Part shown: positions 1 to 43,191 of the stretch, piece after piece | How positions within the stretch are numbered: the first letter of the stretch is position 1 | Layout: every line of letters begins with the position of its first letter | Made by a program: the position numbers and the translations under genes | DNA from: a virus | Taxonomy: Duplodnaviria; Caudoviricetes | Strand: one strand, 5' to 3' | Virus record (IMG/VR): IMGVR_UViG_3300048606_000021 | Span: 1-43,191 of that record | DNA: 43,191 nt | The notes under the pieces: model-generated | Told to the model about the DNA's origin: nothing | The model's input: the letters and a program-made list of their open reading frames with translations, nothing else | Databases searched by the model: none

Positions 1-126
1 CCCTATCCGCCCCTGAGCGGATCGCGTTTCTTGGAAATGTTAGGAAAACGGCCTGCTTGTGGTGTTTTTTAGGCTCAAGGCGTCGGCTTCGGAGGCCAAC
101 GCTCTATCCAACTGAGCTACGGGCGC
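1..126 (+). repeat. Terminal direct repeat copy 1 (identical to 43066-43191)
   Basis: Exact match ccctatccgc...ctacgggcgc; 126 = k-1 for k=127, so probably circular assembly overlap. Confidence 0.95.
83..126 (-). tRNA. 5' half of tRNA-Arg(CCG); putative attP core
   Basis: Minus strand reads GCGCCCGTAGCTCAGTTGGATAGAGCGTTGGC-CTCCGAA-GCCGA (acceptor 5' strand, D arm, anticodon arm with CCG), then non-tRNA sequence; lies just past the integrase stop. Confidence 0.88.
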
Positions 127-161
127 GTATTGGGCTTTCGGCATCTGACCTAGCCCGATTG

Positions 162-1250
162 TCACTGCGATGGCACTTTCGCTGCTACTAACGCCTCGGT
201 GACCATCCCCAGCGCGGACGCGGCGCGCGGCGCGACGGTCGCACCAGTATACAAGTGACTCGTGCGAATGTCGGCATGCTGCCCAAGTTCCTGCACGGCC
301 CGATCGTCGCGCGTGATACTAGCCACGAGCGTCAAGAAACTGTGCCGAAGCTGGTAGGGCGTCACGTCCAGTAATTCCGTCCGGAGTCGCCGCGCGACGG
401 CTCGGTCTAGGCTCCGGCTCGCATAGGCGCGCGCAATGGCCCGCCGCGCCCTCCTGGCGGCCCGCCTGAGCGATGTTCGGGCTGAGCTGGTGGAATGGCT
501 ACCCCAACAGCCGAGCGCCTTGTAGCGGCGCAGGGCGGCCCATGCTTGCGGTAGGAGCGGCAACCAGACGCCCGCGGCCCCCTTGCCTTTTCGGCGAGCG
601 CGTATATATACCGCCTCATCCCATCGAATGTCGTCTGGTGCAATTTTTGCCATTTGTGCTGGCGGCCAGCCGGTCCAGCGAAATAATTCAAGCCAGGCGC
701 GAGTCATGGACTCTGGCATCGCGTCAAACAGCAGGGCGATGGCGGCCTGGGACAGATCCCGCGGCGGCCCGAGCTCGACGCGATAGCGCGGTACGTCCTT
801 CGCCGGGTTGGGGGCGCTCTTGCCGTCCAGCACGCTCCACAGGTGCATGATCGCCGTTCGGCGATGGTTGACCGTGTTCGGCGCGTAGCCTTCAGCGATC
901 CAGCGTTCCAGTTGCGCGCGAATCTCGCCGGGCGCAATCCCTTTTCGGGTACGTTCCGGCCCAAAATGGGTCAGCCAGAGCCGGAGATCGTCCTCGCGAT
1001 GCCGGTACGTCGGCATGGTCTGCACTTGCGCGAGATAGGCGCGGATGTCTTGCGCCAGCGTCGCGCCGGCAGCCGGAAGGTCGGCGCCCAGCCGGACGCG
1101 GACGCGCTTTTCCTCGCGCCAGCGCCGCATGACAACGATCGCCGTCTCGGCCGGAAAGCACTTGGAATAGAGCTGACCGCGCACGCGCACGCGCGCCCGC
1201 CAGCCGGTCGCGGTCCTAACAATCCCGACTATTGCCTTGATGGGCTTCAT
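162..1250 (-). CDS. int: Tyrosine integrase (atypical box I)
   Basis: N-terminal arm-binding-like WRARVRVRG, SAM-like core (APNTVNHRRTAIMHLW), PYQLRHSF and LGQHADIRTSHLY catalytic motifs; start 1250 preferred over 1283. Confidence 0.9.
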   Translation of the reverse strand: MKPIKAIVGIVRTATGWRARVRVRGQLYSKCFPAETAIVVMRRWREEKRVRVRLGADLPAAGATLAQDIRAYLAQVQTMPTYRHREDDLRLWLTHFGPERTRKGIAPGEIRAQLERWIAEGYAPNTVNHRRTAIMHLWSVLDGKSAPNPAKDVPRYRVELGPPRDLSQAAIALLFDAMPESMTRAWLELFRWTGWPPAQMAKIAPDDIRWDEAVYIRARRKGKGAAGVWLPLLPQAWAALRRYKALGCWGSHSTSSARTSLRRAARRARRAIARAYASRSLDRAVARRLRTELLDVTPYQLRHSFLTLVASITRDDRAVQELGQHADIRTSHLYTGATVAPRAASALGMVTEALVAAKVPSQ

Positions 1251-1279
1251 ATTTCCAGAGCAGGCGATCGATCCACATC

Positions 1280-1765
1280 TCAACCACGGCCAGCGCGGGC
1301 GGTTGCACTTGCGCCAGCGCGATCAGTTTCTCGGCGACTGTCCGTCGTCGCTCGCTTGACGCGGGACTCGGTGATGGACTCGAAGATGTCTGCGAATACA
1401 GCGAAGATCGCATCCGAAACGGCGGCGCGAATGTCAGCAAGTTCGAGGACAGGGCCGGTGACGGAGACATCGCCGGGAGGGTGACGGCTGGCTTTTGTTT
1501 CATAGTGCTGGGGTTCTGCGCCGGTCAGGGTTTCCAAAGACACCTGATAGAGCTTGGCCAGGTGTTCCAATGTGTCGCGTTCGGGGCCTGTGGCGCGTTT
1601 ACCGTTTTCAATTTGGCTGATGGTGGCGGGATCGACGCCGATCATGGCCGCTACTTCGTAGGCTCTCCAGCCACGCGCATTACGGAGGCTGACAAGCTGT
1701 TTGCCGAGCGCGATCCAGCGGGGATCGCGCTCTACGGGCTTTCTTCCGCGCTTGACTTTTGTCAT
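1280..1765 (-). CDS. CI-like XRE HTH repressor
   Basis: LRNARGWRAYEVAAMIGVDPATISQIENGKR HTH; divergent from cro-like gene; no S24 peptidase domain seen. Confidence 0.85.
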   Translation of the reverse strand: MTKVKRGRKPVERDPRWIALGKQLVSLRNARGWRAYEVAAMIGVDPATISQIENGKRATGPERDTLEHLAKLYQVSLETLTGAEPQHYETKASRHPPGDVSVTGPVLELADIRAAVSDAIFAVFADIFESITESRVKRATTDSRRETDRAGASATARAGRG

Positions 1766-1773
1766 GGTGCCAC

Positions 1774-1782
1774 ACCTTAACA
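1774..1782 (-). promoter_or_regulatory. Extended -10 promoter (TGtTAAGGT) for repressor; near-leaderless
   Basis: 8 nt upstream of ATG 1765 on minus strand. Confidence 0.45.
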
Positions 1783-1865
1783 CTTAACCCAAATCCGGTA
1801 AACGCGTGTAATTGTTTCTCTGTCAGACGCTTACGGGGTATTTGTAGGCGCAATGTTCTTTGCGC

Positions 1866-1895
1866 TTGACACCATTACGCGCCAAGGCGTATTGT
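1866..1895 (+). promoter_or_regulatory. Rightward early promoter (PR-like)
   Basis: TTGACA-N18-TATTGT, 6 nt before ATG 1902; adjacent inverted repeat GCGCAA-N6-TTGCGC at 1848-1865. Confidence 0.7.
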
Positions 1896-1901
1896 GTCGT
1901 C

Positions 1902-2105
1902 ATGACGTTGCGAGACGCGCGGAAGGCTCGGAAGATGACGCAGGCGCAATTAGCCGCCAAGTCGGGCGTACCCCAGCAGTTTATTTCCCGCCTGGAGCGC
2001 GGGGACGCGCGCAATCCCGCGCACCGGGCCGTTATGGCGATCTGCCTCGCGCTTGAGATGGACCCCCGCCAGATCGATGAATTCCACAACGGGGGCCGCC
2101 GGTGA
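1902..2105 (+). CDS. Cro-like XRE HTH protein
   Basis: MTLRDARKARKMTQAQLAAKSGVPQQFISRLERG. Confidence 0.85.
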   Translation: MTLRDARKARKMTQAQLAAKSGVPQQFISRLERGDARNPAHRAVMAICLALEMDPRQIDEFHNGGRR

Positions 2106-2302
2106 GCGCCATGCCGACGATCGATAGCCCGTATCTCACGCTCGCCGAAGGGGCGATCCGGTGGCGCTTCACCGTGACGGCGCCCAAAGAGCCCGTCCAG
2201 GCGCTCCGCGAATGGTTGGCGCGTAATGCGGTGCCGATCAAACGCCGCGGTCGCGTAATTCTCGTAGAAACGGCCGTCGTTGACGCCATGTTGGATCGTT
2301 GA
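2102..2302 (+). CDS. Xis-like small DNA-binding protein
   Basis: PYLTLAEGA...IKRRGRVILV pattern resembles HTH_17 excisionases; coupled to cro. Confidence 0.55.
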   Translation: MSAMPTIDSPYLTLAEGAIRWRFTVTAPKEPVQALREWLARNAVPIKRRGRVILVETAVVDAMLDR

Positions 2303-2317
2303 ATCACGGTTCAGAGT

Positions 2318-2677
2318 GTGTGTGGTGCGCTTATGGGAAATCTAGAACATTCGTTTGACGCCCCGAAGTCAACCGGCTTGCCGGCGGTCGATGTTGCGCT
2401 GTTCTTGCGCGCCGCCGTTGAGAGCCAGGGCTTTCAACACCAGAGCGTTGCCGGGGACATCGGTTACCACGGCGATTACTTCAACAAAGTCCTGGGCAAC
2501 GTGCGCGGGATCACGCTGGATCGCCTCGGGCGGCTTCCGCTCGACGTGCAGCGCGATCTGGTGGGCCGGTGGGCCGCCGCGCTCGGTATGGCGCCCGCGC
2601 CGGGTATCGAACAGCTCGCGGGACTTGCGGATCTGATTGCCTCGCGCCGCGTGCGCGTCACCATTGAATCGAGATAA
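2318..2677 (+). CDS. CII-like transcriptional regulator (putative)
   Basis: Position after cro/xis; HTH-like HQSVAGDIGYHGDYFNKVLG; start may be ATG 2333. Confidence 0.45.
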   Translation: MCGALMGNLEHSFDAPKSTGLPAVDVALFLRAAVESQGFQHQSVAGDIGYHGDYFNKVLGNVRGITLDRLGRLPLDVQRDLVGRWAAALGMAPAPGIEQLAGLADLIASRRVRVTIESR

Positions 2678-2687
2678 CAGGAGTCAT

Positions 2688-3644
2688 ATGAACCAGCCCG
2701 AGTCGCCCGTCACGCCGTTCCATCAGTTTACGCACGATGGCGCGGAAGTCTTGATCTTGCGGTGCGGCCCGCAGGACGGCCGCTCGTATGGCGGCTTCCA
2801 GTGGCCGCTGACGGTTGGGGCCGAAGTCAGCGCGCCGGATTGGAATCCTGCGCCGGTGTGCGGCGGCGGGCTGCACGGCTGGGCCTGGGGCCTGTCGTTC
2901 GGCGACGGCAAAGAGCCCGACTGGAATGGCCGCTGGATCGTCTTTGGCGCCAAGCCGGCCGATGTCGTGTTAGTGGACGGCAAGGTCAAGGCGCGCTCAG
3001 GCGTTATTCGGTTTGTTGGCGAGTGGCAGGCCGCAACCAATTTCATTCTGTCGGGGCAGATCGCGTGGGTGCTTCACGCCTCCAGCGGCGCATCGTCGGC
3101 CACGGGCAACAGGGGCGCATCGTCGGCCACGGGCTACAGGGGCGCATCGTCGGCCACGGGCAACAGCGGCGCATCGTCGGCCACGGGCGACAGGGGCGCA
3201 TCGTCGGCCACGGGCAACAGGGGCGCATCGTCGGCCACGGGCGACAGCGGCGCATCGTCGGCCACGGGCTACAGGGGCGCATCGTCGGCCACGGGCAACA
3301 GCGGCGCATCGTCGGCCACGGGCTACAGGGGCGCATCGTCGGCCACGGGCAACAGGGGCGCATCGTCGGCCACGGGCGACAGCGGCGCATCGTCGGCCAC
3401 GGGCTACAGGGGCGCATCGTCGGCCACGGGCAACGCGAGCGCTGCCGTCGTGACCGGCCTGGACGGTCGCGCTCGCGGCGGCCCCTACGGAGTGATCGCG
3501 CTGGCGTTCTACAACGCCAAGGCGAAGCGCCAGGAAATGCGCTGCGCGCGGATCGGCAACGGCAAGGATCGCCAATTGAAACCCGGAAAATGGTACCGGC
3601 TCGACGCGCGCGGGCGCTTCGTTGTTGACAAGGTGCAGTCATGA
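2688..3644 (+). CDS. Phage repeat protein (DUF7666-like N-domain plus 9-aa GASSATGxx repeats)
   Basis: AGGAG SD at 2679-2683; CGGGLHGW N-domain, repeat tract, C-terminal LKPGKWYRLD motif typical of this phage family. Confidence 0.8.
   Translation: MNQPESPVTPFHQFTHDGAEVLILRCGPQDGRSYGGFQWPLTVGAEVSAPDWNPAPVCGGGLHGWAWGLSFGDGKEPDWNGRWIVFGAKPADVVLVDGKVKARSGVIRFVGEWQAATNFILSGQIAWVLHASSGASSATGNRGASSATGYRGASSATGNSGASSATGDRGASSATGNRGASSATGDSGASSATGYRGASSATGNSGASSATGYRGASSATGNRGASSATGDSGASSATGYRGASSATGNASAAVVTGLDGRARGGPYGVIALAFYNAKAKRQEMRCARIGNGKDRQLKPGKWYRLDARGRFVVDKVQS
3087..3434 (+). repeat. 27-nt coding tandem repeat, 12 full units plus one 24-nt partial
   Basis: GGCGCATCGTCGGCCACGGGC[A/T/G]ACAG[G/C]. 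Confidence 0.97.
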
Positions 3645-3796
3645 GCGATTCGCAAAAAGTGTCACCGGAGTGGTTACGCGATCAGCGCCGAAGCGACATG
3701 CAACAGGGCTGGATCGATGGCCCGGTCTGGCGCACGGTGGGTAACGGCCTTCTGAAACTGGTTCAGCCCGCCGCGAAAGACGACGGCCGCAAATGA
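3641..3796 (+). CDS. Hypothetical protein (51 aa)
   Basis: MSDSQKVSPEW..., ATGA-coupled on both sides; not in ORF track. Confidence 0.6.
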   Translation: MSDSQKVSPEWLRDQRRSDMQQGWIDGPVWRTVGNGLLKLVQPAAKDDGRK

Positions 3797-4140
3797 AGCC
3801 GCAAATCTTCGTATTCGGCTCCAACCTTGCCGGGCGTCACGGCGCGGGCGCCGCGGCTGCCGCGTTGCGACTCTATGGCGCGATTTACGGCGTTGGCGTG
3901 GGCCTACAGGGCAATTCGTACGGGATCCCCACGAAAGACGCGCGCGTGCAGACCTTGCCTCTGTCCGCCATCAGCGGCTACGTGCACCAATTCATAGCCT
4001 TTGCCGGCCAGCATCCGACATGGGTTTTTAACGTGACGCGCATCGGCTGCGGGCTCGCAGGCTATACAGACTCAGACATCGCGCCAATGTTCCACGACGC
4101 CCCAGCCAACTGCAATTTACCAGAGGGATGGCGCCCATGA
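3793..4140 (+). CDS. A1S_2505-family phage protein (macrodomain-like)
   Basis: IFVFGSNLAGRHGAGAA...SYGIPTK...VTRIGCGLAG motifs. Confidence 0.8.
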   Translation: MKPQIFVFGSNLAGRHGAGAAAAALRLYGAIYGVGVGLQGNSYGIPTKDARVQTLPLSAISGYVHQFIAFAGQHPTWVFNVTRIGCGLAGYTDSDIAPMFHDAPANCNLPEGWRP

Positions 4141-4325
4141 CCGGCGATGAGTCGCCACGCTGCACGAAGCGCCCGTATGGCTCCGTGGAAGCCGTACGCC
4201 GGGCGCACCGGCGCGCGAGCTGGCGGGTCCGCGCCTACTGGTGCGAAGACTGCCGCGCCTATCACGGCACCAACCACGAGAAACACCGGGACCATTACGA
4301 ATACGAGGACACCCGGCGGCGCTAA
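4137..4325 (+). CDS. Small Zn-finger-like hypothetical protein
   Basis: C..KR.Y...RAYWCEDCRAYH motif; ATGA coupling. Confidence 0.6.
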   Translation: MTGDESPRCTKRPYGSVEAVRRAHRRASWRVRAYWCEDCRAYHGTNHEKHRDHYEYEDTRRR

Positions 4326-4411
4326 CAAATCTCGTGGCCGTATGTTCCAAGGCTGGACACGCGCCAGATCCATAACTCCGTAGGGCCTCCGTAGGCGCAA
4401 TTAAATAGGCG

Positions 4412-4462
4412 TAGACAAGCAGATCAGCCCGTGGTATCGTCCGTGCATTGGTGTTGACGCAA
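4412..4462 (+). promoter_or_regulatory. Promoter plus palindromic operator-like site
   Basis: TAGACA-N17-TATCGT with TG extension; TGGTGT-TG-ACGCAA at 4449-4462 touches the start codon. Confidence 0.6.
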
Positions 4463-4650
4463 TGACAAATCAACCAACCGTCCGGTGCGCGTGGTGCAAA
4501 GCCCTAATGGTTCAGGGCGATCCGATCGTGCCGGAATCGCACGGTATCTGCCCGCCCTGCGCGGTTGACTGGCCAGAGAGGGACAGTCCAGACGAGCCCG
4601 AGGCCGACGACAGCGAATTGGCGGCATGGCGGGAGGTGTCCCGTGTGTGA
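4462..4650 (+). CDS. Small Cys-rich hypothetical protein
   Basis: CAWC...SHGICPPC zinc-ribbon motif. Confidence 0.65.
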   Translation: MTNQPTVRCAWCKALMVQGDPIVPESHGICPPCAVDWPERDSPDEPEADDSELAAWREVSRV

Positions 4651-4834
4651 TTGCGCCTGCGGTAACTACGACTCGCGCTGCCAAAACGACGGTTGCAGCA
4701 ACGGTGAATGCCGGGACTGCCGAGACGCGCGCGAGGCCGAAGAGACGCAGCGCGCTCGCGTGACGGCGGCGCTTGAAACGATCCAGGCCAACGCGGCCGG
4801 GCATCCTGCGGGCCTTGACCCGCGAAAGGGTTAG
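4643..4834 (+). CDS. Small Cys-rich hypothetical protein
   Basis: GGAGG upstream of GTG 4643; CDCAC...C...C...CRDC. Confidence 0.5.
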   Translation: MCDCACGNYDSRCQNDGCSNGECRDCRDAREAEETQRARVTAALETIQANAAGHPAGLDPRKG

Positions 4835-4839
4835 AAAAA

Positions 4840-5067
4840 GTGAACACGCACATCAATCTTCTGTTTGAGGCCGCTTCGCCAAGGGCGCGGTTCTTGACCT
4901 CGGCTTCCGGCGAAGCGTTTATCGCGCTCACGATTGGCGGATTCGACGCGATCTTGCCGGGCGCGGATGCCGCAGCCGTGGCCTCTGCGCGGGCCATTGC
5001 GGCGGCGCTGGGCACGGCGGCATGCGCGCTCGAAGCCGAGATTGAGCGGAAAGCGGTGGCCGCATGA
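4840..5067 (+). CDS. Hypothetical protein
   Basis: Fills operon; ATGA-coupled to 5064. Confidence 0.55.
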   Translation: MNTHINLLFEAASPRARFLTSASGEAFIALTIGGFDAILPGADAAAVASARAIAAALGTAACALEAEIERKAVAA

Positions 5068-6683
5068 GCGAACAGACCGCAACCGCCGTAGCCGACGCGC
5101 CGCCAGTGCGCGATCCGCAAGAGCTCGCGCTGATCGACCTGAGTTCTATCAGTTTCCCGCTCTTTCTCACGTCGGCCTCTGAGCCCGATCCGAACGCCGC
5201 GAGCACCAAGATCGTGGACCGGATTCGCGCGCTGACATCGCAGCACAAGCACGCCGCGATCTGTTGCGACTCGGGCCGCTCGTTCCGCGCTGACATCGAT
5301 CCGGCCTACAAGGCGCAGCGCGAAGCACAGCCGGCGGCGTATCACCATCAGGTCGCGCTCGCAAAGGAACGGCTCGAAGCGGACGGCTATCCGGTGTGGG
5401 CCGTCAAGGGCTTCGAGGCTGACGACCTGATCGCGACGGCGACGGCCAGGGCGCTGGCCATGGACGGCTCGGTGCTCATCGTCTCGGCCGACAAAGACCT
5501 ATTGCAGCTCGTGGGGCCGAAGGTGCGCGCGCTCTCCCCGGCGACCAACAAGGACTATGACGAGGCGGCGGTCGTCGCCAAGTTCGGCGTCCAGCCGTCG
5601 CAGATGCGCGATTATCTTGCGCTTGTCGGCGACGCTTCCGACAACATCGTCGGGGCTAAGGGCATTGGGCCAAAGAAGGCCGCCAATCTCTTGCTTCGCT
5701 TTGACAGTATCGCCAACCTGCTCGCGGAGATGAAAGGCGCCGATCTTCATGGGCCGCCTTCCATTGTTACGCCGTCAGAGTTCGTTTCGCTTGCCGAGTT
5801 CAAGGATCGCGCCGAGACGGTCTGCAGGCTGATCACGCTCCGCTTTGACGTGGAGTTGCCATTCGAGGAAGTCGCCGCCGAACGCGCGCCGCGCAATCAG
5901 GCGCCCATGGAGGACGAAGAAATGGAAGCATTGGAAACGCCAACAACCGCCATCGTCGGCGAAGTGTTGCCGCCGCTCGCGGCGCCCGTTCCGCAGAACG
6001 GCCCGGCGCCGGTTGCCGTTACGTCGTCTGGTCCGGTGGTCGCAACGCAGGCCGCGGCGCCGCCGGCCGCGCCCCCGGTCAGCATGGGCCAGGCGCTCGC
6101 CTCTCCCGAAGCGGTTGGCCTCGCGCCGGTCGAGTTCGAGAAACAGCTTGAGCCGCGCTCGCTGGGGCAGGCTGGCAAACTCGCCGAGTACATGCACCGC
6201 GCGGCCATGTTCAAGGGCTACGGCAACGCGCCCGCCGTGCTGTCAACCATCCTGGCGGGCCGGGAGCTTGGCATGCAGGCCATCGCGTCCCTGCGCGGCT
6301 TCCACGTAATCGAGGGCAAACACTCGTTGGCGGCTGACGCCATGCGCGGGCTCGTGCTGCGCTCCGGCGCCGCGAAATACTTCCGGGTCGTGGAGCGCAC
6401 CATCGAGCGCGCGACGTTCGAGACGTGGCGCAAAGACGATCCCGAGTCGATCCGCTTGACCTATACGATCGAAGAGGCGCGCGCCGCCTACGGTTTCGGC
6501 ACCGACGCGAACGAAAAAGCGCTCAACGAGCGTGAGGCGAAGTGGCGCGCAAGTTCCTGGGGCAAGCAGGCGGCTGACATGCTCGCGGCTCGGGCGTCGT
6601 CCAAACTCGCGCGGTTGGTCTACGCGGACATCCTGTTTGGCCTCTATTCGCCGGCCGAGCTTTCCGATCACGAGGCCGCGTAA
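5064..6683 (+). CDS. Fusion of PolA/T5-type 5'-3' exonuclease (FEN) and RecT/Red-beta-like ssDNA annealing domain
   Basis: FEN motifs FR...AYKAQR, GFEADDLIAT, SADKDLLQL, LVGDASDNIVGAKGIGPKKA (H3TH); Pro/Ala linker; C-domain ILAGRELGMQAIASLRGFHVIEGK...TYTIEEARAA...W...DMLAARA resembles phage RecT-like annealases. Confidence 0.8.
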   Translation: MSEQTATAVADAPPVRDPQELALIDLSSISFPLFLTSASEPDPNAASTKIVDRIRALTSQHKHAAICCDSGRSFRADIDPAYKAQREAQPAAYHHQVALAKERLEADGYPVWAVKGFEADDLIATATARALAMDGSVLIVSADKDLLQLVGPKVRALSPATNKDYDEAAVVAKFGVQPSQMRDYLALVGDASDNIVGAKGIGPKKAANLLLRFDSIANLLAEMKGADLHGPPSIVTPSEFVSLAEFKDRAETVCRLITLRFDVELPFEEVAAERAPRNQAPMEDEEMEALETPTTAIVGEVLPPLAAPVPQNGPAPVAVTSSGPVVATQAAAPPAAPPVSMGQALASPEAVGLAPVEFEKQLEPRSLGQAGKLAEYMHRAAMFKGYGNAPAVLSTILAGRELGMQAIASLRGFHVIEGKHSLAADAMRGLVLRSGAAKYFRVVERTIERATFETWRKDDPESIRLTYTIEEARAAYGFGTDANEKALNEREAKWRASSWGKQAADMLAARASSKLARLVYADILFGLYSPAELSDHEAA

Positions 6684-6887
6684 ATGGGCTCGACGCTGCA
6701 ACCTGTCGCCGAACTGGATGACGCGACCGCAATTCGAGTCACTGATGCCGTGCTCCGCTACATGGCTAAGTCAATGGCGATGACCGACGTTTATGAGGAC
6801 CAAGAGCAGAACTGGATATTCGGGCACATGGTAACGCTAGCGCAGAGGCTTGCGCTCGATTTTCAACGGAAGGGCCTTAGCAAATGA
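6684..6887 (+). CDS. Hypothetical protein
   Basis: Abuts previous stop; ATGA-coupled to 6884. Confidence 0.55.
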   Translation: MGSTLQPVAELDDATAIRVTDAVLRYMAKSMAMTDVYEDQEQNWIFGHMVTLAQRLALDFQRKGLSK

Positions 6888-7378
6888 CCGATCACGAATT
6901 GCACATCCTGCGCGCCGCGAAGGCGCTGATCGATACGCTCCTGGGCGCGAGTCCCGCGAGCGACAACGGCAACGCGCCTGAGCGCGCTAACGATCGCGAC
7001 CTTGACAGCAAATGGGGCGATCCCGATGTCAAGTTTCACCCACGCGACTGGAAGGGCGAAGCCTGCAAGGGGCGCCGCATGTCGGAGTGCCCGCCCGAGT
7101 TCCTTGATCTGCTCGCAGGGACGTTCGATTACTTCGCCAAGAAGGCCGACGAAACCGGCGAGACAACCAACGCCGGCAAGCCCGTAGCGCCCTACAAGCG
7201 GAAGGACGCCGCCAGGGCTCGCGGCTGGGCGCATCGGATCCGAGGCGGCTGGCGGCCGGAGACGGTAGACGAGCCGGCGGCTGGTTCACTCGCGGAAGGG
7301 TTCGGCGATCCAGCCGAGCCGTCCGGCTTCGACGTGAGCGGCTTTGAAGAAGTAGACGCGGATTCGATCCCGTTTTAG
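6884..7378 (+). CDS. Protein with SSB-type acidic C-terminal tip
   Basis: Ends GFEEVDADSIPF; lies in recombination module; core is not an obvious OB fold. Confidence 0.55.
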   Translation: MTDHELHILRAAKALIDTLLGASPASDNGNAPERANDRDLDSKWGDPDVKFHPRDWKGEACKGRRMSECPPEFLDLLAGTFDYFAKKADETGETTNAGKPVAPYKRKDAARARGWAHRIRGGWRPETVDEPAAGSLAEGFGDPAEPSGFDVSGFEEVDADSIPF

Positions 7379-7380
7379 CC

Positions 7381-7794
7381 ATGGCGCAATACGTCTTCGC
7401 CGCCGAAGTCTCGGCCGACGCAAAGCCCAAGCTCGATGATTTGCCGCGCTACCGCGAAGCGCTCAAGTCGCTGGCCGGGCAACGGATCGAGCTCGTGCTG
7501 CGCAAGCCAAAGTCTCAGCGCTCGCTCGACATGAACGCCTATTTGCACTCGGACACAGGCCCGTTTCGGCTCCTGGGTGAGCACTTCGGCGAGGACATGA
7601 CCGGGATTAAGTACTCGCTCATGGGCGAGTGTTTCGGCTGGGTCTACTCCAAGGCCGCCGGGCGCGAGGTGCCGATCAAGGCGCATACGTCGGAGATGTC
7701 GGCCGAAGACTCGAAATTCTTTGTCGATTGGGTGATTCCGTGGGCGGCGGCCAACCACGGCGTTTCAATTCCACTGCCAAGGGAAACGCTGTGA
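7381..7794 (+). CDS. NinB/Orf-like recombination mediator
   Basis: RSLDMNAYLH...HTSEMSAEDSKFFVDWVIPWAAANHGVSIP. Confidence 0.7.
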   Translation: MAQYVFAAEVSADAKPKLDDLPRYREALKSLAGQRIELVLRKPKSQRSLDMNAYLHSDTGPFRLLGEHFGEDMTGIKYSLMGECFGWVYSKAAGREVPIKAHTSEMSAEDSKFFVDWVIPWAAANHGVSIPLPRETL

Positions 7795-7988
7795 AGACAG
7801 CCGCGATCGTCAGCGTGCTTCCGTCGTTCTATTTCGCTGGCGCCGTGGTGATAGAGACGGACTGCGATCACAGTCATCTACGCCCGCGCGGGCTAAAGCC
7901 GTACGCCGTTGGCGATGACTTTGACTGCCCGTTTGAGCATGACGACGGCACGGGCATGAGCGCCGACGAAAAGGCGTGGCTTGGATGA
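7791..7988 (+). CDS. Hypothetical protein
   Basis: GTGA/ATGA coupled on both sides. Confidence 0.5.
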   Translation: MKTAAIVSVLPSFYFAGAVVIETDCDHSHLRPRGLKPYAVGDDFDCPFEHDDGTGMSADEKAWLG

Positions 7989-8287
7989 TCGGCATCCCCA
8001 AGCCAGTGAGCCGGGCCGGCGAGCGGCGCAAGACTCGGCGCGCGAAAGAGGACGCCTGGCAGAAGGTGCGGCGCCTCGTGCTGGCGCGTGACGGCCGCCG
8101 GTGCCGGGTCTGCTCAAGCCGGGATCAGATCGAGGCACACCATATCCGGTTCCGCTCGCTGGGCGGGACACATACGACGGCTAATACCGCATGCCTCTGT
8201 GCCGTTTGCCATGCGGACGTTCACGCCTACCGGCTCACGCTGAGCGGTAACGCTGATGCAATTCTTAAAATCGAAAGGGCGGCATGA
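7985..8287 (+). CDS. HNH endonuclease
   Basis: RDGRRCRVC...EAHHIRFRSLGG...NTACLCAVCHADVH. Confidence 0.9.
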   Translation: MIGIPKPVSRAGERRKTRRAKEDAWQKVRRLVLARDGRRCRVCSSRDQIEAHHIRFRSLGGTHTTANTACLCAVCHADVHAYRLTLSGNADAILKIERAA

Positions 8288-8655
8288 TCATCGAAACCCT
8301 GGAACCTGTGTGGAATGGATCTCTTGAGGCGCGCGGCTTGGCGCCTGGACTCTCCAGCTACTACGGCCGCAGCTCTCTGCACCATTCCGTCTCGTGGGCC
8401 ACAGTCGAAGCCCGCGAAGCCGACGAATCCGGCCGCGCCATCGCCGTCAGCGCCGAGGCGCCAGCGCGCCCAAGCTGGGCGCCGCCGAAACCCGCCGCCG
8501 CGCCGCTCACCAAAGAGCGCGAGGGCGCCGTCGCGCTGCTACTCCGCAAGGGCGTGAGCTATCGGAAGCTGGTCAAAGACTTCGGGATCTCGCTGAGCCA
8601 GGCCCGGCGCATCGCGCGCGAGATCGGCATGGTTCGCGGCCAGGTGGCCGCATGA
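8284..8655 (+). CDS. HTH-containing protein
   Basis: C-terminal GVSYRKLVKDFGISLSQARRIA. Confidence 0.6.
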   Translation: MIIETLEPVWNGSLEARGLAPGLSSYYGRSSLHHSVSWATVEAREADESGRAIAVSAEAPARPSWAPPKPAAAPLTKEREGAVALLLRKGVSYRKLVKDFGISLSQARRIAREIGMVRGQVAA

Positions 8656-8843
8656 CAAGGAAACCGCTCTACTGCACGGCCTGTCATACCAAATTCGATG
8701 AATCGTGCTGGCGCGCGTGGCAGCGTTGCCCGCTGGCGGCCTGTCACGGCGAATTGCGCGACACCTCCCCCGCAGGATTGGCGACACCGAAGCGCGAGCC
8801 GAAAGCGAAGATGGCCTATCCCCTGTTTGACGCCGCCGCGTAG
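8652..8843 (+). CDS. Small Zn-ribbon protein
   Basis: CTAC...CP...CHGEL; ATGA-coupled. Confidence 0.55.
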   Translation: MTRKPLYCTACHTKFDESCWRAWQRCPLAACHGELRDTSPAGLATPKREPKAKMAYPLFDAAA

Positions 8844-8851
8844 GTGGACGC

Positions 8852-9676
8852 GTGACGCCGTATTACCAAGACGATGCCGTAACGCTCTACCACGGGGACT
8901 GCCTTGAAGTTATGGGGTCCGTCGCGCCGATTTGCGATCACGCCATCAGCGATCCGCCGTACGGCCGGGACGTGTATCTACGAGCGGCGGCGGTCTACAC
9001 GAAAGCCGGTAGCGGCACGCCCAAGCGGATGGGCCTAAGCGAGCAGAAGCGGCGCGGCGGCGCTTTGCAGAAAATGGCGAATGGCGACATCGGCGCGATT
9101 GACGATCTAATCGTGCCGGTGGCTGGTTTGCTGGCCAAGTTGGTATCTCGATGGGCTATTGCGTTTTCCGACGTGGAGAGTTGTCACGCATGGCGCTCGG
9201 CGTTTGACTCGGCCGGAATGCGGTACGTGCGAACCGGGGCATGGGTCAAGCCCGACGCCATGCCTCAAATGAGCGGCGACCGGCCAGGCACCGGATTTGA
9301 GCCCTGTACTATCGCGCACGCGCAAGGGCCGATGCGCTGGAACGGCGGCGGGTCGCTGGCGACATGGACGCATTTTACCGCGAAGGGCGCCGGGCGGCCG
9401 GAAGGTCATCCTTGCCCAAAGCCGTTACCGCTCATGGTGCAGCTAGTCAAGCTGTTCACCGATGCGGGCGAGACAATCCTTGATCCGTTCGGCGGTTCAG
9501 GCACGACAGCCGTTGCCGCAAAACTGAACGGCCGCAAGTGCGTCCTAATCGAGCGCGAGGAAAAATATTGCGAGATCGCGGCTAATCGACTACGGCAGAC
9601 CTATACCGGGCGACTCTTCGACAAGTCGCCGAAGGCTAAGCCGCAATCCCTACTCGACGCCGAGACAGCGGCATGA
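8852..9676 (+). CDS. Beta-class N6-adenine/N4-cytosine DNA methyltransferase
   Basis: LYHGDCLEV, SDPPYG (motif IV), HPCPKP, ILDPFGGSGTT (motif I). Confidence 0.92.
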   Translation: MTPYYQDDAVTLYHGDCLEVMGSVAPICDHAISDPPYGRDVYLRAAAVYTKAGSGTPKRMGLSEQKRRGGALQKMANGDIGAIDDLIVPVAGLLAKLVSRWAIAFSDVESCHAWRSAFDSAGMRYVRTGAWVKPDAMPQMSGDRPGTGFEPCTIAHAQGPMRWNGGGSLATWTHFTAKGAGRPEGHPCPKPLPLMVQLVKLFTDAGETILDPFGGSGTTAVAAKLNGRKCVLIEREEKYCEIAANRLRQTYTGRLFDKSPKAKPQSLLDAETAA

Positions 9677-9861
9677 CGGGCTGCGATTGCGCTGGGTGCT
9701 GCCAGGCGTCGATCTGCGCCGGCTGCCAGCGCGAGATTGACGAGCTCGAGACGCGCCACTATGTGACCAAGCCGGAGCCTGACGGGCTACTGCACACGCG
9801 CGATGTCGCTGTCGGGCCGTTCTGCGAGTCCTGTCTGGCGACGCAAAAGGCGGCGGCATGA
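9673..9861 (+). CDS. Cys-rich hypothetical protein
   Basis: Multiple CxxC; ATGA-coupled. Confidence 0.55.
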   Translation: MTGCDCAGCCQASICAGCQREIDELETRHYVTKPEPDGLLHTRDVAVGPFCESCLATQKAAA

Positions 9862-10151
9862 GTCTCTACCGGATCGACGCCCGCCGAGACGCCAACGAAC
9901 CCGCGATCGTCCAAGTCCTCGAGCGCCGCGGCTACGTCGTGGATCGTGTCAGCGCGAAAGGCTTCCCCGATCTCGTGGTGAGCAAGCACAAGCAGGCATG
10001 GTTTGTGGAGATCAAACAGCCCGGCAAGTCGTTCACGCCAGCACAGGTCAAATGGCGGATCCGATGGCAGGGGCCGACGCCGATCACGCTTCGCACCGTT
10101 GACGAAGCGCTAGCGTTTCCAGAGATCGCCGCGGCGAAGGCCGCCGCATGA
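9858..10151 (+). CDS. VRR-NUC (PD-(D/E)XK) nuclease
   Basis: DANE...GFPDLVV...FVEIK...TPAQ. Confidence 0.85.
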   Translation: MSLYRIDARRDANEPAIVQVLERRGYVVDRVSAKGFPDLVVSKHKQAWFVEIKQPGKSFTPAQVKWRIRWQGPTPITLRTVDEALAFPEIAAAKAAA

Positions 10152-11386
10152 AATATCTCAGCGTGTGCAGCGGGATAGAAAGCGCTACGGTCGCATGGCG
10201 CCCGCTCGGTTTTCGCGCGGCGGCGTTCGCCGAAATCGAAGCGTTTCCGTCTGCGGTCCTGGCGCATCACTACCCGTCCGTGCCAAATCTCGGCGATCTG
10301 ACCAAGTTCAAGGAATGGCCCGATGTCGCAATCGATCTTTTCGTGGGCGGAACGCCCTGTCAGTCGTTCTCCGTTGCCGGCCTCCGCGCCGGGCTCGCCG
10401 ATCCCCGTGGCAATCTCGCACTCACATATCTTGCGGTGGCTGAACGCTATCGGCCCCGCTGGTTGGTTTGGGAGAACGTGCCCGGCGTGTTGTCGTCTGG
10501 ACGCGGACGGGATTTTGGTGCCTTTCTCGGGGGGCTGGGCGAGCTCGGGTATGGGTTCTGCTACCGAGTGCTTGACGCTCAGTATTTCGGCCTGGCCCAG
10601 CGACGGAAACGTGTGTTCGTTGTCGGCTATCTTGGAGACTGGCGACGTGCCGCAGCGGTTCTATTTGAGCGCGAAAGCCTGTCGGGGCATCCTGCGCCGC
10701 GCCACGAAGCGCGACAAGAAGTTGCCGGCCCAATTGGAGCGGGCTCTAAGCGTAGTGGCGGGCGTGTCGGACGCCGGGAAGCCGCAGCCGGCCACGTAGT
10801 TGCCTTTAGCGGCAACAACGCGGCTGGCCCGATTGACATTGCTACAGCAGTTAACGCGCACGGCGGCGCGTGCGGCCGGATGGATTTCGAGTCTGAAACC
10901 TTTATCGCGCACTCGCTGCGTGGCTCAGGCTTCGACGCCTCAGAAGATGGCACAGGACGCGGCACGCCGCTGATTGCCTTCGACACGACGCAGATTACGA
11001 GCAAGGCCAACTACAGCAACCCGCAACCCGGCGATCAGTGTCACCCGCTCGCGGCCGGCGCGCATCCTCCGGCCGTGGCTTTTGCGAATACGGCCGGCGC
11101 AACGAATCTCGGTTACGCCGAGGAACAGGCGCCGCCGATCACCGGACGACACGGCGATCCCGGCAACGTCATGAGCGGGATGCGGGTTCGGCGCCTCACG
11201 CCGCGAGAATGCGAACGGCTCCAAGGCTTCCCCGACGACTACACGATGATTCCCTATCGCGGCAAGCCGGCCGCAGACGGCCCGCGCTACAAGGCTCTTG
11301 GCAACTCGATGGCCGTGCCGGTCATGCGGTGGATCGGGCGCCGCATCCAGGCGGCCGACGCCGCGATCCACGAGTCCGCTGCGTAG
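10148..11386 (+). CDS. C5-cytosine DNA methyltransferase (alpha chain)
   Basis: LSVCSGIE, GGTPCQSFS, WENVPG, AQRRKRVF, RRLTPRECERLQGFPD, YKALGNS. Confidence 0.95.
   Translation: MKYLSVCSGIESATVAWRPLGFRAAAFAEIEAFPSAVLAHHYPSVPNLGDLTKFKEWPDVAIDLFVGGTPCQSFSVAGLRAGLADPRGNLALTYLAVAERYRPRWLVWENVPGVLSSGRGRDFGAFLGGLGELGYGFCYRVLDAQYFGLAQRRKRVFVVGYLGDWRRAAAVLFERESLSGHPAPRHEARQEVAGPIGAGSKRSGGRVGRREAAAGHVVAFSGNNAAGPIDIATAVNAHGGACGRMDFESETFIAHSLRGSGFDASEDGTGRGTPLIAFDTTQITSKANYSNPQPGDQCHPLAAGAHPPAVAFANTAGATNLGYAEEQAPPITGRHGDPGNVMSGMRVRRLTPRECERLQGFPDDYTMIPYRGKPAADGPRYKALGNSMAVPVMRWIGRRIQAADAAIHESAA
10323..10799 (+). CDS. Nested out-of-frame ORF, putative M.EcoHK31I-beta-like subunit
   Basis: +1 frame inside the MTase; AAGGA SD at 10310-10314; CSLSAILET...PQRFYLSAKACRGILRRA...LP..LE.AL motif. 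Confidence 0.65.
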   Translation: MSQSIFSWAERPVSRSPLPASAPGSPIPVAISHSHILRWLNAIGPAGWFGRTCPACCRLDADGILVPFSGGWASSGMGSATECLTLSISAWPSDGNVCSLSAILETGDVPQRFYLSAKACRGILRRATKRDKKLPAQLERALSVVAGVSDAGKPQPAT

Positions 11387-11451
11387 ACGCAAGCCCCTAT
11401 ATCTAGTTGGCGCGCAAACGCAAACACACAGCGTAAAATTAGACTGCCCCA

Positions 11452-13500
11452 TTGTCCCATCAAATCCTAAACAGGTTCGACCGACTCACGAAAACCGGCG
11501 ATGGTTGGACCGCGCTTTGCCCGTCCCATCCTGACAAGGCGCGGTCACTGTCGCTTGCGGTGCGCGATGGCAAGGTATTGATCAAGTGCTTCGCCGGCTG
11601 TTCGGCTGAGGCCGTAGCCGCCGCGAAGGGCCTTACTATGGCGGATCTGCGCGTGGACAAGACCGAGGCCACGCCGCCGGGGCGCATCACGGTAGAAAGC
11701 CTGGCCGCGAGCAAGGGCCTCCCGCTCACGGCGCTGACCCGCTACGGCGTGCGCTCGGCGAAGGACATGCCGCCGGCGGATCGGCTTAAGCACGGTCTGA
11801 GCGCGAGCGATGGCGTCTGGATCCCCTACTTCAACGCGGACGGCTCAATCGCGGGCCGGACCAGGCTCAGAACCGCGCATGTCGCCAAAGACGGCTCGCG
11901 GTGGCTGGGCACGTTCGGCGCACCGACCGCCTACGGGCTGCATGATCTCGCCGACGCTAAGGCACAGGGCATGCTGTGCGTCTGCGAAGGCGAGTCCGAT
12001 TATTGGACATTGCGCGAGCTTGGCGTCCCCGCGCTGGGCCTACCTGGCGCCAACATGGTCCGCTGTCTCCAGCGCGAACACCTAATAGGCGTCCAGGCCC
12101 TCTACGTGCTTCAGGACAGCGACGCCGCCGGGGCCGGGTTCGTCTCTGCCGTCCGGCAACATGTCGCATCCTGGGGGCTGGCAGGCGTCTACGCGGTGCC
12201 TGTGCCGGGGGCGAAGGATATCAACGAACTGTACCGGAAAGACCCCGCCGGGGCCGCTGACCGGCTCATGGCGCTGCTGGCGACGGCAGCGGCCACGGAT
12301 GCCCCGGAGGTGCGCGAGTTCTCCACCGAGGGCGACATTTACACGTTTACCGCGCCGGAATACGGCTTACGGATCGAGCTGGATCAGATCCGCCGCGCAT
12401 GGGGCGAGCTCCGCGGCGAGATATGGGTATCCAGCGACGCCGAAGGGACGCTGACGCGCGGCACGGTCAGCTTGTCGGACATCGAAAAGCGCGGACGTTT
12501 CGCGGACCAACTCAAGAAACGCAGCACGTTGCCGGTGGACTGGCCGGGCGTCTATGAGGATTTCGCGCTCCGTTGTCTCGAGGCCGAAAAGACCGGCGCG
12601 CCCGGCGTCTGGCTGGACGAAGTAGCGCCCCGGCCGCCGGATATGTGCGTCGAAGTGTGCGGATTTGAACTGCCGCTCGATCTGCCGGCGTGCCTGTTCG
12701 GGGACGGCGACACCGGCAAAAGCTACATCGCACTCGAATTGCTCAGCGAACTGACCCGGCGCGGCGTCGTGTGCGCGATCGTGGATGCCGAGATGGAGGC
12801 CAGCGTTCACGCGGCCCGGTTGCTCGATCTGGCGCAAGGGAAGCGCCCGCGCATCGCGCATTTGCGCCTTGATCGGCCGCTGGCGCTGTCGGTGGATCAT
12901 GTCCGGCGTTTTGTCCGCGATCGTCAGGTGCGCTACGTGGTCTATGACTCGGTGGGATTTCTGACGCCGGAGCCCGAAAAGTCTGAGTCCGCGCTCAGCT
13001 ACATGCGCGCGGTGCGCCAGGTGGGCGCAGGGAGCCTGTCCATCGCGCACGTCACCAAGGGCCAGGAGATCAAGCCCGAGCAACAAAAGCCCTTCGGGAG
13101 CAATTTCTACTATCAGAGCTTTCGACGGATCTGGTACGCGCAGGCCGAGTCTGAGCCGGACGGCGACGGGCGCAAAGTGATCGGCGTATGGGACCGCAAG
13201 GCCAACACGGCGCGCAAGCGGCCCCCGTTCGGGCTCGCACTCACGGTGCGCGACGGCTACGCCAGCGTCGCCCCAGCGGACTTGGCGCAATCGACCGAGC
13301 TGACCGACAAGCTACCCCTCTGGCGGCAGCTACAGGGCATCCTACGGTCAGGACCAGCCACTCTGGAGGACTTGGCCGAGCAGACCGGCAAGTCGGCTGC
13401 AACGATCCGGACGACCATGAGCAGGCTCAAGCAGGTCTTTACGATTACCGTCGTCGGCGATGAAAACATGTGGGCGTTGGAGTCCCGCCGCGATGCGTAA
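11452..13500 (+). CDS. Primase-helicase (Zn finger, TOPRIM, RecA-like/AAA_25 ATPase, C-terminal wHTH)
   Basis: CPSH...CFAGC; CEGESD, DSDAAG, KDINE; Walker A GDGDTGKS, Walker B VVYDS; C-terminal TLEDLAEQTGKSAATIRTTMSRL. Confidence 0.88.
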   Translation: MSHQILNRFDRLTKTGDGWTALCPSHPDKARSLSLAVRDGKVLIKCFAGCSAEAVAAAKGLTMADLRVDKTEATPPGRITVESLAASKGLPLTALTRYGVRSAKDMPPADRLKHGLSASDGVWIPYFNADGSIAGRTRLRTAHVAKDGSRWLGTFGAPTAYGLHDLADAKAQGMLCVCEGESDYWTLRELGVPALGLPGANMVRCLQREHLIGVQALYVLQDSDAAGAGFVSAVRQHVASWGLAGVYAVPVPGAKDINELYRKDPAGAADRLMALLATAAATDAPEVREFSTEGDIYTFTAPEYGLRIELDQIRRAWGELRGEIWVSSDAEGTLTRGTVSLSDIEKRGRFADQLKKRSTLPVDWPGVYEDFALRCLEAEKTGAPGVWLDEVAPRPPDMCVEVCGFELPLDLPACLFGDGDTGKSYIALELLSELTRRGVVCAIVDAEMEASVHAARLLDLAQGKRPRIAHLRLDRPLALSVDHVRRFVRDRQVRYVVYDSVGFLTPEPEKSESALSYMRAVRQVGAGSLSIAHVTKGQEIKPEQQKPFGSNFYYQSFRRIWYAQAESEPDGDGRKVIGVWDRKANTARKRPPFGLALTVRDGYASVAPADLAQSTELTDKLPLWRQLQGILRSGPATLEDLAEQTGKSAATIRTTMSRLKQVFTITVVGDENMWALESRRDA

Positions 13501-13510
13501 TCGCGATGGC

Positions 13511-13678
13511 GTCAAAACCATGACAGGGGGTGTCAAAACCCGTATAACATGGCCCCAAAACCGTATAACATGTTTCACATTGGCAAATAACATGTTTTGC
13601 GTGTTATATAACATGTTTTTTATTGGCATTTCTGAGCGCGTAACATCTCTCTCCCCCTGTAAGGGGGAGATGTTACGC
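13511..13678. other. Putative replication origin
   Basis: AT-rich; ATAACATG at 13544, 13565, 13587, 13608 (21/22/21 spacing); GTCAAAACC x2; hairpin 13638-13678; directly after primase-helicase. Confidence 0.7.
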
Positions 13679-13694
13679 CGATGCGGAATTGATC

Positions 13695-13724
13695 TTGACG
13701 TTGACGCAAAGCAGCGCGTAAGAT
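13695..13724 (+). promoter_or_regulatory. Promoter with operator-like site
   Basis: TTGACG-N18-TAAGAT, 5 nt before ATG 13730; TGACGT-TG-ACGCAA at 13696-13709. Confidence 0.6.
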
Positions 13725-13729
13725 GGGCC

Positions 13730-13912
13730 ATGGCCAAAGCACGGAAGCCGCCCAAGTCTGACGTAATCGAGACAGCCAGGCTTCCCGAGCGTTGCCCAAA
13801 GGGCTGGTGCGCGCCGGTCGTATGCGAGCAGGGGGCCGAGGGCGTCTGGCGCGTGAAGTGTCCGCGCTGTGACTGGAGCGCCAAGTACGCCATCGCGACC
13901 AAGGCGGCTTGA
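13730..13912 (+). CDS. Small Zn-ribbon protein
   Basis: MAKARKPP...CPKGWC...CPRC. Confidence 0.6.
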   Translation: MAKARKPPKSDVIETARLPERCPKGWCAPVVCEQGAEGVWRVKCPRCDWSAKYAIATKAA

Positions 13913-13914
13913 CA

Positions 13915-13943
13915 TTGCGTGAACGCAAAGCACACGGTATAAT
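13915..13943 (+). promoter_or_regulatory. Promoter with perfect palindromic operator-like site
   Basis: TTGCGT-GA-ACGCAA at 13915-13928; TTGCGT-N17-TATAAT. Confidence 0.7.
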
Positions 13944-13957
13944 GGAGTTATAGCGCA

Positions 13958-14224
13958 ATGTCTTACTGGTACGAGACGCAGGAACGCGCGTTCGCTCCCA
14001 ACATCGCCGATGGATGGCCGATGGTGATTGCAGCGCCACACACGAAAAATGGTCGTCTCGTGCGCCGCGATGGCGACCCGGCCGAACTACTCGCGGCGCT
14101 GAGGGCTCTACGTATCGACGCAAAACGGCTATGCGATCGGCAACTCGGTGGCAGTTACGAGGCTGACTGCCGGCGCGCGATTGCGGTCGCTGATGCCGCT
14201 ATCGACAAGGCCGAAGGTCGATGA
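13958..14224 (+). CDS. Hypothetical protein
   Basis: GGAG SD; PELLAAL...ADAAIDKAEG C-terminal motif common in phage early proteins. Confidence 0.65.
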   Translation: MSYWYETQERAFAPNIADGWPMVIAAPHTKNGRLVRRDGDPAELLAALRALRIDAKRLCDRQLGGSYEADCRRAIAVADAAIDKAEGR

Positions 14225-14448
14225 TTCGCTACCCCATCGTCGCCATCCACAACATCAGCCGCCCCGGCCATGCGGCTGCAATGGGCGATGACATTCAGGT
14301 CGAGACGACTGGCGGCCTCGTGCGTCGCGTGGACCCCAAGACTCGTCTCGCGTCAGACGCTCCGCAAACATTCTGCGTGCAATACGGTCGCGCCTTAAAG
14401 ACGGTAAGCGTGGAGCCATTCACGCTTCCGAAGGACTGGCGCAAGTGA
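14221..14448 (+). CDS. Hypothetical protein
   Basis: ATGA/GTGA coupled. Confidence 0.55.
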   Translation: MIRYPIVAIHNISRPGHAAAMGDDIQVETTGGLVRRVDPKTRLASDAPQTFCVQYGRALKTVSVEPFTLPKDWRK

Positions 14449-14927
14449 CCGACTCCGCTCCAGCCACAGAGACACCAACCAAGCGCCACGCGCCGCGCGG
14501 TCGTCTCAAGGCTGCCGATGTCAAGAATTTGACAGATGACCCCATGGGGAGTCCAGACCTTACGCGGGTTGGTAAATGCACGGCACGCAGCAAGACCAGT
14601 GGCGGGCTCTGTAGGCAGCCGGCGATCCTTGGCGGCACGGTCTGTCGGTATCACGGCGGCGCGGCCCCACAGGTCAAGCTCAAGGCCCTGGAGCGGTTAG
14701 CGGCGTATCAGGACCGGGCCATTGATCGGCTGTTTACGCTCGTGGAGCAGACGGATTATCCATCAACGGCCATGACAGCGGTGCGCGATGTGCTCGATCG
14801 CACGATGGGCAAGCCGGTGGAGAAAGTAGACATGACCGTCAGCGGTGAAGTCTCGGTCGTGACGGCCAGGTTACAGGCGGCGCGGCTACGGCTCGCGCGG
14901 CCGATTACCCCGCCGGTGACGACATAA
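14445..14927 (+). CDS. Terminase small subunit (putative; HGG-motif Zn domain)
   Basis: CTARSK...CRQPA...VCRYHGG; LDRTMGKPVEKV; upstream of TerL. Confidence 0.65.
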   Translation: MTDSAPATETPTKRHAPRGRLKAADVKNLTDDPMGSPDLTRVGKCTARSKTSGGLCRQPAILGGTVCRYHGGAAPQVKLKALERLAAYQDRAIDRLFTLVEQTDYPSTAMTAVRDVLDRTMGKPVEKVDMTVSGEVSVVTARLQAARLRLARPITPPVTT

Positions 14928-14946
14928 GCCTTTTGGGCCTGTTTTT

Positions 14947-15174
14947 ATGAATTCAGCCAATGACGCGTCCTCTCGGATCCTCACCCTGGAAGCGGAACGG
15001 GACGAGGCAGAGAACAAGGCGCAGGCCGAGATTGTGTTTTGGGAGCGCAAGGTTCACGCCTTGGAATCCCAGCTCACAGCGCTGCAACAGGAGAACGAAA
15101 CGCTTTTACGCGAACTGGGGAAACCGGCGACATCGACCGATGGCAACCCGCATTCACCGACCGGGAAGGCTTGA
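14947..15174 (+). CDS. Hypothetical coiled-coil protein
   Basis: ORF in TerS-TerL insert. Confidence 0.5.
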   Translation: MNSANDASSRILTLEAERDEAENKAQAEIVFWERKVHALESQLTALQQENETLLRELGKPATSTDGNPHSPTGKA

Positions 15175-15176
15175 AC

Positions 15177-15392
15177 ATGCCAAAGACGGAGGATCATCCC
15201 TCAGCGCGGCGACGTATTCGTGAGGTAGCGAATCGGTTTTTGGCGGCCAGGAAGGCACACGCGCTAGCCAGCGAGCGCATGTGGATCGGCACGCTGGTTG
15301 TGGAATTTACCGACGAGGATTTAGATGTGTTCCGGAGCCTGAACTACCTCAACGGGATCGATGAGGCGCTTATTAAGGCGGCGAAGCGATGA
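15177..15392 (+). CDS. Hypothetical protein
   Basis: MPKTEDH...; ATGA-coupled to 15389. Confidence 0.5.
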   Translation: MPKTEDHPSARRRIREVANRFLAARKAHALASERMWIGTLVVEFTDEDLDVFRSLNYLNGIDEALIKAAKR

Positions 15393-15622
15393 CACTTACG
15401 CAGGCCGCTCGTGGTTACGTTCGGGATCAACTCGCCATCATGGAACGGCATGGGTCACGGCCGAGACTTGGCCGCCAGCGGTACTGGCAACTCGTGCGCG
15501 ATGTCGTCGCCGTGACAACCCGAATGCAGACGCGGAGATCCTGTCCGACGAACAGGGTAAGGCGACGAATGGCGCGCAGAGAACGTAATTGTCGTCCGAG
15601 GGGGACAGGCGAGGGAGTATGA
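15389..15622 (+). CDS. Hypothetical basic protein
   Basis: ATGA-coupled chain. Confidence 0.45.
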   Translation: MTLTQAARGYVRDQLAIMERHGSRPRLGRQRYWQLVRDVVAVTTRMQTRRSCPTNRVRRRMARRERNCRPRGTGEGV

Positions 15623-15777
15623 AGTTCCGCCATCGACCGGTCTGTCTCCTGTTCCACTATCTGCGCCATTACGTGTATTCGACTCACGACGCCGATAGTG
15701 TGACGTTCTTCTGTCAAAAGTGCGGACTATATCGAGTGTTGCTGCACTCAGTTGCGCTCCCGGAGTTGCCGCGATGA
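15619..15777 (+). CDS. Small C/H-rich protein (DUF1660-like)
   Basis: GGGAG SD; VCLLFH...FFCQKCG. Confidence 0.5.
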   Translation: MKFRHRPVCLLFHYLRHYVYSTHDADSVTFFCQKCGLYRVLLHSVALPELPR

Positions 15778-15872
15778 AACGAGAAACCGAGCAAGAGAAA
15801 GCCGCTCGCGAAGGGTTCACGGGACTCTGCATTTTCCTTCTCATGATCTGGTGGGAAGCATGGCAGCGATGA
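15774..15872 (+). CDS. Small hydrophobic peptide (32 aa)
   Basis: MKRETEQEKAAREGFTGLCIFLLMIWWEAWQR; ATGA-coupled on both sides. Confidence 0.4.
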   Translation: MKRETEQEKAAREGFTGLCIFLLMIWWEAWQR

Positions 15873-16453
15873 CCCTTCCCTGCGGCTGTCACTTCGATAA
15901 CGAGTGGCGTTTCTGGTTGAGCCCATATTGCACGATTCAGCATGTGACTGACGATGCCAATCGAGCCGTCGCGTGCGTGCGCTGTCACCAGCAGAAAGAC
16001 ATTCCCACTGGAACTGTCTGCGCGCACTGTCTTGTGGCTGATCCGTCACTCATCGAAGTGGTTCAAGAGAGTCGAGCGATGATGCGAGCAGCGATGGAAT
16101 CAGCACGAGCGATCGACGCGCGGCTCACGGATTCGGAGCTAGGTATATCGGACGGCTCCGCAACAGATCAACTACACGCGCTCAGTATCATCATGGCTAA
16201 AGTCGAACGCCAAGATGCTGAAATAGAACGACTTTCCTCCTCTCGGCTCACCGCCCTCCAAGGAGCGCTGGAGGAGATCACTGCTGCGTGTGAGGCCGAC
16301 TGCGGCGGATCCATCACCGACGACTGCTCAGACGATGAGCCTGTTGGATGGGGCGACGAACACCCGATGGCCCTCACGTTCGGCATGATGCGTCGTGCGC
16401 GTGCTCTACTGTCTGCCGTCCTCGCCTCCCCCCAACGCCAAGACACGAAATGA
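15869..16453 (+). CDS. Hypothetical Cys-rich protein
   Basis: ATGA-coupled at both ends, including to TerL. Confidence 0.5.
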   Translation: MTLPCGCHFDNEWRFWLSPYCTIQHVTDDANRAVACVRCHQQKDIPTGTVCAHCLVADPSLIEVVQESRAMMRAAMESARAIDARLTDSELGISDGSATDQLHALSIIMAKVERQDAEIERLSSSRLTALQGALEEITAACEADCGGSITDDCSDDEPVGWGDEHPMALTFGMMRRARALLSAVLASPQRQDTK

Positions 16454-17952
16454 GCCACGCCGCCCAGCTCACACCGACTGAAACCGTGCATGCCGAGCTC
16501 GCGGAGTTCGTGGGCCAGTATTACGCCGATCCGCTCGGCTTCGTCCTGGCGGCCTACCCATGGGGCGAACCTGGCCCGCTCGAGCACGAAGAGGGGCCAG
16601 ACGACAATCAGCGCGAGTTTCTAACGGCGCTGGGGCAGGAAGTCGCCTCGCGCGGCTTCGATGGCCGTTCGGCCGTCATGCCAATCCTGATGAACGAGAC
16701 GAGCGGTCACGGGACCGGCAAGAGCGCTATGGGCGGCTGGATCACCGACTGGATCATCAGCACGCGGCCTAACAGCATCGGCACGGTCACGGCGGGCACC
16801 GCCACGCAGCTCGAGGAACGCACCTGGGCCGCGATCCAGTATTGGACGAGCCTGTGCATTACGGCGCTTTGGTTCGACGTGCAATCGCGCGGGATCTACC
16901 ATCGCAACCATCCCGAGACATGGAAAGTCGTCGCGCAGACGTGCAAGGAAGAGAACGCGCAGAGCTTCGCGGGGCAGCATGCCAAAACGTCCACAAGCTG
17001 GTACCTGTTCGATGAGGCCAGCGAAGTCCCTGACAAGATTTGGGAGACAGCGGCCGGCGGCCTGACGGACGGTGAGCCCATGTTCATCGCGTGGGGCCAG
17101 ATGGTCAGGAACACGGGCGAGTTCTATCGCGTGTGCTTTGGCGACAAAGCTGCCCGGTGGAACCATCGCCGCGTGGACTCTCGCACGAGCCGCTTTACGA
17201 ACAAAGCCCTGATCCAGCAGTGGATCAGCGACTACGGCGAGGACAGCGATTACGTCAAGGTGCGCGTCTTCGGGTTGCCGCCGTCCGCGTCCGAGCTCCA
17301 GTACATCGACAAGGGGCGTATTGCGGCCGCCCGTGGACGTGGCATGGTGCATCTCCCCGACGATCCGCTAGTCGCCGGCTTCGACGTGAGCGGCGGCGGC
17401 AAGGCGTGGAACGTGATCCGCTTCCGCCGGGGCCTGAACGGCGACGCGCTGCCGCCGATTCGGATTCCTGGCGAGCATGACGCGGATCGGTCCAAGCGCA
17501 TCGGGATCTGCGCGGAGCTGCTGGCGGATCGCCGGCCCGATCATCAGCTCGCGGCGCTGTTCATTGACTCGGCCTTCGGGGCGGCGATTGCGGTCAGGCT
17601 CCAGGCGCTCGGCTTCCGGCACGTCTACGAAGTCAACTTCGGCGGCCAGAGCCCCGATCCGCACTTCGCGAACATGCGGGCGTATATGTACGGCAAGACG
17701 AAAGAATGGCTGTTACTGGGCGGGCTCCCCGACGACAAAGACTTGTGCGAGCAGCTGGCCGTGCCGGGCTATCACATCAACGCGTCGGGGAAGACGGTCA
17801 TGGAGTCCAAGGCGGATATCCAGGCCCGTGGCGAAAAGAGTCCGGACGATGCCGATGCGTTCGTGTTGACGTTCGCGCAGGCGGTGGCCGTGCGCCGCGC
17901 GACGCCGAAGCCGCCCAGCGCGCGCCCGCGCTCGAATGCGTGGATGCAGTGA
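16450..17952 (+). CDS. terL: Terminase large subunit
   Basis: Walker A SGHGTGKS, Walker B YLFDEASEV, nuclease GFDV...SPDDADA. Confidence 0.93.
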   Translation: MSHAAQLTPTETVHAELAEFVGQYYADPLGFVLAAYPWGEPGPLEHEEGPDDNQREFLTALGQEVASRGFDGRSAVMPILMNETSGHGTGKSAMGGWITDWIISTRPNSIGTVTAGTATQLEERTWAAIQYWTSLCITALWFDVQSRGIYHRNHPETWKVVAQTCKEENAQSFAGQHAKTSTSWYLFDEASEVPDKIWETAAGGLTDGEPMFIAWGQMVRNTGEFYRVCFGDKAARWNHRRVDSRTSRFTNKALIQQWISDYGEDSDYVKVRVFGLPPSASELQYIDKGRIAAARGRGMVHLPDDPLVAGFDVSGGGKAWNVIRFRRGLNGDALPPIRIPGEHDADRSKRIGICAELLADRRPDHQLAALFIDSAFGAAIAVRLQALGFRHVYEVNFGGQSPDPHFANMRAYMYGKTKEWLLLGGLPDDKDLCEQLAVPGYHINASGKTVMESKADIQARGEKSPDDADAFVLTFAQAVAVRRATPKPPSARPRSNAWMQ

Positions 17953-17954
17953 TC

Positions 17955-17984
17955 TTGACGTTGGCGCCACGCACAATGTAGACT
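17955..17984 (+). promoter_or_regulatory. Promoter with operator-like site
   Basis: TTGACG-N18-TAGACT, 6 nt before ATG 17991; shares TGATCTTGACGTTG with 13690. Confidence 0.6.
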
Positions 17985-17990
17985 GACGCC

Positions 17991-18290
17991 ATGAACGATT
18001 ACTACGAAGGTAAATCACTGCTCCCGCGGAGCGAACGCCGCAAAGAGGAAGCAAAGGCGCGTCAGGCTGTGGCGGATCAGCCGCGCTGCGAGGCTGGCGC
18101 GCTCGGGGCGCCCATTCGCGGCGGCTACGATAGCGGCATCCGGCGCAGCACGCTTCGGGACCGGATCGATCAGACGCTCGCGGAGTTCGATTACGTCAGT
18201 GCTCGCGCAACCGCCGCCCTGGATGCGAAGCGGATCATTGACGCCAATCCCGAGTTTGCGGATCTGTTGGATCTGATCAACCGCTTCTAG
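17991..18290 (+). CDS. Hypothetical protein
   Basis: ORF directly after promoter. Confidence 0.6.
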   Translation: MNDYYEGKSLLPRSERRKEEAKARQAVADQPRCEAGALGAPIRGGYDSGIRRSTLRDRIDQTLAEFDYVSARATAALDAKRIIDANPEFADLLDLINRF

Positions 18291-18390
18291 CGCCCTATCG
18301 GAGCTTCGGCCGGTGTCCCGTGGCTCTAGAGGAGACGCGGGGGCGCTCACACTGAGCGTGCTGGGGAGCCACCGGCCGACGCAATGTATC

Positions 18391-18420
18391 TTGCGTCAAC
18401 GCCACGACACAGCCTAGAAT
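18391..18420 (+). promoter_or_regulatory. Promoter with operator-like site
   Basis: TTGCGT-N18-TAGAAT; TTGCGT-CA-ACGCCA; ATG 7 nt downstream. Confidence 0.65.
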
Positions 18421-18427
18421 AGGCTAC

Positions 18428-18601
18428 ATGTCCTACACGCTTTCGGCCAAGAAGACCCGCGCCGCCGTCCGCGATCTCGCACTCACCAACGACGAAATCA
18501 TCGGCGTAGTCCAGCAGCACGAGCGCGCCATCAACATCCTCACGACGCTCGCCAAGCGGCCGTTCGTCGGCCGCCTGCGTTGGCTCCTGACCGGCAAGTA
18601 A
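18428..18601 (+). CDS. Hypothetical protein (57 aa)
   Basis: MSYTLSAKKT...RLRWLLTGK; TAATG coupling; not in ORF track. Confidence 0.6.
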   Translation: MSYTLSAKKTRAAVRDLALTNDEIIGVVQQHERAINILTTLAKRPFVGRLRWLLTGK

Positions 18602-18795
18602 TGGCCGCCCGCAAATACGACTCCACGGTTGCCCGCATCGCCGGGAACATCCTCAGCGGCGCGGGCCTCAAGCCCCCCTCCGGCTACGATACCGCCCAGC
18701 GTGACGCCGATGCGGCCCGGTGGGCCGTGGGCCTGGCGCGGCTCGTGGTCGCTGAAACCGAGCGCGCCGACCGCGCCGAGGCCGAAGGCGAATGA
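18601..18795 (+). CDS. Hypothetical protein
   Basis: MAARKYDST...; coupled. Confidence 0.55.
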   Translation: MAARKYDSTVARIAGNILSGAGLKPPSGYDTAQRDADAARWAVGLARLVVAETERADRAEAEGE

Positions 18796-18908
18796 TCGCC
18801 CGCTTCCTCTGCGCGCTCGGCTTCCACGACACCGGCCCGCTGCATGTCTCGCGGCGCTTTCGCGTCTGCGGTCGCTGTCGCCTGACCGTGTGGGAGTTCT
18901 GGCAGTGA
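18792..18908 (+). CDS. DUF1660-like small Zn-binding protein (38 aa)
   Basis: MIARFLCALGFH...CGRC. Confidence 0.55.
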   Translation: MIARFLCALGFHDTGPLHVSRRFRVCGRCRLTVWEFWQ

Positions 18909-19075
18909 CGCCCGTATCCGCGCCGGCCACGCCAGCCGCCCAGCCCTACGGCTACCGGCCAAGCTATCGCGAACAGAAGATCGCCGACATGACCGACTAC
19001 TACCGGCGGCCGATCTACGTGCTCGACGAGCACATGGTATCGCTGATGCCGCAGGGCCGCGAGCTCGCGCACTAA
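18905..19075 (+). CDS. Hypothetical protein
   Basis: GTGA-coupled; ends just before portal. Confidence 0.45.
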   Translation: MTPVSAPATPAAQPYGYRPSYREQKIADMTDYYRRPIYVLDEHMVSLMPQGRELAH

Positions 19076-19079
19076 CCAC

Positions 19080-21209
19080 ATGGCCAAAAAGACCGCCGTC
19101 ACGCCCGATCCCAACGAAGCCCTATTGACGCTCGCGCGCAAACGCTTCCGCATGTCTGCGGACGCGGAGGCGACGCTGCGAAAGAATCAGCTTGAAGCCA
19201 AGAAGTTTGCCGGCGGCGAGCATTGGGATCCGGTGGTCAAGGCGCGGCGGGAAGAGGACGGCGATCCCTGCCTGACGTTCGATCTGCTGAAGCCGCAGAT
19301 CAAGCAGATCACGAACCAGCAGCGCGCGATGCGCCCGGCGGTCAACGTTAATCCCGTGGACAATGGGGCCGATGTCGAGACGGCCGAAGTGTTCCAGGGC
19401 ATCATCCGGCATATCGAGGCCGACAGCGACGCGGACGACGCCTACGACCAAGCAGGCAAGGACCAGACCGAGATCGGGCGCGGCTGGTTCAAGTTCACCA
19501 CGGAGTATTGCGACGACGAAACCGGCGACCAGAAGATCAAGATCGAGCGGATCCGTAACCCGTTCAGCGTCTATCCCGATCCCTCGGTCAAGCGCCGCGA
19601 CTACTCCGACGCGAAATTCCTGCTTGAAACGTCGGATTGGCTCCCCGAAGACCTGAAAGAACGGTTCCCGAACGCGAAATTCGTCAACGTCGATGACTTC
19701 GAGGGCATCGGCGACGATGGCGCCAAGTGGATCAACGGCGAGCGGATCCGCGTAGCGCTCTACTGGACCGTGAACACGACGCGGACGCTGTTGGCGCTCG
19801 GCGTCGGCCGTAGCCGGCCGGTCAAAGCGGTCAAGGTGTCGTGCCACACGATCACCGGCCTGGAAGTCTTGGAGTCCTACGAGTGGGCCGGGAAATACAT
19901 CCCCTACGTGCCCGTCATTGGCGAAGAGATCGACCTCGAAGGCAAGGTCGAGTATCGCGGCGTCGTGTGGGGCGCCATGAGCCCGTCACGCGCCTTCGAC
20001 TACATCAAGTCCAAAGCCATCGAAGTGATCGCGCTCACGCCGCTGGCGCCCTACGTTGCCGAAGAGGGCCAGCTCGAAGGCCACGAGGCGATGTGGGAAC
20101 AGGCGAACCGCAAAAAGTTCCCCGTCCTGCAATACAAGCGCGTCGGCCTGTCGGGCCAGCCCGCGCCGCCGCCCCAGCGCAGCTTTGGCGAGCCGCCGGT
20201 CCAGGCATTGAACGCCGAGGCGGCCGAAGCACAGAACCTCGTGCGGATGTCTACGGGGTTCTTCAACCCGCTGGACCGCCCGAAGGATGAGTCCGGCGTG
20301 GCGCTGCGCGAGCGCCGCCAGCAGGGCGAGCACGGCAACAGCGATTATCTCGACGGCCTGGCGCGCGGGATCCGGTTCGGTGGGCGCATCCTGATCGACC
20401 TGATCCCGAAAATCTACGACGTGCCGCGCGTGTTCCGCATTCTCGGGAAGGACAATCAGCCCAAGAGCGTCGTCGTCCACGCCGGCAACGCTGAGGCCGC
20501 GCAGGGCATGGACGGCGAGGGCATCAAGGGGATCTACGACTTGGGCGCGGGCGTCTATGACGTGACCGTGACGGTTGGATCGACCGAAACCGCGCGTCAG
20601 GAGTTCGTGGAGCAGGTGGGCGAGCTTTTCCAGGCGCATCCCGAAGTGTTCAGCATCATCGGGGATCTCTACTTTGATCACATGGACATGCCGGGCGCGA
20701 AACAGATCGCCGAGCGTCTCAAAAAGACGCTGCCCGAGAACTTGCAGGATCAGGATCCGGGATCGCCTGCGTCGTTGCAGATGAAGGCGTCGCAGCTCGG
20801 CCAACAGGTCCAGCAGATGGGCCAGGCGCTCCAAGAGGCGCAGCGCAAGATCGAGACGGACGAAGCCAAGCAGGGCGCGTCGATCAAGATCAAGGAAATG
20901 GATCTCGAGTTCCAGCGCGAAAAGCTGGCCGTGGAGAGCGAAACCAAAATCACGGTCGCCGAACTGAGCGCCAAGATCGACCGTATGGCGCTGTTCCTCG
21001 AAGAACGTGCCCGGCTTGGCGTGCAGACCGAAAGCGAGCGCGCCAGGGGCCATGAGGCCGGCTTGTCGGAGGCGGGGCGCCGTCACGAGGCCGCGATGAG
21101 CACGCAGAGCCACGAGCAGGGCTTGGAGTCTGGCGCCGCCGGTAGCGAGCTGGCGATGGCTCAGGCTGAGCACGCGCAGTCTATCGCGCCGGTTGAAGAG
21201 GCCGCGTAA
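19080..21209 (+). CDS. P22-like portal protein
   Basis: 709 aa; F..GEHWD...PCLTFD, VYPDP, ESGVALRERRQQG, C-terminal coiled-coil barrel. Confidence 0.9.
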   Translation: MAKKTAVTPDPNEALLTLARKRFRMSADAEATLRKNQLEAKKFAGGEHWDPVVKARREEDGDPCLTFDLLKPQIKQITNQQRAMRPAVNVNPVDNGADVETAEVFQGIIRHIEADSDADDAYDQAGKDQTEIGRGWFKFTTEYCDDETGDQKIKIERIRNPFSVYPDPSVKRRDYSDAKFLLETSDWLPEDLKERFPNAKFVNVDDFEGIGDDGAKWINGERIRVALYWTVNTTRTLLALGVGRSRPVKAVKVSCHTITGLEVLESYEWAGKYIPYVPVIGEEIDLEGKVEYRGVVWGAMSPSRAFDYIKSKAIEVIALTPLAPYVAEEGQLEGHEAMWEQANRKKFPVLQYKRVGLSGQPAPPPQRSFGEPPVQALNAEAAEAQNLVRMSTGFFNPLDRPKDESGVALRERRQQGEHGNSDYLDGLARGIRFGGRILIDLIPKIYDVPRVFRILGKDNQPKSVVVHAGNAEAAQGMDGEGIKGIYDLGAGVYDVTVTVGSTETARQEFVEQVGELFQAHPEVFSIIGDLYFDHMDMPGAKQIAERLKKTLPENLQDQDPGSPASLQMKASQLGQQVQQMGQALQEAQRKIETDEAKQGASIKIKEMDLEFQREKLAVESETKITVAELSAKIDRMALFLEERARLGVQTESERARGHEAGLSEAGRRHEAAMSTQSHEQGLESGAAGSELAMAQAEHAQSIAPVEEAA

Positions 21210-21218
21210 CGATTTTCT

Positions 21219-21248
21219 TTGCGTCAACACCCAAAACGAAAGTAGACT
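21219..21248 (+). promoter_or_regulatory. Promoter with operator-like site upstream of scaffold
   Basis: TTGCGT-N18-TAGACT, 5 nt before ATG 21254. Confidence 0.6.
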
Positions 21249-21253
21249 GAGAT

Positions 21254-22210
21254 ATGCCCGATCCGGTAGTCGTGGAAGCAACGATCGAGACACCAGAGCA
21301 GGTAGCGGCCCCGACGCCGCTGGCAGACGTTGAAAGCCTCACGGAATACCGCGAGCGCCGCAGCAAAGGCGAAGAGCCCGGCGAGACACCGGAAGTCAAG
21401 ACCGAAGAGAAGGTCGAGACGAAAGCGGAAGTCGTTGCCGAGCCGGACGCGGCCAGCAAGGCAGGCAAAGAGCTTGCGGCCAAGCGCGGCAGTCTCCAGG
21501 CACGGATCGATGAGCTGACGCGCGACAAGCACACGTCGGCGAGCGAAACCGCCACGGCGCGCGCGGAAGCGGCGGCGCTCAAGGCGGAACTGGCGGCCCT
21601 GAAGTCGGGCAAGCCGGCCGAGACGAAGCCGGAGCCGAAAGCGGCCGTCGTGGATCCGAACGATCCCGAACCGGACATCGCGAAGTACGACGACTACACG
21701 AAGTACACGCGCGAACTGGCCCGCTGGGAAGCGCGCCAGGAGTTGAAGGCCGCCCGCGCCGAGACGGACGCCGCCAGCCGCACGACGGCCGCCGAGACGG
21801 CCCGCGCGACGGTCATGGCGAAGGGCGCCGAAGCGTTTGGCGACTTTCAAGAGAAAGTAGCCGCGTTCGAGGCCGCAGGCGGGCAGTATGCGCCAGCGGC
21901 GGTGCAAGTGATTCTGCGGCACGAGATGGGCCATGCGTTCGCGTATGCCTACGTGAGCGACCCGGCCATCGCGGCGCGGATCGACGGCGCAGACAGCCCG
22001 TACGCGGCGATGCTCGAAGCGGGCGCGGTGGTTGCGGAACTGAAGGCGGCCAAGGCGGCGGCTGACAAGCCCAAGCCGAAGCCGGTATCGAAGGCTCCGG
22101 CCCCGGTGGAGCCGGTTGCGGGTGAGTCGGTGGAAAGCACGCCGGACCCCGCCAATATGTCGTCTGTGACCGAGTGGCGCAAGCAGCGCGCGAAGTTCAT
22201 GGCGGCGTAA
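21254..22210 (+). CDS. Scaffolding protein
   Basis: Acidic/coiled-coil; LQARIDELT, PEPDIAKYDDY, SKAPAPVEP; between portal and coat. Confidence 0.85.
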   Translation: MPDPVVVEATIETPEQVAAPTPLADVESLTEYRERRSKGEEPGETPEVKTEEKVETKAEVVAEPDAASKAGKELAAKRGSLQARIDELTRDKHTSASETATARAEAAALKAELAALKSGKPAETKPEPKAAVVDPNDPEPDIAKYDDYTKYTRELARWEARQELKAARAETDAASRTTAAETARATVMAKGAEAFGDFQEKVAAFEAAGGQYAPAAVQVILRHEMGHAFAYAYVSDPAIAARIDGADSPYAAMLEAGAVVAELKAAKAAADKPKPKPVSKAPAPVEPVAGESVESTPDPANMSSVTEWRKQRAKFMAA

Positions 22211-22619
22211 GCAAGCGTGTGAAACGCGGCGTACATGGACGCGCGGGCGCAACCGAGGAAGCACAAGCGCTCGCGGGCTGATCGTTGCGGCTGAAAGATG
22301 CCGACGGGCCATGTTTAATTTTCAATATCCAGCGCTGTATACGCGCGGAACGACTCGCCGGCCGTAAGCCGCGCGCCAACGTCGGCGTAAATGGCGTGAC
22401 AGGAAGGAGAGACTTCCCTAGATTTTCCTTCTGATGGCGCAAGGAAAATCGAGCGCGCATTTTGGCGCGTCGCTTCGGCCATCGTTCTGAGTCACGGCGC
22501 GAACGTCGGCCCGCCTGGCGCAGTCTGTAGTTCCCGCGATGACTCCCCGCTAAGCCGGCCGGGACAGTCCGCAGAGATCGCCCGAATCGTGTTCGGGCCT
22601 CTGAGGCGTCCCCTTGGCC
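22211..22619 (+). ncRNA. Putative large structured RNA / coat 5' leader
   Basis: 403-nt gap with many nested complementary segments and a possible pseudoknot (see findings). Confidence 0.6.
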
Positions 22620-23843
22620 ACCAACGTATTTCTTACCGACGACATCATCACGCTTGAGGGTCTGTCCATCCTCGAGAACGAGCTCGGCTGCAAAGCCATC
22701 ACCGACCGCAAGTACGAGGCGCTGTTCGGCACGCACGGCGGGTCCAATCGTAGCGATACGATTCGCGTCCGCAAGCCGAACCAGTACACCGTCCGCACCG
22801 GCCGCACCTTCACCGCGCAGAACATCGAAGACCAGTACACGACGATGGTCGTGGACACACAGATCGGCGTGGACACCGAAATCTACTCCGACGAACTGAA
22901 ACAGGACTTGTCGTCCTTTTCGGATCAGGTCATCCGCCCGCAGATGGTGCTCCTGGCCAACTACGTGGACGCGGCGGTCCTCGCGGCGGCCTTGCAGACG
23001 CCGAACGTCGTGGGCACCCCCGGCACGGTCCCTTCGGATCTGCGGACCTACCTCGCGGCGGGCGTGAAGCTGGATCAGGGCGCGGCTCCGCGCGACGGGC
23101 AGCGTTCGGCGCTCATCGGTCCCACGATGCAGATGGAGATCGTGGACGGGCTGAAGGGCCTCTACAACAACCAGGGCAAGATCGGCGACCAGTTCACCAC
23201 GGGCGAAGTGTCGAGCAAGGCCGCGGGCCTGAAGTTCGCCATGGATCAGAACGTCGCGAATCACACGGTTGGCCCGCAGGGCGGAACCCCGCTCGTCACC
23301 AGCGTGCCGCTGAGCGGTGCGACCGCGCTTGTCACGAAGGGCTGGAACGCTGTGGCGGCCTCGCGCCTCGTGGTGAATGACGTGTTCACTGTGGCGAACG
23401 TCTACGGCGTGAACCCCGTCTCGAAGGCGAGCACGGGCGCGCTCCAGCAGTTCCGCGTGACGGCGGCGTTCTCCAGCGACGCATCCGGCAACGGCTCAAT
23501 CTCGGTCTATCCGCCCATGATCAGCTCGGGCGCGTATCAGACCATCACGGCTCTGCCGCAGGTGGACGCGCCGATCTCGGTGCTTGGCGCGCCGGGCACC
23601 GTGAGCGCACAGGGCATCGTGGCCCACAAGTCGGCGATTGCGCTCGCGTTCTGCGAACTGCCCAAGCCGGATGGCGTGGATCAGTCGTCCAGCAAGACGG
23701 ACAAGAAGCTCGGCATTTCCATGCGCTTCGTGCGCTGGTATGACGGGGACGCGGACCTGTGGAAAGCCCGTTTCGACATCAAGTACGGGATCAAGGTTCT
23801 GCGGCCGGAGTGGGTCTGCCGCGTCGCATCGGGCGCCGCCTAA
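22614..23843 (+). CDS. Major capsid protein, P22 gp5-like
   Basis: TTG start with GAGG; DTIRVRKP, FAMDQN, RFDIKYG..VLRPEW. Confidence 0.92.
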   Translation: MATNVFLTDDIITLEGLSILENELGCKAITDRKYEALFGTHGGSNRSDTIRVRKPNQYTVRTGRTFTAQNIEDQYTTMVVDTQIGVDTEIYSDELKQDLSSFSDQVIRPQMVLLANYVDAAVLAAALQTPNVVGTPGTVPSDLRTYLAAGVKLDQGAAPRDGQRSALIGPTMQMEIVDGLKGLYNNQGKIGDQFTTGEVSSKAAGLKFAMDQNVANHTVGPQGGTPLVTSVPLSGATALVTKGWNAVAASRLVVNDVFTVANVYGVNPVSKASTGALQQFRVTAAFSSDASGNGSISVYPPMISSGAYQTITALPQVDAPISVLGAPGTVSAQGIVAHKSAIALAFCELPKPDGVDQSSSKTDKKLGISMRFVRWYDGDADLWKARFDIKYGIKVLRPEWVCRVASGAA

Positions 23844-23846
23844 TTG

Positions 23847-23892
23847 AACCTGTCGGGCGCGTGGGCATAGGGCTCACGCGCCCGAGGTTTTT
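23847..23892 (+). terminator. Rho-independent terminator after coat gene
   Basis: Stem TCGGGCGCGTGGGC/GCTCACGCGCCCGA followed by GGTTTTT. Confidence 0.75.
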
Positions 23893-23915
23893 CCCCAAGA
23901 CAGGATTCAATCACC

Positions 23916-24890
23916 ATGCAGTTTCTTACCCGCGAGGGGTCGTTTGACGGCGGCCTCCGCAAGCAGATCAACTCGAATTTCTCACAGCTTGGCAGCGCGC
24001 TCGGATCGCCTGCGGCTGGTACGACCTATTGGGCCGATGCCAATAGCGGTAACGACGGCGCCGATGGCCTGAGCCCGGCGACGGCGTTTCGGACCATCGC
24101 GAAAGCGTTCACGGTGATCGCGTCGGGCGATACGATTCGCCTGCGCGGCAAGTTCCGTGAGCAGCTCGTGACGCCGGTTCAGGTGTTCGATGTCACCGTG
24201 ATCGGCGACGGCACGCGGCCCCGCCATGCGGACGCGACTCCGGACGGCGGCCAGAAGGCGACGGCAACGTGGACCGATCCGGTCACGCCGACTGCGGGCC
24301 AGGCGCTCGTGGACGTGCGTCAGCAGGGTTGGCGCTTCGTCAATATTCTGTTCGCGGCCAATGCGACCGGCGCGGCGATTCGGCTCTATCGCGACGCGGG
24401 CGCGGGCAATCTCGAGCGCGACGCCTCGCATGCGGAGATCCTGGGATGCCGGTTCGCGTCCGGCCTGAACGGGATCAGCGATACGGGCGGCTGTGCTGAC
24501 GTGCTCGTGGCGGGCAACCGTTTCGAGGCCCTGACCGGCTTCTGCATTCTCGGCGTCGGCAACATCGGCGTGGGGCAGAGCGATTGGTATGTCCGTGGCA
24601 ACACGTTCGATGGGTTCACCAACGGCGTGAAGATCGCGGCGTTCGGATGCCGGGTTCAGGACAACACCTTCACCGCTGGCGGGACTCCCAACACGACCGT
24701 GGTCCTCAACATGACCAACGGCGGCGGGGACAACAACTTCATCGTGGCGAATTTCTTCCAGACCGCCACGGCGAATTTCAACACCCCTGACGTGGTTGGC
24801 GCGGCTACCGACGTGTGGGCCGTGAACGCGTCGATCGACTCGACTTCTGCCGGCGTCGGCGGAAATTACGAGTGGGGCCGCCCCGCTTAA
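23916..24890 (+). CDS. Right-handed beta-helix (pectin-lyase-like) virion protein
   Basis: YWADANSGNDGADGLSPATAFRTIAKA...GDTIRLRG; repeated xNxF turns. Confidence 0.7.
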   Translation: MQFLTREGSFDGGLRKQINSNFSQLGSALGSPAAGTTYWADANSGNDGADGLSPATAFRTIAKAFTVIASGDTIRLRGKFREQLVTPVQVFDVTVIGDGTRPRHADATPDGGQKATATWTDPVTPTAGQALVDVRQQGWRFVNILFAANATGAAIRLYRDAGAGNLERDASHAEILGCRFASGLNGISDTGGCADVLVAGNRFEALTGFCILGVGNIGVGQSDWYVRGNTFDGFTNGVKIAAFGCRVQDNTFTAGGTPNTTVVLNMTNGGGDNNFIVANFFQTATANFNTPDVVGAATDVWAVNASIDSTSAGVGGNYEWGRPA

Positions 24891-24902
24891 TAGCGGCGGT
24901 CC

Positions 24903-25544
24903 ATGCCGAAGCTCTCATCGTATAGCGACGGAGGCACGCCCCTGACCGGGGACGTGCTTCCGATCGTTCGCGCTGGGGTGAATCGGCGCATCACGGTTGG
25001 CGCGATCGTTGGGCTTGTGCCTTCGGGCGGGACAGGCCCGCAGGGACCGCAAGGCGAGACAGGGGCCACGGGCGCCGCAGGGGCGGCCGGTGCGCCTGGA
25101 ACGAACGGCACGAACGGCGCTACGGGCTCGCAGGGTATCCAAGGCGTCAAGGGTGACACCGGCGCTCAGGGTATCCAGGGCATTCAAGGTATTCAGGGCG
25201 CCACTGGATCGACAGGTCCGGCTGGCGCCAGCGGCCAACCGCTCGGCTTTACCGCGCTGGCAAATGACACGTTGGCGCTCGCGCTCGCGACGAACATCCA
25301 CATTCGCCTGACGGTGACGGCCGCCAGGACCGTGACAACGACCGTGCCGGCGGCGGGCGTGCTCTGCACGGTGGAGATTGTCACGAGCGGCGCGTCCAGC
25401 TTCGTGATTACGTTCGGGACCGGCTTTCGGACTGTCAGCACGCTCGCGACAGGCGCGACAACCGCGCGAGTATTCGTGGTGACGTTTCGATCGGACGGCA
25501 CGGTTCTACGCGAAGTCTGCCGCACGGCCGCGATGGTGGTCTAG
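24903..25544 (+). CDS. Collagen-like head fibre/decoration protein
   Basis: About 22 Gly-X-Y triplets; N-terminal KLSSY...[15 protein letters not shown] motif. Confidence 0.75.
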
Positions 25545-25673
25545 GTGCTACAGGACGAAGCGGGCGACCAGTTGCTAGACGAGCAGGGCGATCCGATGGT
25601 CGCTGAAGACTACGAGCCGGCGCAAGTCTCTGACGCCGTGACGCCGGCACACACGATTCTTTTTGACTGGTAA
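25545..25673 (+). CDS. Small acidic peptide (42 aa), in frame after TAG
   Basis: VLQDEAGDQLLDEQGDPMVAED...; not in ORF track. Confidence 0.5.
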   Translation: MLQDEAGDQLLDEQGDPMVAEDYEPAQVSDAVTPAHTILFDW

Positions 25674-25677
25674 TTCC

Positions 25678-25920
25678 ATGAGCAAACCCTACAACAAAGC
25701 CACCGCGATCACGAAGAGTGATACGGACAACTTCCCCACGAACGACGGCCCCTGCGATGCGATCTTTGTCGGCGGCGCCGGGATCGTGGTCGCCGTGTTC
25801 GAGAACGACACCACGGCGCAGTTTACGTGTGTCGCGGGTCAGCTCTTGCCGGTGCGCGCCAAGCGCGTGAACAGCACGACGACTACCGCCACGCTCATGG
25901 TCGCGCTCTACCGGGTCTAA
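25678..25920 (+). CDS. Small beta-rich virion protein
   Basis: AITKSDT...AIFVGGAG...GQLLPVRAKRVNST.TTAT pattern seen in phage/GTA spike-base proteins. Confidence 0.6.
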   Translation: MSKPYNKATAITKSDTDNFPTNDGPCDAIFVGGAGIVVAVFENDTTAQFTCVAGQLLPVRAKRVNSTTTTATLMVALYRV

Positions 25921-25923
25921 CTC

Positions 25924-26634
25924 GTGACCGTCCGAGACTACATCGCGTCGTCGCTGCGCCTCTTGGGCGTGCTCGCGCCTGCGGACACGTTCAGCGAGGC
26001 GACATACCCCGATACCGTGCAGTCGTTCTCCGACATGCTCGACGCCTGGAGCACGGAGCGGCTGACGATCTTCAGCCAGGGCCGCACCGAAAACGCGCTC
26101 GTGGCGGGGACGCAGCGCTACACCATCGGCGCCGCCGGCAACTGGAATCAGGCCCGGCCGCTCTGGATTGACGGCGCGGCGTTCCTGACCGTCGATGGCC
26201 TTGAAGTGCCGATCCGCGTCTTCACGCGCACGGAATGGCAGGCGATCAGCCTCAAGGATCTGTCCGGCCCCCAGCCGTTCGGGATCTTCTACGACCCGAA
26301 CTATCCGCTGGGCGCGATGGACGTGTGGCCGGTCCCGACCGATCCGACCGTGCAGCTCGTGCTCTACGTGCCGAGCGCGCCGCTGACTAGCGTCTCGTCG
26401 CTGGACACGGTGATTACGGTGCCGCCGGGCTGGGCGAAGGCGATCCGCTACAACCTCGCCGTGGAGTTCGGCCCGCTCTATCCCGGCACCGTCAGTGACG
26501 ATATCGCCGAGATCGCGCGCGTCGCCAAGGCCAACATCAAGCGGACAAACATCCTTCTGGATGAAATGACGCTCGATCCGTTCCTGACCAACCGTGGACG
26601 CCGCTGGAGCATCAAGGCCGGCGAGTTCGTCTAA
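25924..26634 (+). CDS. Head-tail adaptor, P22 gp4-like
   Basis: TVRDYIASSLRLLGVLA...DMLDAWS...PPGWAKAIRYNLAVE. Confidence 0.75.
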   Translation: MTVRDYIASSLRLLGVLAPADTFSEATYPDTVQSFSDMLDAWSTERLTIFSQGRTENALVAGTQRYTIGAAGNWNQARPLWIDGAAFLTVDGLEVPIRVFTRTEWQAISLKDLSGPQPFGIFYDPNYPLGAMDVWPVPTDPTVQLVLYVPSAPLTSVSSLDTVITVPPGWAKAIRYNLAVEFGPLYPGTVSDDIAEIARVAKANIKRTNILLDEMTLDPFLTNRGRRWSIKAGEFV

Positions 26635-28076
26635 TGGTCTATCAGGGCTTTTGCGGCCCCTCCTACGTCTCACAGTCCAAAATCGCCAGCGACGATCGCT
26701 GCGTCAACTGGCTGCCCGAGAAAATCGAAAACCCTTACGGCAAGGCGTCGTATGCGCTCTATCCGGTCGCCGGGTATGAGACGTTCTGCGTGCTGCCTGA
26801 GTCGCCGTGGCGCGGCGGCTTCACGCTGAACGGGGACAGCTACGCCGTGGGCGGCGAGTCGCTGTATCGCCTCCCGATCGCGCTTGGTGGCACGCCGACG
26901 CTCCTGGCGACCGGCCTGCACAACCCCGACGACAGTCCGGTCTTCTTTGCCTCCAACGGCGATGCCGGGCTGCAACTCTTCATGACCAGCGGGTCGGTGG
27001 GCTACGTCTACGACTTCACGACCGGCACGCTCACGGTTGCGCTCGAGACGGCCACGCAATGCGCGTTCTTGGATGGGTTCTTCCTAGCGCTCAATCCCAA
27101 CTTGTCGGAGCTGAACGTCTCCGGGCTCGAGAACGGCGCCGCGTCGGAGTGGGCGGCGATCGGCGTCGCGCGCCGCAACGATGCCGCTGACAAGTGGATC
27201 GCCATGGTGCGATGCCTGAAAGAGATTTGGCTGTTTGGCGCGCAGACGACCAGCGTGTATTACGAAGCGGGCCTGTCGCCGTTTCCGTTCGCGCCCAACC
27301 CGTCCGTGTTCATTCAGTACGGCATCACGGCGCCCCTGTCGGCGGCCGTGCTCGACAACGCCCCGATGTGGCTGGGCCAGAGCCTCGACGGCGGCGCGAT
27401 GGTCTACCGCTCTGAAGGCTACACGCCTCGGCGCGTCTCCAATCACGCGCTGGAATATGCGATGTCTCAGTACGGCGCCTCGGCGCTCCTGACGGCTCGC
27501 GCCTTCGTCTACCAGATCAACGGCCACAGCCTCTACGTGTTGACGTTCCCCGGCATCGCGACGTGGGTCTATGACGCCTCTACGGGCTTCTGGCACGAAG
27601 AGGGCGAATGGAACGGTAACGATTACGTTGGCCTCCCGGTCTTCGGTCACATCTTCGCGAACGGCGTCCACCTGACCGGCGACACCACGTCAGGCAACGT
27701 CTACCGGATGAGCATGGACCTGTCCACGATGCCGGACGGGGCCGCCATGCGCCGCCTGCGCCGCGCGCCGCATCTCGCGCAAGAGCTCACGCGCGTCATT
27801 CACGACTCGTTTCAGCTTGATTTCGAGGCGGGCTTGGCGCTCGTGACGGGCCAGGGCTCGGATCCGCAATACATGCTGCGATGGTCGGACGACGGCGGGC
27901 AGACGTGGGGTAACGAAGTCTGGATGCCGGGCGGGCGGATTGGCGCCTACACGACGCGCGCGATCTGGCGCCGGCTGGGCATGGCCCGCGATCGGGTCTA
28001 CGAGCTCGCGTTTAGCGATCCGGTCGCCTCGCGCCTGATCGGTGCGTATGTCAAGGTCCGCGGCGGCCCGTCCTAA
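26634..28076 (+). CDS. Tail hub / DNA stabilization protein, P22 gp10-like
   Basis: FLDGFF, EIWLFG, TWVYDASTGFWHE, MLRWSDDGGQTW, WRRLG..RDRVYE. Confidence 0.88.
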   Translation: MVYQGFCGPSYVSQSKIASDDRCVNWLPEKIENPYGKASYALYPVAGYETFCVLPESPWRGGFTLNGDSYAVGGESLYRLPIALGGTPTLLATGLHNPDDSPVFFASNGDAGLQLFMTSGSVGYVYDFTTGTLTVALETATQCAFLDGFFLALNPNLSELNVSGLENGAASEWAAIGVARRNDAADKWIAMVRCLKEIWLFGAQTTSVYYEAGLSPFPFAPNPSVFIQYGITAPLSAAVLDNAPMWLGQSLDGGAMVYRSEGYTPRRVSNHALEYAMSQYGASALLTARAFVYQINGHSLYVLTFPGIATWVYDASTGFWHEEGEWNGNDYVGLPVFGHIFANGVHLTGDTTSGNVYRMSMDLSTMPDGAAMRRLRRAPHLAQELTRVIHDSFQLDFEAGLALVTGQGSDPQYMLRWSDDGGQTWGNEVWMPGGRIGAYTTRAIWRRLGMARDRVYELAFSDPVASRLIGAYVKVRGGPS

Positions 28077-30676
28077 TGGCCACGCACGTCATTACCACGC
28101 GCGTCGATCCGATCAATTCCGGCACATGGTTGGCCCCCGCGGCGGCGTGGTCGCCTACGTCATGGAACGGCGACTCCGGCGCGTTCGCACAGTCCGGGTA
28201 CGGCTCTGGTAACGCGCAATCGTATCTGGAAATCCTGGGCGGGCTGTACGACGACGGCACGATCCCTGGATCCGCGATTGTCGATCAGGTCGATATCGCG
28301 TTCGATTGGGCGATCACGGCCCCGGCCGGCAATAGCGGATTTGTCTTCGCGACCGGCGGCGCGGGCCAAGCCTGGAGCGGAAACGCGTCGGGATCGGCGA
28401 CGGGTTCGATCGTGGCGCCGGATACGTGGGCGAACTATGTTGCGATCGGGGCGTTCTTAGAGTGGAGCGTCCTGTCGGACAGTGCCGCGCAGGCCGGCGG
28501 CAGCATGCGGATCGTCGTCACGAATTTCCAGCTCACGATCACGTATCACCTCGACTCACCGACGCTGACGAGCGTGTCCCCGGCGACAGGATCAACAGAT
28601 GGCGGCGTAAGGGTCACGCTAACGGGCGTCGGCTTCACGGGCAAGACGAACGGCGATGTCCTGTTCGGCGGCCTCGCGGCGACCGTCGTCATTGTCGTCA
28701 ACGATTCCACGATTACCTGCAACACGCCCGCCCATGCGGCAGGCGCGGTCGATGTGTCCGTGGCGGGGGTCGGGACACTCGCCGCTGGCTTCACGTATAC
28801 CGCCGCGCCAAGCCTGGATACCGTCAAGCCCGCGCAAGGGCCGACAACGGGCGGCGTCACGGTCACGCTGGGCGGTCACGGCTTCACGGGCAAGACCGCC
28901 AGCCAGGTGACGTTTGGCGGCGTCGCCGTCTCCGATCTCGTGGTCGTCAGCGATACGGTCATGACGTGCGTACCCGCGCCGCATGCGGGCGGGCTCGTGG
29001 ATGTGGCCGTCGTGGCATGCGGCACGCTAGAGGACGCCTATCGCTATCAGGCGTCCAATACGAACGCGCGCGCGGTCGTGACGGATACCGACGCGGCCAA
29101 CCTGCCGCCGATCCCCGAGCCAATGCCCCCGGTAGATCCGAAGACCGGCAAGATCGAGGGGACGTGGCTGCGCTGGCTCGACGCCCTTAAGCGGCGCGTG
29201 GAGGCCGTGAAGGCGATCGACGCCAGCACGATCATTTCCGGGGTCTTCGCGCTCGCGCAGATTCCGACGATTCCATGGTCGAAGATCGATCCGACCGGTT
29301 CAAGCCTTGGCAACCTAACGATCCGCAACGCGGGCGACCTGACGATCGGCACGCTGCCGGCCGGTCGGATGCCGGCGCTGACCGGCGACGTAACCAGCCC
29401 GGTCGGATCCACGGCGACGACGCTGGCGACGGTCAACCCCAACGTGGGCACGTTCGGTGACTCCACGCATGTATCACGCGTGACCGTCAACGGTAAGGGG
29501 CTCGTCACGGCCGCGTCCAGCGTCGCGATTGCCTTGCCGTCTGGCTCGGCGCTCACGAAGACCGACGATACGAACGTCACGGCGACTTTGACGGGCACTC
29601 CGGCGTCGGCGCTCTTGGCGGCTGTCAATATCGCGCTCGGATGGACCGGACTGCTCGGCCTGGCGCGCGGCGGCACGAACGCGAACCTGTCGGCCACTGG
29701 CGGCGCGGGGCGCGTGCTCAAGCAGTCATCGGCGGGCGCGGCCGTCACCGTCGCGACGCTCGACGCGGCCGACGTGTCAGCCGGCGCGGCGCTGACGAAG
29801 GTCGATGACGCCAACGTAACGCTCACGCTCGGCGGCACGCCGGCCACGTCGCTCCTGAAGGCGGCATCGCTCACGCTGGGATGGACCGGACTGCTGGCGG
29901 ATGCGCGGCTCTCGGCCAACGTGCCGCTCCTAAACGCCGCCAACATCTTTACAGCGGATCAGGAAACCCGCAAGGTGGATCCAGGCATCCGGCTGCAACT
30001 GTCCACGAATCCCAACACGGCCGGGACCGAGGGCTATGTGGCGGCGTTTGCCTTCGACGCCAGCGGTGCGAATCAGAAGATCGGGGCGCTGGCCTTTCAG
30101 TTTACCGACACGACACACGCAAGCGGCTACGCGAGTTGGAACATCCACTCGTCGTACATGGTCGCTGGCGTGCAGGCGGACGATATCTGGCTCGCGGGCT
30201 GGGGCAACCACGGCGCGGCGTTTTTCCCGCCGAGTCTCGCGGCTGGATCCGCCCCCGGCGCCGGCATCCTGAAAATCAACGGGGCATTGACGATTACGGG
30301 CGTGGCGACGGGCCAGAGCATGAGCATGATCCAGGACAGCAACGGCCTCAATACTGTTCTGTCGATCCGAAATCCGAACGCGGGCAACGCGGCCGGGACA
30401 CGGTTTCAGATCGGCACCAATCTCGCGGCGTTCGCCTTCACGATCGACGTGTTTGGTACCGCGCACGCCACGAAACCCGGCGTCGCCGACTTTCTTAATC
30501 AGGCCAACGCCGATCTCAACATGGGCGGCTGGGGTGTTGCGGCCGTTACGATGGGCAACGCGGGTGTCCTAAAGTTCCCCGCCTACACGGCTACGACCTG
30601 GGCGGCCGGAGACAAATACCTTGTCGTGGACGCCGCCGGGAACGTCCACCGCAGCGCCATCGGCCCCGCCAGCTAA
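28076..30676 (+). CDS. Tail fibre/needle-like receptor-binding protein with two IPT/TIG domains
   Basis: Two VSP..G.T.GG..VTL.G.GF repeats; internal PVDPKTG...WLRWL motif; duplicated ALTKxDDxNVT...LGWTGLL segments. Confidence 0.75.
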   Translation: MATHVITTRVDPINSGTWLAPAAAWSPTSWNGDSGAFAQSGYGSGNAQSYLEILGGLYDDGTIPGSAIVDQVDIAFDWAITAPAGNSGFVFATGGAGQAWSGNASGSATGSIVAPDTWANYVAIGAFLEWSVLSDSAAQAGGSMRIVVTNFQLTITYHLDSPTLTSVSPATGSTDGGVRVTLTGVGFTGKTNGDVLFGGLAATVVIVVNDSTITCNTPAHAAGAVDVSVAGVGTLAAGFTYTAAPSLDTVKPAQGPTTGGVTVTLGGHGFTGKTASQVTFGGVAVSDLVVVSDTVMTCVPAPHAGGLVDVAVVACGTLEDAYRYQASNTNARAVVTDTDAANLPPIPEPMPPVDPKTGKIEGTWLRWLDALKRRVEAVKAIDASTIISGVFALAQIPTIPWSKIDPTGSSLGNLTIRNAGDLTIGTLPAGRMPALTGDVTSPVGSTATTLATVNPNVGTFGDSTHVSRVTVNGKGLVTAASSVAIALPSGSALTKTDDTNVTATLTGTPASALLAAVNIALGWTGLLGLARGGTNANLSATGGAGRVLKQSSAGAAVTVATLDAADVSAGAALTKVDDANVTLTLGGTPATSLLKAASLTLGWTGLLADARLSANVPLLNAANIFTADQETRKVDPGIRLQLSTNPNTAGTEGYVAAFAFDASGANQKIGALAFQFTDTTHASGYASWNIHSSYMVAGVQADDIWLAGWGNHGAAFFPPSLAAGSAPGAGILKINGALTITGVATGQSMSMIQDSNGLNTVLSIRNPNAGNAAGTRFQIGTNLAAFAFTIDVFGTAHATKPGVADFLNQANADLNMGGWGVAAVTMGNAGVLKFPAYTATTWAAGDKYLVVDAAGNVHRSAIGPAS

Positions 30677-30685
30677 AAGGAAACC

Positions 30686-30832
30686 ATGGCCCGCACACTC
30701 GACCAGATCGTTATTGAACAGCTCGGCGCGCTGATGTTGCAGTCGCTTCGACAGCAAACCGAGCTTGAAGACTTGCGTGAGCGGGTCAAGGCCGCAGACG
30801 CCATTGCGTCAACGCCAACATACCGGCCATAA
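30686..30832 (+). CDS. Small coiled-coil protein (possible fibre chaperone)
   Basis: AAGGA SD; MARTLDQIVIEQLGALMLQ...; not in ORF track. Confidence 0.55.
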   Translation: MARTLDQIVIEQLGALMLQSLRQQTELEDLRERVKAADAIASTPTYRP

Positions 30833-30833
30833 T
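30804..30833 (+). promoter_or_regulatory. Promoter with operator-like site upstream of ejection genes
   Basis: TTGCGT-CA-ACGCCA; TTGCGT-N18-CATAAT. Confidence 0.6.
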
Positions 30834-30850
30834 AGCATAGGAAATCCCGC

Positions 30851-31690
30851 ATGGCAGTCAATTTCGGTAACGTCGTGACGGATCCGGCCCAGCAGAAGCG
30901 GATCATGGGCCTCGCCGAAGGCATGGTTGCCGGCAACGAGGCGGGCGCGGGCGGGGCGATGGGCTATATGCCGGGATGGTCCCGCGATAAGGCATTGGAA
31001 CAGGCCGCGTACAGCTTTTTCCCCGGCACGGGCGGCGGCGCGCAGGCGGCTCCCGCGCAGGGCAGCGTTTCGGGCACTCCGACGCCGGGTTTCTCGCTGG
31101 CAACGCCGAAGCCGGCGGCCTACGGCGCCTTCACCGCCCCCGATCCGGCGACGTTCGCCAAAGATCCCAGCTATCAGTTCACGCTGAGCGAGGAACAGCG
31201 GGCGCTGGAGCACTCAGCCGCCGCGCGTGGCAGCTATTTCACGCCAAACACCATGCAAGGCCTGACCGACCATGCCGCCGGCCGAGCCGGTCAGGAATAC
31301 GGCAACGCTTACGATCGAGCACTTGGCGCCTACACCACGAACCGGGACACCCAGCGCGGCAACTTTGCCGACGAAATGACGGCGTTTGGCGGCGACCTGT
31401 CGGCGTTCGGAGCCACGACGGGCGCGGCCAACGCGGATCGGAATTTCTCACTCGCGAGTAGCGGGCAAGCGTTTGATCAGAAGCGCCTGACCGATCAGAG
31501 CATCTACGACCGCTCGCGCCAAACGCTCGCAGACCAACAGGCGCTCGATGATCGGAACTTTAGCCTAACGCAGCGTAATGCCGCGCTCGCGCAGCCCGCG
31601 CCGATGGGCTCCCTGCTTACGGCGTCGGCGCCCACGTTGCCGACGCCGGATCCGCGCCGCCGCCAGCTTAGCCCGTTGAAGTACTCCTAA
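30851..31690 (+). CDS. DNA ejection/transfer protein (gp7-like)
   Basis: DPSYQF...ALEHSAAARG...GQEYGNAYDR motif; position. Confidence 0.65.
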   Translation: MAVNFGNVVTDPAQQKRIMGLAEGMVAGNEAGAGGAMGYMPGWSRDKALEQAAYSFFPGTGGGAQAAPAQGSVSGTPTPGFSLATPKPAAYGAFTAPDPATFAKDPSYQFTLSEEQRALEHSAAARGSYFTPNTMQGLTDHAAGRAGQEYGNAYDRALGAYTTNRDTQRGNFADEMTAFGGDLSAFGATTGAANADRNFSLASSGQAFDQKRLTDQSIYDRSRQTLADQQALDDRNFSLTQRNAALAQPAPMGSLLTASAPTLPTPDPRRRQLSPLKYS

Positions 31691-31693
31691 GCC

Positions 31694-32971
31694 ATGTCTG
31701 CTGGATTCGATAACTTTTCGGCGGCGGCTAGAGAGCGCGAACGGCGTCAGGGCATGAGGCTCAACAGCCCCGGCGATACGTCGCTGGCGCAGGCCGACTA
31801 TCTCGGGCCTGGCTGGGATGCCTTCTACGGGTCGCTGCACGATCAATCCGAAGCCGCCGCCGCGCAGGGCAAAAACTTCCGCGTCGATTTCTCGGGGATG
31901 GCCGACAGCATGCCACAGAAACTCAGTCTTCAGCAGCCCTCGTCATGGGACGCCGATTCGGCGCGATCGATCGCCCTGAACGGCTATCTGGACAAGGACA
32001 CGCAGCAATTTCGTCTCGGCCAATCGGCCGTGAAGGAAGCGCAGGCGCGCGCGCAGCTCGCCACGGATACCGCGTTCGGCGCGGAGAACGACCGTCAGGC
32101 GTTGGATTACGCGTTCCAGCCGGGCACCGGCCGCGATCCAATGGCGGCGCTCCCTGGGCGTCTCCAGCCCGCGCTACAGGAACAGCAGCGCGCCGCCGGC
32201 CTCGCCGAGCGCGGCATGGCGCTCAATGAGGGTAAGCAGAAAGAGATCGAGCGCGCGAACCGTGCGGACGAATCGCTGGCGGGATCGTCGGTTATGTCGC
32301 CGGCCGCCGTCGAAGACAACGCGCGCCTCTACCTCCAGACGGGCCAAATGCCCACGCTGGGCATGAAAGACCCCGGCAACCGTCAGCGCATTCTGAACCG
32401 GGCCGCAGAACTGAGCGGCGGCCAGGGGAATCTCGCGGGGAATCGCGCCGACTACAAGGCCGACGCGGGATCGCTCGCCAAGCTCCAGACATCGCGCGAT
32501 GCGATCGGCGCGTTCGAGTCCACGGCCGGCAAGAACATTGACATTTTCTTGAACGCCGCCGGCAAGGTCGTGGACACGGGATCGCCGATGGCGAACACGG
32601 TTGCGCGGCTTGTCTCCGGCAAGATGCTGGGATCGCCCGATCAGGCGGCCTTTGACGCGGCGCGCCAGGTCGCGATCAATGAGATCGCCAAGATCACGAG
32701 CAATCCTAACCTGTCGGGCACGCTCTCTGACTCGGCCCGTCACGAGGTTGAAGCCTTCAACCCGCGCGAGGCGACGTTGGCGCAGACGGTCGCCGTCATG
32801 CGGCTGCTGAAACAGGACATGGGCAACCGGATCGGCTCGCTGGATACCGCGCTCGCGGATATCCGGGGCCGAATTGCGGCACCGGGCGCCAAAGCGGGCG
32901 CGGCGGCTCCGGCCGGCGCTGGCGCGAATGCGCCGCGACAAATCGGTAAGTACTCGGTGGTGATCCACTAA
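31694..32971 (+). CDS. DNA ejection protein (gp20-like position)
   Basis: Ala/Gln-rich helical; synteny only. Confidence 0.5.
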   Translation: MSAGFDNFSAAARERERRQGMRLNSPGDTSLAQADYLGPGWDAFYGSLHDQSEAAAAQGKNFRVDFSGMADSMPQKLSLQQPSSWDADSARSIALNGYLDKDTQQFRLGQSAVKEAQARAQLATDTAFGAENDRQALDYAFQPGTGRDPMAALPGRLQPALQEQQRAAGLAERGMALNEGKQKEIERANRADESLAGSSVMSPAAVEDNARLYLQTGQMPTLGMKDPGNRQRILNRAAELSGGQGNLAGNRADYKADAGSLAKLQTSRDAIGAFESTAGKNIDIFLNAAGKVVDTGSPMANTVARLVSGKMLGSPDQAAFDAARQVAINEIAKITSNPNLSGTLSDSARHEVEAFNPREATLAQTVAVMRLLKQDMGNRIGSLDTALADIRGRIAAPGAKAGAAAPAGAGANAPRQIGKYSVVIH

Positions 32972-34818
32972 TGCCGCAGTACACAGTGCAGGCGCCGGAT
33001 GGCCGCGCGGTCACGCTGACGGGCGACGCGCCGCCAAATGAAACCGATCTGGATGAGATTTTCTCCAAGATTGGCGCGTCCGCGCGCAAGCCTGCCAGCG
33101 CCGAAGACTTTATGACGCCAGAAGCGACGCCCAAGGGCTCAGCGCTGGGCCGGTTCGCGTCAAACGTCGGCGAGATGCTGAACCCTGTCACGATGATCAA
33201 GGGGTTGGGCTCGGCCATCGCGCATCCGATCGATACCGCCAGCGCGCTCGTGGGCGCACAGGTTGATCAGGGCCGGAAGGCTATCAGTCTCGCCAAAGAG
33301 GGGCGCTATTCGGAAGCGGCCGGACATGGCACGGCGGCGCTGTTGCCGCTACTTGGTCCTGCGGCGGCCGAAGCCGGCGAGCAGATCGGGACCGGGGACG
33401 TAGCTGGCGGGCTCGGTAAGGGCGTTGGACTCCTGGCGCCGATCGCCGTTGGGGCCGTGGCGCCAAAGGCCGTGACGGCCTCCAGGGGCATCAAAAGCGG
33501 CGGCCAGGCGGCGGCCGATGCCGTCGCGCTTGCAGAACGCTCAGGCGTGCCCCTGGACGCCGCCACAGCGAGCGGTAATCGATTCGTGCGCGCTGGGCAG
33601 CACATGGCCGATCGGTCGCTTGGCGGGTCGCTGGTGGCCGAGAAAGCGGCGCAGGCGCAAGGCGACGCCATGGCGACCCTTGGAGAGCAGTTAGCCGCCA
33701 AGGGCTATAAGTTGCCGCAGTCAGCCGAACAGGCCGGGGAATCGGCCTCAGCGGGCGTGCTGACACAGGTACGCGGTAATGCCGATCTCGCGAACGACGC
33801 GTATGGCCTGATTCGCAAGGCGGAAGCCGATCCGGCGCATGCGCGCGTAGTGCCGACTGCCGGCGGCGGATCCGAGCTGATGCCGCTACCCGTCGATCTT
33901 CGGGAGGCAAAAACATCACTGCGGCCGGTCTTTGAGGAACTGGATCGCCAGCGGGGACTGACGCCGTTCATGGCCGAAAGCGGCAAGGCGAAAGCGTTTG
34001 ACGCGCTCGATCGACTCATGAAGGCGCCCGATCACGCGCCGTTGTCAGTAGTGGATGCCGCGCTCGGCGAGCTCAAAGCGTTCACGCGTGCGGGCCGGGC
34101 CGGTGAGGTTCCCGAGCTCGCGACGGCCGGCCAGGGCAAAATCAAACTAGCGGTCGCGCAACTGGATTATGCCGTCAATCGCACGGCGGCGAGCGCCGGT
34201 AAGGACGTGCAGGCTGCGCTGCGTGAAGGGCGCACCGCCACGATCGCGAAATACGAAGCGGCTGACGTGCTCGAGGGGCTGAGCGCCGAGCCGGTCAAGA
34301 CGTTCAGGGCGCTGACGGCGCCCGGCGACAGCGCGATCGAAAAGTTGCGCGCGGTGGCCGTGCAGGCTCCGGACGCCATCCCACAGATCGGCCGCGCCAA
34401 GCTTGACGCCCTCGTGGAGCTGGCGCCTGATAAGCGCTTTGCCGAGTGGCAGAAGCTTGGCCCGGCCACGAAACATGCGCTCTATCAGGACGCCAGTTAC
34501 GTCAAAGATTTGGATAGCTTTTTCCGGCTGTCAAAGATGATGGCCACGAATCCCAACCCGAGCGGGACCGCGCACACGCTGGCGAGCTACGGACAGGTCG
34601 GCGTGACCGTGGCGGCGCCGTGGATTGGCGTCCCGGTCCAGATTGGCGCGGCGGCTGTCTCGAAGTTACTGCATTCACAGGCGGGCGTGCGACTCCTAAC
34701 GAAGGGCCTCACGATTCCGGTTGGTAATAAAGCGGCCGGCGCGGCGTGGCTGGCGGATCTGACGGCGGCTACCAGCCCCAGCGGATCCCGAACGCCAGAT
34801 CCAGCGTCAGCGCGATAA
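32971..34818 (+). CDS. DNA ejection protein (gp16-like position)
   Basis: YTVQAPDG N-terminus, Gly/Ala hydrophobic segments, NPSGTA motif; synteny. Confidence 0.55.
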   Translation: MPQYTVQAPDGRAVTLTGDAPPNETDLDEIFSKIGASARKPASAEDFMTPEATPKGSALGRFASNVGEMLNPVTMIKGLGSAIAHPIDTASALVGAQVDQGRKAISLAKEGRYSEAAGHGTAALLPLLGPAAAEAGEQIGTGDVAGGLGKGVGLLAPIAVGAVAPKAVTASRGIKSGGQAAADAVALAERSGVPLDAATASGNRFVRAGQHMADRSLGGSLVAEKAAQAQGDAMATLGEQLAAKGYKLPQSAEQAGESASAGVLTQVRGNADLANDAYGLIRKAEADPAHARVVPTAGGGSELMPLPVDLREAKTSLRPVFEELDRQRGLTPFMAESGKAKAFDALDRLMKAPDHAPLSVVDAALGELKAFTRAGRAGEVPELATAGQGKIKLAVAQLDYAVNRTAASAGKDVQAALREGRTATIAKYEAADVLEGLSAEPVKTFRALTAPGDSAIEKLRAVAVQAPDAIPQIGRAKLDALVELAPDKRFAEWQKLGPATKHALYQDASYVKDLDSFFRLSKMMATNPNPSGTAHTLASYGQVGVTVAAPWIGVPVQIGAAAVSKLLHSQAGVRLLTKGLTIPVGNKAAGAAWLADLTAATSPSGSRTPDPASAR

Positions 34819-34939
34819 CGGTCACGGTGACAACGACCATAAACGTCACGCCGAGCACGATCCGGTAGCAAGTCCACCAGAGATCGAAGGCGCGCGCCGG
34901 CCATTCAAGTAAGACACGCCGCGCGTTCATTCGATTCAT
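34769..34939 (-). CDS. Small antisense membrane protein (possible superinfection exclusion)
   Basis: TM segment IVLGVTFMVVVTVTVIALTL; TATACT -10 at 34949-34954 on minus strand. Confidence 0.45.
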   Translation of the reverse strand: MNRMNARRVLLEWPARAFDLWWTCYRIVLGVTFMVVVTVTVIALTLDLAFGIRWGW

Positions 34940-34958
34940 ATACAGACGAGTATAACCC

Positions 34959-35759
34959 ATGTCGCAAGGCTTCCCGATTCCGCTCCCCCAGCGTTTGTTT
35001 GACGCCAATGGCGTTCCCGCAAACAACTGGCAGATTGAGACTTACGTGGCGGGCCTCGCCACGCCGCTGGCGACGTATTCAGACGCCGGGCTGTCGTCGC
35101 TCAACCTGAACCCGATCCGCACCGACGCCAACGGCTATTTCCGGATGTTCGTCGCCGAGGCCGTCTTGGTGAAAATCATCGTCAGGGATGAAGCCGGCGT
35201 GCTTCAGTTCACCCTGGACGGCTTGGAGCCGATGCCAGATACCGGGACATCGCCGGGCTCAGTGACGGCCGTTCCCGTGGGCGGGGTCATCGCCTACAGC
35301 GCGGCGGCGGCGCCTACGGGTTTCTTGCTCTGTGATGGCTCGCTTGTCTCGCGCGGCACCTATGCGGCCCTGTTCGCGGTCGTTGGGACGACGTTCGGCG
35401 CCGGCGACGGCTCCACGACGTTCGCGCTGCCCGATCTGCGCGGGCGGTTTCCGCTCGGTAAGGCTGCGTCCGGCACGGGCAGCACGCTCGGCGGCTCCGG
35501 CGGCGCGATCGATCACGTCCACACCGGCCCGAGCCACACGCACGGCGTCACGGTCACGCGCGACGGCTGGGGCGCCACAAAGAACACGCCATCTACCACG
35601 GGCCGCCTGAACACTGGCGACGCAACCGGCGCGGCGGAATTCGCCTCGTCGTACCAGCCCACGGCCGATCTGGCGGTCACGAGCGCCGCGGGCGGCACGG
35701 GCAACACGGGCACGGCCAACGCGCCATTCATGACCCTTGTTTTCATCATCAAGACTTGA
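34959..35759 (+). CDS. Tail protein with tail-collar domain
   Basis: FDANG.P...TY.D....N.NPI..DANG attachment-like domain; PTGFLLCDG...YAALFAVVGTTFGAGDGSTTFALPDLRGRF. Confidence 0.85.
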   Translation: MSQGFPIPLPQRLFDANGVPANNWQIETYVAGLATPLATYSDAGLSSLNLNPIRTDANGYFRMFVAEAVLVKIIVRDEAGVLQFTLDGLEPMPDTGTSPGSVTAVPVGGVIAYSAAAAPTGFLLCDGSLVSRGTYAALFAVVGTTFGAGDGSTTFALPDLRGRFPLGKAASGTGSTLGGSGGAIDHVHTGPSHTHGVTVTRDGWGATKNTPSTTGRLNTGDATGAAEFASSYQPTADLAVTSAAGGTGNTGTANAPFMTLVFIIKT

Positions 35760-35895
35760 CGCACGCGTCAATTTGACGCGATTTTAGTCAGTGTGCGTAT
35801 GCCGCTCATGCGCGAGCCATATCAGCACAGTTGACGCAAACGCAAAATAGATGACACGAACGCCAACGACACAGGGTATATTGGCGTTGAAGTCA
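35756..35895. promoter_or_regulatory. Operator-rich region upstream of lysis genes
   Basis: TTGACGC-AC-GCGTCAA, CGCGTCAA-T-TTGACGCG, CACAGT-TG-ACGCAA, AACGCCAA/TTGGCGTT, TATATT. Confidence 0.55.
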
Positions 35896-35909
35896 AACGA
35901 GTAGACAGC

Positions 35910-36170
35910 ATGCAACTTCCCATCGAAATCACGGATATCACCCTCGGCGAGGTCTATCGGGCCATCGTGGCGCAGGCCAGCGACGTGGCCGAGATCAAAT
36001 CCGACGTGAAACAGCAGACAGGCACGGTTGCGGACCTGAAAACCCGCGTGACGGTGCTGGAGGATCGCGGCACGCAGGCCAAGGACAACCAGGCGCGCTA
36101 TGCGGGCTGGTTCGGCGTCGCTGGCACGGTCGGGACATGGGTTTATCAGCTCTATACCCACAAGCCATGA
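35910..36170 (+). CDS. Holin-like protein (coiled-coil plus C-terminal hydrophobic segment)
   Basis: RVTVLED...YAGWFGVAGTVGTWVY; coupled to endolysin. Confidence 0.55.
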   Translation: MQLPIEITDITLGEVYRAIVAQASDVAEIKSDVKQQTGTVADLKTRVTVLEDRGTQAKDNQARYAGWFGVAGTVGTWVYQLYTHKP

Positions 36171-36688
36171 GCACCCTGTATCGCCGCGAAATCGAGATCG
36201 CCGCCAAGGCCGCCGGGCTCGATCCGGACGCGCAAGAGGCCGTGGTAATGCAGGAGTCGTCTGGCCGTGCGGACGCCTTCCGCGTAGAGCCGGCGTTCTA
36301 TCAGCGCTACCTGGCCGGCGATCCGTTTTACGCCTCATTCGAGAACCCGCGCCGCGTGGGCAGCTCCTACGGGCTCATGCAGATCATGTATTCCACGGCG
36401 CGTCAATACGGGTTCCGTGGCGCCCCCGAGGAACTGTTCGGTATCGAAGTGAATTTGCGTCTTGGCGCCAAGATCCTGGCGTCGCTGCTCCACACGAACG
36501 GCGGGCGCCTCGCCGACGCGCTGGCGGCCTACAACGGCGGCCCTGGCGGCGTGGGTAGGCCGGTCCCGATGGCCTACGCCAAGAGCGTCCTGGCGCGCAT
36601 GGACAAGATCAAGGCGGCCGGCGCGTTCGTGGACGCGCTGTCCAAATCTGACGTGGGCGCCGACGTGCCCGGCGGCGGTGCGGCATGA
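36167..36688 (+). CDS. Lytic transglycosylase (SLT) endolysin
   Basis: QESS, GLMQI, ALAAYNGG. Confidence 0.92.
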   Translation: MSTLYRREIEIAAKAAGLDPDAQEAVVMQESSGRADAFRVEPAFYQRYLAGDPFYASFENPRRVGSSYGLMQIMYSTARQYGFRGAPEELFGIEVNLRLGAKILASLLHTNGGRLADALAAYNGGPGGVGRPVPMAYAKSVLARMDKIKAAGAFVDALSKSDVGADVPGGGAA

Positions 36689-36960
36689 AGCTGGGCGGCG
36701 ACGGACAGAAGATGCAACTTGGCGGCGTGGCTGAGCCAACGGGCGGCACGATGCGAGAGCTCTTCACGCCGGCCCCGCGCCCTGACGTGATCGCCGAAGA
36801 CGGCACCGAATACGAGACGGTGTGGTATCCGCACGCCGCCGCGGCGAGCCTCTTGCCCGATGGCGGCCCGAGTCGGCAATCCACGCTCGTGACTCGCGGG
36901 ACCGTCCGCATTATCCCCACGGATCACAACAAGAAAGATCGCTGGAGTTGGCTCGGATGA
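36685..36960 (+). CDS. Hypothetical protein
   Basis: ATGA-coupled. Confidence 0.5.
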   Translation: MKLGGDGQKMQLGGVAEPTGGTMRELFTPAPRPDVIAEDGTEYETVWYPHAAAASLLPDGGPSRQSTLVTRGTVRIIPTDHNKKDRWSWLG

Positions 36961-37121
36961 GGACGAGATATTTGGACGGCTCGCGCTTTGCCCCGCGCTT
37001 CTGGTCGTGGCTTGTAGCGCTCGTGCTCGGCATGCTGCTTGGCCTCTGGCTGGCCGGCGGCGATCGTGACCCATCGGCCGCTGAACTGCGGCCCCACGCG
37101 CTCCAGGGCGTCGAAAGGTAA
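36957..37121 (+). CDS. Small membrane protein
   Basis: TM FWSWLVALVLGMLLGLWLA. Confidence 0.55.
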   Translation: MRTRYLDGSRFAPRFWSWLVALVLGMLLGLWLAGGDRDPSAAELRPHALQGVER

Positions 37122-37124
37122 ACG

Positions 37125-38522
37125 ATGGCTGATTCGTGGACAGACGTAGCCCCACACCCCCGCGGCGGATTCGTGCGCGCGGTGTCGGAGCCCGGCGCCG
37201 TGCGGATCGAATGGAACGGCGTCTTGCAGTGGCGCATGAAGGTCGAGACTGATTTTCTCCGCTACCTGCGCGTCGTGGTGTCGCCGAGCGGGACCATGGC
37301 CGCGATTGGGCAGAGCGGCGAAGGTTTCGCGCTTCTGGTGATGGCGCAGAGCGTCATGAACATCGGATTGACGCTAGGCATGTTCCCCGTCGCGCTCCGC
37401 TACGAGGGCGAGACGCTGCATACCTACCGCTGTGGCCCTGAAGACTTCGTGCCGCTCTACCTCGATGGCGTCGAGATCTTGAAGATGCACGCGGTGGAGG
37501 GGATCCGTGACGTGCTGGCTGACGGCACGATCATCCACGGCCAGCAGACGGCGGCCGGCGTGTTCGATGGTCACAACTTCGGCCAGTACACACGGAAAGA
37601 CGGTTGGATCGTCGGTCAGTCCGGATTCTCCATCGCGTGCCTCCACGAGGCCACGCACCAATTCTTTACCGCGCGCCGCGGGTCTATGGCTGAGGGCGTC
37701 CATTTCGCGACGCAGGGATCAACCATCGCGGTTGTCGCCTTCACCGAGGCCGGCTCCTTTTTCCAGACGTTCACGCCGCCGTATCCGGTGGACGTGGTAG
37801 CGCCGCCGATTCCGCCCCCTCCCCCTCCAGACGATGAGGTTGACATGAGCTTCGATCCGAAAATGCCCAATCGGCTTGACGTAGTGGCACAGGTGAAGGC
37901 CGCGCACCCTGCGGAATGGGACGCCCGCGAGGACTTGCGCTTCATCAAGCGGCTGGCCTGGACGCTCCATCAGATCGACTCGCGCTTCGGGTTGCTGGGC
38001 AAGCGGCAGACCGATGTCATCGCGGCCGACACAATTACCTTTCTCAATCCGACCGTCGATCCGCAGTTGGCGCCGGAGTTGAGCTGTGAGGCCGCCGACG
38101 TGATTGGCGCCTCGCATACCGCCAACGCGCAGCCAGCATGGAACCCGATCACGGTGCCCGTGCGCGAGGGCGGCGCCGGCGCGAAGTGGATCAAGCCGCA
38201 GCCGGTTGGCAATGAGTTTCCGCCCCCGCCCGTGGACGACGAAGACGAAGACGATCCGCCGCCTGTGGACTTGGCGCCCATCCTGGCGCGGCTCTTGGCG
38301 GCCGAGGCGAAGATTACCGAGCTCCAGCGCGCCGAGGCGGATCTGCTCGATCAGGTGCATCAGCTCGACGGAACGACCGTCAAGGTGGGCCAGCCGATCG
38401 ATCCGGTTGCAGTCGGCGCGGCGGTCGCTGCAGCGCTCGACGGCTACGAGGTCAACGGCAAAACGTCAAACACGTTCGGCCATCAGCACGTCGTCAAGCT
38501 CAACATCACGAGGCGCAAGTGA
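37125..38522 (+). CDS. Multidomain protein with Pro-rich linkers and possible internal start
   Basis: Beta-rich N-domain, PPIPPPPPPDDEVDM, middle domain, PPPP-acidic linker, coiled-coil. Confidence 0.7.
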   Translation: MADSWTDVAPHPRGGFVRAVSEPGAVRIEWNGVLQWRMKVETDFLRYLRVVVSPSGTMAAIGQSGEGFALLVMAQSVMNIGLTLGMFPVALRYEGETLHTYRCGPEDFVPLYLDGVEILKMHAVEGIRDVLADGTIIHGQQTAAGVFDGHNFGQYTRKDGWIVGQSGFSIACLHEATHQFFTARRGSMAEGVHFATQGSTIAVVAFTEAGSFFQTFTPPYPVDVVAPPIPPPPPPDDEVDMSFDPKMPNRLDVVAQVKAAHPAEWDAREDLRFIKRLAWTLHQIDSRFGLLGKRQTDVIAADTITFLNPTVDPQLAPELSCEAADVIGASHTANAQPAWNPITVPVREGGAGAKWIKPQPVGNEFPPPPVDDEDEDDPPPVDLAPILARLLAAEAKITELQRAEADLLDQVHQLDGTTVKVGQPIDPVAVGAAVAAALDGYEVNGKTSNTFGHQHVVKLNITRRK

Positions 38523-38635
38523 TTGCCGCGTTCGTGGCGGGCCTGTTCGTAGGGATCTTGATTACTGGCTTGGCGCTGTTTATCGGCGCCACGCTGGCGG
38601 CTCTTGGCCGTGACGATGGGGCGATCCGGCCATGA
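38519..38635 (+). CDS. Small hydrophobic membrane peptide (38 aa)
   Basis: VIAAFVAGLFVGILITGLALFIGATLAAL; coupled on both sides. Confidence 0.5.
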   Translation: MIAAFVAGLFVGILITGLALFIGATLAALGRDDGAIRP

Positions 38636-39060
38636 CCGTGATTGCCGCGATCGATGAACACTTCCCGCTCGGCACCACAACGGGCAACCATCGTGACGCC
38701 GGGCGCTCAATGACGCTGACCGAGCCGTTCCGGTTTGTCGATGGCCCGCTTGTGGTCGATGTCCCGGTCGGCTTTACGACGGATTACAACTCGGTCCCTC
38801 GCGGGCTCTGGAATTTCTTCCCGCCGTGGGAATACCCCGAAGCCGGCGTCGTTCACGATTTCCTCTATCGGTCGCCGGGCACGCTGACGCGCGGCCAGGT
38901 CGATGACATTCACGGCCGGATCATGGAGATCGAGGGCGCGGGCTTCTGGCTGCGCCGCGGCGCGCGCATGGGCCTGCGGCTCGGCGGCTGGAGTCCTTGG
39001 TCCAAGTACCGCGATGCCGAGCGAGTCAAGGGCGTCGCCGGACCAAAGGATGCTGCCTAA
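38632..39060 (+). CDS. DUF1353-family protein
   Basis: VPVGFTTDYNSVPR...AGVVHDFLY. Confidence 0.85.
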   Translation: MTVIAAIDEHFPLGTTTGNHRDAGRSMTLTEPFRFVDGPLVVDVPVGFTTDYNSVPRGLWNFFPPWEYPEAGVVHDFLYRSPGTLTRGQVDDIHGRIMEIEGAGFWLRRGARMGLRLGGWSPWSKYRDAERVKGVAGPKDAA

Positions 39061-39308
39061 TGGCCGATTTCTCGCCGGCCGCCACGTTCAAGGCCGTCCA
39101 CGCCACGCTCAATGACGCCTTCGCGGCGATCCCTGACGGCCGCAACCATGCCGTGCTAGTGGATGCGACCGCGAGTCAGGCCGATGGCGTCGCTGCCCGC
39201 GTGCTCTATGTGCAGCGCGCGCCGAAGGGCTGGAACATCGTCCTGCAAGTCGGCTACGACGCAGAGCACGGCCTGTCGTCGGGTGTTGGGACTTTTAAGT
39301 CATGGTAA
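39060..39308 (+). CDS. Hypothetical protein
   Basis: TAATG coupling; beta-rich C-terminus ending in W. Confidence 0.55.
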   Translation: MADFSPAATFKAVHATLNDAFAAIPDGRNHAVLVDATASQADGVAARVLYVQRAPKGWNIVLQVGYDAEHGLSSGVGTFKSW

Positions 39309-39322
39309 TCGGGGGTTGGCCA

Positions 39323-39946
39323 ATGAAATTCCGAACTGTCTGCCTTTGCGCTCTTCTGTTGGCGATTTGCAACACGGCGCATGCCGCTGACTGGACCGCC
39401 ATCGCGAAAAAGGCCAACGAGTCCATCGTCTACATCGAAAGCGCGTCCGGCTCGTGTACCGGGTTCGTGATCAACAGCGACGCCAAGGGCGGCAAAGACT
39501 ACATCCAGACGGCCGCGCACTGCGTGGGCGCGGATATCTTCGCGGATTCCGCCGTCGCGCGCGTGATCTGGAAAGACACCAAGCACGATCTGGCGATTCT
39601 CGAGGTTGAGGACACCGGCCGCCCGGCGCTCCGGCTCGCGAAAAGCAACCCGCAGATCGGCGAAGAGGTTGCCAGTTACGGCTACGGCATGGCGCTGGCC
39701 CGGCCGATGTTCCGCACGGCGCACGTCAGCGACGACGCGAGCGAGCTCCCCGAGATCGAGGGCGGGCCGTTCGTGATGATCGATGCGGCCTACGTCGGCG
39801 GGCAGTCGGGCGGGCCGTGCATCAACGCGGCCGGCGAAGTCGTCTCGATTGTGCAGCGCGCGTCGGGGCTGGTTGGCGTCGGCGTCGGCGCTGAGCGCCT
39901 CGCGTCCAGGGCCGGGCGCTACTACGAAAAGGCGGTCAAGCCTTGA
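39323..39946 (+). CDS. Secreted trypsin-like (S1) serine protease
   Basis: Signal peptide MKFRTVCLCALLLAICNTAHA; TAAHC, DLAIL, GQSGGP triad. Confidence 0.9.
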   Translation: MKFRTVCLCALLLAICNTAHAADWTAIAKKANESIVYIESASGSCTGFVINSDAKGGKDYIQTAAHCVGADIFADSAVARVIWKDTKHDLAILEVEDTGRPALRLAKSNPQIGEEVASYGYGMALARPMFRTAHVSDDASELPEIEGGPFVMIDAAYVGGQSGGPCINAAGEVVSIVQRASGLVGVGVGAERLASRAGRYYEKAVKP

Positions 39947-40161
39947 GCGGCAAGCGGATCGTATTCCTTCGGCCCGATGGCATCGCGCAGATCATGGGGA
40001 CCGATGAGTCGTTCGAGACGCTACCCGTCACGGCTGAGAACTTCGTTGCCGGCGGGCGACTCGTGCCGTTCGCGAGCCTGTATCGCGTGACGCCGCGGGC
40101 GGCTTGGTACAAAGAGCCCATCGCGCCGGGATCGCGGACTCTTCACGAGGCGCAGCGGTGA
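39943..40161 (+). CDS. Hypothetical protein
   Basis: Coupled. Confidence 0.5.
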   Translation: MSGKRIVFLRPDGIAQIMGTDESFETLPVTAENFVAGGRLVPFASLYRVTPRAAWYKEPIAPGSRTLHEAQR

Positions 40162-40364
40162 TCGACTTCGAGGCGATGTATCTCGCGTTCCTGCGGCGCG
40201 GCGGCTTCTTTCAGCCGTGCGTGAGCGAGGACGCAGAGCGCTACGCGAGACAGAAAGACACACGGCCGATTATCGATGTCAAGACGGAATGCCCGCACGG
40301 CAAAACGGCCCTGACGTGCCCGACGTGCTATCAGTCGGGATTTGAGCGAGGTAACGCGGTTTGA
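40158..40364 (+). CDS. Small Zn-binding hypothetical protein
   Basis: CPHG...CPTC; GAGG SD. Confidence 0.5.
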   Translation: MIDFEAMYLAFLRRGGFFQPCVSEDAERYARQKDTRPIIDVKTECPHGKTALTCPTCYQSGFERGNAV

Positions 40365-41524
40365 GCCAATACGCCAAGGGCAAGGGGCCAACGTGCCTCG
40401 AATGCCACAAGAACGAAGTCCGCACGCGCGGCGCGGCGACGTGCGCGCAGTGCAGCCGGACGCCTGGCTGGCACCTACCCAAGGACGCGCCAGCGCCGCA
40501 ACTGGTCAAGGCCGATCAGGACCGCATCCGGCACGCTGGCGCCATCGATTCGCTTAAGAAGCGGTATGCCGCCGCCCTGCATACGATCGCTCAGCAGGAA
40601 ACAGCCCTGTCCGCGCTCGGCGCGCTCGGCGACCGGATCGACACCTTCAAGATCGAGCCCAAGTTACCCAGCAAGACCGCCGAAGGCACCGTCGTGCTTG
40701 TCGGCTCCGACTGGCACATCGAAGAGAACGTCGGCGCCGAAGTGGGCGGCCTGAACCGCTACAACCTGGCCATCGCCAAGCGCCGCGCCACGCAGTTCTT
40801 TCAGTCCGGACTCCGGCTGACGACCCTGCTCCAGAAGGACATCCAGATCGGCACGATGGTGCTCGCGCTGCTGGGCGACTTCATCTCCAACGACATTCAC
40901 GAAGAATTTCCCGAGGTCAACGAGCAGACGCCAATGCACGCGATCGTCACGGCGCAAGGCTTCATCGCGTCGGGGATTCAATTCCTGCTGGACAATTCCA
41001 AGCTTGACCTGTTGATCCCGTGCCACTCCGGCAACCACGGCCGGACGACGCGAACGACGCGATTTGGAACCGAAAACGGTCACTCGCTCGAGTTCCTGAT
41101 GTACTCGCACCTGGCGGCCTACTTCCGCCATGAGCCGCGCGTGCGCTTCCTGATCCCCGAGGGGATGCACAGCTACGTGCAGGTTTACGACTCACTGATC
41201 CGGTTCCAGCACGGGCACGCCATCAAATACGGCGGGGGCGTCGGCGGGATCTACATTCCCGTTAATAAAGCGATTAGCCAGTGGAATAAGGGCCGCCGGG
41301 CCGATCTCGACGTGTTCGGGCACTTTCACCAGATGCGCGACGGCGGCAACTTCGTGTGTAACGGCTCGCTGATCGGTTACAGTTCGTTCGCGCTGAGCAT
41401 CAAGGCCGACTACGAGCCGCCAAAGCAAGCGCTTTTCCTGATGGACAAAAAGCGCGGCCGGACAGCAACCTGGCCCGTTCTTTTTGACGACGCAGCGCCG
41501 GTTACTGCGCGAAAGGCCGCGTAG
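40361..41524 (+). CDS. Calcineurin-like metallophosphoesterase with N-terminal Zn finger
   Basis: SDWH, LGDFI, GNHGR, HGH, GHFH; CLEC...CAQC. Confidence 0.88.
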   Translation: MSQYAKGKGPTCLECHKNEVRTRGAATCAQCSRTPGWHLPKDAPAPQLVKADQDRIRHAGAIDSLKKRYAAALHTIAQQETALSALGALGDRIDTFKIEPKLPSKTAEGTVVLVGSDWHIEENVGAEVGGLNRYNLAIAKRRATQFFQSGLRLTTLLQKDIQIGTMVLALLGDFISNDIHEEFPEVNEQTPMHAIVTAQGFIASGIQFLLDNSKLDLLIPCHSGNHGRTTRTTRFGTENGHSLEFLMYSHLAAYFRHEPRVRFLIPEGMHSYVQVYDSLIRFQHGHAIKYGGGVGGIYIPVNKAISQWNKGRRADLDVFGHFHQMRDGGNFVCNGSLIGYSSFALSIKADYEPPKQALFLMDKKRGRTATWPVLFDDAAPVTARKAA

Positions 41525-41525
41525 C

Positions 41526-42074
41526 TTGGAGTCGGCCTTGGCGTGGATCGGGCAACTCGCGGAGTGGGTTAGCCGTTTCATTCCTCGCTGGTTCGTGCTG
41601 GACGTGCGCGTCGGCGGCGTCAAGTACGTGCGCGGCTCGCGCGTCGTCAAGCTGGGGCCAGGGATTCACTGGTATTGGCCGCTGGTCACGACCTACGACA
41701 CCTACCCCACGGTGCGCCAGACCGACAATCTAGCCTCACAGACCATTGAGACGCGCGACGGCTACACGATCACGGTTGGCGGCATGCTCGTTTACGAAGT
41801 GATCGACGTAGAACGATTGCTCACGACCGTGCATCACGCGATGCGGGCCGTGCAAGATATCGCCCTGACGGCGATCCACGACGTGTGCGCCAACATGGCA
41901 TGGGCCGAGCTCTGCGACGAACATCGCCGCGGCACGCTCGATACCAAGCTCCGCAACGCCGCACAAAAACAGCTCGCCGAGTACGGTGTCAGGGTGCTTA
42001 AGTGCATGCTCACGGACCTGGCGAAGACGCGCGTTTACCGCCTCATTCAGTCAAACCAGCAGGATAACTCTTGA
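41526..42074 (+). CDS. SPFH/Band-7 domain protein
   Basis: LGPGIHWYWP...QTIETRDG..ITV...YGVRV; TTG start 1 nt after previous stop. Confidence 0.8.
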   Translation: MESALAWIGQLAEWVSRFIPRWFVLDVRVGGVKYVRGSRVVKLGPGIHWYWPLVTTYDTYPTVRQTDNLASQTIETRDGYTITVGGMLVYEVIDVERLLTTVHHAMRAVQDIALTAIHDVCANMAWAELCDEHRRGTLDTKLRNAAQKQLAEYGVRVLKCMLTDLAKTRVYRLIQSNQQDNS

Positions 42075-42541
42075 ACGATAAATCGGCTCAACCATGCGGC
42101 TGCGATCCGGGTTGCGGGCCATTGGGCCATCTTTGCGAGCGCCACACCAAAGAATTAGAGCACAACCTGCGCGCCAGATTCACGCGCCTGGAGCCGGAGA
42201 GCCTTACGGCAGTCGGGATCGGCGGGGCGCCGACGCGAGCCACGACGCTCCCGAAGGACGCCGCCGGCCGCAAGCAGTTCCCGATGGCCACGGGCCTGCT
42301 GTTCTACTTCCCTGACGCGCTCGCCGCGGTCGCCAATCTGTCGTATCGCGGGAACCAGCAGCACAACCCCGGCAAGCCGCTGCATTGGGATCGGTCGAAG
42401 TCTACCGACGAAGCCGACACGCTAATCCGTCACCTGGCCGAAAGCGGCACGATCGACACCGATGGCGTCAGGCACTCAACCAAAGTCGCGTGGCGCGCGC
42501 TCGCGCTACTCCAGAAAGAATTAGAGGCAGACCGCACATGA
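42071..42541 (+). CDS. dATP/dGTP diphosphohydrolase-domain (DUF5664-like) protein
   Basis: FPDALAAVANLSYRGNQQH...W...DTLIRHL...D.DG..H...VAWRALAL. Confidence 0.75.
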   Translation: MNDKSAQPCGCDPGCGPLGHLCERHTKELEHNLRARFTRLEPESLTAVGIGGAPTRATTLPKDAAGRKQFPMATGLLFYFPDALAAVANLSYRGNQQHNPGKPLHWDRSKSTDEADTLIRHLAESGTIDTDGVRHSTKVAWRALALLQKELEADRT

Positions 42542-42786
42542 GGCCGTACCTGATCGTGTGGGCGCGCGCGTTCTTGATCGTCGCGATCACCGCTACAAAC
42601 GTGGTGAACATCTCGCGCGGTCACTACGGCCTCGCTTTCGTCTCGGGCGGCGCGTTGTCGGCGATCTGGTGGGGCAATAGCCGCACGGCGGCGCGCTCGG
42701 AGCTGCCCGGCGCGTGGGCTGCCTACGCCTTCGGTGCGGCCTGCGGCACGGCCGCCGGCATGTGGCTCGGACGGTTACTTCAGTAA
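42538..42786 (+). CDS. Small multi-pass membrane protein
   Basis: About three hydrophobic segments; YAFGAACGTAAGM. Confidence 0.6.
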   Translation: MRPYLIVWARAFLIVAITATNVVNISRGHYGLAFVSGGALSAIWWGNSRTAARSELPGAWAAYAFGAACGTAAGMWLGRLLQ

Positions 42787-42797
42787 CGGAGACAGCA

Positions 42798-43019
42798 TTG
42801 AAAACCAAGACGATCGGCTATTTCCCCACGATCGAAGGCAAGCCGGCCCGCATGCACGACATGGGTCAAATCTGCTACGCCGCGGACAGTTTTCCCGTGA
42901 AGCTGGAACCGAGCCGCCGCACCGTCACTCGGCAGATCGCGAAGTCGCTGGCGTTTCGCCGGTCGCTTGGCTGGACGGACACCACGAACCGCTACGGCAT
43001 CGCGCGCGTCGCGGCCTGA
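42798..43019 (+). CDS. Hypothetical protein
   Basis: GGAG SD before TTG 42798. Confidence 0.55.
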   Translation: MKTKTIGYFPTIEGKPARMHDMGQICYAADSFPVKLEPSRRTVTRQIAKSLAFRRSLGWTDTTNRYGIARVAA

Positions 43020-43065
43020 AATTGCAAATGGCACTCGAAGGCACTACAGGCCCGACTTTCGCCGC

Positions 43066-43191
43066 CCCTATCCGCCCCTGAGCGGATCGCGTTTCTTGGA
43101 AATGTTAGGAAAACGGCCTGCTTGTGGTGTTTTTTAGGCTCAAGGCGTCGGCTTCGGAGGCCAACGCTCTATCCAACTGAGCTACGGGCGC
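43066..43191 (+). repeat. Terminal direct repeat copy 2
   Basis: Identical to 1-126. Confidence 0.95.

Follow-up and report, generated by a model that had tools for sequence, protein, structure and literature searches.

An open reading frame at positions 5064–6683 of the genome of an uncultured tailed phage encodes a FEN-type 5′ nuclease and a RecT/Red-beta annealing core as one protein. Comparison with homologues indicates that this FEN–RecT fusion is a large phage family. The window analysed here is the whole stretch of DNA, 43,191 nucleotides long (IMG/VR record IMGVR_UViG_3300048606_000021). An earlier note on this DNA had described a two-domain gene with a FEN/Pol I-type nuclease at the N terminus and a RecT/Red-beta core at the C terminus, and profiles, a structure model and a fold search all bear this out. 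The gene and its surroundings have the following features:

5064–6683, plus strand: fused FEN 5′-nuclease/RecT-like annealase gene (ORF of 539 aa)
5124–5888, plus strand: FEN/Pol I-type 5′–3′ nuclease domain, aa 21–275 (Pfam, fold match, conserved carboxylates)
5889–6131, plus strand: linker, acidic and then Pro/Ala-rich, about aa 276–356 (predicted disordered)
5909–5924, plus strand: internal SD GGAGG at 5909–5913, an 8-nt spacer and an in-frame ATG at 5922–5924 (from the sequence)
5922–6683, plus strand: predicted annealase-only product of 253 aa from Met287
6132–6668, plus strand: RecT/Red-beta annealing core, about aa 357–535 (PHROG, profile and fold matches)
6884–7378, plus strand: conserved partner gene, 164 aa, of no named family, in 45 of 80 loci
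7381–7794, plus strand: weak match to a NinB/Orf-like recombination mediator, phrog_72 (E 8.7e-07, no single stretch passing)

The ATG of the fused gene overlaps the stop codon of ORF 4840–5067 (ATGA) and has no SD. A canonical SD is absent from most real gene starts of the window, and GGAGG occurs 18 times on its plus strand (43 kb, 64% GC), in agreement with the claim that GGAGG starts are uncommon here. Positions 162–43,191 carry the gene set of a temperate P22-like podovirus, and profile scans identified an integrase together with portal and coat proteins of the P22 type. Two DNA methyltransferases, a primase-helicase, collagen-repeat proteins and a dGTP diphosphohydrolase-like gene are also encoded. 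No DNA polymerase was found among the 44 ORFs scanned in the window.

Domain architecture and neighbouring genes

The nuclease domain matches Pfam 5_3_exonuc_N (PF02739) over aa 21–175 (E 8.8e-31; 107.3 bits against a curated cut-off of 34.3) and 5_3_exonuc (PF01367) over aa 176–275 (E 3e-19; 69.7 bits against a curated cut-off of 40). The FEN/PolA motifs that had been claimed for residues ~1–275 are therefore secure, with both cut-offs passed over aa 21–275. The nuclease model superposes on the FEN structure 9l55 with Z 29.2 and an rmsd of 1.9 over 253 aligned residues, and its nearest solved structures are the Pol I 5′ nuclease, ExoIX, the mycobacterial FEN and T5 FEN. In 120 homologues, residues D25, D69, E118, D120, D121, D143, D145, D190, D193 and K83/R86 are invariant or at least 90% conserved. 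The active-site carboxylates align with the motifs of the Taq and M. smegmatis Pol I enzymes, whereas ExoIX (Xni) has non-acidic residues where the fused nuclease keeps D145, D190 and D193. The full set of active-site carboxylates is intact, and 5′ exonuclease/flap endonuclease activity is predicted.

Foldseek with the whole-protein model listed nuclease matches only, and the C-terminal domain was therefore modelled separately (pLDDT 91). With this model, Foldseek placed Red-beta 7UJL first (E 1.8e-04, TMq 0.53) and LiRecT 7UB2 second. The VIA ranking gave Z 8.5 for 7UJL (rmsd 3.8, 137 aligned), 7.1 for 7UB2 and 6.8 for dsRBD folds. The RecT-like PHROG 4171 matches aa 369–535 (E 3.5e-18), and PHROG 561 matches with E 2.7e-08. 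Pfam RecT does not match the window protein itself; it matches 50 of 87 relatives of the C-terminal domain (E ≤ 0.01). The profile of these relatives, searched against the PDB, returned Red-beta 7UJL (E 1.9e-05) as the sole match at E ≤ 10. The annealase call, originally made by eye, is thus upheld by RecT-like PHROGs and by Red-beta 7UJL in profile, Foldseek and fold superposition. By profile and fold the domain is a RecT/Red-beta-type annealing core, with predicted ATP-independent ssDNA annealing activity.

When three copies of the C-terminal domain were modelled together, they formed a head-to-tail chain with a score of 0.68 against 0.00 for the best control (pLDDT 86; runs agree in at least 96% of contacts), which may mirror likeness to solved filaments. 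Among solved structures, 20 of 30 homo-pairs attain the mark for self-assembly applied to this chain, as does 1 of 23 single chains.

The annealing core terminates the protein. In a held-out set of relatives only 0–35 aa extend beyond the core, and its end matches that of Red-beta 1–177. The usual RecT/Red-beta order, an N-terminal annealing domain with a C-terminal interaction region, is not found in the fusion, and the Red-beta-type C-terminal domain, which binds exonuclease and SSB in Red-beta, is absent. Red-beta thus retains a domain in the place where the fusion has only its short extension, and the fusion has a predicted internal start. Stand-alone relatives of the core do have C-terminal extensions. 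Red-beta 1–177 anneals in vitro, and residues 178–261 bind Exo and probably SSB too (PMC9512822, in part); annealing domains of the Red-beta/Rad52 type are said to be N-terminal and not to suffice for recombination when the C-terminal regions are lacking (PMC9870868), which counts against recombination by the fusion.

Two genes follow the fusion. The protein encoded at 6884–7378 has an Arg/Trp-rich core and an acidic tail ending in DSIPF, which we take to be an SSB-like tail motif. Of its 45 family members, 29 end in F/W/Y, 7 of those in [IVL]PF. In three other members an IPF lies further inside, with a hydrophobic extension behind it. An atlas search named no family for the protein, and the gene is a likely candidate for a new SSB-like family. 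The phrog_72 family is present in 15 of 80 loci.

Distribution of the fusion and its annealase partners

Among the other matches listed, 118 of 119 cover at least 93% of the window protein at 46–63% identity, and 141 of 143 new 50%-cluster representatives contain both domains. The fusion that had been described from a single gene is therefore conserved in its homologues. In a set made up of 127 loci and the window, 98 carry the fusion, 26 reach the contig end ahead of the C-terminal domain and four differ (L105, L110, L121 and L127); of the metagenome loci, 80 of 126 were covered. L121 is in frameshifted pieces and L105 stops soon after the FEN, both possibly through assembly errors. Five loci come from genome assemblies, of Vicinamibacterales, Thermoanaerobaculia, Dormiibacterota, Myxococcota and Sorangium, the last being a Sak4 fusion. 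None of the 801 matching cultured phage records covers at least 80% of the fusion. A single-protein scan of viral contigs found no relative, but an alignment-based scan did. Naturally split FEN and RecT forms were not demonstrated, and every close locus that was fetched is fused; short C-domain proteins listed on long contigs are at most possible examples.

The nuclease is also found with other annealases. Among 47 matches listed for the nuclease, 13 are fused to Sak4/AAA_24 and 6 to ERF, and selected members were confirmed. The relevant loci and proteins are:

L127:7965–9836, Sorangium sp. So ce131: FEN–Sak4/AAA_24 fusion, with relatives P0235–P0247
P0251, P0252, P0254, P0255, P0256 and P0258: FEN–ERF fusions
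L110:4147–5676: FEN fused to phrog_10048, an unnamed domain
L151:3971–4960: stand-alone phrog_10048, after a gene that resembles a PD-(D/E)XK nuclease by eye, with no profile match
L169:3381–4717: unfused pair, in which a single-strand annealing protein (phrog_3290) directly precedes a stand-alone FEN from the annealase-linked clade; a helicase comes next

At L127 a canonical SSB follows the FEN–Sak4 gene, and an integrase is also there. Because relatives are named from other Sorangium strains, cultured hosts for FEN–Sak4 exist; in a stricter first look, the protein was found among 401 genomes of the phylum in L127's own genome only. The atlas search named no family for the extra domain of L110, and phrog_10048 is likely to be an annealase family without a name.

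In the tree, the annealase-linked FENs form one branch (SH-aLRT 97), with four other stand-alone phage FENs and three outgroup rows outside it; long branches are present. The ERF-fused FENs nest among the Sak4-fused ones. In AU tests on 40 chosen rows, neither a clade of Sak4 fusions only (p 0.017) nor one of RecT fusions only, without L110 (p 0.0014), was accepted; the groups had been set in knowledge of an earlier tree. The annealase partner appears to be swappable, because one nuclease clade is fused to RecT, Sak4, ERF or an unnamed domain, or stands unfused beside an annealase. The Sak4 and ERF fusions, neither of which is in the window gene, had been missed by the earlier note, and their membership of the same FEN clade is new here. 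Swaps of annealase family beside RecE are known at the level of genes (PMC2896510, in part); for exchanges at the level of domains, on a FEN that is fused, no published case was found.

The closest named sequence relatives of the C-terminal domain are gp53 of mycobacteriophage Giles and the RecT-like proteins of PHROG 4171/561. Unlike the fusion, these are stand-alone proteins with C-terminal extensions, encoded near RecE/YqaJ-type exonucleases. Such exonucleases adjoin the stand-alone RecT-core relatives in P1312, phiE131 and Giles, and at the Sak4 locus L164 the annealase also lies beside one.

The linker and its predicted internal start

The linker has a pLDDT below 50 across most of residues 290–353 and cannot be aligned among homologues. 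The internal start that had been pointed out there agrees with the sequence: GGAGG at 5909–5913 is followed after 8 nt by the in-frame ATG at 5922 (Met287), which would give 253 aa. Its placement at the domain boundary is right in that the site lies just after the nuclease, but this is the nuclease end of the linker and not the edge of the annealase; about 70 low-confidence linker residues precede the core in the predicted short product. In the 9961 internal codons of 39 listed genes there are three in-frame SD-plus-start sites, and that of Met287 is the sole ATG. The other two, with GTG, at 20599–20618 (portal) and 37496–37514 (a 465-aa ORF), have long spacing and are probably due to chance. 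Folding the full-length and the internal start region gave no useful signal (z 0.87 and 0.17).

We examined 80 fused genes at less than 85% identity to each other. A strict site was defined as GGAGG or AGGAG ending 4–12 nt before an in-frame ATG or GTG. The zone runs from +4 to +20 codons past the nuclease profile; it was picked after inspection of the data, and the held-out set bears on it at the protein level only. Sites per 1000 codons number 27.9 in the zone, 0.2 in the nuclease, 1.9 in the rest of the linker and 0.3 in the annealase, and out-of-frame sites in the zone 1.5 and 0. Of the 80 genes, 35 have a strict zone site, as compared with 20.3±2.9 after synonymous resampling and 9.6±2.7 after shuffling of codon order (0/2000 each). 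Against a null of linker codon usage, the counts are 35/80 vs 18.1 at 85% dereplication, 27/60 vs 14.2 at 65% and 16/32 vs 6.8 at 55%. GGAGG alone shows a modest excess (23 vs 16.3, p 0.011). Where the first 25 linker codons permit an SD, it is used in 20/41 cases with a Met following vs 23/95, and in 24/38 vs 24/80; such Met-dependent choice was not seen elsewhere in the gene. For comparison, 24 of 78 real full-length starts and 7 of 178 control linker windows have a strict SD. In the held-out set of 129 proteins (14 of 143 were left out for missing or partial domains), 77 have a Met in the fixed zone, vs 74 of 366 control windows.

Mapped onto a tree with 79 labelled rows, the trait requires 19 changes and turns up in distant branches. 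A strict zone site is found in 5 of 7 truncated or broken loci, one of them a near-copy of a counted gene, and in none of the four distinct loci found via the C-terminal domain. There is no preference for GTG at Val after an SD (7/11 vs 26/54). Unpairedness is 0.54 at internal sites vs 0.42, which may just reflect purine richness. An out-of-frame gene in the linker was considered and rejected for the family, since 17 and 19 of 80 genes have the respective other frame open, vs 17.2 and 18.4 when shuffled. The linkers of L015, L021, L024–L028, L075, L076, L082, L086, L096 and L101 share a recurrent acidic-hydrophobic motif, D-I/L-x-E/F-A-M/L-P, within linkers that otherwise cannot be aligned. 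Acidic-Met-Thr linkers occur in several long-linker Sak4 fusions but are absent from those of Sorangium and from most ERF fusions (proteins; DNA for L127 only).

An in-frame SD and start just after the nuclease is thus, on these statistics, enriched family-wide. That the internal start would belong to the family and not to the window gene alone is newly found here. Conservation of the internal SD and ATG holds in part: the 35 genes stand far above several nulls, but a strict site is missing from 45 of 80, and 27 of 80 do not have so much as a 4-mer SD with a start. The earlier worry that the GGAGG might be a by-product of Met-Glu-Asp codons is mostly, though not for every gene, answered, as the SD does not begin in a Met codon in 30 of the 35 genes with a site.

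Proposed mechanism and relation to known systems

We consider it reasonably probable that the gene encodes a one-gene, tethered resect-and-anneal recombinase in which the internal start supplies surplus annealase-only subunits. The full-length protein, made via translational coupling, would resect the 5′ end. Short subunits would join the annealase cores of the long ones head-to-tail and coat the growing 3′ tail. This coating would ease tail inhibition and non-processivity, as reported for T7 gp6, and give an excess of annealase. The filament would anneal the homologous strand, and the tethered FEN could trim leftover 5′ flaps as well. The covalent tether would do the job of the C-terminal domain that binds exonuclease, and the neighbouring conserved protein, with its SSB-like tail, may substitute for SSB. 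Two-product synthesis, mixed oligomers and an exonuclease-bearing minority are predictions. In published work the annealase is required in surplus: recombination improves when Red-beta outnumbers Exo and falls in the opposite case (PMC11611040, section 10). The FEN-type T7 gp6 is non-processive and inhibited by its own 3′ tail, and is relieved by gp2.5 (PMC4124056, in part). A strict 1:1 fusion would forgo the annealase excess, which the internal start would restore. The internal start is probably the former start of the annealase gene, retained after fusion. The window's own genes mostly lack an SD and SD use in the host is uncertain, which may argue against use of the internal start.

The evidence for the internal start can be read differently if the gene yields nothing but the full-length fusion, with the acidic patch and Met as a protein motif or a decaying relic of the start that the annealase ancestor had, and GGAGG/AGGAG as a product of Glu-rich codons. 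The zone consists of 29–43% Asp/Glu, and the synonymous null already yields 18–20 of 80. The 45 genes without a strict site fit this reading, as does one subfamily whose D-I/L-x-E-A-M-P motif around the Met, sometimes with Leu instead, resembles a protein motif. A linker Met is also absent from the Sak4 fusions of Sorangium (for L127, no start codon is listed in this stretch) and from most ERF fusions. Yet the excess over the synonymous and order nulls survives every dereplication level, SD codons are favoured only ahead of Met and only in the zone, and a relic would not be expected to last in unalignable linkers across lineages 29–60% identical. We regard this reading as unlikely, though deserving of real weight. 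That free annealase arises by proteolysis of the linker or from an internal promoter, instead of through a second initiation site on the long mRNA, is highly improbable. The linker is long and of low confidence, and an internal transcript would share the SD, but proteolysis leaves the SD enrichment unexplained, and a sigma-70 consensus scan, a weak test, found sites at 1866 and 4412 only and none within the gene.

A further alternative concerns the nuclease, which might act mainly after annealing or in replication, trimming flaps or removing primers without resecting ends, the annealase being no more than a tethered companion. The nearest solved relatives listed above point in this direction, T7 gp6 removes primers and is a proposed flap trimmer in recombination (PMC4124056, in part), and the window has a primase-helicase without a polymerase among its scanned ORFs. 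On the other hand, the FEN occupies the slot of the PD-(D/E)XK resecting exonuclease, the stand-alone annealase relatives adjoin RecE/YqaJ-type exonucleases, and the FEN is paired with several unrelated annealases. We judge this alternative rather unlikely as the main role; flap trimming could be an added role of the tethered resect-and-anneal recombinase, with which it is partly compatible.

The fusion shares with lambda Red (Exo and Beta) and Rac RecE and RecT the pairing of a 5′–3′ exonuclease with a RecT/Red-beta annealase. Red/RecET systems, classed as EATR or SynExo recombinases, consist of two proteins with a PD-(D/E)XK exonuclease (PMC11611040), whereas the window gene is one ORF with a FEN fold. 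By analogy the fusion would work like Red/RecET, yet it falls outside the definition by two separate proteins and a PD-(D/E)XK exonuclease. The earlier statement that phage recombination does not use FEN-type nucleases was too strong, as T7 gp6, a flap endonuclease/5′ exonuclease, is needed for T7 recombination (PMC4124056, in part). The T7 pair of gp6 and gp2.5 is similar in that a FEN-type 5′ exonuclease with a role in recombination is stimulated by an ssDNA-binding/annealing protein (PMC4124056 and PMC2896510, both in part). T7, a lytic phage, has separate genes and an annealase with an OB fold, whereas the window phage, which has an integrase, carries a covalently joined RecT core.

Long and shorter products of one gene are known from T7 gene 4, with an N-terminally shorter form (63/56 kDa; PMC2910064, in part), and from E. 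coli infB, clpB and arcB (bioRxiv 10.1101/520783, in part). The fusion would share this one-gene long/short output, and the conserved SD and in-frame start at a domain boundary that mark such genes are seen here statistically; the window case is predicted from such statistics alone. We found no report of nested isoforms for an exonuclease–annealase in the literature searched. No natural exonuclease–annealase fusion was found in the openly accessible literature searched, and a passing mention may exist elsewhere; 'fus' or 'fusion' occurs 0 times in the main texts of PMC8093625, PMC11611040, PMC2896510, PMC12054835 and PMC9870868. Myxococcus RecET is a two-gene system (PMC13454183, in part).

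More tentatively, and with somewhat less than even confidence, we suggest that one-gene phage recombinases form a widespread class that has not been described before, in which a dedicated FEN clade serves as the constant resecting head for interchangeable RecT, Sak4, ERF or phrog_10048 partners. In its RecT branch the retained internal ribosome-binding site would set the annealase:nuclease ratio in mixed filaments, so that a C-terminal domain binding exonuclease or SSB would not be needed, and the new SSB-like protein would be a third part. The coupling of exonuclease and annealase and their ratio are an open question for Red/RecET (PMC11611040 and PMC9512822, both in part), and a naturally fused gene whose internal start can be tuned would make this ratio testable through silent changes. 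The fusion is a compact one-gene candidate for recombineering, with related phages in Acidobacteriota and Myxococcota assemblies, and the analysis points to one annealase family and one SSB-like family that are both probably new.

Follow-up and report, generated by a model that had tools for sequence, protein, structure and literature searches.

How coat output is matched to scaffold on one late transcript in tailed phages is poorly explained, and most relatives of the phage studied here simply abut the scaffold and coat genes. What, then, occupies the 403 nt between these genes in the 43,191-base virus record IMGVR_UViG_3300048606_000021 (Duplodnaviria; Caudoviricetes), the whole of which is called the window below? 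The record has direct terminal repeats. On its + strand, a portal gene (PF16510) is followed by the gene of a scaffolding protein (21254–22210; phrog_8865 head scaffolding protein, E 2.5e-26) and then by a P22-type major capsid (coat) gene (22614–23843; PF11651, E 5e-27; phrog_283). The coat gene starts at a TTG, and its N-terminus agrees with those of ATG-started relatives. The first-pass annotation described the scaffold–coat gap as the largest gene-free gap of the genome. This holds for the internal gaps among the + strand ORF calls, the runner-up being 196 nt, and the stretch spanning the genome ends may equal it in length.

Elsewhere in the window, a 534-aa ORF (16348–17952) has phrog_5902 (unknown function) as its sole match, and no terminase Pfam model matches it. 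We take it to be the large terminase by its position and its ATPase-like and nuclease-like motifs, and an apparent absence of terminase was dropped once this ORF was read. A 5'–3' exonuclease fused to a RecT-like domain (5064–6683) occurs as the same fusion in G004. The window, G003, G004, and G001:C358 share a trypsin-like protease (39302–39946 in the window) whose N-terminus is signal-like, and the G003 copy (L441:8308–8919) sits between portal and scaffold.

To place the gap among its relatives, we gather 175 coat loci from three collections and remove 27 that are cut at the 5' end, nine without a start call, and 43 duplicates. In the 96 loci kept, the scaffold–coat gap is at most 30 nt in 82, 31–100 nt in two, and more than 100 nt in five, and seven have no upstream gene in view. 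Two of the five long gaps carry an element at the same place as in the window, namely L089 (coat 68% identical to that of the window, gap 264 nt) and L013 (58% identical, gap 316 nt). Those of L057 and L126 are unrelated to it, and that of L309 is a miscall with a true gap of ~22 nt. At a coat identity of at least 50%, 13 of the 16 distinct loci or rows have gaps of 3–27 nt, the exceptions being L089, L013, and a cut copy of the latter. In a quick coat tree, the window, L089, and L013 belong to one clade of 39 rows (SH-aLRT 96) with all short-gap loci outside it, and the element is present in all three clade members whose DNA was compared. In four clade proteins, miscalled N-terminal extensions resemble the 3' arm of the coat-proximal hairpin described below (domain 3), a weak sign that further clade members may carry the element. 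The closest named relative of the window, a member of a Gemmatimonadaceae bin, lacks it.

When viral, metagenome, and genome contigs are searched for the coat, just the two known families of homologues come up. Five DNA-pattern scans of viral contigs, one of them covering 46 of 64 parts, find no further member, and their other matches are rejected because the remaining blocks are absent. Phage and plasmid records contain no DNA match to the element. A model built from the first two hairpins only (R1; P1 and P2) finds, under E 1 in 39 sources, no sequence besides its three training copies, and has no match in 151 genomes of Gemmatimonadota, a phylum that may not be the host's. The pattern of the invariant block M4 occurs in four of 401 genomes (a tally that includes G102), below its own reversed control. 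In each of the three genomes, the element is single-copy and joined to the coat start. One copy per genome in three genomes, with the carriers in one clade and not patchy, leads us to reject a mobile insertion (MITE or intron). In L089, the scaffold stop is followed, with no base between, by the element, which is therefore probably transcribed by read-through from the late operon.

Several features indicate that the conserved part of the gap acts as RNA. The fourfold sites of the coat gene approach saturation, with 33 of 117 sharing one base across all three sequences. The element, by comparison, has invariant blocks of 14 (M1), 10 (P5–M3), and 15 nt (M4) in all three, and a 6-nt junction between P1 and P2 is also invariant. 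Every + strand frame in the element is interrupted by stops in all three sequences. One − strand frame is open in all three, and the spacings of the blocks differ by non-multiples of three, indicating that this frame is not a shared gene. The whole 403-nt gap has a folding energy modestly below that of shuffled sequences (z −2.44 on the + strand and −1.91 on the − strand). The + strand folds better in all three sequences (z −2.2, −1.9, and −2.5 versus −0.9, −0.5, and −1.0), and the chosen helices, read on the + strand, contain 18 G–U and no A–C among 242 pairs, indicating an RNA on the coding strand. Folding better than shuffles applies to the whole gap and to domain 3 (z −4.0) and fails for domain 1 of the first-pass annotation (z −0.08), and several sub-domains fold no better than shuffles.

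The first-pass annotation proposed an undescribed, multi-domain structured RNA of ~400 nt in front of the coat gene. The structured element is real, and the conserved unit is shorter, ~290 nt (22328–22619, + strand). It is conserved and covarying in three divergent phages, and no Rfam 15 family reaches the gathering threshold in the window, L013, or L089, the best weak matches having E values above 1. We find no description of the element in the open literature, within which the alignments of PMC10690425 (mmc1–5) may hold the motif under another label. By sequence comparison, the gap thus holds a real, clade-specific, previously uncatalogued structured RNA.

The comparative fold rests on three distinct sequences (window, L089, and L013), and its helices are picked after inspection. 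The 5' part of the gap (22211–22327), which the first-pass annotation counted as a structured domain, is a non-conserved spacer outside the element: its fold is at chance level, and it is missing in L089. In L013, an unrelated 14-bp GC hairpin without a U-tract (L013:2194–2229) occupies its place. The element itself begins with the P1 hairpin (22328–22349), which has 3+4 bp, a 5' purine bulge, and a 7-nt loop; 21 of 21 cells are paired, with one two-sided change. The invariant 6-nt junction (22350–22355) leads to the P2 hairpin (22356–22373), which has a bulged C and a pentaloop and contains the invariant block M1 (22358–22371); here 18 of 18 cells are paired, with two two-sided changes. Taken together, P1 and P2 have 39 of 39 cells paired and three two-sided changes, a result equalled in 16 of 500 shuffles. 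In each of the two variants of the P1 loop, the last six bases are self-complementary, though four of the six differ, and this site (window 22336–22342; L013:2247–2253) could be a kissing-dimer site.

The variable hairpins P3a and P3a2 (22374–22417) are replaced by one GUAA-capped hairpin in the homologues. The long hairpin P3b (22421–22450) corresponds to the 10-bp stem of the first-pass annotation and has homologous hairpins of unlike sequence in L089 and L013. Its loop (22432–22438) pairs with 22478–22484 to form a pseudoknot (22432–22484) of 7 bp in the window and 8 and 7 bp in the homologues. The target of the pseudoknot stops 3 nt before P4 in all three sequences; two columns are two-sided, and the per-sequence shuffle p values are 0.069, 0.012, and 0.053. 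A short hairpin, P3c (22454–22469), is found in all three. P4 (22487–22523; 8 bp) surrounds the invariant P5 hairpin (22496–22507) and an 8-nt 3' bulge, the first six bases of which are invariant (M3, 22508–22513). Given a 1-nt bulge in the window, 22 of 24 cells of P4 are paired and seven of its eight columns are two-sided; the null with shuffled flanks gives 19 of 200,000 trials. On a plain MAFFT alignment, P4 is supported in the register of the homologues (9/500) and not in that of the window. The invariant 15-nt block M4 (22549–22563) overlaps the foot of domain 3 and holds an 8-nt palindrome. The self-duplex energies of the M1 and M4 palindromes are −12.7 and −20.1 kcal/mol, respectively. 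The comparative fold lies 18–24 kcal/mol above the free minimum, before ~10–12 kcal/mol are counted for the pseudoknot.

The compensatory changes support P1, P2, P4, the 10-bp stem with its loop pseudoknot, and the hairpin that covers the SD and start (domain 3). All helix strands named in the first-pass annotation are present where it placed them, and both homologues repeat its 10-bp stem and pseudoknot, with compensatory changes. Its long-range nesting of five helices fares less well. Two of these helices fail in the homologues (11/21 and 13/24 cells), one is partly kept (14/18), and one is invariant (15/15 cells) and so carries no covariation signal; the fifth has its 5' strand inside a window-specific insertion. 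Most of this nesting is replaced by the local hairpins P1, P2, P4, and P5. Among the three sequences, covariation thus extends to P1, P2, P4, the pseudoknot, and domain 3 and not to two of the long-range helices.

Domain 3 (22557–22619) is a long imperfect hairpin over the SD-like GAGG (22603–22606) and reaches the TTG start, in accordance with the earlier proposal. Compared with chance, its fold energy has z scores of −4.0 in the window and −5.8 and −3.7 in the homologues, which form the same fold from differing sequence. The hairpin has 22–25 bp and an internal loop or bulge in all three. As in the RBS-sequestering hairpins of the T4 type, the SD and start are predicted to lie inside a stable stem, again in all three. 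Opening positions −14 to +3 costs 12.2, 16.3, and 17.8 kcal/mol in the three carriers and 16–20 kcal/mol in the full element. Among 17 short-gap coat genes, the mean cost is 8.2 kcal/mol (maximum 13.5); among 20 other genes of the window, it is 8.6 kcal/mol (maximum 15.1), so that the 12.2 kcal/mol of the window is high but within range. Because the hairpin covering the SD and start is kept in all three sequences, we favor a cis-regulatory role for the element; it may also set the coat:scaffold ratio, as the first-pass annotation suggested. A scan of the gap for sigma-70-type promoters gives a single match (22396–22424), far upstream of domain 3 and in a non-conserved part. Together with the start of the element in L089, this suggests that the element is probably internal to a late transcript.

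We tentatively propose, with somewhat less than even confidence, that the element is a cis-acting gate on coat translation in the late mRNA and is opened by a phage protein, probably scaffold. Domain 3 is predicted to pair over the SD up to the start codon, which would make OFF the default state. If a conserved structure blocks initiation on the most abundant protein, an opener is needed. P1–P5, the pseudoknot, the unpaired invariant M1 loop, M3, and M4 could serve as the binding platform for a phage protein, and the likeliest ligand would be scaffold, which is made just upstream from the same late transcript. No clade-specific RNA-binding protein or RNA-binding family is found among the 25 small ORFs scanned. 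Upon binding, M4 and the 5' arm of domain 3 would change to other pairing partners and free the ribosome site, and coat synthesis would thereby be tied to scaffold supply. Two specific pairings considered for the ON state lack support in the set as a whole. A competing helix, P6, appears in the nascent-chain folds of each sequence, where it cuts the opening cost by ~10 kcal/mol, and beats shuffled arms in only one of the three (33, 2, and 136 of 300). An M1:M4 pairing lowers the opening cost in one of the three only.

By analogy, such a gate would work most like the leader pseudoknot of T4 gene 32, which is bound by its own protein, and the RBS-sequestering hairpins that T4 also has, as both are presented in the cited passages of PMC3014915. 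In the gene 32 leader, which likewise belongs to a phage mRNA, a pseudoknot precedes the start and a protein platform controls translation; the latter is the role proposed here for the element, whose pseudoknot has 7–8 bp with compensatory changes in all three sequences. However, the small T4 pseudoknot precedes an unstructured A+U tract and represses (PMC3014915, cited passage), whereas the element has 290 nt, many helices, a sequestered SD, and a capsid gene downstream, and no sequence likeness is seen. In the hairpins of T4 e, soc, 49, and I-TevI, the stem holds the SD and start on long transcripts, as domain 3 is predicted to do. These hairpins are single, are relieved by a nearby late promoter, and lie on genes kept low (PMC3014915 and PMC2988022, cited passages), whereas the gene here encodes the most abundant protein, the conserved upstream domain is large, and no conserved promoter is seen.

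The P22 head module is of the same kind, and the N-terminus of P22 scaffold is implicated in translational autoregulation (bioRxiv 10.1101/2022.12.13.520362). However, this concerns the synthesis of scaffold itself, and the passage cited describes no scaffold–coat RNA element. In the supplementary tables (mmc6–8) of Fremin et al. 2023 (PMC10690425), DNAVirus_7287 is the only candidate within 25 bp of a P22_CoatProtein gene. It differs in being 103 nt long, gut-associated, and flagged as a terminator, and is by this description, as distinct from its sequence, unlikely to be identical with the element.

An alternative to the gate, unlikely although a serious contender, is that the element serves processing, either as a self-cutting RNA of an unknown ribozyme class or with domain 3 as the site of a host double-strand RNase. 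Cleavage would free a stable, open coat mRNA and so raise coat over scaffold. In accordance with this, invariant unpaired bases adjoin the pseudoknot, and domain 3, an imperfect 22–25-bp hairpin interrupted in all three sequences by an internal loop or bulge, resembles the RNase III sites and processed hairpins of T7. However, Rfam gives no ribozyme match, and the core consensus motifs of hammerhead, twister, T-box, and group II intron domain V are absent from all three sequences on either strand. The element shares with HDV-like/theta ribozymes (PMC10879173, cited passage) that it is a phage-borne pseudoknotted RNA, and P4, P5, and M3 can be drawn in a similar strand order. In contrast to these ribozymes, no tRNA adjoins it, and a descriptor search detects neither a nested double pseudoknot nor a J4/2 cytosine; the descriptor, which is self-made and without positive control, has no match in the three sequences on both strands, and Rfam is negative. 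By these sequence criteria, the element is not a member of this class.

A bolder reading, and a rather unlikely one, is that the 230-nt pseudoknotted core represents a new class of phage RNA machine that acts either by cleavage of the late transcript (a new ribozyme class) or by palindrome-driven self-assembly. In the second case, the core would load ribosomes on, or scaffold, the capsid gene product. Either way, head assembly in P22-like phages would come under RNA control.

It is improbable that the element is an independent trans-acting ncRNA (~230 nt, P1 to M4) that forms dimers or oligomers in head assembly, with domain 3 as a mere 3' guard. The self-complementarity of the P1 loop hexamer, retained despite four base changes, and the palindromes in M1 and M4 are consistent with it, and by its position such an RNA would be expressed alongside the head genes. 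However, only two P1 loop variants exist, so the palindrome may be chance; the core is not followed by a U-tract terminator; and the single copy in each genome is always fused to the coat start.

Quite improbable is a late promoter or operator at the DNA level combined with timing in the T4 style, in which the palindromic invariant blocks bind a transcription factor, domain 3 blocks read-through transcripts, and a late start within domain 3 frees the SD. In favor of it, an HTH protein is among the products of the phage, sigma-70-like promoters occur in the corresponding gap of a distant clade, and T4 e, soc, 49, and I-TevI work in this way (PMC3014915 and PMC2988022, cited passages). However, the compensatory changes and G–U pairs over 200 nt upstream, together with the pseudoknot, indicate RNA, and the lone promoter-like match sits in the non-conserved part.

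A metabolite-sensing translational riboswitch of a new class, which would time capsid synthesis to the state of the host, is very improbable. Its anatomy would fit, since an aptamer-like part is followed by a hairpin that covers the SD. Classes of riboswitches usually have host copies, however, and the element is absent by model from the 151 Gemmatimonadota genomes and not above control by pattern in the 401 genomes, with the reservation on the host phylum given above. Riboswitches are found, rarely, in phages (PMC9004378, cited passage). The guanidine-II riboswitch (RF01068) is a translational ON switch, and a single hairpin capped by ACGA can be placed across the foot of P1. Guanidine-II is defined by two hairpins 7–40 nt apart, each with an ACGR tetraloop (PMC5558903, cited passage), whereas the element has one conserved ACGA and no second hairpin, its other ACGR sites being unshared. 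In place of the two G–C pairs under the tetraloop, the window has A–C as the closing pair, and the second pair is G–U in all three sequences. The score is 12.7 bits versus 32, and the drawn hairpin conflicts with the covarying P1; the assignment is thus rejected.

A neutral GC-rich insertion or mobile-element remnant with chance structure, for which the high GC and the sub-domains that fold no better than shuffles might speak, is hardly credible and already largely refuted by the invariant blocks amid near-saturated silent sites, the P4 null (19/200,000), and the single copy at one position in one clade.

If the element is a gate on coat translation, a clade in which a large pseudoknotted RNA hides the start of the most abundant protein would offer a defined construct for translational coupling in head assembly. 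Few large phage RNAs with an invariant core are on record, and this group, to which the element would be added as a candidate, has yielded new classes of riboswitches and ribozymes.

That such a solution has arisen repeatedly is suggested by another clade, in which an unrelated leader occupies the same position. In the distant AT-rich clade L314–L391 (coat ~35% identical), the scaffold–coat gaps are 203 nt or longer and contain an extended −10-like promoter and a terminator-like hairpin, together with a conserved leader of ~130 nt that differs from the element (e.g., L331:2780–2910 and L328:1149–1276). Among 20 sequences, four of the nine consensus pairs of this leader have two-sided changes, and the GCC of a hairpin loop has two possible pairing partners, both of them conserved GGC sites. 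In the eight loci scanned, the Rfam matches are tRNA only. From these sequence features, the leader is a good candidate for a motif of its own. In the same clade, group I introns (RF00028, 90 and 88 bits) are inserted close to the coat start in L319 (3862–4141) and L333 (3666–3946). The scaffold–coat gaps of L314, L321, L323, L328, L330, L365, L356, L368, and L373 include tRNA genes, and this set of gaps also holds a small co-chaperonin-like ORF and homing-endonuclease-like ORFs of ~200 aa, both labeled by impression.
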